Below, in pieces: positions 1 to 64,000 of a stretch of 64,000 nucleotides of DNA. Position 1 is the first letter of the stretch. The number at the start of each line of letters is the position of its first letter. The stretch is taken from positions 1-64,000 of the forward strand of contig NW_027590347.1 in assembly GCF_964213995.1 (NCBI RefSeq), in the 5' to 3' direction. The position numbers were made by a program, and so were the translations under genes. Under the pieces are notes generated by a model that saw only the letters and a program-made list of their open reading frames with translations, ran no database searches and was not told the DNA's origin. Source of the DNA: Mustelus asterias (lineage: Eukaryota).

Positions 1-725
1 GTGTGTGTGAGAGAGAGTGTGTGAGTGTGAGAGAGAGTGTGTGTGTAAGAGATTGTGTNNNNNNNNNNNNNNNNNNNNNNNNNNNNNNNNNNNNNNNNNN
101 NNNNNNNNNNNNNNNNNNNNNNNNNNNNNNNNNNNNNNNNNNNNNNNNNNNNNNNNNNNNNNNNNNNNNNNNNNNNNNNNNNNNNNNNNNNNNNNNNNNN
201 NNNNNNNNNNNNNNNNNNNNNNNNNNNNNNNNNNNNNNNNNNNNNNNNNNNNNNNNNNNNNNNNNNNNNNNNNNNNNNNNNNNNNNNNNNNNNNNNNNNN
301 NNNNNNNNNNNNNNNNNNNNNNNNNNNNNNNNNNNNNNGTGAGTGTGTGAGAGAGAGTGAGTGTGTGTGAGAGAGTGTGTGTGTGTGTGAGTGTGAGAGA
401 GAGTGTGACAGTGTGTGTATGAATACCTCGTGTGAGTGTGTGTATGAAAGATAGACTGAGTGTGTGTGCAAGGGAGAGATGAGTGAGTGTGTAATGAGCG
501 GGGGGGTGAAGTGAGTGAATGTGAGTGTGTGTGAGAGCGTGTGAGGGAGTATTTATGTGTGTGTTGATGAGAGTGTGTTAAAGCGAGTGTTTCCGAGAGA
601 GTGAATGTGTGTGTGAGATGTGTGTGTGTTTGAGTGTGTGTGTGTAAGTGTGTAATAGGGAGTGAGTGTACAAAGTGAGTAAGTGTATAAGAGTGAGTGA
701 GTGCGAGCAGGACAGTGCATGAGTG
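1..725. repeat. Degenerate (GT)n/(GA)n microsatellite tract with an assembly gap (N 59-338)
   Basis: Continuous GTGT/GAGA low-complexity sequence and an N run. Confidence 0.95.
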
Positions 726-727
726 TT

Positions 728-1027
728 AAGTTTCAGTTTATCTACTAGTGTGACAAGTAGGGTTACATTAACACTGCAATGAAGTTACTGTGAGAATCCC
801 CTAGTCGCCACACTCCGGCGCCTGTTCGGGTCACACTGAGGGAGAATTTAGCACGGCCAATGCACCCTAACCAGCACATCTTTCAGAATGTGGGAGGAAA
901 CCGGAGCACCCGGAGGAAACCCACGCAGACACGGGGAGAACGTGCAGACTCTGCACAGACAGTGACCCAAGCCGGGAATCAAACCCGGGTCCCTGGCGCT
1001 GTGAGGCAGCAGTGCTAACCACCGGTG
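728..1027 (-). mobile_element. tRNA-derived V-SINE (HE1-related, alternative 3' tail)
   Basis: Minus strand: tRNA-like head (tggttagcactgctgcctcacagcgccagggacccgggtttgattccc), V-domain (tgcgtgggtttcctccgggtgctccggtttcctccca), tail ending aaactgaaact. Confidence 0.85.
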
Positions 1028-2546
1028 ATAAGGGGGAGAGTTAACAGAAAGCAGCTGGTGAGAATATACTGGCCGGTTTTAATTTAATCCAAATTAATGA
1101 ATTAGAAACTTTTAACCTCAGGAATTGACATCCGAGGATTTCAGTTTAAAATCCCATTGAAGCTCCGTGTCTCATAATGGGATGTTTTTGTCTGTATTTA
1201 GTAATTAGTGACTTCATATCTCACAGCGAGATAAATAAAACTTTTTTCCAATTGATAGGGACAGCTCAATGGACAAAACTGGTGTGAGAAAGGGGCAAAT
1301 CCTTTGAAAATGGAGGCAGAGAGGAGGCTTTGTTCAACTCCCATTCTTTCCCTGTCTTCAGCAGGCTGGGCAGGAAGTGTGAGCAGAGAGGGGGGGATAG
1401 ACAGACACACACTGACACAATCCCCCCAATCCACTCACTCACACATCCCCATTCCCCCTCCACTCGCTGGGTTGTGGGGAGCGGCTGCAAGGATTTTCAG
1501 GGCTGCTGTGGGGGGGTCAGGGGGTTTTTGAAATGGACGAACACGACCTACAGGGGAAAAGAAATAAACTTTGAAACTAAACTAAAGAAACTAAAGGCAG
1601 GAGATTGCAGAATCCATTGCCTCCCTGCATTAACATATCAATAGTCAGTCTGACATTGCCACAAACTCCTCTGGGGTGAGAGGGGGAGGGGGGGTGAATT
1701 AGCATCTCAATAGAGAGACAGACATTGCAGACATGTCAGAGACTCAGGGTGGGGTTTGCATCCAGCACACTCAGGATAAATGTGAATCTGAGAGCCTTCA
1801 GTCTCCACACCAATAATCCCCCTGCACTGAAAACATTCCCACTCTGATTCAGTGTGTGTGTCTCAATCTGCGTTTTTACCTGTGCTTTGCTTGTGTGGAC
1901 ATGATGCTGAATGGACTTGAATGGAAATGCTGGACTCCTCGCTGTGATATGTTGTGTGTCTTATTGTTAAAATGGCCTTGTCTCTTTTTCTCTCTCTTTT
2001 TAACCAATTTTTATCTCTTTTTCTCCTGAGGAATTTTGAAAACTGGGGATGTGTCGAGGATCCAAAGGACGGGAATGTTTGTGACCAGGATGAGGGAGAG
2101 GAGCTTCTTCCAGAGGGAGGGCTGACTGAGGCCTGTTGCTCAGGCTTCATCCCGAGTGAGTTGTGTCTGTTTATTAACCTGATCCAGATTTAATGTTTCA
2201 TATCAGAGGGAGCGAGATCTGAATGAGAGTGGAATAGAGAGAGAGAGAGAGAAACACACAGGGAGGGAAATGTCTCAATCTCTTTAGTCTCTGCTTTACA
2301 ACTGACTTGTTGTGTTTGGGTGTTACTGAGAGATTGTGTCACTGAGAGGAGATCCTGGGTTTTTTGCTGTGCTATTTAATTTAAATATTTTCTTGTATTT
2401 TAATTATTTTCTCTCTCTTTCCCCAAGAATTAATATTTAGATTTTACTGAGAGATTGTGTAACTGAGAAGGGGGAATCCTGGGCTCTTGTGCTATTTAAT
2501 TTAAAGAATTCTTGTATTTTAATTAATTATTTTCTCTTCTCCCCAG

Positions 2547-2648
2547 GAATTTGAATTTTGAAGACTGCAATGGGACTCGGAATCCTTGGACAAGGGGCTT
2601 TTCTCCAGAGGAGGATGGATGGACTGAAGCCTGTTCTATAGGCCGCAT
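2547..2648 (+). other. Putative 102-nt symmetric (phase 2-2) exon of an unidentified gene; copies 3465-3566 (donor GT>AT), 4371-4472, 5901-6002; diverged relative 2031-2155
   Basis: Polypyrimidine+ccccag acceptor, gtgagt donor; only one frame open (NLNFEDCNGTRNPWTRGFSPEEDGWTEACSIGR). Confidence 0.45.
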
Positions 2649-4919
2649 GTGAGTTGTCTCTTTGTTACCCTGATCCAGGTTTAATTTTAATCTCGCTTCC
2701 TCGGATGAACCAGTTCTGGTTCGATTGTGGGGTGTGGGGGGGCAGCTGGAGTTTGAAACCCTGGGGTTAAAATATCCTGGCTTTGCAGTTAGTCAGAAAC
2801 AGGTTAACCCTTTGCTGGGTGGCAAAGAGTAAATTAAATATCTGTAATATGAAGCAGTCTGAAAGTTAGTTTTAAATCCAAGATAACAGGGGATGGGAGA
2901 CAGAGCGCTGTTCCTAATTGTTGAATAAAATTCATAGAGGCCTTTACAATTCAGTTTTCAGATGTTCAGACTTTCATTGTGTCCTCTCTGCAGCTTTTCC
3001 GCCATTCTGTCTATTTCTCTCCGCTTTCTCTCTTTCTCTCCCTTTCCTTCCTCTATCTGTCTCTCTTTTCTATTCCCTCTCTCTCCCTCTTTTTCCCAGG
3101 AAGTCATATTTTGTTGGACAATCTCTCAGTAAAATCTGAGAAGGGGGAATCTTGGGCTCTTGTGCTATTTAATTTAAACATTTTCTGGTATTTTAATATA
3201 TTTCTCTCTCTTTTACCCAAGAATTAATATTTAGCTTTTACTGAGAGATTGTGTAACTGAGAAAGGGGAATCCTGGGCTCTTGTGCTATTTAATTTCAAC
3301 ATTTTCTTGTATTTAAATTAATTATATTCTATCTCTTCCCAAGGAATTCATATTTAGTTAAACAATCTCTCAGTGAAATCTTAGAAGGAGGAATCCTGGG
3401 CTCTTGTGCTATTTAATTTAAACATTTTATTGTACCTTAATTAATTATTTTCTCTTCTCCCCAGGAATTTGAATTTTGAAGACTGCAACATGACTCGGAA
3501 TCCTTGGACAAGGGGCTTTTCTCCAGAGGAGGATGGATGGACTGAGGCCTGTTCTATAGGCTGCAAATGAGTTGTCGTCTCTTTATTACCCTGATCCAGG
3601 TTTAATTTTAATCTCGCTTCCTCGGATGAACCAGTCCTGGTTCGATTGTGGGGTGGGGGGGCTGGAGTTTGAAACCCTGGGGTTAAAATATCCCGGCTTT
3701 GCAATTAGTTACAAACACATTAACCCTTAGGTGGGTGGCAAAGAGTTAATTAAATGTCTGTGATATGAAACTGTCTCAATTTGTTTTAAATCCAAGATAA
3801 CAGGGATGGGAGACAGACCGCTGTTCCTAATTGTTGAATAAAATTCACAGAGGCCTTTACAATTCAGTTTTCAGAAGTTCAAAATTTCATTTCGTCCTCT
3901 CTGCAGCTTTTCCCCCATTCTGTCTATTTCCTCTCTGCTTTCTCTCTCTCCATCCCTTTCCTTCCTCTATCTGTCTCTCTTTTTTATTCCCTCTCTCTCT
4001 CCCTCTTTTTCCCAGGAAATAATATTTTGTTGGACAATCTCTCAGTAAAATCTGAGAAGGGGGAATCTTGGGCTCTTGTGCTATTTAATTTAAACATTTT
4101 CTGGTATTTTAATATATTTCTCTCTCTTTTACCCAAGAATTAATATTTAGATTTTACTGAGAGATTGTGTAACTGAGAAAGGGGAATCCTGGGCTCTTGT
4201 GTATTAAATTTAAACATTTTCTTGTATTTAAATTAATTATATTCGATCTCTTCCCAAGGAATTAATATTTAGTTGGACAATCTCTCAGTGAAATCTTAGA
4301 AGGGGGAATCCTGGGCTCTTGTGCTAAACATTTTCTTGTATTTTAATTAATTAATTTCTCTTCTCCCCAGGAATTTGAATTTTGAAGACTGCAATGTGAC
4401 TCAGAATCCTTGGACAAGGGGCTTTTCTCCAGAGGAGGATGGATGGACTGAAGCCTGTTCTATAGGCCGCATGTGAGTTGTCGTCTCTTTATTACCCTGA
4501 TCCAGGTTTAATTTTAATCTCGCTTCCTCGGATGAACCAATCCTGGTTCGATTGTGGGATGGGGTGGGGTGGAGTTTGAAACCCTGGGGTTAAAATATCC
4601 CGGCTTTGCAATTCGTCACAAACAGGTTAACCCTTTGCTGGGTGGCAAAGAGTAAATTAAATATCTGTAATATGAAACTGTCTAAAAGTTTGATGCAAAT
4701 CCAAAATAACAGGGGTGGGAGAGAGTGATTTACCCGAATGTTAAATAAGATTCACAGAGGACATTACAATTCAATTTTCTGAAGTTCAGCCTTTACATTT
4801 ATCTTCCCCTCTGCAGCTTTCTTCCCCATTCTATTTCGCTCTGCTTTTCTCTCTCTCTCTCTCCAGTATTTTTCCCCTATCTTCAGCTTTCTCTCCCTTC
4901 CTGTTTCTTTCCATTCATC

Positions 4920-5200
4920 TCTCCCTCTCGAGCATTCTTCCATATCTGTCCATCACTCACCAGAATGTCTCTCTCTCCCTCTCGAGCATTCTTCCATATC
5001 TGTCTATCACTCTCCAGAATGTCTCTCTCTCTCTCTCTCTCGAGCGTTCTTCCATATCTGTCCATCACTCTCCAGAATGTCTCTCTCTCCCTCTCTCGAG
5101 CATTCTTCCATATCTGTCCATCACTCTCCAGAATGTCTCTCTCTCTCTCTCTCTCGAGCATTCTTCCATATCTGTCTATCACTCTCCAGAATGTCTCTCT
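4920..5200. repeat. ~55-60-bp minisatellite, 5 copies
   Basis: ctcgagcattcttccatatctgtccatcactctccagaatgtctctctct repeated in tandem. Confidence 0.95.
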
Positions 5201-7115
5201 CTGGCTCCATCTTCCTTTGTGTCTCTTTAAACCTTTAATCAACAAAAACTGTGTTATTGTAAACAGGGAGACAGGAATATGGCATCGCTCATTTCAATGC
5301 AGAGTACATGAGAGAGAGGGAAAGAAACAGCTATGGACAGAGACAACGAGTGAGAAAGAGAGGGGACAGGGACAAGGATCCAGACAGGAACATCCATCTT
5401 TACACTGAGTGAGAGAGACAGGAGCAGAGGGAGAAAAGAGAGGGAGATAGTGAAAGGGAGATGGAGGGAGTTGTAGAAATCAATCCCGGGAGGGCGATTT
5501 TAAAAAGTGTCCCGAAGGAATCAGCAGCCCCTTCCCAAACTGAAAGAGGGAGATGAGCAGCTCCTGGAGTCTGAGAGGGAGACAGGGATGGACTGGGGGG
5601 TTGTGGATATTTGAATTCAGTTTTAGGAGATTCTGTTTGTAGACTTCTCTCTCTCTGTTCATGCCATTCTGATGTTTCTGAGAGATTGTGTAACTGAGAA
5701 GGGGGAATCCTGCGTTTTGGTGAGATTTAATTTCAATGGTTTCTTGTATTTAATTAATTTTCTCTCTCTTTTCCCCAAGAATTCATATCTAGTTAGACAA
5801 TCTCTCAGTAAAATCTGAGAAGGGGAATCCTGGGCTCTTGTGCTATTTAATTTAAATATTTTCTTGTATTTTAATTAACTATTTTCTCTCTTCTCCCCAG
5901 GAATTTGAATTTTGAAGACTGCAACGGGACTCGGAATCCTTGGACAAGGGGCTTTTCTCCAGAGGAGGATGGATGGACTGAAGCCTGTTCTATAGGCCGC
6001 ATGTGAGTTGTTGTCTCTTTATTATCCTGATCCAGGTTTAATTTTAATCTTGCTTCCTCGGATTCGATTGTGGGGAGGGGGGGCTGGAGTTTGAAACCCT
6101 GGGGTTAAAATATCCCGGCTTTGTAATTAGTCACGAACACGTTAACCCTTTGGTGGGTGGCAAAGACTAAATTATGTATGAAACTGTCTATAAGTTTGCT
6201 TTAAATCTAAAATAACAGGGGTCGGAGACAGAGCAATGAACCTAATTGTTGAATAAAATTCACAGAGGCCTTTACAATTCAGTTTACAGATGTTCAGATT
6301 TTCATTTCATCCTCTCCACAGCTTTTCCCCCATTCTGTCTATTTCTCTCTGCTTTTCTCTCCATTTCCTTCCTCTATCTGCCTCTCTTTAATCTCTCTCT
6401 CTCCCTCTTTTTCCCAGGAATTAATATTTAGTTGGACAATCTCTCAGTAAAACCTGGAAAGGGGCAATCCTGGGATTTTGTGCTGTGTAATTTTCATTCT
6501 GGGTGTCCCGGGGGGTTTGATTTCACTGTCTCAGCCCCTCTCTGCCTCACTCTCTCTCTCTCTCTGTATAAACTTTTCCCAAATTACAAAACACTCAACA
6601 CAGCTGACTGCACCTTGTGGGATCTTGCTGGGGATTTTGTTTTAAAAAGGGGTGTTTTCTCAGAGGCAGTTTAAACCTTTCAGGGGACTGCGGGGAAGTC
6701 TCCAGACTTGGGACAACACACACACAGGGTTGGGGGCTGGGGTTGGCGGGCGGGGAGGTGGGCAGTCAGGTATACTGGTATTCTGGGAGACTGATATTCC
6801 CAACAAGGGCCAGAGGTCTCAGTGCTGAAACATATTAAACTGTTCAAACAGAGGCAGGCAGAAAGCCATGAGGCTTCAGAGCTCCCTGTAGATGCAAAGG
6901 TAACTCTGTCAAAAAGTAGCCACATGTGAAGTGGAAACACCTTCCCTCAGCTTGTTACACACTGACCTTTCCACAACCCCAACATGTTTACAAACACTCG
7001 CTGCAGTTTCTGCAAACTTTGTATCAAACTGCCTCCCACTCTGCTCAATACTGACCCCCTCTCAACCTGGCACTGAACTAGTGTCTGAATTGAGACAGAG
7101 ACACACAGACAGAGG

Positions 7116-7410
7116 TTTTAAAGTTGAAAGTTTTAAAGTTTGATTATTAGTGTCACAAGTAAGGCTTACATTAACACTGCAATGAAGTTACTGAGAGAGA
7201 CAGAGACACACAGAGACATAGATAAAGAGACAGAAAGAGACAGAGAGGATATTTAAAGTTTTAAAGTTTGTTTATTCGTGTCACAAGTAAGGCTCACATT
7301 AACGCTGCAGTTACTGAGAGAGACAGAAAGAGAGAGTTTTTAAAGTTGAAAGATTTAAAGTTTATTTCTTAGTGTCACAAGGCTTACATTAACACTGCAA
7401 TGAAGTTAGT
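7116..7410 (-). repeat. Three tandem copies of a V-SINE 3' tail separated by GA-rich spacers
   Basis: aaagttt...gtgtcacaagtaaggcttacattaacactgca x3; same tail as at 730-790. Confidence 0.8.
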
Positions 7411-9364
7411 GAGAAAGACAGAGATAGAGGGAGCATCCAGAGTGGGTTCAGTAATACATTTATTGATCAGATATCTCTCTCTGTGACTCTTTAGCGATGA
7501 GATATTCAGCCAGGATGGTTTCACTGACCCTCTTCAGCAGGCAGATATTCCCAAATCCAGCCTAGGTCTCAGACACACACACACACCACTCACACATTCC
7601 CTCTGCTCTGTCCAAGGGAATATTTTAATCCAGGAATTTCTATTTTATATTTACAGGGTGAGGGGGGGGGAGAAACTCAACTCAAAAATCCTGCAGTCTC
7701 TCCAAGCTGCTTTTAAATTTCAAATCAAACCCTGGGCCACATGGGAAGCTGCAGAGATTGGGAAACTTACCAAACCCAGTTTGTGTGTGTGAGTGTCTGC
7801 AGCTTTTGTGTCTTTGAACTTGCGAGGGTGCCAGGGAGAGAATGTCACTGTCTTCACCTCTCTCTCTGCCTCTCTGTATAAAAAAATCACCAAATTAAAC
7901 CACACTCAATAATGCGACCATACACAATTAATAATCAAATATCTGTCTCTCTCGCTTTATCTCTGTCTCTCCCCGTCTCTCTCTCTCCCTGTCCTCTCTC
8001 TCCCTGTCTCTTCTCGAGCAGAAACAGATGGAGACAGAGAGGCAGGGAGAGAGAGGAAGAGGGAGGGATGGAAACAGCTGGAGTTGTGGATTAGATGCAG
8101 GGGGAGAGACACAGGCTGTTAGAGGGAGGGGGGGTTTCAGTGAGGGACAGGGTCTCCAGTTTAATTCTGAGGGTCCTGAGAGAGGGATTTCACTGTCTCA
8201 GCCCCTCTCTGGCTCCCTCACTCTGTATAAACAATTCCCAAATTTAAAAAACGCTCAACACAGCTGACTGCACTTTGTGGGATCTTGCTGTGCACCACAG
8301 GGATTTTAGTTTTAAAAAGGGTTACTTTTAAGAGGAAGTTCTGGCCTTTCTGGAGATTTGGGATGATGCAGACACACACACAGACACACACAGGGTAGTG
8401 AGTGGGGAAGGGGGATCACAGCAGGCAAGAGAGTCGGGGAGGGGTGGGGGAAGGACTGTGTCCCATCTGATTCAGGTTCACAATCCACCCAACCCGCACA
8501 GCTTTGGACTGTGGGAGGAGGATAGATTGGGATTTGATGGCCAGCATGGAGCTGGTGGGCCGAAGGGCCTGTTTCTGTGCTGTGTGACTCCAGATTCTTT
8601 TCTCTCTGTCTTTTCCCAGGAATTTCTATTTGGATGGGGGGGGGGGTATAGAATTTCTCTGTCTCTCCAGTGTTCTTACCAATCCCAGCACCCCTCCCCT
8701 CCCCTCTCTCTCTCCCCAGACATTCCTGTCTATATTTCATCTTTCAATAAAATGTTTAAGAAAACACCAATGTGAATTGTTGTCAATTTAATTTGGGGAG
8801 AGAGAGAGAGAGAGAGAGGAGTGGATCCCATTTCCCACACACTCTCCTGCAGTCCTCACCCACAACATTTATTTAATCTGGCCCTCACCAGGTTGTGTGT
8901 GTGGGATCTTGCTGTGCACACAGGTGGGTCTGGCTCCCTATTCCTCGCACTGTGACCGTGAGCAGAACTTTAAACAGGAAAGATTGAGGGGAAGGAGAAG
9001 GGTTGGGGAGGCGGAGGAGGCAGAGAGAGAGACAGAGAAATGGAGGGAGAGCTAAACAGAGAGGGGGTGGGGGAGGTGTGAGAGGGTCTCAGGAGGGGCA
9101 GGGGGAAAGAGACACAGAGTCTGGGGGTGTCCTCCTCCACTGTGGGACTGGCAGTGGGATCTTGCTGTGCAGAATTACCTTCATTGTCATTTGAATCATT
9201 CATTCATTGACTAAGGGAGGGTGGGTGTGTGATTATAAATATTGTTACCACTCTGAGGTGATGTTTCCCTCTGCGCTATTTTGTAACCCCCTAAAGGGAT
9301 ACACCTCGCCTCGTAATCTTAAATAAGTATGTGAGAGACAGGAGGAAGCGACTGGTTTTAGACA

Positions 9365-9540
9365 TTCAATCCCTACAGTGCAGAAGGAGGTCATTCGGCC
9401 CATCTAGTCTGTACCGACCACAATCCCACCCAGGCCCTATTCCCGTAACCCACACTTTTAACCTGCTAATCCCCCTGACACTGGGGTCAATTTAACACGG
9501 CCAATCCACCGAACCCGCACAGCTTTGTGCTGTGGGAGAA
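9365..9540 (-). mobile_element. HE1 SINE 3' fragment
   Basis: ccctacagtgcagaaggaggtcattcggcccatc...ccaggccctattcccgtaac matches the full copy at 32655-33000. Confidence 0.8.
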
Positions 9541-10799
9541 ATTGGTAAATTAAAGCAAGATCTGACACTCTCTCCATCAGGAACAACCAAACAGGTCTTT
9601 AATTTAGACTGGGTGACAACCTTATTAAAACAATGAACAAACTGAATAAACTCCCCAGTAGAATGCTGTTCCAATGACAAGACTCACTCAGGAATAATGA
9701 AATAAATCATTACAGAATAGAGTCACCCTCGAATAACCAGGCGTCTGTTGGAAGTGTGAACTTCCTTCTGCTGCTTGGGTCTGGAATACTTTCTGAGTTG
9801 GTTTCTGCTTCTATTTAGATGGTGATGTGATGAAGCTGTATATATTACTGCAGGATTCAGTATCAGACTCTCCCCCCTTCAATCTAAAGAGGCAGCAAGG
9901 TCGCTCCCTCCCCGTTATTTCCCCCTGTCCCGGGTTTAAATACCCAGAATTTCCTCACAGTATTCCTGCAATTTGAGTGGCTTGAGGCTGTCACCAACGC
10001 TCCAATTTGAATGCAATTGGTTGTGTGCGTTTGGGAGCTTGTTTTAAAATCATTGGTCCAGTTCAAAGCCTGTTTTGCTCTGCTGGGACTCTGGCTGCTG
10101 CTTTGGACACAAATGTTGTAAAGTTGTGTTCTGCAGCCTGCTTTCTGCAGTTTAAAATCCCCAGCACAGAGACACAGGCTTTCTAAAGACACAACGCTGG
10201 ATGGTTCGTTTTGTTTTTCTCAGCATTTCTTTTCAATATTTACATTTGTCAAACACCACATTTTTAACCTGATATACGCAACTTCATAACAATATTAGAC
10301 AGGGAGAGAGAGATCGGGAGAGACAGAGAGAAAGTCACACAAAGAGAGAGAGAGAGACAGGGAGACAGAGAGAGAGAGAGAGTCACATGGAGTAATGAGG
10401 ATGGGGCCTGGATGTGAATGTGGTTGGTGTAGACCTGATGGGCCGAATGGCCTCCTTCTGTACTGTAGGATTCTGTGATTCTGTAATGGGGGCTGCGTGC
10501 GGTGTGAGGGGAGGGTGGAAGGGGACAGGGGGTGGGGGAAGCACTGGTTCCCTTTTCCCCCCTCCCTCCTCCCAGGCCCTGTCCGGGAGGTTTCGGGGCT
10601 GGAGGGGATTGTTCTGGTGAACTGGCCGGGGCCTGGGGAACCTGTTCTTTGTCCAGGATGTATAATGCAGCCTCTGTGACCAGGCCTCAATCCCAGGCCT
10701 AACCTCAGGAAGGCTTTTGCATTTTGCTCCTTTTCCAAACAGTGCCTGTGTTTAAATCGATGGGACTCGACGGTCGAATAAAACCTGCAGCAGACACTT

Positions 10800-11258
10800 T
10801 AATACAAAGAACAGCACAGCACAGGAACAGGTCCTTTGGCCCTCCAAGCCTGCGCCGATCATGTTTACCTATCGAGACCAATGGCCTGTATCCCTCTCTA
10901 CCCCGTTTGTTCATGTGTCTATCCAGATAAGTCTTAAATGTCACTAATGTATCTGCCCCAACCACCTCACTTGGCAGCGCATTCCAGGCCCCCACCACCC
11001 TCTGTGTAAAAACCTTCCCCGCACATCTCCACTCAACCTTTCCCCCCTTATCTTGAACTTGTTCCCCCTTGTAATTATCACTTCTGTCCTGGGAAAAAGC
11101 TCCCAACTGTTTATCCTCGCCACACCCCTCATAATTTTATAAACTTCCAGCTGGTCGTCCCTCAGCCTCCGTCTTTCCAGGGAGAACAATCCCAGTTTAT
11201 TCAATCAATCCTCACAGCCAATACCCTCCATACCAGGCAACATCCTGGTCAACCCTTT
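10800..11258 (-). mobile_element. CR1-clade LINE 3' fragment (ORF2 C-terminus and tail)
   Basis: Minus-strand peptides KLGLFSLERRRLRDD..EVYKIMRG and FTQRVVGAWNALP. Confidence 0.9.
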
Positions 11259-11259
11259 C

Positions 11260-12760
11260 ATTGGATTTGGGATGTGATTGTGGGTTTTCCTGCTATATCT
11301 CTTTCTCTTCAATCTTTCTCCCGTGATTGTGAGTTATCAGGGAGGGAGAGAGAGAGAGAGAGAGAAAGGGATGGTAACAGAGAGAGAGAGAGAGAGAGAG
11401 GGCAAAGGCAGAGGGGCAGGGAGAGGAGAGAGATTGGAGGGGAGTGGGTTAGAGGGGGGGGGGGGGGGGGGGAGCCTCCGCTGTGCACTCACAGCCCAGC
11501 CAGCTCCCCAGTCTCTGGTTCGGTGCATTAACCCACTCTGGTGCATTAACAGGCGCCAGAGTGTGGCGACTAGGAGAATTTCACAGTAACTTCATTGCAG
11601 TGTTAATGTAAGCCTTACTTGTGACTAAGAAATAAACTTTACTTTATACTTTACTCTGAGATAAAGACCCTCACTCACAGCCTCCCAGAAGGTGGGATTT
11701 AGAAACAGCGACTGTGTAACTGAGGCTGAATCTGTGCTGTTGTGTTTGAAAATATATTTTCCTCATATTTGATGTGTTGTAAAGATATTGGAATCTGGCT
11801 GCTGCCACATTGCAGTGAGAGAGAGATCTGGCTTTGCAGGAGGAGCTTCCCTCCCCATTTCCCCATGGAAATCACTGAGAAATAGCAAACGTGGCCCACA
11901 ACACGTCATTATTTGAAACGGTCAGACAGAAACTTATCAGAGAGAGCATTTTAATCCCCATTCATCCCCAGACGGAGAAACAGAGCAGAGATCAGGACAG
12001 ATTATCCAGAGTAGGAGAGACCGGGGCAGAGATGGGGTTTGGATATATATAGATCTGGGGGGAAAGCAAAAGAGACACAGAGGGGGCTGGACAGGTTCAG
12101 AGATAGAGGGAGAGAGAAACAGCGAGAGAAAGAGGGAATCAGAGAGAGGTGGGACTCTGCTCGAAGTGGAAGGTTCCCAGTTCAGATCGAATGTACTAAC
12201 AGCACCAATGCTGGAGTGACTTATTATTTTCATTTGGGGTGGGGGAGAGATGGAGGGGAGAGAGAGGGAGACGTGTGGTTCCCTCATTTCCCACTCACTT
12301 CACCCCAATCCTCACTTCAAAATCACTTTGTATCTGGCCCTGTTCAAGCTGTGTGTGGGATCTTGCTGTGCACTCATGCTCTGTCCCCCTGCCCCATATT
12401 CCTCACACTATGACAGAGCCCCATGCTTTAAACATGAAAAGATGGAGGGGAAGGCGGGTGGGGTAGAGAGAGAGGAACAGAGAATGGGTGGGGAGTGTGG
12501 GGGGGCTCAGTGGAGGGGGGTAGGGGGATAGAGACAGAGGCTCTGGGGGTGGGGGGGGGGGTGTCCTCCTGCAGTGTGGGACTCCCTGTGGGATCCTGAT
12601 TGCAGCATTCCCAGTCTCTCTCTCTCTCACTGTGAAGCACTCGGGAGGGAGAGGGAGCTGAAATTCAAATTCCTGAGCCTGGGGGAAAGGCTTGTTCTCA
12701 ATCCCAGAGTCCTGCTTGTGTTTTTAGACAGGGCGCTGGGATCTGTGGGTGTGGCTTTCT
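11260..12760. repeat. Local segmental duplication, copy 1 (copy 2 about 14860-16170); 12270-12620 also repeated at 13050-13410
   Basis: Long near-identical runs, e.g. 11790-12110 vs 15183-15510. Confidence 0.9.
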
Positions 12761-15700
12761 AAAGACACAACGCTGGATGGTTCGTTTTGGTTTTCTCAGC
12801 ATTTCTTTTCAATATTTACATTTCTCAAACACCACATCTTTAACCTTATATATGCAGCTTCATAACCATATTACAGAGAGACAGAGAGAAAGAGACAGAG
12901 AGGGGGGGAGAGAGAGAAAGGGAGAGAGAGACAGAGAGGGGAGAGTGAGGGAGAGCAGGAAAGGGCAGCAAGAGGTGAGGTTTGTGGGGGGTGCAGTGAG
13001 GGGGTGGGGGAAGAGACACAGGATCTGGGGGTCTCTCGTGTGGAGGGAGAGAGAGGGAGACGTGTGGTTCCCTCATTTCCCACTCACTTTACCCCAATCC
13101 TCATTTAAAAATCACTTTGTATCTGGCCCTGCTCAGACTGTGTGTGTGGGATCTTGCTGTGCCCTCATGCTCTGTCCCCCCTCCTCCCCTCCTCATATTT
13201 CCCGCACCGTGACGGCGCCCCACATTTTAAACATGAAAAGATGGAGGGGAAGGAGGGTGGGGTAGAGAGAGGAACAGAGAAGGGGTGGGGAGTGTGGGGG
13301 GGCTCAGTGGAGGGGGGTAGGGGGACAGAGACAGAGGCTCTGGGGGTGGGGGGGTGTCCTCCTGCAGTGTGGGACTCCCTGTGGGATCCTGATTGCAGCA
13401 TTCCCAGTCTCTGAGAGAGAAAGAGAAAGACAGGGAGGGAGGGAGAAAGAGAGAGAGAGGGAAAGACAGAGAGAGAGAGAGAGAGAAAGAGGGGGAAAGA
13501 CAGTGAGAGAGAGAGAGACAGGCAGGGATAAAGAGAGAGAGAAACAGTGTGAGGGAGAGAGAGAGAAAGATGGAGGGAGTGGGAGAGAGAGAAAGATGGA
13601 CGGAGAGAGAGAGAGAAAGGCAGACAGGGAGTGAGAGAGAAAGATGGAGGGAGTGGGAGAGAGAGAGGGGGAAAACTGGAAAAGAAAGCAAGAGGTGAGG
13701 TTTGTGGGGGTGCAGTGGGTGAGGTGCAGTGAGGGGGTGGGGGAAGAGACACAGGATCACAGTGACCCGAGCCGGGAATTGAACCCGGGTCCCTGGAACT
13801 GTGAGGCAGCAGCGCCAACCACTGTGCCCCCGTGTGGCCCTACACGTTATGATTCAATTCTGAGGGTCCCGGGGCGAGGGGGGGGGGTGGATTTCACTGC
13901 CTCAGCCCCTCTCTGCCTCACTCTCCCTCTGTATAAACATTTCCCAAATTAAAACACACAACACAGCGAACTGCACCTTCTGGGATCTTCCAGAGCACCA
14001 CAGAGATTGTGTTTTAAAAAGGGTTTGGCTTCGTTTTAAGAGGGAGTTCAACCCTTTCTGAAAATTTGGGATGAGACACACACAAACACACAGACAGATA
14101 CACACACAGACACACACACACACAGGGTAGTGAGTGGGGAAGGGGGCTCACAGCAGGCGAGAGTGTTGGGGGTGTGTTGGGGAGGACTGTGTCCCATCTG
14201 ATTCAGGTTCACATTGTTGCTGCTGCTGTTGTGGGATCTTGCTGTGCACACACTGGGCCTGTGGCCTTTGCTCGCACTGCAACAGCGACCACACTTTATT
14301 AAACAAAATCTCGCTCACGGACCGCAAAGTGGGTTCAAAGGAAAGAAAGTGGAAACGGGGGTCGGGTAAATTAAAGCACTTAAATTAGCGAGGCATCGTA
14401 GGCTGTGCAGCAAGTGCTGGGGAATGGGGGGAGTATAGATTGGGATTTGACGGCCAGCATAGACCTGGTGGGCCGAAGGGCCTGTTTCTGTGCTGTGTGA
14501 CTCCAGATTCTCCTCTCTCTTTTCCCAGGAATTTCTATTTGGATGGAGGGTTCATAATTTCCCTGTCTCTGTCTCTCCAGCGTTCTTCCCAATCTCTGCA
14601 CCCCTCCCCTCTCTCTCTCCCCAGACATTCCTGTCTATATTTCACCTTTCAATCAAATGTGAAGGAAAACACCAATGTTAATTTTTTTGATTTAATTTCA
14701 GGGAGGGAAAGACAGAGAGAGAGAAAGAGAGAGACAGGGAGGGAGGGAAAGACAGACAGAGACAGAGAAAGACAGGGAGGGGGGGAAGGAGAGAAAGACA
14801 GAGAGAGAGAGAGAGAAAGGCAGCCGAATAAAACCAGCAGCAGCCGCTTTAATCCATCGGATTGGGGATGTGATTGTGGGTTTTCCTGCTGTATCTCTCT
14901 CTCCCATCTTTCTCCTTTGATTGTGAGTTATCAGGGAGGGAGAGAGAAAGGGAGGGTAACAGAGGGAGATCAAAGGCAGAGGGGCAGGGAGAGGAGACAC
15001 ACTGGAGGGGGGCTGGGTTAGGGGGGGGGGGTCCTCTGCTCTGCACTCACAGCCCAGCTCCCCAGTCTCTGGGGGAAAAGACCCTCACTCACACCCTCCC
15101 AGAAGGTGGGATTTGTAACCAGCGGCTGTGTGACTGAGGCTGAATCTGTGCTGTTGTGTTTGAAAAGATTTTTTCCCAATATAAAGATATTGGAATCTGG
15201 CTGCTGCCACATTGCAGTGAGAGAGAGATCTGGCTTTGCAGGAGGAGCTTCCCTCCCCATTTCCCCATGGAAATCACTGAGAAATAGCAAACGTGGCCCA
15301 CAACGCGTCATTATTTGAAACGGTCAGACAGAAACTTATCAGAGAGAGCATTTTAATCCCCATTCATCCCCAGACGGGGAAACAGAGCAGAGATCAGGAC
15401 AGATTATCCAGAGTAGGAGAGACCGGGGCAGAGATGGGGTTTGGATATATATAGATCTGGGGGGAAAGCAAAAGAGACACAGAGGGGGCTGGACAGGTTC
15501 AGAGATAGAGGCAGAGAAACAGGCAGAGAGAAAGAAACAGCGAGAGACAGAGGGAATGGGAGAGAGAGGTGTGACTGTGCTCGAAGTGGAAGGTTCCCTG
15601 TTCATATTGAATGTACAAACAGCCCCAATCCTGGAGTGACTTGTCATTATTTTTATTTGGGGTGGGGGAAGAGATGGAGGGGGGGAGCGAGGGAGAGAGA

Positions 15701-16965
15701 GGGAGAAGTGTGGTTCCCTCATTGCCCACTCACTTTAGCCCAATCCTCACTTAAAAATCACTTTGTATCTAGCCCTGCTCAGACTGTGTGTGGGATCTTG
15801 CTGTGCCCTCCTCCCCGCCCCATATTCCCTGCACTGTGACAGCGCCCCACACTTTAAACATGAAAAGATGGAGAGGAAGGAGGGTGGGGTAGAGAGAGAG
15901 GAACAGAGAATGGGTGGGGAGTGTGGGGGGGCTCAGTGGAGGGGGGGTAGGGGGATAGAGACAGAGGCTCTGGGGGTGGGGGGGGTGTCCTCCTGCAGTG
16001 TGGGACTCCCTGTGGGATCCTGATTGCAGCATTCCCAGTCTCTCTCTCTCTCTCACTGTGAAGCACTCGGGAGGGAGAGGGAGCTGAAATTCAAATTCCT
16101 GAGCCTGGGGGAAAGGCTTGTTCTCAATCCCAGAGTCCTGCTTGTGTTTTTAGACAGGGCGCTGGGATTTGTGGGTGTGGATGGAGAAGATTGTTCTGTT
16201 TAACTGGGGGGTGGGAGAGAGGGGGGTTTGTTCTTTCTACCGGAGGAATAATGCAGCCTCTGTGACTAGGCCTCACTTCACGGCCTAAATCTCAGCAGCA
16301 CTTTTGCATTCGCTTAATTCCCCAACAGGGTTTAAGTGGCTGAATTCAATGGTTCAATAAAATGTGAAGCAGCCGCTTCAGGGTGGGATTGTGGATTTTC
16401 CAGCTCCCGCCCCCTTCTCATTTCCCTTTTGATTGTGAGTTTTATTTTAAACGGTCAGACAGAAACTTAGAGAGAGCATTTCAATCCAGATTCGCCTCGA
16501 GATAGAGAAACAGAGCAGAGATCAGGACAGGTTATCCAGAGACAGGAGCAGAGACGGGGTATTGGACAGATAGAGATCTGGGGGGAAGTGTGTAAGAGAC
16601 GGAGAGGGAGAAACAGAGTGAGGGGAGAGAGGTGACTGATAGAAGTGGGAACTTCATTGGGGCCTCCTGTGTTTTTTCACTGGCCTGTCTCTGGAGTAAA
16701 GCCCCCAGAATGCTTTGATGTGTTTAATAAATTCAATATCGGGACAGTCAGGAGGCAGTTGGAAGTTCATTGCATTTGAAACGTGTTCCCATTTTGTCAG
16801 GGTTTAATAATGAGGAGGTGAAAATGAATGTTTCCCCCACCTCCCCCAGTGAGATTGTGAATTTCAGCAAGTCCTGGGATCTTGCTGTGCCTTTTATTGT
16901 TTATAATCAGCTTTTGTTTTGTGTTTAATCAAATTTCACTTTATTTTCTCTTTCTCTCTTCCAAG

Positions 16966-17134
16966 GAGAATTCCTTTGGAAACTTTGGCGATGCAGAGAG
17001 CGAATAGTTTTGCCGTGAGGAATCCTCGGACAAGAGCTATAACCAGAGAGAAAAATATTAATAAAAGTCCCCGTGTCTTGGTCGTTCATTTTTATTCACA
17101 GATAGACTGGTGGGGCTTTTACACGGAGGGTTAG
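16966..17134 (+). other. Putative terminal exon related to the 102-nt module
   Basis: Strong acceptor (ttttctctttctctcttccaag), phase 2, contains RNPRTR (vs RNPWTR in the module), ends in TAG. Confidence 0.3.
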
Positions 17135-17964
17135 TGGTCTGTGTGTCAGGGGGAGGGGGTATTCCCAGTGATCCCTGCTCCAATGTAATCCCAGATTTCA
17201 ATCCCTCTCCCTGAAGCTCTGTCTGTGCAACTCCCCCATCCTCAGAACTGTTTCTCCACATCTTTCCAATCCCTGTCTCTATGGACTGAATATGATAAAT
17301 GCGGGAAACCAAATGTCCCCGTCTGGCGGGATTGTTCAGATTGGTGAATGAGTGCAATACTGTAACTAACAGACATACAGCTCAGTTCATGTACAAGGAA
17401 AACGCTGTGTCTGTTTAACCTATAGCAAAACAAAAACTAGAGGAAATGAGAAAGAAAATAAGAAGTAATTATTATTTTAACGAATCAAATGAGAGAAAGA
17501 ACTCAGGGGTCAGATGCAAGAAGGAGAAGAAGCTGTCAATGGCATTAAACATATAAATAATCAAATATTTATTAACAACACAGATTTCAGAAAGCAAGGC
17601 TACAAGTCGAACGCAGTTCGGAACACTTAGATCAGTTTAGTGATTCTTCGTTCGTTTCGTGATAACCTCAGAGACAGTGTGTGAGAGAGATTGGGAAAGA
17701 TAGAGTTGGGATGAGAGTGCACAGTGCTGAGCGGGAGACTCTTCCTTCTTTCAGTGTTAACCTCACAGACAGTGTGTGAGACACTGGGAAAGGTGGAGTT
17801 GGGATAAGAAAGCACAGTGTTGAGGGGAGCGGCACTTGAGCAACTGGGGGCATCTTCATCCCCACTCCGGACAGAGCAGAACCTCTGTTCAGAAGTGGTT
17901 GTCAGACTTCTACCCAATCAAGGCAGGTTTGGAAAAGGTTAAAAAGAAACAGAGTTAATCTGGC

Positions 17965-18370
17965 TGGAGATTAGAGAGAGTGCAGAGAAGGTTTATCAGG
18001 GTGTTGCCTGGTATGGAGGGTCTTAGCTCTGAGGAGAGATTGGGTAAACTGGGCTTGTTCTCCCTGGAAAGACGGAGAATGAGGGGAGACCTAATAGAGG
18101 TGTACAAAATTATGAAGGGTATAGATAGGGTGAACAGTGGGAAGCTTTTTCCCAGGTCGGAGGTGATGATCACGAGGGTTCACGGGCTCAAGGTGAGAGG
18201 GGCGAGGTATAACTCAGATATCAGAGGGATGTTCTTTACACAGAGAGTGGTGGGGGCCTGGAATGCGCTGCCAAGTAGACATGCTGGCATCGTTTAAGAC
18301 TTATCTGGTTAGTCACATGAGCAGTCTGGGAATGGAGGGATACAAACGAATGGTCTAGTTGGACCAATGA
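17965..18370 (+). mobile_element. CR1-clade LINE 3' fragment (copy at about 42993-43398)
   Basis: QRRFIRVLPGMEGLSSEERLGKLGLFSLERRRMRGDLIEVYKIMKG...FFTQRVVGAWNALP. Confidence 0.9.
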
Positions 18371-18744
18371 GCGACTGGCTCTGCTCAGTCAGACAGTTCA
18401 CCCTTCAATCTCCTCTGATTAAGGTTCCCAGAGAGTTTCTAAAGATTCACAACTCTGGCAACCATAATAATATATCTCCTGAAGCAATATAAGTTTGCTA
18501 TCGATGCTAATATAACATTTCTGTTTGGGCTTTTGCTCTTTTAGTTGCATTCTCTCAATATTGTTATTGGCCGTGGTTGTGAGTCTGGAATTCGCCCCGA
18601 TACCGAACCCAACACGGTATCTCACTGCCCTCTGATGGGGGTGACATGGAACTGCAAAGTGCAACTTTCGACCACCTGTGAGTCTTCGGGACTCAAGTTT
18701 GTGTTCAACAATTTCCGGTCGTGAATTCTACCACGATCGTCTTT

Positions 18745-18940
18745 ATGTCCTTTGTTCAAATTTTAGTCTGCACCTGGGGTGGAGAATCTTTTTTGCTATG
18801 AGTTCACCTCCGCCAGACAAAGAGAACCTTTTTCCATATCTGGGTCATGGAGATTCTGTCACTCAGCCGATGTCCTCAGCAGTCCAGACAGAAGGAGAAG
18901 CGGTGACTTACAATGTATCTGGAACACGACGTTTTACTCC
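18745..18940 (+). pseudogene. TCR V relic (decayed leader plus FR1 only); copy at about 43774-43969
   Basis: ATG-SFVQILVCTW leader-like, donor ATGAGT, acceptor CCAT, then GHGDSVTQPMSSAVQTEGEAVT/(frameshift)LQC; similar to the start of the V at 60375. Confidence 0.7.
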
Positions 18941-19380
18941 CTGAAGAGGGGAACATTCTGAACAAATCAATTAAGTCGCTTTTGTATCTTCTTGCTTATA
19001 GAATAAAGAAACTAAATTAGCCTGTTAATCCCTGGCGCTATTCTGATTTATAACCTCCGCATTTACTCCAAAGACTTGGCGTTCTCTCGACTTCGTCGTC
19101 CCCAGGATTTGAACAGAGAACTCCAGCAATGATTTCCGCAGATTCCGCACCCTTTTCCCAAATGCATATCAACAGTAACGAAGTCAGTATCTAAAGAGCT
19201 CCAATGTAGATATCTGAGCAGCATTTGTATCTTGGTGGATGTCAACCCTGAATCAACTCAACAGGAAAATCCCAGCGTGCAATGAAATATACATTGGCCA
19301 ATTGACGGCCCCAAATTGAATCCCGAGCGCCACAAACACACGTGATGTTATAACTGAAAGCTGTATGGATGGAAGGCTTG

Positions 19381-19388
19381 TGATGTCA
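19381..19388 (+). promoter_or_regulatory. CRE/ATF-like TCR V promoter element
   Basis: TGATGTCA 129 bp upstream of the leader ATG; TGAGGTCA at the homologous site upstream of 55962 and 58707. Confidence 0.55.
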
Positions 19389-19509
19389 CAATAGACCCCC
19401 CACACACACACACACTCACTGCAATCAGCTGAACAGAGCCCAGGTTCCTCTCTCCTTCTCAGTCTCTGACTCATTCCATTCCCAGTCACTGAGGGGGATT
19501 CACTCAGAC

Positions 19510-20000
19510 ATGTTTCTGCTCATACTGGCGGCGCTCTTGCACAGTAAGTACTGGAAAACGTTCATCAAACCAGATAAACATATTGATGGCAACTTAATTA
19601 ACCATCTGAAATATCCCTGTAATGCATAGAATGGAGGTTCCACAAACTATCGCAGATACAAACACGTTTACATTAACTCTTGATATTTCATTCCTCTACC
19701 TTCGCAGGCGGACTGTGCGCAGATCCAGTAACTCAGTCACCGGTGACAATAACCGCATCAGAAGGGGGTTCGGTGCAGTTGGATTGTAACTATACAGACA
19801 GGAATATGGTCTACATGCAATGGTATCAGCAGAAACCAGCACAGCCACCGACATGGATTATTTCCAAAATATTAACAACGAAGGAAGATGAAGTTGCTGG
19901 ACGATATCTGGCGGCTGCCGACAGGTCTAAGCAGAATGGTTACCTCAATATCAGCGCCCTCAATGTGGAGGACAGGGCGGTCTATTACTGTGCAGTGAGG
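19510..20000 (+). CDS. TRAV: TCR alpha/delta-type V segment, family A (leader 19510-19543, V exon 19708-20000)
   Basis: MFLLILAALLH|gtaagt..cag|SGLCADPVTQSP...VQLDCNY...MQWYQQKP...DRAVYYCAVR; canonical Cys-Trp-Cys; RSS follows. Confidence 0.92.
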
Positions 20001-20040
20001 CACAGCGTTAGATTAAAGCTAAAACCCCCGTACAAAAACC
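20001..20040 (+). other. RSS CACAGCG-24-ACAAAAACC
   Basis: Directly abuts the V coding end; spacer one C longer than in paralogues. Confidence 0.9.
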
Positions 20041-20554
20041 TCAGCGAGTATTTGCAGCTCCACTGGGTTTGCTTCTGCGCGAATGCTTTGTTCCCGGGTT
20101 CACGAAGGCAGTCAGGTTTATTTACCGGGTATTTTGTCCTGATTGAGATCGGCAGAGAAGCGGTTTGGGAAATCGAGACGTTAATCCCCATGCCGCAATT
20201 TATGTAGTAAACAAAAAACGTCAGCTGAGGATGGACTCAGAAGTGGAGTTAGTTTGGCAGAAAATTACAGGCTGTTCTTTCAGCATCGTTAACTCTAATG
20301 AGCCCACGGACACCGACTCCTCGGCACTCGCTCCTGTAACGAAATGCAAAGCGGATCAAAATCTGTTGTCGTATTTAACAAATGAGATGTAGAATAACTG
20401 CCACAGAGACTTACCCAGCAACAGGACTATTGTAAATCCGGGACACAGAGACTTACCCAGCAACAGGACTGTTATTGTAAATCCGGGACACAGGCTCATC
20501 CAGCAACACGAAGATATCGAAACTCACAGCTGACACTGGTGTATTGTGTGGCAG

Positions 20555-21330
20555 TGAGCTGCCTTCTTGAAGCGTTGCGGTCCCGAGATGCAGGTACACC
20601 GATGGTGCTGTTAGTGTGGGAGTCTGGGGTGTTGACCCATTGACCGTGAAGGAACAGCGGTATATTGCAAAGTAAGGATATGGAATAAATTGGAAGGGAA
20701 CCTCTCGGTTGTGGTGTTCCCATGTGAATGCTGCCCTTGTCCTCCTACATGGCAGTGGCCGTGTGTTCGGATTGTGCTGCCTAAAAATCCTTGTTGAGTT
20801 GCTGCTGTATATCCGGAGGTGTTGCACTCAGCTGCCACTGTTCGTCGGTGGTGACAGGAATGGGTGTTTATTGAATGGGTCGCAATCACGCGGACTGCCC
20901 TGTCCTGTATCTTGTCGAGCTTAATGAGTGTTGTTGGAGCGACACTGATCCAGCAAGTAGGGAGCATTCCATTTACACCCCTGACTTGTATCTTGTAGAT
21001 GGTGGACAGGCTTTGGGGAGTCACGAGGCGAGTTACTCGCCACAGGATTCCTAACCTTTGATCTGCTCCGGTAGCCACGGTATTCATATTCCTCGGTCCA
21101 GTTCAGCTTTCGGTCAACTCCCAGGATGTTGTTGGGGGTGGGGGAGAGGAAGGGGGGGAGCAGGGGGGAGGATTCAGCGATGGTAATGCCTTTGAATATC
21201 AAGGAAAGTTCGACAGATCCTCTTCTTTTGGAGACGGTCATTGCCTGGAACCTGTGTGACCTGAACGTTGCTTCCACTTATCAGTCCAAACCTGAATATT
21301 GTCCAGGTCTTTCTGTATTTGTGCATAAAC
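20555..21330 (-). mobile_element. Non-LTR retrotransposon (CR1/L2 group) 3' ORF2 fragment; copies about 45580-46360 and 61240-61840
   Basis: Decayed RT C-terminal peptide (LSTIYKIQVRG..WISVAPTTLIKLDKIQDRAVRVI..HHRRTVAA). Confidence 0.75.
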
Positions 21331-21607
21331 CAAATGTCTGATTCGAGACAGCGGACTATCATGCTTAAATTAAAGAATGCGGGTGATTTCCTCACCATAA
21401 AGCCCACACTCACTGAGCGACTGTTTCTTCAATCGGATTAGTTACATCCTGACTCTCAATATGTCTGAGAAAAGCGAAGTCGCTGTCAGGAATTGCAAAT
21501 CCCCGGGCAACCCCGCTCACCTGCTCCATTTCCTGCTCTAGATCTGGCAGCTATTGCCTGCAGTCTGCTATTTGTAGGATTGCTGCAGCAACTGAAAACA
21601 GGCGTGA

Positions 21608-21646
21608 GGTTTTTGTACAGTGACGAGCGTCTTTCCTCTCAGTGTG
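21608..21646 (-). other. RSS CACACTG-23-ACAAAAACC
   Basis: Abuts the V coding end on the minus strand. Confidence 0.92.
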
Positions 21647-22056
21647 GGCTGTATCGCACAGTAATACAGAGCGGCATCCGCGCTCTCCGTGTTTCCAATA
21701 ACCAACTGGCCCCGTTTGCCCGCAGTGGAAAGTTCCAATTCGAACCGGTCTTTTCTCTCTTTGCCATTCGATGATCTGCTTATTATCCACTCCAGTCTCT
21801 GACCGGGTTTTTGTCTGTACCAATACATTCCATCAATGCTGGACATCTCATAACTGCAGTTTATCAGCGCCGAATCCCCGCTCTGGACTGTTCTCGCTGT
21901 GGGAGTTTGTGAAACTTGGTCCGAGCGACACCGATCTATAAAAAAACATTCATACAGTGAGACACTGGAGCAAAATTATTATAAATAAATAGCTCCAGAA
22001 ATAAATATCCTGCGCTTACAAGTTAACACCACCAGAATGATAAGGAACAGTTTCAT
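21647..22056 (-). CDS. TRAV: TCR alpha/delta-type V segment, family B (leader 22056-22020, V exon 21935-21647)
   Basis: MKLFLIILVVLT|gtaag..tag|YRCRSDQVSQTP...ALINCSY...WYRQKPG...DAALYYCAIQ. Confidence 0.92.
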
Positions 22057-22602
22057 TTGCACCGTGTGATATAATAACAATGTCAGTAAGAATACGGAGC
22101 ACAGCTCACAGCAGAAGAGCATGGATTGAATCAACGTCTTCAAAATATGCACCAGATAAAGTTTCAGACACTTGGGTTTTCTGCAATCTGATTGGCTGGA
22201 ATCAGACTCCGTGCTTCCGGTATCAGGATGTGGTTGTTGATCCGAAGCTGCTTCTCTTCCGGGTCACGTGTGAACAAATCAATTGTCCAAAAAACAGGAC
22301 ACTGCTTTACTGCAGTAACTGTCATTTATAAAAGTGGTTAAAGTTTAACTTCACCAATAAAGGCATGATTTTAAAATGAGGTTTGCCCTCATTTTAAAGT
22401 TATGTATGATAAATGCGTGATCAATAATATGTTGGAAATATTGTTTCTCGATTTACTTTTGCAAATATAATTGATTCCCCTTGTGTTTCAAGGGGACTTA
22501 AAGACCAGCCAAGCTGGTCTTCATATGATTTGGGTTCAATTACAAATCCACAATCCAGCTCACAGATCTGATTCAGTGAGAGGAGGTGAGAGTGCCTTTG
22601 CC

Positions 22603-22641
22603 GGTTTTTGTACGGGCTGACTGTGTCTCTGTAGCAGTGTG
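22603..22641 (-). other. RSS CACACTG-23-ACAAAAACC
   Basis: Abuts the V coding end. Confidence 0.92.
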
Positions 22642-23077
22642 GGGCTCAGCGCACAGTGATACACGGCAGAGTCAGAGACATGGACCCCGGTGATTGTTAA
22701 AGGAACTGTTCTCTTGTCTTTGTCCAATTCAGCCGAAAACCGGTCAGGGAAATCTGGAGACTTTTCCCCCTGTCCCTTGCCGTATTTCTTCAGTAAATAT
22801 CTCGGAGCGTCCCCGGGATGTTGAATGTACCAGAAGAGAGTCTCGCCAGTGTATTTTGCTGTGTAGTTGCAGTTCAATATTACCGTCTGCCCTTCCTGGA
22901 CCGTGAATTCGGGCAGGTCCTGGGAAACTGAATCTTGGCCACTGGTTCCTGTAACAACATATAGAATGTGTGAGAAATCTGAGTGAATATCACCCATGAA
23001 ACACACACTGAGGATTTGAGCTCAGACTCACCGGGCAGCATGACCATTATTATCAGTAAAGCACACAGGGAACACAT
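22642..23077 (-). CDS. TRAV: TCR alpha/delta-type V segment, family C (leader 23077-23032, V exon 22948-22642)
   Basis: MCSLCALLIIMVMLP|gtgagt..cag|GTSGQDSVSQ...VILNCNY...LFWYIQHPG...DSAVYHCALS. Confidence 0.92.
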
Positions 23078-25298
23078 GGTTCCTGATTGGACAGTAAACA
23101 GCCACACTGTTTAAACGATGTTGCTGCTTCTAGTTTATATCACAGAGTCAACTCAGATCAGAGGCAACTGCAATTATTGGGAAACTGGGGGGCGTTTCTC
23201 AGTGCTGCGATTGGTTAGTCTGCCTGAGATGATGTTAGCTTTGGATCAATCACTGTTAGTTGACGACGAAGTGCGGCTGGCTTTCTCCAATCAAATTGTA
23301 GCCCAGGCTGAGTGCGTCTTTCTCACCCTCTTGCTCTCTGTCACATTCTCAGTCATTCTGTCTCTTTCTCGGTTTAACTCTTTCCTTCCAACCGGAGATC
23401 AGCTCTTTATATGACACCAGAGCCTGTCTTCATATTGCAATAGACCACGTTTCCGTTGCCATCAGGATAGTATTAATTACGATATCTATCGGTGCGTCTG
23501 TCAGAATTCAATCATTTTAGTCAGAGTAAATTAACGATAATAGTGAAAGAGTATATTTAATCTTATTAACGTTTCTAAGTACAAACCCAGAGGCCTCAGA
23601 TGTCTGTGGTTTTATTTGATCGGATTAACTCGCTCATGTTAAATGTTATTTATTTTTATACCAGTTTGTGACGACTTCTCAAGAACCTTAATCTTATTAC
23701 CACGCGCTTGACCTGTTGACGCGGAACTTTTCCTTCTGACGGGTAGATTTCCTCGGGTTGCGATTGTAAATAGAACTGTACACGGATTGAACATTACTGA
23801 GGATTTGGATGGAGATCGCGTGAGGGAAGCAAATGCTGCAACACAGGAATTTTCAGGCTAAGAAATAAAGATAAAGGGATGGAAAGACAATGGGTGAATC
23901 AGAGGCCGAGACAGTGATAGAAGTAAATATGGAGTTTCACCGATATAAACACGATGAAAGGGACTGAGAAAAATGTGGGAGAGGCAGGGAGTTAAAGAGT
24001 GGAGCAGACAGTGAGATAAATGGGGGAGAGACGGTGGCAGGAAGGGAAATAGATGGAGACATGGTGAAGGAACCATGGAGGGAACAGTTACAGTTACATT
24101 GAGACAATACAGACAGAGACACAAACACAGTCAAACGAACAAAGAAGAAGAGAAACAGTGAGAAAGCAGTGAGAGAAAGAAAGGGGTACAATGAGAAAAA
24201 CGATGGCCCAAATGCAATCAGAAATTCCAGGAAGGGAAAGAAAAATAACTTGATATAACTTAGAACGTGATACTGACAGGGTGATTTCCGAGAGCCTCTT
24301 GAGGCCCTGAAAATCCAGACCAGTAATGGCCATTTCCTGAAAAATCATCGAATTCTCAAATTACGGAAGGACATTACTGATAATTATGTCGGATTATTCT
24401 TGTTAGTACATTTATGATTACAATGTCATTTAATGCAGTTGAATGTATATATGAGAGATAATCCCAACTTTATTTTAAATCCTGGCGATGCCTTTTGTTT
24501 CGTTTAAAGATGTGTGAGTCATGTTCTTTGGTCATGCTAAATTACCCCTTTGTGTCAGGGGAATTAACAGGGTGAATACGTGGGGTTACGGGGATAGGGC
24601 CTGAGTAGGATTGTTGTGAGTGCAGGCTCAATCGGCCGACTGGTCTCGTTCTGCACTGTAGGGATTCTATGTTTATATTCCCCAATTAATTAATATCCCA
24701 ACCATACTGGTTAAAGGCGATCGTTTTGAACAAACATCAATGTCCCAATAAGATGTCTGCTTTGAAATATCAACACAAGATGTAGATGTGACCGTGGATT
24801 CACATTTGTTCCCGATATTTAGTGATTTCCATTAAGTTCTTTCCATCATAGTGTCCCCCTTGCGTTCCGGTTATTATACTTTATCTATTATTGCTGCTCC
24901 AATATAATAAGTAATTTGCTGGACCCGTTGAAATGCGAGACTGTGAGAAATCGGATTGTCTGAACCCTGAACTTTAGGGAAAACCGGAGAAAGAGGAGGA
25001 GGTAGAACAAGTGTAGAGAGAGAGAGGGTCAGAAACAGAGCAAGTGGTGATAGACACACCGAGGCGGAATGACAGAGCGAGACAGACAGGTCTCAAACGA
25101 AGAGACATCCGGAGAACCCGAGTAGGACAGGGAACAAGAGAAACTCAGAACTCAGGAGTCCAGAACTAACACTGATTGGTGCCCAACTGTCATCAGTTCT
25201 AACAGATCAGCCAATCTTGTGGCTGGAAAACGCCCCTCAGTTTCTGAGTGAGTGAAGTTTCCGCTGATATGAATTTCTAACTTAATATCAGAACAGCA

Positions 25299-25924
25299 AT
25301 GTCACACATTTTAATTATTGCCTCATTTCTGTCGAACCCTAAACCAGACACCACGTTGGTTCCTGGTAATAACAGCCTTGTTGTCCCGTGAGTCAACAAA
25401 TTCTGAGAAAAGGATCATCCCGATTCGAAACATTATCTCTGTTCTCCCGCTCACAGGTGTTGTCAGACCGGCCGAAATATTCCAGCATCTTCTCTTTTTG
25501 AGTCAATGTTTAAATGATCAGTGTCTGTTCCATCGGCTCTCTTCGCTCCCAGACATTGAATAACTTCTGTATTTTGTTACAGGGGCAAATGCTGAAGATT
25601 CAATGTTTCAAGATCGATCTGAAATATCGGTTCTGGAAGAACAGAACATAACATTGGACTATAAATACTCGCCAGCTGTTCTTCGAAGATGTTCTGGTAC
25701 ATCCAGTATCCCCGGCAAGCTCCGAGATATTTGATGGAGATATATAGCTCGGGCAATACCGATAAGTCTCCATATTTCCCAGATAGATTCTCGGCTAATT
25801 TACACAAAGGAAACAACACTGCTTTAAATATCGCTTGAACTCTTCTTCCTGACAGCGCCGTGTATTTCTGTGCCACGGAGCACACACAGGTGCAGAGATA
25901 TGGCGAACCCCCCGCATAAAAACC
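25299..25924 (+). pseudogene. TCR V pseudogene related to family C
   Basis: V exon from 25583 (GANAEDSMFQ...): first Cys>Tyr, frameshift before MFWYIQYP, TGA in FR3, DSAVYFCATE, degenerate RSS. Upstream 25170-25300 is homologous to the family C promoter. Confidence 0.88.
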
Positions 25925-26129
25925 CCTGACTGGGAGTTCCAGATAATGATCAGCAGAGGGCGCACTCACACTGATAAACAGACTCAACAATTCAGTCTTC
26001 ACAGAGAGAGTCACCGGATCATGCATAAAATTTCAAATCAAAACACAACACTCAACAAGAACAGCAGACCCGCAGTTGGTTTTTAACGTGCAACCATACT
26101 AAAGATACATTTATGGTTCGTTAACTCAC

Positions 26130-26466
26130 TTTTTAAAAATACTTTTCCAATTCAATCAAATCAAATCCAATTCAGAGTCTCAACAAGTTGAGACATTTCA
26201 GATCCAGGCTGACATGACAGGGCGAGCGACCAAATCACCCTGTCCTGGGCCTGATCTACATGAGCCAAGCTGATTGGAGAAGGGGGAGGTTCCTCCTCCA
26301 AGACTTGAGCTCATTTGCAACTTAGCCAAAAGGCCGAGATGCCGCTTTTAAAAATTGCTTCATATGAAACATATGAAGCTTCAGTGTAACCTAATGACCT
26401 CAACCAAGTGCGGCCGACCATGGGCTGCCGACCATACTACAGTTGATCTTAGCCAAAAGGCCGAGA
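26130..26466 (-). mobile_element. Short retroposon with U2 snRNA-derived head(s), flanked by a 17-bp TSD
   Basis: Minus strand starts tctcggccttttggctaagatcaactgtagtat (U2 5' end); second U2 piece 26339-26321; TSD atggttcgttaactcac at 26113-26129 and 26467-26483. Confidence 0.85.
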
Positions 26467-27599
26467 ATGGTTCGTTAACTCACGCTTAGTCCTTTGACGA
26501 TATTTCCTTTGCAACCCTTTTCCCATCTTCACTCCGTTTCGAGGTCGCTCAGATCAACGTATCTATTTGGCCAGAGTGCTTTGCTGGTTAAGGGACAGGT
26601 TATATAACATATACATTTCACAAGGTTGTCATTGAGTTATTTGAAACAATCCCTGAGAAAATGTACCATCAATGTTCAATCTGATTTTGAATGTCTGTGA
26701 AATCTTTTCTGACACAATTCGCAACCCAGCGCCTCCGCCTCACAATAACCAGACCAGCGACTTCATCCTCACCCCTCTCCCTAACAATATAACGATTTTC
26801 CGAATAAAAGCACTGATTATATCCCAGTTTGGGATGTTTCTGCTCACTGAAAGCCTGGTTTCCACATGCAGGACTAAAACACACTGGGAACACACATAAG
26901 TGAGGTGATGCTATGACATTATAGCAGATTAATGAGAGTGCGGAGTAGAACGAGATTTTTCTTGCTTCAACTTCCCTTTTACAGAGCGGACAGTGACAAT
27001 GTGGGAAGGCAGCAGCTGGGTGTTCTGGGAGTGGGGAGGGGCAATTTCAGAGGCAATCGTGGAATAAACAGATTTAATTTCATTTCCCAATCGTAATTTC
27101 AACCTAAAGTTTAAACACACTCCGATATGATTGATTCGCTTTTGAACATGTATTCCAGATGAGTCATGGAAATTATGTCACTTACTTATTGTCCTCAAAT
27201 GATAAGACAGAACGAGAAATAGTTTTTTTTCTTCAAGTTTCAACTATGATATTACATGGAGTGATTTTGTTTTATCCTGGCGCTCACTATTCCCGATGAG
27301 CTGCACTCACAGGAAGTCTTACACATGCCTGCAGACAATCGGGAGACAAACAACGGCAACAGCGACGTTCAGGCAGCCAAACCTCTCTCCATCTCCAGCT
27401 GGAGAAATTGGACTCTGAAGAGTTGATCAGAATAAGGGCTCAGGTACGGAGTTTATGATGGAAATCAGTCCTACCTTCGCACTTTGCATTTTTATCGGGA
27501 GCTCCTATCTGCTGGATTATAAATTAATGATTGCTTAACGTTGCAAAACCATTGCGCCGAGCGGACAGGCGAAGCCAGAATCCATCTCCTAATTGCTCC

Positions 27600-27709
27600 A
27601 AAAACGAATTCAAATTCAAATTGAATCTAATTCATGGTCCTCGCAAGATATATATACAAGATCCACGCTGACAGGAAAAGGCACCGCACTTGATCTTAGC
27701 CAAAAAGGC
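27600..27709 (-). mobile_element. Second, shorter member of the U2-headed retroposon family
   Basis: gcctttttggctaagatcaagtg (U2) joined to tgtcagcgtggatct...tgaattagattcaatttgaatt, homologous to the 3' tail of 26130-26466. Confidence 0.65.
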
Positions 27710-28001
27710 AGAATCTGGATAGATACAACCACTATGGGCAGCGGTGGTCTCAGAAGCTCAAACACACACCGAGAGGATATCGCATTAACATCGGATCAAA
27801 CTGGCACCCAAATTATTCCAGCAATGACCGAGAAAATTAACTGCAGAATTCGATCAGTCCGGCAGATCAGTCATCAACACAGTCTACAAGTAAAACCGGG
27901 TGCTGTTCAGTTTCTGATCAGTTGTAACTTCCCACAAACACAGGGCTGGATATTCCTTTCAGCTCCGGGGGACATGTTTCTGACCCTCAGACCAGACCCA
28001 C

Positions 28002-28122
28002 TGACGTCACAGGACTACATGGTGACGCCGCACATGCCCGCTTTCTGACGTCACAGTGCCGGATACTCTCATGTCACAATGCCGGTTGTTCTGACGTCAC
28101 AATGCTGGATGGCCTGACGCAT
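28002..28122 (+). promoter_or_regulatory. Tandem CRE array upstream of the V at 28330
   Basis: Perfect TGACGTCA at 28002, 28046, 28092 with degenerate copies between and after (~22-23-bp period). Confidence 0.65.
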
Positions 28123-28329
28123 GCGCACTCTCCTCCCCCACACCCTATCAACGCTGACGCTCCCTCACTGCTTCACTTTGTGATCACAAGTCCCAGAGAC
28201 CCAGCTCTGGCCGCGAGAATATAACTGGTCTTGGGCTCAGTTTCATATCCAATAGCTTTGCTTTCCCAAGAGCTTCTCTTGGCCTGAGATCTGTCGACAA
28301 GTGATTTACAAGTGTCGGTAGGATTCGAC

Positions 28330-28848
28330 ATGAAGCCCAGCTTCATGTTAGTGATCATCTCCCTGGGTTTCTTACTCTTCCCTCAGTGTGAGTGTGATCG
28401 TTATTTCTGACAGGAATATTTCATGCATGAGTAATGCCATGCTCTGTTAAATAGTACTCTGTTTTGTTGCATTATCTTGTATTGTGTATTCAATTGTTCT
28501 TTATTGTGCTACACTGTATTGCGATATGATATATTAATTTTATCATATTGTTGCACATCTACATATCCTTCCCAGATGTCACTGGCGGCGAAGAGGTATT
28601 ACAGTCTCTGGAGTCCGTGGTGGTTACCCAGGGGTACCTGGCATCGTTGAACTGTTCCACTACAGCAGCTGGACGGGTCCTACAATGGTACAGACAATTC
28701 CCGGACCGAACTATGCAGCACCTGGTGAGCGGTACCAGCGACCAGGGCAGGATCAGGGCTCGGAACATTGTTGCAGAGAAACGCAGCGTTCTGAACGTTA
28801 GCGACACTCGGGTGACAGACACCGCCACCTATTTCTGTGCAATGGAGG
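28330..28848 (+). CDS. TRAV: TCR alpha/delta-type V segment, family D (leader 28330-28387, V exon 28576-28848)
   Basis: MKPSFMLVIISLGFLLFPQ|gtgagt..cag|YVTGGEEVLQS...ASLNCST...LQWYRQFP...DTATYFCAME; short CDR2. Confidence 0.9.
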
Positions 28849-28887
28849 CACAATGTTGTGAAAATCGATAGGAGTCGTACAAAAACC
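28849..28887 (+). other. RSS CACAATG-23-ACAAAAACC
   Basis: Abuts the V coding end. Confidence 0.92.
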
Positions 28888-29526
28888 TACAGAGGAGCAG
28901 TCCTGACTGTTTGTAGCCTGTACTTCATCGGAGAGATATACATCTTATAAAGCTGTCCCTGGAAAACTTTCCCCAATCTCCCAGTAACTGAAATGTATTG
29001 CTGATCTGGGTTTCTTGTGAATATCAGTCGAAAAGGAAGAAGTACTTTCAGATGTGAGTTATTGCTTGTCAAAATCCACACCAGACACCGTGTGCTGTCC
29101 AAGGACCTTTGGGACAATGGCTGTGTTATTCGGTGCTTTTGAAACGTTAATTGCTCACTTCATGTGTTAAATTCAATCCCAGTCTTTTAGACATTCTGTA
29201 CTTTGTCACACAATCCAGTGAGGCAAACTCACTGACCCTGGATCCCTTCGAGTCTGGAAGAACATCCCATAATGATCTGCTAAACTTATTGCATAACCCT
29301 TGGCTATCGCCACGTCGGTCAGCCCCACACAAGAATTCGGGTAATTTCCGAGACATTTACGAACTCGCGGTATGGTGATAAGGATGATGATTTCCCAGAC
29401 TGGCTCTATGTTGATTTCAACAACGGTAAGGACAGCAATGCAATTTTTTGGAATAAAAACCTGTCTCTGTAAGCCTTGAAACGAACTCAGGTAAACACAT
29501 CAAAGATACAGGACCGAGCGCGCTGG

Positions 29527-29685
29527 AGTTTTTGTACAGGGTTTTAGCTGTAATCTAACGCTGTGCCTCACAGCACAGTAATAGACCGCCCCGTCCTCCG
29601 CACTGAGGCCGCTTATGTTGAGGTAACCAGACTTTGTAGACTCGTCAGCAGCCGCCAGATATCGCCCTGAGATCTTATCTTTCTT
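29527..29685 (-). pseudogene. 5'-truncated family A V relic with intact 23-RSS (29527-29565)
   Basis: KKDKISGRYLAAADESTKSGYLNISGLSAEDGAVYYCAVR + CACAGCG-23-ACAAAAACT; 5' half replaced by a minisatellite. Confidence 0.9.
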
Positions 29686-29900
29686 GGGGACAGTGTAGAG
29701 CGAGCTTTGCTCTGTATGTTACCCTGTGCTGTCCCTGTCCTGCGAGTGTTTGATGGAGACAGTGTAGGGGGACCTTTACTCTGTATTGAATCCCGTGCTG
29801 TATTTGTCCTGGGAGTGTTTAATGGGGACAGTGTCGAGGGAGCTATACTCTGTACCTAACCCCGTGCTGTACCTGTCCTGGGAGTGTTTGATGGGGACAG
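29686..29900. repeat. 69-bp minisatellite, about 3 copies
   Basis: Unit starts at 29686, 29755, 29824, 29893 (ggggacagtgtagag...gtcctgggagtgtttgat). Confidence 0.92.
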
Positions 29901-30739
29901 GACTTGGGGGACATTGGATTTTAGACAATGTTTAGGGTTTTAGACTTTTCGGAGTGAAATTCAGGAACACTTTGCCACACCAGGTGTGATATTAGTTTGG
30001 AACTACCTTCTATAATTCACAGTTGATGCTCAGTCGCTTATTAATGTTCAAACCCGAAGTTGATAGATGGTATTTTACACACAGGAGAAGCAATTTAAAA
30101 TCAATGGGTCAATGTTAAAATAGTTGCAGGAACAGAGAGACCTGGGGTTTCAGTTCATTTTTACATCTTAGAGATTCAACCTGGGGCTCAGAATCTGTCA
30201 GTTGAATCTACTTTTCCTGTCCCGAAAACGTGTCAACAATTGTGTTGGGGAATGTGACAAAAGGTGACATTCCTGCATCCTGCACAGTGGGGTTGGGAGG
30301 TTGTTTGAAAGGAGATTCAGAAAGCGTCAATTAGATTGTGTCTCTTTGCAGAAGGTGAGTATTTCACAGGAGATGCCTTGAGATAAAGGAAAGTTTTACC
30401 AATGTCTGCGTAACTTTCAAAGTCTCCAGACGCATGAAGGGGGCAGAGATTTTGTAATATTCAGAGCAGGAGATGCCAGACAATCACAGAATTGAAGATG
30501 TGAGGCCATCTCTTGTTTCTGAATGTCAATCTGTAGCTTTTAAACTTTAGTCCTGGGCTAATCATTCCAAGTTTGCAATCCCACACTTTGCTGTTGTGAA
30601 TTTTGAGTTGTAAATTTTCTGAAATTGATTCTGTAATAAAAATCCCTGCAGGATGCAATGATTCCCATTCTGTCTGCTGCTGCAAAGCCCCAGTTTGTGT
30701 CTCAGTTTCACTATTTATCAACCATTTAAGATCCAAGAG

Positions 30740-31225
30740 TCATAGAATTCCTACACTGCAGAATGAGGCCATTCAGCCCAACAAGCCTGCCCCGACAATA
30801 ATCCCACCCAGGCCCGAATCCCCCTGACCCTAAGGGGCAATTTAGCAAACGTGCAAACTCCACACAGTCACTCGAGGCGGGGAATCGAACCCAGATCCCT
30901 GGCGCTGTGAGTCAGCAGTGCTAACCACTGTGCCACCGTGTCGCCCGGTGATGAGACAGAACGTTTGCCAAAGTGCACAGAAATAGGCAGCATTGTCAGC
31001 ATTTTAGCTGGAAGCTTCAAATGACAAAGGGATCTTAATAGTAGAGTCACAGAATCCCTGCAGTGCAGAAGGAGACCATTCAGCCCATCAAGTCTGCACT
31101 GACTCTCTGACACAGCATCTTGACCCAGCCCTATCCCCGTAACCCCACACATTTACCTTAATCCACCTAACTACACAGTTTTGGACAGTAAATGGCAATT
31201 TACTGTGTCCAATCCACCTCACCTT
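30740..31225 (-). mobile_element. Cluster of HE1-type SINE pieces
   Basis: cctacactgcagaatgaggccattcagccc; tRNA head ...cagcagtgctaaccactgtgccaccgtg; second tail at 31045-31220. Confidence 0.75.
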
Positions 31226-31239
31226 CACAGCTTTGGAAT

Positions 31240-32630
31240 ACACTGGCACGGATTTAGAAATGGTTAAAGGACAGAAAACAGAGCTGAGGTACAAATGGGT
31301 CATTTTCAGGGTGGCAGGCTGTGACCAGCGGCTTATCACAAGGATCAGTACTCGGGAGCCCAGCTATTCACAATCCATATCATTGATTTGGACGTTTGGG
31401 ATCAAATGTAATATTTCCCAGTTTGTACATGACATGAAAGCAGGTGGAAGTGAGAGTTGTGAGGAGGATGTCGACTCTTCAAGGGGATGTGGGAGAGGCT
31501 GAATTAGTGGTGAAACCACACACAGAGTGTTGTGGACAGTTTTATCCTCTTACCTAAGGAAAGATATTCTTGTCATAGAGAGACTTCAATGAGGTTTCAC
31601 TGCATTAATTCCTGGGATGGAGGGAGTGTCCCCTGAGGAAAGATTAAATAGACTGGACTTTTATTTTATGCACTTTGGAAAAATGAGAGGTGATCTCATT
31701 CAAACTCAGACAATTCTTACAGGGCTCAGCAGGGTAGAGTCATAGAGGTTTACAGCATGGAAACAGGCCCTTTGGCCCAACTTGTCCAATGCCAACCAGA
31801 TTTTACCATTAAGCTAATACCAATTGCCTGCATTTGGCCCACATCCTTCCATGCCAATCTTACCAATATAACTGTCTAAATTGTACCCGCCGCTACTACA
31901 ACATCTGGCAGCTTGTTCCAATCCCCCACCACCCTATGTGTGAAAAGAATTGCCCTCTGGACTCTCATCCCACTCATCTGAAACTTATGTCCTCTAGTTT
32001 TAGACTCCCCTCCCTTTTGGAAAAGATGTTGACGAGCTTATCAAAGAACAAAGAGAATTACAGCACAGGAACAGGCCCTTCGGCCCTCCAAGCCTGCACC
32101 AACCATGCTGCCCGACTGAACTAAAACCCCCTTCCCTTCCGGGGACCATATCCCTCTATTCCCATCCTATTCATGTATTTGTCCAGACGTTCCGTAAAAC
32201 TCACTATCGTATCTGCTTCCACTACCTCCCCCGGCAGCGAGTTCCAGGCACCCACCACCCTCTGTGTAAAAAAACTTGCCTTGTACATCTCCTTTCAACC
32301 TTGCCCCGAGCACCATAAACCTGTGCCCCCGAGTAATTGACACTTGCACCCTCGGAGAAAGCTTCTGACTATCCACTCTGTCCATACTCCTCATAATCTT
32401 GTATACTTCCATCAGGTCTCTCTCCCCCCCCCCCTCCGTCGTTCCAGTGAGAACAAATCAAGTTTCTCCAACCTCTCCTCATAGCTAATGCCCTCCATAC
32501 CAGAGGCAACATCCTGGTAAATCTTTTCTGTACCCTCTCCAAAGCTTCCACATCCTTCTGGTAGTGTGTCGACCAGAATTGAACACGATATTCCAAGTGC
32601 GGCCGAACTGAGATTCTATAAAGCTGCTAT
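31240..32630. mobile_element. Nested CR1-clade LINE fragments (old + strand piece, then two - strand 3' pieces)
   Basis: EYRVQFWSTHYQKDVEALERVQKRFTRML and EVYKIMRSMDRVD on the minus strand. Confidence 0.85.
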
Positions 32631-32654
32631 ATCCATGCCCTCATTATTTTAGAA

Positions 32655-33000
32655 TAGAATAGAATAGAAACCCTACAGTGCAGAAGGAGGCCATTCGGCC
32701 CATCGAGTCTGCACCGACCACAATCCCACCCAGGCCCTACCCCCACATATTTACCCGCTAATCCCTCTAACCTACGCATCCCAGGACTCGAAGGGGCAAT
32801 TTTTTTTTTTTAACCTGGCCAATCAACCTAACCCGCACATCTTTGGACTGTGGGAGGAAACCGGAGCACCCGGAGGAAACCCACGCAGACACGAGGAGAA
32901 TGTGCAAACTCCACACAGACAGTGACCCGAGCCGGGAATCGAACCCGGGACCCTGGAGCTGTGAAGCAGCAGTGCTAACCACTGTGCTACCGTGCCGCCC
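32655..33000 (-). mobile_element. Full-length HE1 V-SINE
   Basis: Head gggcggcacggtagcacagtggttagcactgctgcttcacagc with box A/B, V-domain, tail (ttcta)n. Confidence 0.92.
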
Positions 33001-33089
33001 TCTACAAGACCACCCCTAAGCCTACTCAAGGGAAAAAAGTCCCAGACTATCCAGCCTCTCATTATAACTCAAACCAACAGGACCCCGTA

Positions 33090-33435
33090 GTTTAAACTAG
33101 ATAGGTTGTGGGGAGGGGATAAAAATGAGGTGACTGAGAGTGAGGAAGGTAGCTCGCAAGCAGAGAAGGGTTATGGGCAGTGCAAGAGGGCGGATGGACA
33201 GGGAATAGAGAAGGGGAGAGCTCAGACCTAAGGATTGAGATGTGTTTACTTTAATGCCAGGAGTATAGTGAGTAAAGGGGATGAGCTCAGAGCGTGGATC
33301 GATGCCTGAAAGTGTGATGTGGTGGCCATTACGGAGACTTGGATGTCTCAGGGACAGGACTGGATACTCCAGGTGCCGGGATTCAGATGTTTCAGGAAGG
33401 ACAGGGAGGGAGGCAAGAGAGGGGGTGGAGTGTCT
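33090..33435 (+). mobile_element. CR1-clade LINE fragment, start of the APE endonuclease
   Basis: LRCVYFNARSIVSKGDELRAWIDA*KCDVVAITETW...FRKDREGGKRGGGV. Confidence 0.88.
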
Positions 33436-33509
33436 GAAATATTAAAAATATTCTGAAACCCTTTCAAAGTGAAATTAAGGAACACTTCTTCACACAAAGG
33501 GTGTTCTCG

Positions 33510-34640
33510 AATCACAGAACAGCAGGAGGCCATTCAGCCCATCATGTCTGCCCCGATCCCGGAAGAGCCACCCAGCGAGTCCCATTCTCCAGCCCTGTCT
33601 CCTCAGCCCCCTAAATCAATCACTTTCAAATATGTATCCGCCTCTCTTTTGAATCCTCCTATGGAATCTGCCTCCACCTCTCTCCCAGGCAGCGCATTCC
33701 AAATCCTAACAACTCTCCGAGTAAAGAAGTTTCTCCTCATCTCACTCCCAGCTCCCTTTCTGACCATCTTGAAATTGTGACCCCTTCGTCACTGACACAC
33801 CAACGAGTGGAAACAGAATATCCTTCTTCACCCTGTCAACATTGTTCATCATTCTGAACACCTCGATAAGGTCACCTCTTAATCTTCTCTGCTCCAAGGA
33901 GAATAAGGCCAATTTCTCTCATCTTTCCTTGGATCTAAAATCTCTCATTCCTGGAATCATTCTAGTGAATCTCCTTTGCACTCTCTCTCTCTCTCTCTGC
34001 CTCTCTCGAGGACTTTAACGTCCTTCCTTAAATAAGGTGCCCAGAACTGATCCCAGTGCTCCGAATGTGATCTGTCCAATGATTTGTAGAGGTGTAGCAT
34101 CACTTCCTTGCTTTTATACTCTATGCCTCTCTTTATAAACCCAAGGATCCTATCAGGCTTCTTAACAACTGTTTCATCTTGCCTGGCCACCTTCAGAGAA
34201 TGAATCACTTGAAACCCAAGGCCCATCTGCTCCTGTAGTCCCCTCAACGTTGTACCATTGAGTCTGTATCGTCTCCCCATGTTTCTTCCACCAAAATGCA
34301 TTCCCTCCCATTTCGCTGCATTGAAATTTATCTGCCAGGTGTCTGCCCATTTGGCCAACTTGTCCACGTCCCTCTGAAGTCGCTCAGTGTCATCCTCACA
34401 ATTCACTCTTCTCCCGAGCTCAGCATCATCTGCAAATTTGGAGATTGTGCGTTCAACCCCCGTCGCTGAGCTGTGAATATAAATCAGAAACAGCAAGGGT
34501 CCCAACACTGATCCCTGGGGAACACCACTTTCAACTCGTCTCCAGTCTGAGAAATGCCCATCTCTACCTCCCCTCTGTTTCCTATCTCTTACCAAACTTC
34601 TAATCCATGCTGCCAAGGACTCATCCATCCCTAATATTTC
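33510..34640 (-). mobile_element. CR1-clade LINE RT fragment
   Basis: GVPQGSVLGPLLFLIYI...ISKFADD RT motifs. Confidence 0.93.
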
Positions 34641-35259
34641 TCATTTGCTGATTTGCATGTTAGTGGAGCGGTGTAAAAGGCATGCGGAACGCTTGCCTTT
34701 TTCAGTCGAGGCATAGATTACAAAAGCAGGGTAGTCATGTTGGAGCTGTATAAAACTTTGGTGAGGCCACAGCTGGAGTACTGTGTGCGGTTCTGGTCGC
34801 CACATTATAGGAAGGGTGTGAATGGACTGGACAGGGTGCAGAGGAGATTCACCAGGATGCATCTGAGCTGGAGTCTTTCTCTACACCCTACCTATGACTG
34901 CAACACTACATTCAGCACCCTCTCTTTTACTTCTCCCCGATGTACTCTATGAACGGTATGTTTTGTCTGGACAGCATACAAGAAACAATACTTTTCACTG
35001 TATCCCAATACATGCGACAGTAATAAATCAAATCAAAATCCTCCCAATTCTTTCCTCCACGATAGGTCGCAGCATTTAAAGAACACGCCCAGGGCCCAGT
35101 GCTGAGTCTGAGGGTATCTGACTACAGTAAGGTGAGTGATACAGGAGGGTCTCACTGTCTGAGGGAGGTGAGTCTTAGCCGGGGGGGTGCGTGAGTGACC
35201 CAGGTTAATCTGACACTCCAGGGACAGTTGGAATGGAGCTTTCCCCCGGGCTGTCCCCT

Positions 35260-35470
35260 CCCCGTGTCTGCGTGGGTTTCCTCCGGGTGCTCCGGTTTCC
35301 TCCCACAGTCTGAAAGATGTGCCGGTTAGGGTGCATTGGCCGTGCTAAATTCCCCCTCAGTGTAACCCGAACAGGCGCCGGAGTGTGGGCGACTAGGGGA
35401 TTCTCACAGTAACTTCATTGTAGTGTTAATGTAAGCCTACTTCTGAGACTAATAAATAAACTGAAACTGA
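35260..35470 (+). mobile_element. 5'-truncated V-SINE
   Basis: V-domain plus the same tail as 728-1027. Confidence 0.85.
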
Positions 35471-35639
35471 AGGTCAAGGTGCTGCTGTGACAATGCACTC
35501 TTGTTTAAACACTCTGCAATGCTGAGACTGGGAGAAGTGACCAACAGGGGGCAGCATTGCAGCTTCTGTCCCCCTATTGAAACTGGGATTGTTGCTCCAT
35601 CTGCTGCACAATCCCAACCCCATCCACTGGGGGCAATCT

Positions 35640-36000
35640 GGACAATGGCTGCAGACAGACCTCACTGCGCACGCGCAGCAATGACACCCGCCGCAGGCGG
35701 CCATTTTGCGTTGCCAAGGGAGACGGCCAGCGGCCATATTCCGTTGCCAAGGGAGTCGGCGGCCACCATCTTGCGTTGCCAGGGGAGACGGCATCAATGC
35801 GGCGGCGTCCCCGCGCGCTGACCTCTGGGAGCATTCCCGTCCCGCACATGCGCACAGGCAGCCCTTCCCCCTCGACTGACCCCCCCTGTTGTCCCACCAA
35901 CGAGCATGGGCCGGGCCGGAGTGGGCAAGAGGTGACACTGGGAGGAGCAGCCTCCCCCCCGGGAGCGTTACAGCGACGCCTGGTGGCCAGGAAGGGCAAT
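35640..36000. promoter_or_regulatory. CpG-island-like promoter with a triple YY1 + RFX X-box cassette and NRF1-like sites
   Basis: gcggccatttt-gc-gttgccaagggagac-like unit x3 (gttgcc at 35710, 35743, 35775); tgcgcacgcgca at 35666. Confidence 0.6.
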
Positions 36001-37165
36001 AGCAGCAGCACAGTCTCTGCCCAAAGGCTTCCCCAGTTCAGCTGCTCAGAGACACTGGGAATGTCTTCAAGTGGAAACTTCAGCTTCTCACATTCACCCC
36101 CTGTGTTCAGTCATTGTTTCCTAGGCAAAGTAGTGAAGAACATTGGGAGAACATGCTTCCAGCTTAAGAATTCCACAAAATCAGCAGAATTGTAAAATTA
36201 TGTCAACTCTTGTACTCTGATGTGAAGAAGTAATTTTATATCATGGGCAGTCCTCATTTATTGGGAGACTAAGAGGCGTTACCCAATGACAGGATTGGCT
36301 TGTTTCTCAGTGTTGTCAAGAATTGGCCACCGAACAACATTGGTTGTAGCCCAATAACTTTACCTGCCCCTGCCTGTCTTTCTCTGCGCCTCTGGTTCTC
36401 TGTTCACCTCGGTGTCCATCTTGCACTCTCAATATTTTGGCGGCTAATGTCTGTCTCCTCTCTCTGTGTCTCAAAGCCCCTCTCTCCCTCAACCGTTTTC
36501 CAGCAACGTGCAGAATTTAGAACATGCAATTTCTCCCAGTCTCCTATTTCAATAAATTCCCCAAGCCCCATTAGGGGACAGCTGATATGTTAGCCAAAAT
36601 ATCATCATGACAACTCTGAGGAAAGTTTAAAATTGAAGCAGGTGCACTGAAATCCGACAATCTGTCAGATAAATGTGAGGTTGGAGTCAAATTTACAACC
36701 TTTCGATGTGTGGAGAGAACTTTATTGAGAGTTCGAATCTTATCAGTATTGCTGTGGTTTCAAATTTTGTAACACGAATATAGTTTAACAGAAAGGCCTG
36801 GAACACTCAAAACAGATAAAGCAATTAATTGATGAGGATTCAGACTGAAGTTCGTATTAGTTCCGTGCATGAGTCCACCTGAATTTAAGTATATTATAAT
36901 AAGAATCATGAGAACAAGAAAAAATACAGCAGCAAAATCCTGCAACAAGATCTTCCAGTAATCTGAGAATTCACTGATCTCCCATTTACCTCACATCACC
37001 ACCAGAGGGCGATCCCTCACCGTGTTTTTGTGTTCACTGTTTCAGGAGCAGGTTCCATAACACATGGATATGTTGGGGAGCCACAATCCAAGAGAACAGG
37101 ATGAATAATTCAATTACACGGTTAAAGGATAGAGAGCAGTAATGCAGGAGAACTCTGCTTTTAAA

Positions 37166-37302
37166 GACCATTCACCTGCTCCCAGTGTGGGAAGGGATTC
37201 ATTACCTCATCCCATCTGCTGAAACATCGGCGAATCCACACTGGAGAGAGGCCGTTCACTTGCTGTGTGTGTGGGAAGAGATTCACTCAGTCTTCAAACC
37301 TC
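37166..37302 (+). pseudogene. C2H2 zinc-finger gene fragment
   Basis: [46 protein letters not shown], cut by a Penelope end. Confidence 0.85.
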
Positions 37303-37497
37303 TTTATATGCCCTGTTTGCCCTGTCTTTATATGCCCTGTTTGTGAACAGAATTCACACTCACCTGAAGAAGGGGCTTGGAGCTCCGAAAGCTTGTGTGG
37401 CTTTTGCTACCAAATAAACCTGTTGGACTTTAAGCTGGTGTTGTTAAACTTCTTACTGTGTTTACCCCAGTCCAACGCCGGCATCTCCACATCATGT
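37303..37497 (+). mobile_element. Penelope-like element 3' end with hammerhead-like motif (similar at 39790-39955)
   Basis: cacctgaagaaggggcttggagctccgaaagcttgtg...ccaaataaacctgttggacttt. Confidence 0.7.
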
Positions 37498-37839
37498 TCT
37501 GCCTGAGTCAGAGGTGGAAGAAGATTCCGTCAAGAGGAAATTGAATGGGAAGCTGAAGGGAAAATATTGACAGGGTTACGGGGAGAGGGTGGAGGATTGG
37601 GAATAGTGAAACTGCTCTTGCAGTGTGTCGATCCAGGCTTGACGGGCTGAATGGCCTCCTGTGCTGTCACCATTCTATGATTCACACACAAGTTAACTTC
37701 TCAGTGTCTATTAGGCCCCACTCGTTCCTCCATGATCAGTTCCAGCATTTCAAGTTCAGATCCCAGTACTTTTTAGTTGGGGCATTGGGGAGTAAAACAG
37801 AAATAGGAATGAGAGTGTCGGTGCGTTTATGTTTTTGTA

Positions 37840-38365
37840 TTTCTGTGTGTGTGTGTGTGAGAGAGAGAGACAGTTTCTAAGCGTGTGCAAGTGTCTATTT
37901 CAATGTGTGTTTCTGTGTGTGTGATTGTGTTTCTCTGCGTGTGTCTGTGAGTGAGTGTGTGCCTGTGTGTGTCTCTCTCTCTGTGTCTTTGTGCATGTGT
38001 GTCTGTGAGTGTGTGTTTGTGTCTCTCTGCGTGTGTGTCCGTGAGTGTCTGTGTGTTTCTCTCTTTGTCTGTGTGTGTGTGTCTGTGTGTGTGTCTCTCT
38101 CTGTGTCTTTGTGCAAGTGTGTCTGTGAGTGTGTGTTTGTGTCTCTCTGTGTGTGTGTCTGTGAGTGTCTGTGTGCCTCTCTCTTTGTCTGTGTGTGCGT
38201 GTGTGTCTGTGAGTGTGTGTTTGTGTCTCTCTGCGTGTGTGCGTGTGTGTCCGTGAGTGTGTGTTTGTGTCTCTCTGTGTGCATGTCTGTGAGTGTCTGT
38301 GTGCCTCTCTCTTTGTCTGTGTGTGTGTGTGTGTGTGTGTATGTGTTTGTCATGATCTGTGTGAG
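37840..38365. repeat. GT/CT-rich compound microsatellite; assembly gap follows at 38430-38560
   Basis: Repeated gtgtctgtgagtgtgtgtttgtgtctctct. Confidence 0.95.
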
Positions 38366-39089
38366 TGGGGGAGCAGGCTCGATGGGTCAAATGGCCTCCA
38401 ACTGCACATATTTGAGATTCAAATACATTNNNNNNNNNNNNNNNNNNNNNNNNNNNNNNNNNNNNNNNNNNNNNNNNNNNNNNNNNNNNNNNNNNNNNNN
38501 NNNNNNNNNNNNNNNNNNNNNNNNNNNNNNNNNNNNNNNNNNNNNNNNNNNNNNNNNNNNCAAGACTCTGGGATCAATGAGGGGAGCAAGGAAGAGAAAG
38601 ATGGAGAGGTGGGAGCAGGAAGTATTGAAGGAGAGGATTTTGTATATCTCCAACTCAACCCGAGCTTTGAAGGAATCATTAGCTTACCCACCTAGAAGGT
38701 CCAGAGCAGCAGGTGCGTGTGAACATGAACACTTCCAGGTTCCCCTCCAAGTAACACACCATCCTATCATGTCTGACATCCCGTGCTCGTTGAGCAGAAA
38801 TGTCCTCCAATTCAATACTGGGAAGAGGAAAGCCACTGTCTTCAGTGCTTGCAACAAAATCCACTCCCCACCTCCTCTCTCTGTTGTAACTCTTTGAGGC
38901 TGAACCAGACAGTTCATTAGCTGGCTGTTAAATTTCATCCCAAGCTGAGGTTCTGATTATATATCACTAAGATTATTATATTAACACCTATCGCAGAGCT
39001 GGAGTTATTTTGCAATTCAGCAGAAACAAACCCAAATGAACTGGTTCAGTCTGAATATGATTCACGCCAAAATCCAATCACTGCAGTTA

Positions 39090-39625
39090 CTTGGAATTTG
39101 TTGGTGTTTCAGCAGCCCGGATAAGGCAACATATCCCTTCCCACAGCAGGGGCAGGTGAGCCGCCTCTCTCCAGTGTGACTGCGTCGATGAGTTTCCAAC
39201 TTGGGTTGATATTTGAGTCCCTTCCCACAGTCCCCACATTTCCATGCCATCTCCCTGTTGTGACTACAATTATGTTCCAAAAGGCCAGATGATTGGTTGA
39301 AAGCTTATCCACACACACAACACGAGCACAGTTACTCTCCACTGTGAACGCAGTAAGTAGTCTCACAACACCAGGTTAAAGTCCAACAGGTTTATTTGGT
39401 AGCACGAGCTTTTGGAGCACTGCTCCTTCATCAGGTGAGTGTCTGAATATGACTAGACACTCACCTGATGAAGGAGAAGCGCTCCGAAAGTTCGTGCTAC
39501 CAAAGAAACCTGGTGCACTTTAACCTGGTGTTGTGAGACTTCTTACTGTGCCCACCCCAGTCCAATGCCGGCAAGTCCACATCATGGCTCCAACTGTGAA
39601 CGGTGCTCTTTCCTTCGATATTAAA
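39090..39625 (-). pseudogene. C2H2 zinc-finger pseudogene interrupted by a fold-back Penelope insertion
   Basis: KSTVHS/GE*LCSCCVCG*AFNQSSGLLEH...WKCGDCGKG...HRRSHTGERRLTCPCCGKG...LLKHQQI with stops. Confidence 0.85.
39351..39592. mobile_element. Fold-back Penelope-derived insertion (94-bp inverted arms, TSD actgtgaacg)
   Basis: Arms 39351-39444 and 39455-39548; TSD 39341-39350 and 39593-39602. Confidence 0.82.
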
Positions 39626-40761
39626 AATACAATAATGTTCAGACTACAATAAATTGGCCGACTCCATCATGTCATGTTTGGTTTCAAAGCTTCCTTTCTA
39701 AAATCCTGTGTTTTCTTTTCTTACTGTCCCTGCTGCCACTCTGCCTTATCAATCAGACATCTGGCTCTGTGCAAACCCGGATAATGTCTCTCTATGCCCT
39801 GTTTGAGAGCCGATATCCACTCCATCTGACGAAGGAGCAGCGTTCCGAAAGCTAATGGCATTTGCTACCAAATAAACCTGTTGGACTTTAACCTGGAGTT
39901 GTTAAAACTCTTACTGTGTTTACCCCAGTCCAACGCCGGCATCTCCACATCATGACCAGAATAAGGCAGGGTCAGATTACCCAGGTCAGAGGGTTGATGC
40001 AGTTTGATGGACAAGTTGTCTCCATTCTGAACAATGGGGAACAAGCTCCTCCCACTCATTGTCAACATTGCCCCCTACAAAGATGGCGGCAGCGCCTGCG
40101 TCCTGTTGCACATTGCCCCCATCAAAGATGTCCGACGCAGATTCGCATTTCCACGGACAGAGTGGCAGCAGTCAGCCCAGGCCCAACACTACAAGTTGCG
40201 GCCCCATGTCGTACGAACAGAGGGACCGATACGTTCTTTTCCGGGGTGTGAGTTTGAACAACATGTAAAAGGGGAGTTAGATATTTGAAGACACCCTTTC
40301 CAAACCTCACCCTGTATATTTTGCTGCCGTGTCTCGGGGTGCTCTCACTGCATTTCCCTGTGTCCGCGGGGGTGCTGTGGGGTTGGCAGCTGGTGAACTG
40401 TCTGCAAGTGAATGGATTCACCCCGAGCTGGGTTCACTCAGTGTTCTGATAGGGCGAATGGTTTCCTAGTTAGACACGTGGGACGAGATTTGTAACCGGA
40501 AACATGGGGTCACTGATGGGGTTTATTTATTCCGGCTTCAATTCTCCATCTCTGATTCCAGTAGAATCGATGTCAGTGAATGTGGGCGGATAAAACCCGA
40601 GTCTCAGCTTCTTTCAGCAGCTCGACAGAGAGACGCCACAGTTGCAACTGGAGCGGGTTTTTGGCTCCTTGTTATTTCTTGTGAATATTATATACATATC
40701 CCAATTCTACATTGAACTCCCTGGACAATTGCTTGAGCAGGAATTTCATTTGATCTGAAAA

Positions 40762-41094
40762 ATGCTCCGAATTTACAGATTCTGTTTGCTGTTTTCCTCT
40801 CTGATCTGCACGGGAGTGACTGGAGCAGATGAGGTGACGCAGCTCCCTCGGTGGAAGGTTGTCAGCGAAGAGGAAACCATATCCATGAACTGCACCACGA
40901 CCACTGCGTTTAACAGCTTGTATTGGTACAGACAGTCCCCGAATCAGCCACCCCAGCATCTGGTGATGGCCACAAGAGAACCCGATCAAAGCGGGAGGAT
41001 CACTGCCTCAATCGGTGGAGGCTACAAATTCAGTGCCCTGACTGTGAGAGACGCCGGAGTTACAGACACCGCCACCTATCTCTGTGCTGTGAGC
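40762..41094 (+). CDS. TRAV: TCR alpha/delta-type V segment with leader and V in one exon (family D-related)
   Basis: MLRIYRFCLLFSSLICTGVTG-ADEVTQLP...ISMNCTT...LYWYRQSP...DTATYLCAVS without an intron; consensus RSS follows. Confidence 0.8.
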
Positions 41095-41133
41095 CACAGT
41101 GTGACAAACACAGGGAGGTCCCATACAAAAACC
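41095..41133 (+). other. RSS CACAGTG-23-ACAAAAACC (perfect consensus)
   Basis: Abuts the V coding end. Confidence 0.96.
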
Positions 41134-41482
41134 TGCATCGACTGTGAGAGCCACTCTGCTGTGTCTGCACGAGCGGCAGAGTGAGTGATGGGATTGTTAA
41201 AAAAATGTCAAGGAAGGAAATGAGCTCAACACATAATAAAATATAGAATCTAATTATTAAAATTCCGTCAGAAATGAAGAGAGTTGAAAACAGAAATGGA
41301 GAAGAGGAAAGAGGGAACATGTAAACTGGACTGAGTGAGTGGAAAACAGAACATAGGAAATTTCAGTCATCGGAGGAGGAGTGAACAGAAAATGAGGAAA
41401 CTGTTGAAATAGAGATTGAGATTGGAAAGTCCTGAGTGTGATAGACAGATTAAAAATCAGGTGATATCATAAATAAAGAGTG

Positions 41483-41778
41483 GATGGCCTAGTGGTATTA
41501 TCGCGAGGCGATTAATCCAGTAACTCAGTTAATGTTCAGGGGACCCGGAATAACAATTTAGAATCTACTGATGAAACTATTGTCGATTGTCTGAAAGCCC
41601 CTCTGATTCACTAATGTCCTTTCGGGAAGGAAATCTGCCATCCTGACCTGGTCTGGTCTACATGTGACTCCAGACCCACAGCAATGTGGTTGACTCTCAA
41701 CTGCCCTCCAAGGGCAACTAGGGATGGGCAATAAATGCTGGCCAGCCAGCGGCGCCTAAGTCCCACGAATAACTGAAA
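41483..41778 (+). mobile_element. tRNA-derived SINE of a second family (internally deleted)
   Basis: tggcctagtggta head; 3' ...actagggatgggcaataaatgctggcc tail. Confidence 0.65.
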
Positions 41779-44535
41779 TGAACGCTCATATTTACGCAGC
41801 TGAATTTTCTGAAACATACCCCCTAAAACCCGGGCACTGGAAACTGCCCTGTCGATAAATTTGCACTTTGCTCGTTATCCCAACATTGAAAGTTTCAGAA
41901 CTTCCGCCAGAGGGCGCACTGGTTACAGACTCCTCGCTGCTCTGAACTGAAAATATAAACAAATAACAGCAGCATTGTCAGCTGCCTTTGCTGCTGTCGC
42001 TCTGATCCACATTGACTGCCTTCTGTTATTGGACATGTTATTCTCTCGTCCGGGATTTGCAGCGCAGTGGGAGGGGCAACTTCTGCCCCAAAAGTGGGTG
42101 TTTCCGTCTGCAGAGTTACAGACACAACGTGCGTCATATGATACGGACTCCGTCTGAACCTGTTCATTATGTTGCTTAATATTGAGTATCTCCTTCTCAG
42201 GAGAACTCCCCCCCCCCACCCCCCCACACCCACCCACCACCCAACCCACCCGACTGCTGTAAAATAAATCAAATAATGCAACAATTTATGGACTGAATAT
42301 GATAAATGCGGGACACCAAATGTCCCCGTCTGGCGGGATTGTTCAGATTGGTGAATGAGTGCAATACTGTAACTAACAGACATACAGCTCAGTTCATGTA
42401 CAAGGAAAACGCTGTGTCTGTTTAACCTATAGCAAAACAAAAACGAGAGGAAATGAGAAAGAAAAGAAGTAATTATTATTTTAATGAATCAAAGGAGAGA
42501 AAGAACTCAGGGGTCAGATGTAAGAAGGAGAAGAAGCTGTCAATGGCATTAAACATATAAATAATCAAATATTTATTAACAACACAGATTTCAGAAAGCA
42601 AGGATACAAGTCTAACGTTGCACACATCATTGTTGCGAATACAGTTCGGAACACTTCGATCAGTTTAGTGATTCTTCGTTCGTTTCGTGAGAGCCTCAGA
42701 GACAGTGTGTGAGAGAGATTGGGAAAGATAGAGTTGGGATGAGAGTGCACAGTGCTGAGCGGGAGACTCTTCCTTCTTTCAGTGTTAACCTCACAGACAG
42801 TGTGTGAGACACTGGGAAAGGTGGAGTTGGGATAAGAAAGCACAGTGTTGAGGGGAGCGGCACTTGAGCAACTGGGGGCATCTTCATCCCCACTCCGGAC
42901 AGAGCAGAACCTCTGTTCAGAAGTGGTTGTCAGACTTCTACCCAATCAAGGCAGGTTTGGAAAAGGTTAAAAAGAAACAGAGTTAATCTGGCTGGAGATT
43001 AGAGAGAGTGCAGAGAAGGTTTATCAGGGTGTTGCCTGGTATGGAGGGTCTTAGCTCTGAGGAGAGATTGGGTAAACTGGGCTTGTTCTCCCTGGAAAGA
43101 CGGAGAATGAGGGGAGACCTAATAGAGGTGTACAAAATTATGAAGGGTATAGATAGGGTGAACAGTGGGAAGCTTTTTCCCAGGTCGGAGGTGATGATCA
43201 CGAGGGTTCACGGGCTCAAGGTGAGAGGGGCGAGGTATAACTCAGATATCAGAGGGATGTTCTTTACACAGAGAGTGGTGGGGGCCTGGAATGCGCTGCC
43301 AAGTAGACATGCTGGCATCGTTTAAGACTTATCTGGTTAGTCACATGAGCAGTCTGGGAATGGAGGGATACAAACGAATGGTCTAGTTGGACCAATGAGC
43401 GACTGGCTCTGCTCAGTCAGACAGTTCACCCTTCAATCTCCTCTGATTAAGGTTCCCAGAGAGTTTCTAAAGATTCACAACTCTGGCAACCATAATAATA
43501 TATCTCCTGAAGCAATATAAGTTTGCTATCGATGCTAATATAACATTTCTGTTTGGGCTTTTGCTCTTTTAGTTGCATTCTCTCAATATTGTTATTGGCC
43601 GTGGTTGTGAGTCTGGAATTCGCCCCGATACCGAACCCAACACGGTATCTCACTGCCCTCTGATGGGGGGTGACATGGAACTGCAAAGTGCAACTTTCGA
43701 CCACCTGTGAGTCTTCGGGACTCAAGTTTGTGTTCAACAATTTCCGGTCGTGAATTCTACCACGATCGTCTTTATGTCCTTTGTTCAAATTTTAGTCTGC
43801 ACCTGGGGTGGAGAATCTTTTTTGCTATGAGTCCACCTCCGCCAGACAAAGAGAACCTTTTTCCATATCTGGGTCATGGAGATTCTGTCACTCAGCCGAT
43901 GTCCTCAGCAGTCCAGACAGAAGGAGAAGCGGTGACTTACAATGTATCTGGAACACGACGTTTTACTCCCTGAAGAGGGGAACATTCTGAACAAATCAAT
44001 TAAGTCGCTTTTGTATCTTCTTGCTTATAGAATAAAGAAACTAAATTAGCCTGTTAATCCCTGGCGCTATTCTGATTTATAACCTCCGCATTTACTCCAA
44101 AGACTTGGCGTTCTCTCGACTTCGTCGTCCCCAGGATTTGAACAGAGAACTCCAGCAATGATTTCCGCAGATTCCGCACCCTTTTCCCAAATGCATATCA
44201 ACAGTAACGAAGTCAGTATCTAAAGAGCTCCAATGTAGATATCTGAGCAGCATTTGTATCTTGGTGGATGTCAACCCTGAATCAACTCAACAGGAAAATC
44301 CCAGCGTGCAATGAAATATACATTGGCCAATTGACGGCCCCAAATTGAAGCCCGAGCGCCACAAACACACGTGATGTTATAACTGAAAGCTGTATGGATG
44401 GAAGGCTTGTGATGTCACAATAGACCCCCCCACACACACACTCACTGCAATCAGCTGAACAGAGCCCAGGTTCCTCTCTCCTTCTCAGTCTCTGACTCAT
44501 TCCATTCCCATTCACTGAGGGGGATTCACTCAGAC

Positions 44536-45026
44536 ATGTTTCTGCTCATACTGGCGGCGCTCTTGCACAGTAAGTACTGGAAAACGTTCATCAAACCAGA
44601 TAAACATATTGATGGCAACTTAATTAACCATCTGAAATATCCCTGTAATGCACAGAATGGAGGTTCCACAAACTATCGCAGATACAAACACGTTTACATT
44701 AACTCTTGATATTTCATTCCTCTACCTTCGCAGGCGGACTGTGCGCAGATCCAGTAACTCAGTCACCGGTGACAATAACCGCATCAGAAGGGGGTTCGGT
44801 GCAGTTAGATTGTAACTATACAGACAAGGGTATGTACAGCATGCAATGGTATCAGCAGAAACCAGCACAGCCACCGACATGGATTATTTCCAAAATATTA
44901 ACAACGAAGGAAGATGAAGTTGCTGGACGATATCTGGCGGCTGCCGACAGGTCTAAGCAGAATGGTTACCTCAATATCAGCGCCCTCAATGTGGAGGACA
45001 GGGCGGTCTATTACTGTGCAGTGAGG
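44536..45026 (+). CDS. TRAV: TCR V segment, family A (leader 44536-44569, V exon 44734-45026); RSS CACAGCG-23-ACAAAAACC at 45027-45065
   Basis: Duplicate of 19510-20000 with a different CDR1 (DKGMYSM) and RSS spacer. Confidence 0.93.
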
Positions 45027-46674
45027 CACAGCGTTAGATTGCAGTTAAAACGCCTTACAAAAACCTCAGCGAGTATTTGCAGCTCCACTGGGTTTGCTTC
45101 TGCGCGAATGGTTTGTTCCCGGGTTCACGAAGGCAGTCAGGTTTATTTACCGGGTATTTTGTCCTGATTGAGATCGGCAGAGAAGCGGTTTGGGAAATCG
45201 AGACGTTAATCCCCATGCCGCAATTTATGTAGTAAACAAAAAACGTCAGCTGAGGATGGACTCAGAAGTGGAGTTAGTTTGGCAGAAAATTACAGGCTGT
45301 TCTTTCAGCATCGTTAACTCTAATGAGCCCACGGACACCGACTCCTCGGCACTCGCCCCTGTAACGAAATGCAAAGCGGATCAAAATCTGTCGTCGTATT
45401 TAACAAATGAGATGTAGAATAACTGCCACAGAGACTTACCCAGCAACAGGACTATTGTAAATCCGGGACACAGAGACTTACCCAGCAACAGGACTGTTAT
45501 TGTAAATCCGGGACACAGGCTCATCCAGCAACACGAAGATATCGAAACTCACAGCTGACACTGGTGTATTGTGTGGCAGTGAGCTGCCTTCTTGAAGCGT
45601 TGCGGTCCCGAGATGCAGGTACACCGATCGTGCTGTTAGTGTGGGAGTCTGGGGTGTTGACCCATTGACCGTGAAGGAACAGCGGTATATTGCAAAGTAA
45701 GGATATGGAATAAATTGGAAGGGAACCTCTAGGTTGTGGTGTTCCCATGTGAATGCTGCCCTTGTCCTCCTACATGGCAGTGGCCGTGTGTTCGGATTGT
45801 GCTGCCTAAAAATCCTTGTTGAGTTGCTGCTGTATATCCGGAGGTGTTGCACTCAGCTGCCACTGTTCGTCGGTGGTGACAGGAATGGGTGTTTATTGAA
45901 TGGGTCGCAATCACGCGGACTGCCCTGTCCTGTATCTTGTCGAGCTTAATGAGTGTTGTTGGAGCGACACTGATCCAGCAAGTAGGGAGCATTCCATTTA
46001 CACCCCTGACTTGTATCTTGGAGATGGTGGACAGGCTTTGGGGAGTCACGAGGCGAGTTACTCGCCACAGGATTCCTAACCTTTGATCTGCTCCGGTAGC
46101 CACGGTATTCATATTCCTCGGTCCAGTTCAGTTTTCGGTCAACTCCCAGGATGTTGTTGGGGGTGGGGGACAGGAAGGGGGGGGGGAGCAGAGGGGAGGA
46201 TTCAGCGATGGTAATGCCTTTGAATATCAAGGAAAGTTCGTCAGATCCTCTTCTTTTGGAGACGGTCATTGCCTGGAACCTGTGTGACCTGAACGTTGCT
46301 TCCACTTATCAGTCCAAACCTGAATATTGTCCAGGTCTTTCTGTATTTGTGCAGAGACCAAATGTCTGATTCGAGACAGTGTAGTATCATGTTTAAATTA
46401 AAGAATGCGGATTATTTCCTCACCATAAAGCCCACACTCACTGAGCGACTGTTTCTTCAATCGGATTAGTTACATCATGACTCTCAATATGTCTGAGAAA
46501 AGCGAAGTCACTGTCAGGAATTGCAAATCCCCGGGCAACCCCGCTCACCTGCTCCATTTCCTGCTCTAGTTCTGGCAGCTATTGCCTGCAGTCTGCTATT
46601 TGTAGGATTGCTGCAGCAACTGAAAACAGGCGTGAGGTTTTTGTACAGTGACGAGCGTCTTTCCTCTCAGTGTG

Positions 46675-47084
46675 GGCTCTATCGCACAGAAATACAGAGC
46701 GGCATCCGCGCTCTCCGTGTTTTCAATAACCAACTGGCCCCGTTTGCCCGCAGTGGAAAGTTCCAATTCGAACCGGTCTTTTCTCTCTTTGCCACTCGAT
46801 AATCTTCTTATTATCCACTCGAGTCTCTGACCGGGTTTTTGTCTGTACCAATGCATTCCATAAATGCTGGACATCTCATAACTGCAGTTTATCAGCGCCG
46901 AATCCCCGCTCTGGACTGTTCTCGCTGTGGGAGTTTGTGAAACTTGGTCCGAGCGACACCGATCTATAAAAAAACATTCATACAATGAGACACTGGAGCA
47001 AAATTATTATAAATAAATAGCTCCAGAAATAAATATCCTGCGCTTACAAGTTAACACCACCAGAATGATAAGGAACAGTTTCAT
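46675..47084 (-). CDS. TRAV: TCR V segment, family B (leader 47084-47048, V exon 46963-46675); RSS CACACTG-23-ACAAAAACC at 46636-46674
   Basis: Duplicate of 21647-22056; intact frame ending DAALYFCAIE. Confidence 0.93.
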
Positions 47085-47669
47085 TTGCACCGTGTGATAT
47101 AATAACAATGTCAGTAAGAATACGGAGCACAGCTCACAGCAGAAGACCATGGATTGAATCAACGTCTTCAACATATGCACCAGATAAAGTTTCAGACACT
47201 TGGGTTTTCTGCAATCTGATTGGCTGGAATCAGACTCCGTGCTTCCGGTATCAGGATGTGGTTGTTGATCCGAAGCTGCTTCTCTTCCGGGTCACGTGTG
47301 AACAAATCAATTGTCCAAAAAACAGGACACTGCTTTACTGCAGTAACTGTCATTTATAAAAGTGGTTAAAGTTTAACTTCACCAATAAAGGCATGATTTT
47401 AAAATGAGGTTTGCCCTCATTTTAAAGTTATGTATGATAAATGCGTGATCAATAATATGTTGGAAATATTGTTTCTCGATTTACTTTTGCAAATATAATT
47501 GATTCCCCTTGTGTTTCAAGGGGACTTAAAGACCAGCCAAGCTGGTCTTCATATGATTTGGGTTCAATTACAAATCCACAATCCAGCTCACAGATCTGAT
47601 TCAGTGAGAGGAGGTGAGAGTGCCTTTGCCGGTTTTTGTACGGGCTGACTGTGTCTCTGTAGCAGTGTG

Positions 47670-48105
47670 GGGCTCAGCGCACAGTGATACACGGCAGAGT
47701 CAGAGACATGGACCCCGGTGATTGTTAAAGGAACTGTTCTCTTGTCTTTGTCCAATTCAGCCGAAAACCGGTCAGGGAAATCTGGAGACTTTTCCCCCTG
47801 TCCCTTGCCGTATTTCTTCAGTAAATATCTCGGAGCTTCCCCGGGATGTTGAATGTACCAGAAGAGAGTCTCGCCAGTGTATTGTGCTGTGTAGTTGCAG
47901 TTCAATATTACCGTCTGTCCTTCCTGGACCGTGAATTCGGGCAGGTCCTGGAAAACTGAATCTTGGCCACTGGTTCCTGTAACAACATATAGAATGTGTG
48001 AGAAATCTGAGTGAATATAACCCATGAAACACACACTGAGGATTTGAGCTCAGACTCACCGGGCAGCATGACCATTATTATCAGTAAAGCACACAGGGAA
48101 CACAT
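47670..48105 (-). CDS. TRAV: TCR V segment, family C (leader 48105-48060, V exon 47976-47670); RSS CACACTG-23-ACAAAAACC at 47631-47669
   Basis: Duplicate of 22642-23077; intact frame. Confidence 0.93.
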
Positions 48106-50825
48106 GGTTCCTGATTGGACAGTAAACAGCCACACTGTTTAAACGATGTTGCTGCTTCTAGTTTATATCACAGAGTCAACTCAGATCAGAGGCAACTGCA
48201 ATTATTGGGAAACTGGGGGGCGTTTCTCAGTGCTGCGATTGGTTAGTCTGCCTGAGATGATGTTAGCTTTGGATCAATCACTGTTAGTTGACGACGAAGT
48301 GCGGCTGGCTTTCTCCAATCAAATTGTAGCCCAGGCTGAGTGCGTCTTTCTCACCCTCTTGCTCTCTGTCACATTCTCAGTCATTCTGTCTCTTTCTCGG
48401 TTTAACTCTCTTTCCTTCCAACCGGAGATCAGCTCTTTATATGACACCAGAGCCTGTCTTCATATTGCAATAGACCACGTTTCCGTTGCCATCAGGATAG
48501 TATTAATTACGATATCTATCGGTGCGTCTGTCAGAATTCAATCATTTTAGTCAGAGTAAATTAACGATAATAGTGAAAGAGTATATTTAATCTTATTAAC
48601 GTTTATAAGTACAAACCCAGAGGCCTCAGATGTCTGCGGTTTTATTTGATCGGATTAACTCGCTCGTGTTAAATGTTATTTATTTTTATACCAGTTTGTG
48701 ACGACTTCTCAAGAACCTTAATCTTATTACCACGCGCTTGACCTGTTTACGCTGAACTTTTCGTTCTGACAGGTAGATTTCCTCGGGTTGCGATTGTAAA
48801 TAGAACTGTACACGGATTGAACATTACTGAGGATTTAGATGGAGATCCCGAGAGGGAAGCAAATGCTGCAACACAGGAATTTTCAGGCTAAGTAATAAAG
48901 ATAAAGGGATGGAAAGACAATGGGAAACAATCTCATGTCTTTCGTCTGACTCCAGAGAATTATAACACAATTTACTCAGCATTTCATCAATTTCAACATG
49001 GGGAACACGACAAGCCCCCTTTGTTCTACAGAACTTTCTAGTTTCATGCCATTCGTTGAATACTTCGTTGTCAAATTGCTCCTTCTAAATTTTATCACCA
49101 CTCTTTTCAGGGTTAAATTCCATCTGCAACTTACCGGCCCATTTGAACATTCCATCCATATCTTCTTGTCGTCAAAGAGACTCAACCTCAGTGTTAACCA
49201 CTCGCCAAATGAAAGTGGTCATCTTTCAATCTGTATTCTCTGACAACGCTGGCAGTTTTAGACTTCGCAGTCAACTGATGGGACGAGTGGAATGTGCAGG
49301 AAACGTTTTGATTGCAATTTATTGAAGGACTGAGTGTGGATTTTTCTCTCTCCCTTTGGCTCTCCGCAATCTGGCCGATGAAAAACAGAATGAGAGAGAG
49401 GCGGAAAAGATAGGAGTATGAGGACGATGTTGATGTGGGGCGGTTTATTAAGAGAGGCAAAGGTTCTGTAGTTCTCTACAGAGTTGGAGTGGGGAGAGGT
49501 GACTGATAGAAGTTGGAGCTCAATTGCTGATGCTGAATGTACATACAGCACTAGTCCAGGCGTGAGGAGGTTTAGTGGTTGTGCAGGGAGAGCCTGGCCA
49601 ACCATCTCCAAAAGGAAACCCACCGATTCCTGTTAATCATCTGGAAAATCTGAACTGGACCGCCTCGACTGCAATTATATTTCCCATAAAATAACGAGAC
49701 GCAGGAGTATACACATTATTTCTAATATGGGTTCTCCATCCACAGTGCTGCAACCGTCAAAGCCTCGGGTCACTTGTTAGAGTGTGGTATTAAAAGGAGC
49801 TACTAGCTCCATTTGTCGCTGTTGTGTCCGGCGCCACACGATCAGCTGAATGACCACTGCCTGCACCATCGACTTTCTACTGTTCTATTTTCACCAGAGG
49901 TTTGCAAACTGAAAGGGTACTTATAAAATTATATCGGGTATATTTCAGATTAAATAATATTTCATTGCCAGTTTTACAAAAACTCTGGACTGATACTTTC
50001 TTTTTCAATCTACCAATCAAAAGTAATCGAAGGCTTTGAATATTACCAGGATAAGTTAGTTGAAAGTCCAAGACATTTCGAGAATGCAACAGTTCAAGAT
50101 CGAGGGAATAGCTTCCACACAGACTGCAAGGAACATGGCATAAGGAAGAAGATGAAAGTTTGAATGAATGATACAGGACACATCCTCACTCATCTCCAAA
50201 GATACCAGAAATTGTACATGTGTTTCCGAAAGTAGTTTGGACACGTGATTTACCCCTCTCTCGGAGTAATCTCCATAAAATATTATCTGTGAACAACTTG
50301 AGGGTAAATGTCTGTCTTATTGATTTTAAACTGTTTCTTGCTGAATAGCAGCAGTGCGATGTTTCCAATCATCCTGCTTCTGGCACCTCTCTTGCATGAA
50401 CAGAAGAATCTCGAATCTGCACTAATTTCATGATTACAATTTCATTCAAATTCTGAAATTGTAGACTGACATTATGTGATAGAAATATTCGTAACTCCTT
50501 TAATTCACTTCAGTTCAGTACATAGTGTTAATCAATATTCATCTTTTTTCACCAAACTGCTGGACAAATCTGTTTGCCTTCAGTCAGTTCCTGTACTATG
50601 AGTGCAAAAGACTTTCAATAAACATATATTTTGCAATAAAAGCCGAAGTCATCATGTTTGTTCATTGATCGTGATTAATGTCATTCCGCACATCATTTAA
50701 TTGTTTCACCAGGGGACTTTCCTCACTCGGTAAATATAGAATGTTTTCATTGTGCGCATCAGTGTTAAAACTGAGAGTGGTCTCCAGTACAACCAGTGAT
50801 CATTGAATCTCAGAGTCACTAAACC

Positions 50826-52494
50826 ATGTTCTGGATTATTCCACTTGAGCTTCGTGTTGCTTGGGTACTTCACGATATCCAAAGGATTTACTACCCACTC
50901 CTCGCTGCAGTTGGTGTAGCTGGTGAGTTAAATTTCACTCTGTTGATTGCACCTGTCCGTGAGACCCAATCAATAATTTTATAATGTGCAAACTTCATGT
51001 TGCATATGTGCTAATGCAATTGGAAAATTTCTCTATCTTCCCAGCAGACATTTTCCCTACTCTTGCCTGGTGGTTGCTCTCTATTTCCCACTCTCCCCCT
51101 TCCCCACTACCAACCCCCTCTCCTCACTCCCACCACACCTTCACCGGCCACTTCCACTATTCCTGCCTTAATATCTACAGGGTCCTGCCTCAGTAAAATA
51201 AAATATATAATTTCCAGTTTTGTGATTTACAGCCAATTCCAAATCAACTTATGCAATATCTTCAGATGCACAGTCTGCAGCACAGCCACAGCAGAGTGAC
51301 CCAGACCAGGAACATTCCGTCCAAACCCATTGGTACCATTGTGTCTCCCAAATACAAATAAAGAGAAGGCAGGGAATTGGAGATCTGCTCTGTTGGTAAA
51401 TTTAGTTTCTTGATACCTCAGTGCGATGCTTTCTTACTGTGAACCCAGTCTCAGCAGAACAGGTGAATCCATGTTTTTCTGAGGCTGGACTCTGTAAAAC
51501 AAAATCCTGCAGCTGTTCCCCAGAAACCTGCCAGATTACTGCTCCTGTTCTCAGTCTGAAATATGAGTTAATTGTCTCTCTCTTCCCTGCAGTGAACTTA
51601 TTGACGATTCTTATCCTGTCTCGAGGAAGGTGTGGACTTTCCAAATGTGTCTCACGTTACCTAATTTCCATGTCAGCGGCGGATCTACTCGTCGTCATCA
51701 TCGACCTCGTATTGAGGCAAATTCCCATCAGTTTCAGAGATCAATTTGTCTTCATGTATCATGTTAAAGTGTGCAATATCCATGCCGTCCTGCTTTACGC
51801 AGTCACTGACTGTTCTGTCTGGTTCACTGTCACTTTTACCTTTGATCGATTCGTGGCCATTACTTGTCAGAAGCTGAAAATAAAATACTGCACTGAGGAA
51901 ACGGCAACTGTGGTTCTAGGAACAGTGAGTGTGGTATTCACTGTAAAAAACACTTTCTGGTACTTTATGTGTGAGAATAGCTATTGGCTTTCCAATACTC
52001 CCTATTTCTGTTCTGTAGATCTTGATGTCTCCTCCTCACCAGCATGGACAGCAGCTGAAAGTCTCCACTATATTTTAACCCCGACTATTCCTTTTTTGAT
52101 GGTTGTGCTGTTCAACGTTTTAACCGTTAAATACATTGTAGTGTTGAGTAAAGTCCGCAGGAGACTTCGGACCCACAAGAATGGGGAAAGTCCAAGTGAC
52201 CCAGAGATAGAGAAAAGAAGAAAATCTATCATCATACTGTTTGCAATATCGGGAAATTTTCTCCTGTTATGGTCAGTGTTCCTCTTCTATTGTTTTTATG
52301 ACCGACTGTACATGTTTAAATTATTTCTGTCGCGTTTACCACATTTTCTTCAGGAATTAGGATTTATGCTCCAACTCCTGAGTTGCTGCACCAACACATG
52401 CATCTATGCAGTGACACAGACACAGTTCAGAGAGGATCTGAAAAATGTGGTGATGTTTCCAGTAACTGGAATTTTGAAATTCATTAAACAGTAA
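50826..52494 (+). CDS. Class A GPCR, GPR139/GPR142-like, two exons (50826-50922, 51593-52494), 332 aa
   Basis: Exon 1 MFWII...QRIYYPLLAAVGVA|gtgagt; acceptor ccctgcag|VNLLTILILSR...; AADLLV (TM2), FTFDRFVAI (DRY-like), LLSCCTNTCIY (TM7); seven hydrophobic segments. Confidence 0.88.
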
Positions 52495-54109
52495 TAAGCT
52501 ATTCTATCACCACAACGTATTTATCTGATGTTTTGCTACAGAAACTCATCGCAATCAGAAACACACTGATGTCGATTTTGCTTTATTCATCCCGATAAAT
52601 CCATGAACAACAATTGTAGAAATTCAAAAGGAAACGACTTCAGATCCAAAGCTGTCTGGATTTGAATCAGTTAAAATCAGCGATTTAACATGTGCTGGAC
52701 ACATTGAGTTCCAGAATAAAATATTCGCCTGTCAAATTCGGGAGGAAGTTACTGACCTTAGCATTTTACATCAACACTCATCCCACAACGAAAATATCTG
52801 CCAGCACCACCCCTACCAGCCTCACGGTACCGGCCCCACCACCCGATCTCTCACATCACACGTCCCCCTGCGCCGCCCCCCCCCCCCCCCCCCCCCCACC
52901 ACCACCCCCAACCCCGTTCGGGAAGTATTCACTATTGTATCTAGTGATGGTGAATTGAAGAAGTGGATGTGAGATTAATGAAGGCTCGTATTGGGGAAGA
53001 GGAAGTGAAGGGAGGGGTGGTGGGCGGTTGCGAGTCATTTGTCGTGTGCTGAGACGACAATGTCCATAAAATATTAGCCCGAAACATCCATTCAGTGGCA
53101 ATCAGAGTCATGTTGCAGCTGCGACGACATTTAATAAAATCCAGTGCCAGCATTCGACAGCGCACTTGCTTCAATTCACTGAGAACTCAAATAACTGCAC
53201 AGCAAATCAGTCCAATGCGCCCCTGAATTTTGCAGTGTGTTATAGGTCAGAGTGACTTAAGGCCTCAAATGTGCCGGAGTGTAATCTTCAAATAAGCAAA
53301 CACATTTTAATATAGATGGAACAGAATACAGGCAGGGTTGTGAAGGGTCTCTGGAACACATTAGAACTCAATAATGGAAAATTCAGAGAAAATTAGATTT
53401 GTGTCCAATTATAATGAAATAATACTTAATAAAATCTGGATTTAAAAAGTAGCCAGCTCTTCCAAAAAATTAAAGTGAATGTAAAGAAATAATTAGCAGT
53501 TAAGAGACACATTTATTCGCGAGTGGATGAATATAAATCAAGTATTAAATTCCCTATCCTTGGGCCAGATTTCCTTGTGGATATTATTGAGAGGGATGCG
53601 GATGCTGTTGCTTTCTGGGGAAGCAAGGTATTAAATTTATTTTGAAAATCACCTCAAAACTGTTTATTTATCTTGAGTCTACAAATGATACAATGCTACC
53701 ATCTGCTGACAACCCACAACTGCTGCAGACGCTGGTCTTTGTGAGTCTCAGAAAAGTTCAGTAACTCGAGACTGCATTTTTGATTTGATTTGATTTATCA
53801 TTGTCACATGTATTAACATACAGTGAAAAGTGTTGTTTCTTGCACACTATCCGAATAAACATATTGTACTTAAAGAAGGAAAGGGGAAAGTACAGCATGT
53901 ATGGCTACGGTCAGAGGTAGGATGGAGAGAAAGATCAACTTTGGTCCATTCAACACTCTGATGGCAACATGGAAGAAGCTGTTCTTAAGTCTGTTAGTAC
54001 GTGGCCTCAGGCTTTTGTATCTTTTTCCCAACAGAAGGTGGAAGAGAGAATGTCGGGATGCATGCGGCCCTTAATTATGCTAGCTGCTTTTCCGCGACTT
54101 GAGTCAGTG

Positions 54110-54680
54110 GGGTTATGCTGCAACTGTACAGGACCTTGGTGAGACCACATTTGGAATATTGTGTGCAGTTCTGGTCACCTCACTATAAGAAGGATGTGGA
54201 AGCGCTGGAAAGAGTGCAGAGGAGATTTACCAGGATGCTGCCTGGTTTGGAGGGTAGGTCTTATGAGGAAAGGTTGAGGGAGCTAGGGCTGTTCTCTCTG
54301 GAGCGGAGGAGGCTGAGGGGAGACTTAATAAAGGTTTATAAAATGATGAAGGGGATAGATAGAGTGAACGTTCAAAGACTATTTCCTCGGGTGGATGGAG
54401 CTATTACAAGGGGGCATAACTATGGGGTTCATGGTGGGAGATACAGGAAGGATGTCAGAGGTAGGTTATTTGTGCAGAGAGTGGTTGGGGTGTGGAATGG
54501 ACTGCCTGCAGGGATAGTGGAGTCAGACACTTTCGGAACATTTAAGCGGTTATTGGATAGGCACATGGAGCACACCAGGATGATAGGGAGTGGGATAGCT
54601 TGATCTTGGTTTCAGATAAAGCTCGGCACAACATCGTGGGCCGAAGGGCCTGTTCTGTGCTGTACTGTTCTATGTTCTAT
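54110..54680 (+). mobile_element. CR1-clade LINE 3' end (partial copy 57117-57425), followed by an HE1 3' piece
   Basis: LYRTLVRPHLEYCVQFWSPHYKKDVEALERVQRRFTRMLPG...; tail tgttctatgttcta. Confidence 0.93.
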
Positions 54681-55063
54681 AATGCATCTCAGGTCGATTG
54701 AACAATCTTAAATCAATTAGGTTGATTTGCCATGCTAAATTAACCCTAGTGTAAGGGGGATTAGCAGGGTAAATATGTGGGGTTGCGGGAAGAGGGCCTG
54801 GGTTGGATGGTGGGCGGCGCAGACTCGATGGGCTGAATGGCCTCCGTCTGCACTGTCAGGATTCTACGATTCCATGATTCTGCAACTGTAAGTAACGGTC
54901 ATCAATTAATATAACTGTGCAGCTGGACCACGCCAGTTGCTGTTTTTAAGTGCTGTTTTTGTGTTGCAATGCTCAGAATCTCCGTCACTCGCTCGGTGGA
55001 AACGGAATTCGCCGCGCGTGTGCGAGCGCACCCTGCTGGGCACGAACTGGAACTGCCAGTGTG

Positions 55064-55150
55064 GGGTTGTGTTCTGCATTCGATATGTCTCTGCAGCAGT
55101 GTGGGCTCCATGGCACAGACATACACGGCGCTGTCGGAAACCATTGCGTC
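55064..55150 (-). pseudogene. 3' relic of a family E V with RSS (CACACTG-24-ACACAACCC); copy at 57809-57895
   Basis: MVSDSAVYVCAMEP; downstream flank is the inverted homologue of 63340-63500. Confidence 0.85.
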
Positions 55151-55159
55151 CATGATGGT

Positions 55160-55640
55160 CTCTACAGCCAGCCAGGTCTTAAAGGTACAGATAATGTGGG
55201 TGGAGGGAACATTAAACACAGGTTCAAGAGATGTGTATTGTCTCCGGACAGAACAGCTAGTGAGATTCTGCAAGATCAGGAGGCAAGCTGTGGGGGTTAC
55301 TGATAATGTGACATAAATCCAACATCCCGGTTTAGGCCGTCCTCGTGTGTGCGGAACGTGGCTATCAGTTTCTGCTCAGCGAATCTGCGCTGTCGTGTGT
55401 CGTGAAGGCCGCCTTGGAGAATGCTTACCTGAAGATCCAAGGCTGAATGCCCTAAGACCTGGCTGGCTGTAGAGATTTGCATTCTAATTAGTATTCTGTA
55501 ACTTGATGTTGTGTCTCTGTGCACTGTTGGAGAACAGATTTTCACTCCATCTGATGAAGGGGCAGCGCTCCGAAAGCTTATGGTATTTGCTACCAAATAA
55601 ACCTGTTGGACTTTAACCTGGTGTTGTGAGACTTCTTATT
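55160..55640. mobile_element. Penelope-like element end (GIY-YIG C-terminus on minus strand plus inverted terminal repeat with hammerhead motif); copy about 57905-58386
   Basis: LQVSILQGGLHDTRQRRFAEQKLIATFRTHEDGLNRD; tctacagccagccaggtctta is inverted at ~55453-55473. Confidence 0.8.
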
Positions 55641-55961
55641 GTGGTGAGGAATCCAGTTAACAGCCAAATTCCAGCGTGCAGAACCCGCCATCAGAGGGCG
55701 CCACATTCTAGCCTGGGCGCCAGAAACTCACGTGATATTATCACTGAACCCTGTATGGATGGTAGGTTTGTGAGGTCACAATAGACAACCCCCCCCACCC
55801 CCCCACCCACCCACAGACACAGAAGCTCACACTGACCCACGCACACCGACACTCTCACAAACACACTCACTGCAATCAGTTGCACAGAGCCCGGGTTCCC
55901 TCTCTCCTTCTCAATCTCTGACTCACTCCGTTCCCATTCAGTGAGATAGATTCACTCAGAC

Positions 55962-56477
55962 ATGTTTCTGATCTTCCTGGCGGCGCTCTTGCACAGTAAG
56001 TACTGGGGTAACGTACATAAGCCAGATAAATGCATTAACACACATACATGGTAATATAATTAACCATCACAAATATCGATGTGAGGGGTGAATGGGGCGG
56101 GGGGGGGAGGTGGGGGCGGGTGCTGCAGAAACGATCGCAGATACAAACATTAACTCTTGATATTTCATTCCTCTACCTTCACAGGCGGACTGTGCGCGGA
56201 TCCAGTCGCACAGTCATCGCTGCCAATAACCGCATCAGAAGGGGATTCAGTGCAGTTGGGTTGTGAATATACAGACAAGGATATGTACAGCATGCAATGG
56301 TATCAGCAGAAACCGACACAACCCGTGACATGGATTATTACCAAAGCATTTACAGTGAAGGAAGATGAAGTTTCAGGACGATATCTGGCGGCTTCTGACG
56401 CGTCCAAACAGAACGGTTACCTCAATATAAGCGGCCTCAGTGTGGAGGACGGGGCGGTCTATTACTGTGCAGTGAGG
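55962..56477 (+). CDS. TRAV: TCR V segment, family A (leader 55962-55995, V exon 56185-56477); RSS CACAGCG-23-ACAAAAACC at 56478-56516
   Basis: MFLIFLAALLH|gtaagt..cag|SGLCADPVAQS...LGCEY...WYQQKP...DGAVYYCAVR. Confidence 0.93.
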
Positions 56478-58706
56478 CACAGCGTTAGATTAAAGCTAAA
56501 ACCCCGTACAAAAACCTCAGCGAGTATTTACAGCTCCATTAAGTTTCCTCCTGCGCGAATGGTTTGACCCGGGTTCACGAAGACAGTCATTTCTATTTAG
56601 GGTAGAGCCGAGGGGATGATTGGATATCACCTGAAGACTCTGTCAGGAATAAGCCTATTTGCAGATGGTGTTGTCTAATATTCTCTTGATTCTCGACCCA
56701 GTGATCTCAGAGTGACCCCCCCCCCCATCCTGGATCTACTGGTTACTGCTTTAACCAGGGTCTGGAGCAGGTCCAGGAGAACATCCTCCCACTCACCCAC
56801 CCCCTCCACACTTTACAGCCTTCTGGATTCAACATTCAGTCCAACAGTTTCAGAGAGTGAACTCTCAGCCCGTTCTGCTTCTTTTTCTTTGCTTGTTTCG
56901 TTTTTCTTTCTTTCAGTCGGCAGCCCCCCTGCTCCAGACACAGCTTCTGTTTCTCTGTTCCTTCTCTCGCTCCATCTCCATTCCCTTTGGCTCTGGGGGG
57001 GGGGGGGGGCTCACTTTTCTCTCATTCAATCTCTCCTGTCTTCCACCCTCTCACAGACCTTCCTTTAGTCCCTGTCCCACCCGCCCCTTTCTCCAAACCT
57101 GTTACATTTCTAACTTTCAAAGACTATTTCCTCGGGTGGATGGAGCTATTACAAGGGGGCATAACTATGGGGTTCATGGTGGGAGATACAGGAAGGATGT
57201 CAGAGGTAGGTTATTTGTGCAGAGAGTGGTTGGGGTGTGGAATGGACTGCCTGCAGTGATAGTGGAGTCAGACACTTTCGGAACATTTAAGCGGTTATTG
57301 GATAGGCACATGGAGCACACCAGGATGATAGGGAGTGGGATAGCTTGATCTTGGTTTCAGATAAAGCTCGGCACAACACCGTGGGCCGAAGGGCCTGTTC
57401 TGTGCTGTACTGTTCTATGTTCTATAATGCATCTCAGGTCGATTGAACAATCTTAAATCAATTAGGTTGATTTGCCATGCTAAATTAACCCTAGTGTAAG
57501 GGGGATTAGCAGGGTAAATATGTGGGGTTGCGGGAAGAGGGCCTGGGTTGGATTGTGGGCGGCGCAGACTCGATGGGCTGAATGGCCTCCGTCTGCACTG
57601 TCAGGATTCTACGATTCCATGATTCTGCAACTGTAAGTAACGGTCATCAATTAATATAACTGTGCAGCTGGACCACGCCAGTTGCTGTTTTTAAGTGCTG
57701 TTTTTGTGTTGCAATGCTCAGAATCTCCGTCACTCGCTCGGTGGAAACGGAATTCGCCGCGCGTGTGTGAGCGCACCCTGCTGGGCACGAACTGGAACTG
57801 CCAGTGTGGGGTTGTGTTCTGCATTCGATATGTCTCTGCAGCAGTGTGGGCTCCATGGCACAGACATACACGGCGCTGTCGGAAACCATTGCGTCCATGA
57901 TGGTCTCTACAGCCAGCCAGGTCTTAAAGGTACAGATAATGTGGGTGGAGGGAACATTAAACACAGGTTCAAGAGATGTGTATTGTCTCCGGACAGAACA
58001 GCTAGTGAGATTCTGCAAGATCAGGAGGCAAGCTGTGGGGGGTTACTGATAATGTGACATAAATCCAACATCCCGGTTTAGGCCGTCCTCGTGTGTGCGG
58101 AACGTGGCTATCAGTTTCTGCTCAGCGAATCTGCGCTGTCGTGTGTCGTGAAGGCCGCCTTGGAGAATGCTTACCTGAAGATCCAAGGCTGAATGCCCTA
58201 AGACCTGGCTGGCTGTAGAGATTTGCATTCTAATTAGTATTCTGTAACTTGATGTTGTGTCTCTGTGCACTGTTGGAGAACAGATTTTCACTCCATCTGA
58301 TGAAGGGGCAGCGCTCCGAAAGCTTATGGTATTTGCTACCAAATAAACCTGTTGGACTTTAACCTGGTGTTGTGAGACTTCTTATTGTGGTGAGGAATCC
58401 AGTTAACAGCCAAATTCCAGCGTGCAGAACCCGCCATCAGAGGGCGCCACATTCTAGCCTGGGCGCCAGAAACTCACGTGATATTATCACTGAACCCTGT
58501 ATGGATGGTAGGTTTGTGAGGTCACAATAGACAACCCCCCCACCCCCCCACCCACCCACAGACACAGAAGCTCACACTGACCCACGCACACCGACACTCT
58601 CACAAACACACTCACTGCAATCAGTTGCACAGAGCCCGGGTTCCCTCTCTCCTTCTCAATCTCTGACTCACTCCGTTCCCATTCAGTGAGATAGATTCAC
58701 TCAGAC

Positions 58707-59230
58707 ATGTTTCTGATCTTCCTGGCGGCGCTCTTGCACAGTAAGTACTGGGGTAACGTACATAAGCCAGATAAATGCATTAACACACATACATGGTAAT
58801 ATAATTAACCATCACAAATATCGATGTGAGGGGTGAATGGGGCGGGGGGGGGGGGGGGGGAGGTGGGGGCGGGTGCTGCAGAAACGATCGCAGATACAAA
58901 CATTAACTCTTGATATTTCATTCCTCTACCTTCACAGGCGGACTGTGCGCGGATCCAGTCGCACAGTCATCGCTGCCAATAACCGCATCAGAAGGGGATT
59001 CAGTGCAGTTGGGTTGTGAATATACAGACAAGGATATGTACAGCATGCAATGGTATCAGCAGAAACCGACACAACCCGTGACATGGATTATTACCAAAGC
59101 ATTAACAGTGAAGGATGATGAAGTTTCAGGACGATATCTGGCGGCTTCTGACGCGTCCAAACAGAACGGTTACCTCAACATAAGCGCCCTCAGTGTGGAG
59201 GACGGGGCGGTCTATTACTGTGCAGTGAGG
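58707..59230 (+). CDS. TRAV: TCR V segment, family A (leader 58707-58740, V exon 58938-59230); RSS CACAGCG-23-ACAAAAACC at 59231-59269
   Basis: Tandem duplicate of 55962-56477 with three amino-acid changes (F>L, E>D, G>A). Confidence 0.93.
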
Positions 59231-60374
59231 CACAGCGTTAGATTAAAGCTAAAACCCCGTACAAAAACCTCAGCGAGTATTTACAGCTCCATTAAGTTTC
59301 CTCCTGCGCGAATGGTTTGACCCGGGTTCACGAAGACAGTCATTTCTATTTAGGGTGGAGCCGACGGGATGATTGGATATCACCTGAAGACTCTGTCAGG
59401 AATAAGCCTATTTGCAGATGGTGTTGTCTAATATTCTCTTAATTCTCGATCCAGTGATCTCAGCTCTTCCTCCCATTGATTCTGTAGATGTGACATCAGA
59501 CTCGCCTCATCCACTGCTCTCAGCTTTATCTTGTTCGATATTCTGCAACTTTCGGAGACACAAGTCCCTGGAATCCAGGAGCAGCAGCAGCGATGCGGAT
59601 CTCCGTTCTCGCTGTTTTCTGGGTGACATTCATTGTTGGTAAGATGTTTAAAACTTGAAAAAGAGTAAAAAGAAGTTTCATTTATGGAGGAATAAGTTTG
59701 AAAAGCAGGCCTTTCATGTTAAACAAGTATTAGACCTGCCTTAGAGCACAAATGAATCTTTGTTTGTGGCTTTGGTCTTTTGGAGAACAGATTCTAAAAG
59801 CGCACAGCAAAGGCGATTTAAAGAGATGGTCCCAGGGTTGGAAGATGAGAGCTGTCAGAAAGCATGATAAAAATTGTGATTACTCTCTCTCTGGACGAGA
59901 AGACAACCAGGTAATCTGACTGATTTCTGGACAATGATGATCAAATCAATTTAAATAATAATAAATCAAATCAAAGAGATTTAGTGTGCTGGACGGAAAG
60001 AGGATGATTCCATTTGGGGAGAATTACATTTCTGTGTCCCATAAATCTAAGTGAAACAAAAAGATCAACTGGGAATTACGGAGAAACTTTTTTTGAAAGA
60101 GTTCTGTAGAAGTGACTCACATCGACACAATGAACTGTTGAGGAGAGGAGTAACGATGCATTTAAGGGCAAACCAGAGAAACCGCTGAGGTAGAAAGGGA
60201 TATTTGAGATGAGGCAGGAGGGAGGATTCTCCTAGGGATTGTGAAAGGGGACAGAGATCAGTTGGAGTGAATGTGTTAGAATTTAATACATTTTTTAATG
60301 TTGCACTGATTTTTCACCCTCGCTTCAAGTGAACTTTTAATCAATGACTTTTGTTTGTTAACCTTGTGTTCTGG

Positions 60375-60717
60375 ATCTGAACGATGGAGATTCTGTTACT
60401 CGGCTGGAATGTTCACTCACACGGACAGAGGGAGAAGATGTCACTTTAATCTGCACCTTTACCGACGATGCTTATTATTTATTCTGGTACCGTCAATACC
60501 CAGGCAGACAGCCCGAGTTTGCAGTCCGGAGAGGCAAGAACGGCGGTTTTGAATTAAAGGCGGATTTCGCTGGCACCCGATTTCCTGATTCAGTCCAGCA
60601 GTTAGACAAGTTGTACCGATTGGCTATGTCGATGCTGCTGCTGCCTGACACCGCGGTCTATTACTGTGCACAGAGTCTCACATTGATGAGAACGAGTGAA
60701 ATACTCGTACAAAAACT
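60375..60717 (+). pseudogene. Leaderless TCR alpha/delta V exon with open frame and RSS CACATTG-23-ACAAAAACT (60679-60717); probable pseudogene
   Basis: LNDGDSVTRLECSLTRTEGEDVTLICTF...LFWYRQYPGRQPEF...DTAVYYCAQS with no stops; acceptor reads ttctGG; upstream is LINE debris. Missed by the ORF track. Confidence 0.82.
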
Positions 60718-61900
60718 GCGGCAGGTTTCTGGGTCACAGCTGCTGTCTGTCGAGAGGTGTTTCTCACAGCGGGTCATACACTGACACGTCAATACTTTGC
60801 TGTCAGCGCAAACCCGACCACAATTCACACAGACACGATCTACAATCGTTCACAGATTACGCCTGATTGTTACATTCATTGTGCCAGGGAAGAATTATCT
60901 GTTGTTTATTTCGGATCACCGGGAACTCGGCACTAACATTGAGAATACAAAATGCTGCAGGGAGCCTTGAACTAGTTGTATTCTTGTTCTGATGTTTCAA
61001 AGAACACTTGGGGCAAAGGAACCAATCATCATTGGTTTGAAATATCAGTCGACAGTGTAAACTGATGCCCGCCTGCTGAGGCAAATCCTAATAATGACAA
61101 CAGCCCGATTAAACATCTCTCAATGTTACAGTACTGAAACAAAAATATCAACTCGGAAAGAGTTAGAAAAAGTTCGGTAGAATGTGACTTAAGTTAACAC
61201 AATGAACACTTGACACGTATTGAAACTAAGAATTCTTAACTTAAATTGGAAGGGAACCGCTAGATTGAGGTGTTCCCATGTGAATGCTGCCCTTGTCCTG
61301 CTACATGGCAGTGGCCGTGTGTTCGGATTGTGCTGCCTAAAAATCCTTGTTGAGTTGCTGCTGTATATCCGGAGGTGTTGCACTCAGCTGCCACTGTTCG
61401 TCGGTGGTGACAGGAATGGGTGTTTATTGAATGGGTCGCAATCACGCGGACTGCCCTGTCCTGTATCTTGTCGAGCTTAATGAGTGTTGTTGGAGCGACA
61501 CTGATCCAGCAAGTAGGGAGCATTCCATTTACACCCCTGACTTGTACCTTGGAGATGGTGGACAGGCTTTGGGGAGTCACGTGGTGAGTTACTCGCCACA
61601 GGATTCCTAACCTTTGATCTGCTCCGGTAGCCACGATATTCATATTCTTCGGTCCAGTTCAGTTTTCGGTCAACTCCCAGGATGTTGTTGGGGGTGGGGG
61701 AGGGGAAGGGGGGGAGCAGAGGGGAGGATTCAGAGATGGTAATGCCTTTGAATATCAAGGAAAGTTCGTCAGATCCTCTTCTTTTGGAGACGGTCATAGC
61801 CTGGAACCTGTGTGACCTGAACGTTGCTTCCACTTATCGAACCCAGGTCCACTGGAGCTGTGAAGCAGCAGTGCTAACCACTGTGCTACCGTGCTGCTCC

Positions 61901-62340
61901 TTCTCTGCCTATTTGTTCCAGACTGTCCTTGCCTGCTGATTTATGGAAATTGTGCACATTTCCTTTCCCACTCTTTAACGTAAACATTAAAGCTTTTTCT
62001 GTACCCTTGTACATTAATTCAGAACCTCTCCAATCTGGCTGCTCAGCTATTGGGTCCCATTTTCCATCCACATCACTGATGAGGATTTCGCTTTGTACTG
62101 AATCACTTACTAACCCGATACTCCTGATGCAAGAATGCTGGTCCGCAGTATGGAATGGACATTCAGCTGCCTCTCATATAGAGAGGCAAAGTTACAGAAT
62201 TTCCAATTTGACATTGTTATTGAGTTCAGCTCCTTGCAGATAAATCCTAGCTGTCACCACACTGCCTATGGTAGCCCCACCCACAGTTTTCCTGTGCTGT
62301 TCGCACTCTGACCCGTCTCTCCTGTGCTGTTTTCTTGTAT
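61901..62340. repeat. Duplicated V-upstream region (copy from 63569 to the window end)
   Basis: Near-identical at an offset of ~1.67 kb. Confidence 0.9.
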
Positions 62341-62801
62341 ATTTCATTGGAGATATTGATCTTTGCTGCTTTTCCCTGTTCGGCACTGATTGGATCAGCA
62401 GTCCAATGGGGAGGCAAGCTATATTTCCATTCTGAAAGAGGATTTCACAGACTGCAAAATTACAAATTGAGAGAACATCATATGGAAATATCTCAGACCA
62501 TTCATTGTTCTGTCACTTCTTATGAGGTAGATGTTTTAACTAAAAAACCATCCTCCCCCGCACTATAGCTGGAAGTCTCGCTCTTTCCGTTCCGGGTGCA
62601 GCTGAAGCTGCCGCACACTTCACTCAATATTTTGTCTACTGCATCCCCGCCCACGACTTCCGTTTTCTGCTCTCGTGATTGGACGGATTGCTGCCGCTGC
62701 TCCATTCCTCTCATTGGTTGGATCAGCAGTGCAGTGGAACAGTGTCTTTCTGTCTCTGACAGGATTTCTCTCATTGCAGAGTTACAGACTCAGGAAGCAT
62801 C

Positions 62802-63299
62802 ATGGTGAACTATCTCACTCCGATCCTCATCATTCTCTCACTTCTCAGTAAGTATTTTCTTCCCAGTAAAACTACAAGCTCCTCCTGACTGCTGTAACCC
62901 AGATATTCTTGTTGATAAAACAATAGTGATGATGATAATTGTATCGTTTAATCTGAGGCTAACTCTGATTGTCATATTGCTGTTGTTTCTGTTAGAATGG
63001 AGCCACCAAGACGAAGTGGAACAATTGGATCCTGTAATAAAGGTTAAAGAGGAAAATGATGTCACACTAACCTGCACTTTGAAAACAAGCTATTCCAGCC
63101 CTAATGTGTACTGGTACAGTCAGCAGCCCGGGAAAGCTCCAGTGTACATGTTTCAGCTTATTGGAGAGAATGTACAAAGGAACACCGACCTCAATGATCG
63201 ATTTTCTTCCAAATTTGAGAAAAAGAACAAGACTAGCGAGCTGACGATCAGTAACACACTGATTTCCGACAGCGCCGGGTACTTCTGTGCCATGAAGCC
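62802..63299 (+). CDS. TRAV: TCR alpha/delta-type V segment, family E (leader 62802-62847, V exon 62996-63299); RSS CACACTG-24-GCAAAAACC at 63300-63339
   Basis: MVNYLTPILIILSLL|gtaagt..tag|KWSHQDEVEQ...VTLTCTL...VYWYSQQPG...DSAGYFCAMK; GC and CCAAT boxes upstream. Confidence 0.9.
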
Positions 63300-64000
63300 C
63301 ACACTGCTGCAGAGACAGAGCCAATGCCGTGCAAAAACCCCACACTGGCAGTTCCAGTTAGTGCCCAGCAGGGTGCGCGCGCACACACGCGGGTAATTCA
63401 GTTTCCACAGAGAGAGTGACAGAGATTCTTAACATTGCAACAAAAGACAACTCTCAAAAACAGCAACTGGTGTGGTCCAGTTGCAGTTACATTAGTTAAT
63501 GGTCGGAGCTTACATTTGCAATATCGATCTGAGATACTTCAACACATTTTTTTTCGTTTTCGATGCCTTTCTCTGCCTATTTGTTCCAGACAGTCCTTGT
63601 CTGCTGATTTATGGAAATTCTGCACATTTCCTTTCCCAGTCTTTAACGTAAACATTAAAGCTTTTTCTGTTCCCTTGTACATTAATTCAGAACCTCTCCA
63701 ATCCGGCTGCTCAGCTATTGGGTCCCATTTTCAATCCACGTCACAGATGAGGATTTCGCTTTGTACTGAATCACTTACTAACCCGATACTCCTGATGCAA
63801 GAATGCTGGTCCGCAGTGTGGAATGGACATTCAGCTGCCTCTCATATAGAGAGGCAAAGTTACAGAATTTCCAATTTGACATTGTTATTGAGTTCAGCTC
63901 CTTGCAGATAAATCCTAGCTGTCACCACACTGCCTATGGTAGCCCCACCCACAGTTTTCCTGTGCTGTTCGCACTCTGACCCGTCTCTCCTGTGCTGTTT

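Follow-up and report, generated by a model that had tools for sequence, protein, structure and literature searches.

A SINEU-like, U2 snRNA-headed retroposon candidate in a T-cell-receptor-like locus of a shark

A non-coding insertion of 337 bp, here termed E1, is flanked by a perfect target-site duplication and carries two pieces of U2 snRNA on the minus strand of a 64-kb stretch of shark DNA, the whole of which was analysed and is referred to as the window. E1 is probably a young copy belonging to an independent, SINEU-like lineage of U2-derived, non-autonomous retroposons of cartilaginous fishes. An initial annotation had described a retroposed, non-coding, U2-headed insert of SINEU-like plan in a shark, and this description is borne out by the duplication, the two U2 heads, and the lack of an open reading frame.

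Boundaries, parts and predicted folding of E1

The 17-bp direct repeat reported to bracket positions 26130–26466 is exact (17/17). As read on the minus strand, direct-repeat comparison places its copy on the 5' side of E1 at 26467–26483 and the copy on the 3' side at 26113–26129, with the 337 bp of E1 between them. Exact, non-simple 17-mer repeats spaced by 100–1000 bp form 47 merged runs in the 64-kb window, only two of which are located between 13010 and 37978, namely the E1 duplication and the repeat formed by its two heads; the remaining runs lie in tandem or duplicated blocks. The 3' flank of E1 consists of the duplication and non-U2 DNA, i.e., E1 was not inserted in U2-like DNA, and comparison of the flanks indicated that this one insertion site is unlike both the L1 consensus and the U2 target. 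An empty paralogous site was not found in the 64-kb window. From the exact duplication and the near-perfect heads (33 of 34 positions matching for the first) we infer that the insertion occurred recently. No open reading frame of at least 120 amino acids overlaps E1, and the element contains neither an endonuclease nor a reverse transcriptase frame. The segment just past the 3' duplication (26093–26104) agrees with the head-1/body junction (26431–26442) in 11 of 12 positions, probably by chance.

On the minus strand, E1 starts with head 1 (26434–26466), which comprises U2 nt 7–39 and thereby stem-loop I and the branch-point recognition sequence; U2 nt 6 is provided by the last base of the 17-bp duplication. 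Alignment to the Rfam U2 consensus extends over nt 6/7–39, nt 31 being the sole mismatch (36.8 bits, which is below the gathering score of 46; E 2e-5), in line with the 33/34 match to U2 nt ~6–39 noted at the outset. The second U2 piece, annotated as nt ~7–25, was likewise recovered: head 2 (26321–26339, minus strand) matches the initial 19 nt of head 1 at every position and represents stem-loop I, U2 nt 7–25, with positions 8–25 of the U2 model aligned. The two heads are 127 nt apart, both start at U2 nt 6/7, and their exact matches to U2 amount to 24 and 19 nt. Rfam searches at gathering score yielded no match in the whole window, and the weak matches to SNORD94 and other models were far under their thresholds.

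The element follows a two-unit plan, unit 1 ending in T5-A4 and unit 2 in T5-A5, and looks like a dimer. The unit-1 body (26340–26433, minus strand) forms a fold-back with the end of head 1, includes a perfect 10-bp hairpin at 26357–26379, and terminates with T5-A4 (26346–26354) and a 6-nt spacer. The unit-2 middle (26224–26320, minus strand) harbors a 21-bp hairpin (26260–26314) as well as the 5' arm of one of 22 bp (26199–26258). Within this region, 26243–26283 may contain the U2 nt ~38–85 region a second time, in decayed form, the likeness of this segment to the diverged U2 copy E2 (see below) being weak, as 20 of 1500 controls score as well. The unit-2 3' module (26140–26223, minus strand) corresponds to diverged U2 nt ~38–110 and shows a stem IIa-like element, a 7-bp stem IIb-like hairpin, and a repeat-expanded linker; a three-way alignment of E1, E2 and U2 indicates that the U-run of the Sm site is shortened or displaced. 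After a short pentamer-like repeat, the 3' terminus (26130–26139, minus strand) consists of T5 and only five A. The final T5 might be the Sm U-run itself or a new end that arose after loss of this run; the three-way alignment prefers the second possibility. Runs of T5, T4 and T5 occur in 26130–26432, and a further T4 is present in head 1. Searches with box patterns did not reveal a B box in 26130–26432 and found a single A-box-like match, inside head 2. No tRNA gene was detected in the 64-kb window.

The fold predicted for E1 has a z score of -5.8, and none of 100 shuffled sequences was as low. For the unit-2 body, in which helices of 21, 22, 7, and 11 pairs are predicted, z was -6.0; the minimum among 156 tiles of the window was -4.9. 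The end of head 1 including the branch-point recognition sequence, and the pieces resembling U2 38–65, are predicted to be held in long stems. The sense strand is predicted to fold better than the antisense strand, the difference not being significant (63 of 209 tiles exhibited one as large). Since such strand differences are common among the tiles, a fold-back duplication at the level of the DNA would explain the stems as well as selection acting on the RNA.

Partial U2 ancestry of the E1 body and the neighboring copy E2

BLAST within the window did not identify a second copy with the structure of E1. It detected one relative, 1.1 kb away, in which 27607–27682 is 71% identical over 77 nt to 26149–26223 of the unit-2 3' module; none of 2960 control segments (maximum 40) reached the alignment score of 61. 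The relative is part of E2 (27519–27718, minus strand), which aligns to positions 1–192 of the Rfam U2 model with 22.5 bits (E 0.011), a score below the gathering score. In this alignment E2 keeps the Sm site and stem III. The linker between stem IIb and the Sm site contains a repeat expansion of ~17 nt, and the branch-point region and stems IIa/IIb are broken. The U2 reference set used for comparison comprised 132 loci from metagenome contigs, 114 of which were long enough, and 106 of these were distinct. Its head left out, the body of E2 attained a score of 73 against the best of the 106 sequences, L005, with 86 of 123 aligned positions identical, and 0 of 150 controls scored as high (maximum 58). 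L005 is presumably a vertebrate-like U2. Because the body alone outscores all 150 controls, E2 is a diverged, whole-length U2 copy. We had also considered E2 as a U2 head with a foreign tail; this idea was dropped, as E2 aligns to the whole U2 model and its body scores above the controls. A target-site duplication was not found around E2, where the search of the flanks gave a single 8-nt repeat.

For a copy diverged by 30%, E2 is rich in CpG (9 CpG; observed/expected ratio 1.29, compared to 0.46 for the window). Rather than being an old relic, it may have been copied recently from a different U2-derived subfamily.

The comparison with E2 modifies the description of the E1 body as unique sequence. 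This description does not hold for 26149–26223, a segment homologous to that part of E2 which corresponds to U2 nt ~38–100. The (gattt)n repeat, which had been taken for a tail, matches the expansion in the stem IIb–Sm linker of E2 rather than a LINE tail. In the three-way alignment, 65 columns are free of gaps: all three sequences are equal in 28, E1 and E2 agree against U2 in 18, only E1 differs in 10, only E2 differs in five, and all differ in four. About six of the changes common to E1 and E2, as read from the alignment, and one common deletion fall in U2 nt 39–66, where nt 59–66 are the same in 90–106 of the 106 references and nt 39–58 were fixed by the search pattern. Since 18 of the 65 columns agree against U2, the alignment shows the E1 3' module and E2 as descendants of one already diverged U2 derivative.

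The U2 origin of the 3' module is recognized through E2, because the module alone is hardly U2-like. Its similarity to the best of the 106 U2 sequences was not significant (69 of 150 controls were as good), that to L005 alone was marginal (58 of 3000 controls), and Rfam gave no U2 match in the module alone. A profile built from the 106 U2 sequences (nt 39 onward) retrieved neither E1 nor E2, nor anything else in the window. A U2 origin of the unit-1 body was unsupported, with 62 of 150 and 1187 of 3000 controls scoring as well; this body shows a weak likeness to the 3' end of unit 2 (5 of 1500 controls). Judged from these alignments, E1 is a composite of fresh U2 heads on an old, apparently remodelled U2 derivative.

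Occurrence elsewhere and origin of E1

A set of 31 words sampled from E1 was compared to 23 listed runs, 16 of which, carrying 11 organism labels and coming from 10 studies, contained a share of 0.23–0.74 of the words. The cut-off for counting a run was a share of at least 0.2; four rows under 0.2 and three rows with zero words were left out. No RNA run was among those listed, which says nothing for or against expression. When one study that is possibly the source of the DNA is disregarded, 12 rows from nine studies with 11 labels remain. Eight of these 12 rows are assemblies of only 33–380 million letters, which is a small part of the multi-gigabase genomes of sharks, and words in such small assemblies are as expected of a repeat, suggesting that E1 is one. 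Genuine U2 cannot give rise to the words, because both exact U2 matches in E1 are under 31 letters. E1 likely belongs to a many-copy family. One study contributes words under three labels, and two samples of label B both yielded 0.52; the best share is only 0.74. The three rows with zero words, each a large assembly, have their sample or study in common with two word-bearing rows; absence is not proven by them, and they caution against a very high copy number. The word shares could also stem from a single orthologous locus or from partial matches.

Should an orthologous locus account for the words found elsewhere, E1 might be a one-off or few-copy chimeric retropseudogene. A LINE enzyme copying RNA from a decayed U2-derived locus would have jumped to U2 RNA as a new template, in the way known for U6/L1 and triple chimeras. 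Chimeras formed by template switching are described for several LINE clades and comprise tripartite ones as well as ones with internal switches (PMC4476161), and a scenario of this kind is consistent with the window lacking a copy of identical structure and with the absence of a 22-mer of the E1 body from metagenome and viral contigs (0 matches), a weak test given the small amount of shark DNA therein. We nevertheless think it unlikely, as the words occur in nine studies beyond the possible source study, mostly in small assemblies, and as two heads that both begin at nt 6/7 and two units that both end in T5-A are too regular for a single accident. In human, moreover, switching is largely restricted to U6/U6atac according to the account in PMC4476161. 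If E1 turned out to be single-copy, it would merely be an odd U2 chimera.

The origin proposed in the initial annotation was another one: a Keno (Tx1) or Utopia enzyme would have inserted a short sequence at nt 38/39 of a genuine U2 gene; the U2 promoter would have driven its co-transcription, and the same enzyme its mobilization. The underlying statement that the U2 match stops at the Keno/Utopia site, described in PMC4640811 and PMC6136364 as nt 38/39, is correct for head 1; the exact match of head 2 stops at nt 25. In the three-way alignment, the U2-like 3' module of unit 2 resumes at ~nt 38–40, and reptile Utopia generates duplications of 20 bp (PMC4640811), which would both fit an origin at this site. 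Such a U2 master is not supported as a general explanation, as it fits neither head 2 nor E2, which passes through the site without a junction; besides, E1 lies outside U2-like DNA, its heads do not include nt 1–5, and a promoter-linked U2 source was not found. We thus regard this origin as improbable. Still less plausible, in our opinion, is that a functional variant gene for a U2-like small RNA, specific to sharks and kept by selection, gave rise to E1 and E2 as retrocopies, the two then not being members of a selfish family. The Sm site and stem III retained by E2, its CpG content, and the closeness of the E1 words between organisms would suit such a gene; the broken branch-point region and stems IIa/IIb of E2, the lack of stems III–IV in E1, the buried or changed branch-point sequence of E1, and the difference between E1 and E2, which are 29% apart and unlike in structure, make it very unlikely.

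If E1 is, as we consider probable, a copy from a SINEU-like lineage of cartilaginous fishes, this lineage would have arisen in these fishes from a copy of U2 snRNA, and it is represented by two copies of different structure (E1, E2) in one 64-kb window. The source copy would have been transcribed from an outside promoter, in the U2 locus or in flanking DNA. Pol II is the probable polymerase, because the element has internal runs of T4, T5 and T4 and no B box was found in 26130–26432. Reverse transcription would then be primed at the short A end by an APE-type LINE enzyme from the Tx1 or L1 clade, which would also create the 17-bp duplication. Tx1 is slightly favored, because the E1 site is unlike the L1 target consensus 5'-TTTT/A (PMC4476161); a Pfam scan of seven frames of the window gave no partner Tx1/L1 open reading frame. 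Template switching or tandem insertion may have supplied additional U2 5' pieces, or another U2-headed unit, at the front, and repeated 5' addition as described for SINEU-1 and SINEU-2 would account for fresh heads on an old body. Since E1 is young, yet its module is 29% different from E2, a transcribed and replicating intermediate that is older than the insertion would be the simplest link between them. A more far-reaching scenario, which we put forward tentatively and consider rather doubtful, is an old, still active lineage that consists almost wholly of U2 and is independent of crocodilian SINEU. Here a whole-length form (E2) would have led to a dimer (E1), with stem-loop I renewed from real U2, the branch-point region buried in hairpins, and the Sm site and 3' half dropped, so that the RNA escapes the spliceosome.

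Relation to known elements and genomic setting

E1 resembles the SINEU-1, -2 and -3 families described by Kojima (2015, PMC4494074) in being short and non-coding with a U2-derived 5' head that does not necessarily start at nt 1. SINEU likewise exhibits repeated 5' addition of U2 pieces and dimers, and internal oligo-T, described for SINEU, may be a further common feature (PMC4494074). SINEU heads in general derive from U1 or U2 snRNA, and the bodies of SINEU-2 and -3 are also U2-derived (PMC4494074). Both SINEU and E1 are flanked by target-site duplications, of 10–16 bp in SINEU (PMC4494074) and 17 bp in E1. Mobilization by Tx1 is described for SINEU, and renewal of the heads by template switching or tandem insertion was proposed by Kojima (PMC4494074). 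In its structure and presumable mode of action E1 is SINEU-like, as the structural features tested are present: a U2 head, a non-coding length of 337 bp (<500), a dimer, and a duplication. It differs from SINEU by its heavily diverged U2 3' module, the long fold-back hairpins, and an end near the Sm site in T5-A5. A Mariner target was not seen at the one insertion site of E1. In the account of PMC4494074, SINEU has its target preference in common with Tx1-Mar LINEs. E1 is not assigned to the families SINEU-1, -2 and -3, on account of its non-crocodilian host: SINEU is described from crocodilians only in PMC4494074, and the host of E1 is a cartilaginous fish.

With Keno (Tx1 clade) and Utopia, E1 shares the position U2 nt 38/39, which is the insertion site of these elements; their 3' flank begins at nt 39, corresponding to the end of head 1 (PMC4640811; PMC6136364). 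Long duplications are a further likeness, to reptile Utopia (PMC4640811). In contrast to these elements, E1 has no open reading frame and lies outside U2 genes, and the second of its U2 junctions is off their site. Tailless snRNA retropseudogenes and U/LINE chimeras (PMC5322556; PMC4476161) are like E1 with respect to a 3'-truncated U2, a duplication, and a probable template switch. However, the downstream part of E1 is an old U2 derivative and not a LINE 3' end or mRNA, E1 has a doubled structure, and closely similar sequence is found under many organism labels; ~300 nt separate head 1 from the duplication, unlike in a tailless U2 retropseudogene. The shark SINEs HE1, SacSINE1, and the CmiSINEs are short retroposons of cartilaginous fishes as is E1, but as described in PMC3747384 and PMC5499810 they all have tRNA heads and CR1/L2 partners. 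The terms "snRNA" and "SINEU" have 0 occurrences in PMC5499810, and a U2-headed SINE in sharks or rays was not reported in the literature searched, which excluded Repbase Reports, Dfam, and subscription journals.

Other SINEs are defined by an internal Pol III promoter, which SINEs headed by snRNA do not have, and the transcription of SINEU is an open question (PMC4494074). If E1 represents a young family, SINEs have arisen by this route in a second lineage of vertebrates and thus repeatedly, and young copies with readable 5' ends, targets, and source loci would help to find out how snRNA-headed SINEs are transcribed. The E1/E2 pair suggests steps by which a U2 pseudogene might become a mobile element.

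The window is a T-cell-receptor-like cluster of V-set segments (Pfam), several of which are followed by RSS-like signals; TCR alpha chains are among the solved-structure relatives of one V segment. E1 is situated ~200 bp past a V pseudogene that contains stops, in opposite orientation to it. This pseudogene, together with an RSS-like signal, occupies 25499–25965 (plus strand), and a CTCF-like motif at ~25951 is the sole match of the pattern used in the window. Cassettes of V segments have undergone recent segmental duplication (17280–23894/42287–48924, 98.3% identical; 54367–56710/57112–59463, 99.0% identical). A reverse transcriptase piece (Pfam RVT_1) at 33957–34640 (minus strand), which we take to be of the CR1/L2 type, marks a LINE fragment that was not linked to E1. 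The frame 54103–54603 (plus strand) has no Pfam match, was not linked to E1 either, and presumably is a CR1-type 3' end. Among the V segments, 51406–52494 (plus strand) contains an intact frame for a GPR139-like GPCR of an expanded shark family; all of the 120 homologues listed, out of 2022, for the frame at 51553–52491 are shark proteins, with identities of at most 70% among those listed, which places the host among the cartilaginous fishes. A minisatellite with a 69-bp unit in 3.1 copies, which we assume to be of a type occurring in shark genomes, is located at 29685–29900.

Follow-up and report, generated by a model that had tools for sequence, protein, structure and literature searches.

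The window, a 64,000-nucleotide stretch of Mustelus asterias DNA, contains a V segment that carries its leader and its V domain in a single exon. Judged by its sequence, this segment is a TCR alpha V gene segment, open and unrearranged. It belongs to a group of intronless copies that we regard as a functional single-exon V family, with a probability of about 0.85. The coordinates of the segment and of the features used for comparison are given in Table 1.

Table 1. Features of the single-exon V segment, its upstream region and two split-leader comparators (window coordinates)
Feature	Position	Strand	Remarks
Promoter-like stretch (candidate)	40568-40596	+	GC box 40584-40589, GATAAA 40589-40594
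Transcribed 5' UTR, at least this far upstream	40663-40761	+	putative RNA contigs of related copies cover 40663-40764
Leader, 21 codons (predicted signal peptide)	40762-40824	+	same exon as V
Position of L-PART1 or intron end in split-leader relatives	40762-40813	+	
L-PART2 equivalent	40814-40824	+	
TCR alpha-type V domain, open	40825-41094	+	Cys44, Trp55 and Cys108 are the invariant columns
23-spacer RSS	41095-41133	+	consensus heptamer 41095-41101, consensus nonamer 41125-41133
Nearest split-leader relative in the window	28330-28887	+	58-nt L1, 188-nt phase-1 intron, V exon, 23-RSS
Neighbouring split-leader V, splicing control	44536-45065	+	L1 44536-44569, V exon from 44734

Leader and V domain in one open frame

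A single open frame of 111 codons runs from the ATG at 40762 to 41094, encoding a 21-residue leader and then the V domain, and leads into a perfect 23-RSS, as a first-pass annotation of this DNA had described. The V domain scores 43.9 bits against the Pfam V-set model (cut-off 26), its PDB matches are mostly TCR alpha chains and its top match in the Atlas is TRAV41 (0.97). The segment thus shows the V-set fold, first cysteine, tryptophan, second cysteine, open frame and 23-RSS by which TRAV and TRDV genes are recognised; the split leader with a phase-1 intron is absent, and the acceptor is missing in all 39 family copies studied.

The motif CACAGTG-23-ACAAAAACC at 41095-41133 has no second exact match in the window and none in 100 shuffles. 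Among the 20 RSS-like sites listed in the window it is the only one without a mismatch in heptamer and nonamer, while eight other RSSs are one heptamer base off and otherwise perfect. The earlier description of this RSS as the best one holds for the window as the sole exact match, but it does not set the segment apart, given that 13 of the 39 family copies carry the same perfect RSS. In the window copy and in most family copies the RSS directly follows V.

Translation from the ATG at 40762 would yield a basic N region, a hydrophobic core and an end of small residues. Signal-peptide cleavage is placed by the -3/-1 rule, and the leader is predicted to be cleaved after Gly21. The best nine-residue hydropathy is 2.49 in the window leader and 2.49-3.24 in eight family representatives, compared with 2.57-3.16 in ten spliced leaders of the split-leader sister family described below. 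Between the subfamilies, leader and V have the same pN/pS of 0.78, a weak sign of constraint that is equal in both parts. In V(D)J recombination RAG pairs a 23-RSS with a 12-RSS; here it would join the 23-RSS to a 12-RSS J-alpha, and the transcript would need only J-to-C splicing. The window copy likely works as an ordinary V segment.

Split-leader V segments in the window

The window's ten remaining intact V segments all show a split leader with a phase-1 intron, which bears out the first-pass annotation; six were computed (L1 of 34-58 nt, introns of 83-189 nt) and four are near-duplicates that were read by eye. The closest of them represents a sister family that also includes nine copies from elsewhere in the genome (L040-L048). 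Sister and intronless families are both V-set segments of TCR alpha type with a 23-RSS, are 40-52% identical and end their leaders at an equal position relative to the first cysteine. Only the sister family has a 58-nt L1, a phase-1 intron of 171-189 nt and upstream CRE repeats.

Two further segments on the forward strand show related sequence states. The V at 62851-63299 (RSS at 63300) has an intron end that is open for 49 codons and includes a strongly hydrophobic stretch; two Met codons lie in frame 21-22 codons ahead of the acceptor, and the intron end may be a second leader that needs no splicing. At 60350-60717 (RSS at 60679) a V-like frame has GG at the acceptor position, a stop just upstream and no in-frame ATG, and is likelier to be a true splice-dead pseudogene. 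The window also contains duplicated multi-V blocks (19250-22700 and 44300-47700; 55100-56500 and 57800-59270), whose V segments are near-identical and alternate in orientation.

An intronless V family in the same genome

A search of the genome with the window V returned 1460 candidates, of which 150 were scored, giving 152 matches. Of the 150 rows listed, at least 68 give an intron-free alignment that begins at residue 1 or 2, at 58-100% identity; they sit on many contigs, and some are possibly haplotype duplicates (e.g. L008 and L009). Seven further rows begin at residue 32, and L039, the one that was inspected, proved to be an intronless copy with a frameshift. From the 68 full-length intronless rows, 39 were studied in detail. 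An open frame with both cysteines is found in 30 of these, while the other nine are broken. The copies fall into four subfamilies that are about 60% alike and have leaders of equal length, except that one subfamily starts two codons earlier.

The first-pass annotation had pointed to a GG where relatives have the AG of the splice acceptor and had proposed a comparison across orthologues. The GG is present, at 40812-40813 rather than 40811-40812. At the equivalent position AG occurs in none of the 39 copies, which instead read CGG (21), CTG (12), CCG (3), ATG (1), GGA (1) or CGA (1). Hence, the GG is neither a recent change nor a read error.

With 1460 first-look candidates from one V query, the TCR alpha/delta V repertoire is very large. 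V segments lie in both orientations, and haplotype duplication is possible. Family matches are spread over 7-19 Mb of contig C71, where a tandem run of about 13 copies, spaced by about 2.5 kb, occupies C71:19.36-19.40 Mb. Family or V matches are also present on C232, C315, C546, C1506 and other contigs. In the subfamily of L031, L032 and L034 the ATG lies two codons further upstream. About 330 nt before the leader, these copies are directly preceded by a truncated foreign V gene, made up of a leader donor, an intron and the first 25 V codons, followed by a stop.

Putative transcripts and V-J joining of related copies

Expression was assessed in four runs of putative RNA from one study (X1-X4), of which X1/X2 and X3/X4 look like duplicates; no listed run is on record as RNA, and the organism label of X1-X4 differs from that of the DNA. 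Contigs of X1 and X3 cover 40663-41094, with no depth from 41114 onward. Individual contigs bridge the leader-V junction over 40762-40951, with 52 letters to its left and no joint or indel listed. At about 5-12% divergence from the window copy, these contigs represent related copies; a near-identical transcript of the window copy is not among them. Contigs of X5, from a second study, match only 40922-41087, at 80% and outside the leader.

A neighbouring V with a split leader (at 45027) serves as a control for splicing. In X2-X4, one contig of equal depth covers both its leader exon and its V exon; the first piece ends at the donor at 44569, and 102 letters of the record precede the V piece. 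As judged from these piece ends, and with repeats at 41544-41804 and 42849-43631, the control appears spliced, and X2-X4 thus behave as spliced RNA.

In one X3 contig the match to the window ends at 41094 and an in-frame J-like end follows, with the junction CAVSANNKLVFGSG. The join is seen on this one contig, the leader lies on different short contigs, and no C-alpha sequence was seen. The J-like end has 2 mismatches in 23 to a genomic J on C546, which is part of a tandem array; the RSSs there have 12-nt spacers, and FGXG and the donor are 34 nt apart. A distance of 34 nt is the criterion for J-alpha in the accessible text of PMC10322711. Rearrangement to J-alpha is thus found at the level of the family, through the in-frame V-J contig of a related copy. 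The tandem J-alpha array (L051, G000:C546:195754-198776) lies about 140-160 kb from sister-family V segments on the same contig.

These data bear on the proposal, raised in the first-pass annotation, that the segment is a splice-dead pseudogene, and likewise on a sequencing error in which AG was read as GG. At the level of the family we reject a pseudogene, in view of the dozens of open copies across four subfamilies, the unspliced putative transcripts and the in-frame V-J join. Applied to the window copy, either explanation would suit the share of broken family members (9/39) and the missing near-identical transcript, but AG occurs in 0/39 copies, the window frame, cysteines and RSS are intact, and relatives are transcribed unspliced and joined to J in frame. 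We therefore regard both as very improbable.

Upstream region

The contigs place the transcript start at 40663 or further upstream, this position being a minimum extent because the true start lies beyond what contigs can show. The ATG at 40762 was described earlier as the first one after an upstream cluster of CRE, GC-box and TATA-like motifs, and there is indeed no ATG between 40596 and 40762. The cluster itself stands in part. The GC box is retained in 25/30 and GATAAA in 29/30 copies of the closest subfamily, but a consensus CRE (TGA[CT]GTCA or TGAC[AG]TCA) is found within 500 nt upstream in 0/39 family copies. The same patterns occur upstream of the sister family in 10/10 copies, with 1-4 per copy. 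In the sister family (L040-L048 and about 28000-28330 of the window) these CRE sites are arranged in tandem.

Neither a GT[AG]AG donor (absent in 25/39 copies, scattered in 14) nor a vestigial L1 exon is conserved upstream of the family, and the subfamilies gradually cease to resemble each other beyond about 250 nt. We considered a GTGAGT-like site, 238 nt before the junction, as a vestigial donor and rejected it; the site is present in only 6/30 close copies, and the frame preceding it is not hydrophobic. Likewise, the AG at 40777-40778 was discarded as an alternative acceptor, as it is lost in other subfamilies and contigs read straight through it.

Among the close copies L001-L030, 27 of 30 carry an in-frame ATG 12 nt upstream of the main ATG, with a stop two codons later in 19 and read-through in 8. 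This upstream ATG is missing in the window copy and present in the expressed copies of run X1.

Protein relatives and age of the layout

A single-sequence protein search of a 90% collection gave no match. In an alignment-based search, only two proteins, P0003 and P0004, match near full length, together with one unrelated long protein. These protein searches returned no full-length TCR-alpha cDNA protein with the same leader, and no DNA of P0003 relatives turned up in a metagenome scan. P0003 is a JGI/IMG record on a 1001-base contig (61% identity) and, by the source of the record, likely an unspliced gene call. P0004, the closest named protein, is GCC41311.1 of the bamboo shark Chiloscyllium punctatum (59% identity over 110 residues), an unannotated 'hypothetical protein' that was compared here as protein alone. 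Both align 1-110 to 1-110, with leaders of equal length.

A tree was built from 35 V domains. Its 13 intronless rows group with P0003 and P0004 in a single branch (96/92), inside which P0004 is nested. The ten rows of the split-leader sister family form a separate branch (97/98), and both branches join two further chondrichthyan proteins at a node (94/90) that is unresolved. By parsimony, the position of P0004 inside the intronless clade places the one-exon state before the split from the bamboo shark lineage. The one-exon layout hence likely arose once, long ago.

Origin of the leader

Loss of the leader intron is the origin that we favour, at roughly even odds. The distance from ATG to junction, 52 or 58 nt, fits L1 exons (34-58 nt; 58 nt in the sister family), and pairwise global alignments lean to the UTR plus L1 of the sister family (mean Z 2.0 vs 0.4). 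Because the RSS is kept, the segment cannot be a copy made from a rearranged mRNA, an argument that was already made in the first-pass annotation and is sound. A retrocopy of a germline V transcript would be marked by a poly-A tail and a target-site duplication; no shared poly-A run was found within 230 nt from the RSS in nine copies read by eye, and such marks would have vanished after an old event.

The first-pass annotation had instead put forward an exapted intron, in which the splice acceptor and the former L1 disappeared and the signal peptide came from a hydrophobic read-through that starts at an in-frame ATG inside the intron. The evidence named for it, a polypyrimidine look of the leader DNA and cGG in place of cAG, fails to discriminate. 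The fraction of pyrimidines over the last 25 nt is 0.70 for the intronless leaders, 0.81 for the L1 ends of the sister family and 0.68 for its intron ends, so that true L1 ends exceed intron ends; hydrophobic codons account for the pyrimidine-rich look. CAG is also common at exon ends that precede a donor. Exaptation stands as a tentative alternative with less weight than intron loss.

Further observations suit exaptation. In ten of 15 split-leader genes, including 8/10 sister copies, the intron end is open and hydrophobic and carries a Met in frame, so that raw material is at hand. Moreover, the CRE-rich upstream region of the sister family is missing (0/39 vs 10/10), as expected if promoter and L1 were replaced. 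However, the Met of the sister intron lies at -11 codons and the intronless ATG at -17, a vestigial donor or L1 is not conserved upstream, and the UTR alone leans to the UTR of the sister family in pairwise alignment (mean Z 1.66 vs 0.38).

Direct homology tests point in both directions. Over 34 nt in register, identity to the sister intron end is 0.412 (nominal p 0.029), which would favour exaptation, but identity to the sister L1 end is equal (0.418, nominal p 0.098), and the intron end of a distant family does equally well (p 0.025-0.044), so the intron-end signal is unspecific. An HMM of the intronless 5' region gives no clear match to the sister exon or intron. Its sole clear excess among 30 targets (0/100 shuffles) is at the intron end of a distant family, which might be counted for exaptation but is out of register. 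Profile-profile local alignment gives Z 1.5 for the exon and 0.6 for the intron, with unrelated targets reaching up to 3.2. The four tests, pairwise alignments included, disagree or tie on intron loss versus recruitment of an intron end, and we take none of them as proof.

The HMM and profile-profile tests, which find no significant homology to the sister L1 or intron, would also be compatible with a replacement of promoter, UTR and leader, by which recombination or imprecise deletion joined a leader-like sequence of unrelated origin directly to the V exon. The loss of upstream similarity between subfamilies beyond about 250 nt would suit such an event, and the position of L031, L032 and L034 directly behind a truncated foreign V gene indicates that fusions occur in the locus. 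Against it, the length and phase of the leader suit a normal L1, and V identity between family and sister just past the junction is only 0.45-0.48, so that lost leader homology is expected from age alone. Such a replacement seems improbable to us, and loss of the leader intron remains our preferred origin.

Comparison with known systems

PMC12227049 regards a split leader as the canonical form in all antigen receptor genes. In the literature searched, which consisted of main texts outside subscription journals, we found no report of single-exon V genes in sharks. Likewise, the accessible parts of papers on nurse shark TCR-alpha (PMC5931798), duck (PMC5278385) and newt (PMC12698447) yielded no report of a single-exon V. 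Shark locus annotations in supplements or subscription journals might already record the family. V-gene finders that insist on a splice acceptor would overlook or wrongly label this entire family when shark genomes are annotated.

Opossum TRMVj is a V gene without a leader intron for which retrotransposition or intron deletion has been proposed (PMC2275272; PMC6170632, both as far as accessible). Opossum TRMVj and the shark family are hence both TCR V genes without a leader intron. As described there, however, TRMVj is already fused with D and J in germline DNA, whereas the shark family keeps its RSS and rearranges somatically.

The chicken offers a closer parallel. Leader and V lie in one exon in 45/48 TRAV1 genes and in most TRGV1 genes, a case that the available text of the report terms unique (PMC10972964). 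As far as that text goes, chicken TRAV1 (V-alpha-1) and the shark family are alike in having an unrearranged V with an RSS, a leader in the V exon and an expansion beside split-leader families. The traits that mark the chicken kind, i.e., ATG, leader and V in one frame, a retained RSS and multiple copies, are all present in the shark. Chicken TRAV1 belongs to the bird lineage and the family described here to sharks. The nearest relatives that we found are split-leader shark V genes, from which we infer that the shark family probably originated independently of chicken TRAV1.

Such a second, apparently independent case shows the leader intron to be dispensable for TCR V function and to have been lost or replaced on more than one occasion. 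If it is true that the leader is a recruited intron end, the family would be a clear case of a signal peptide made from intron sequence. A still more speculative view, which we consider unlikely on balance, combines an old, expressed V family with an intron-end signal peptide and sees V intron ends as a standing source of new signal peptides that might explain chicken TRAV1, too. The one-exon layout of leader and V is known from the chicken, and the shark family represents a second case that is apparently independent and old.
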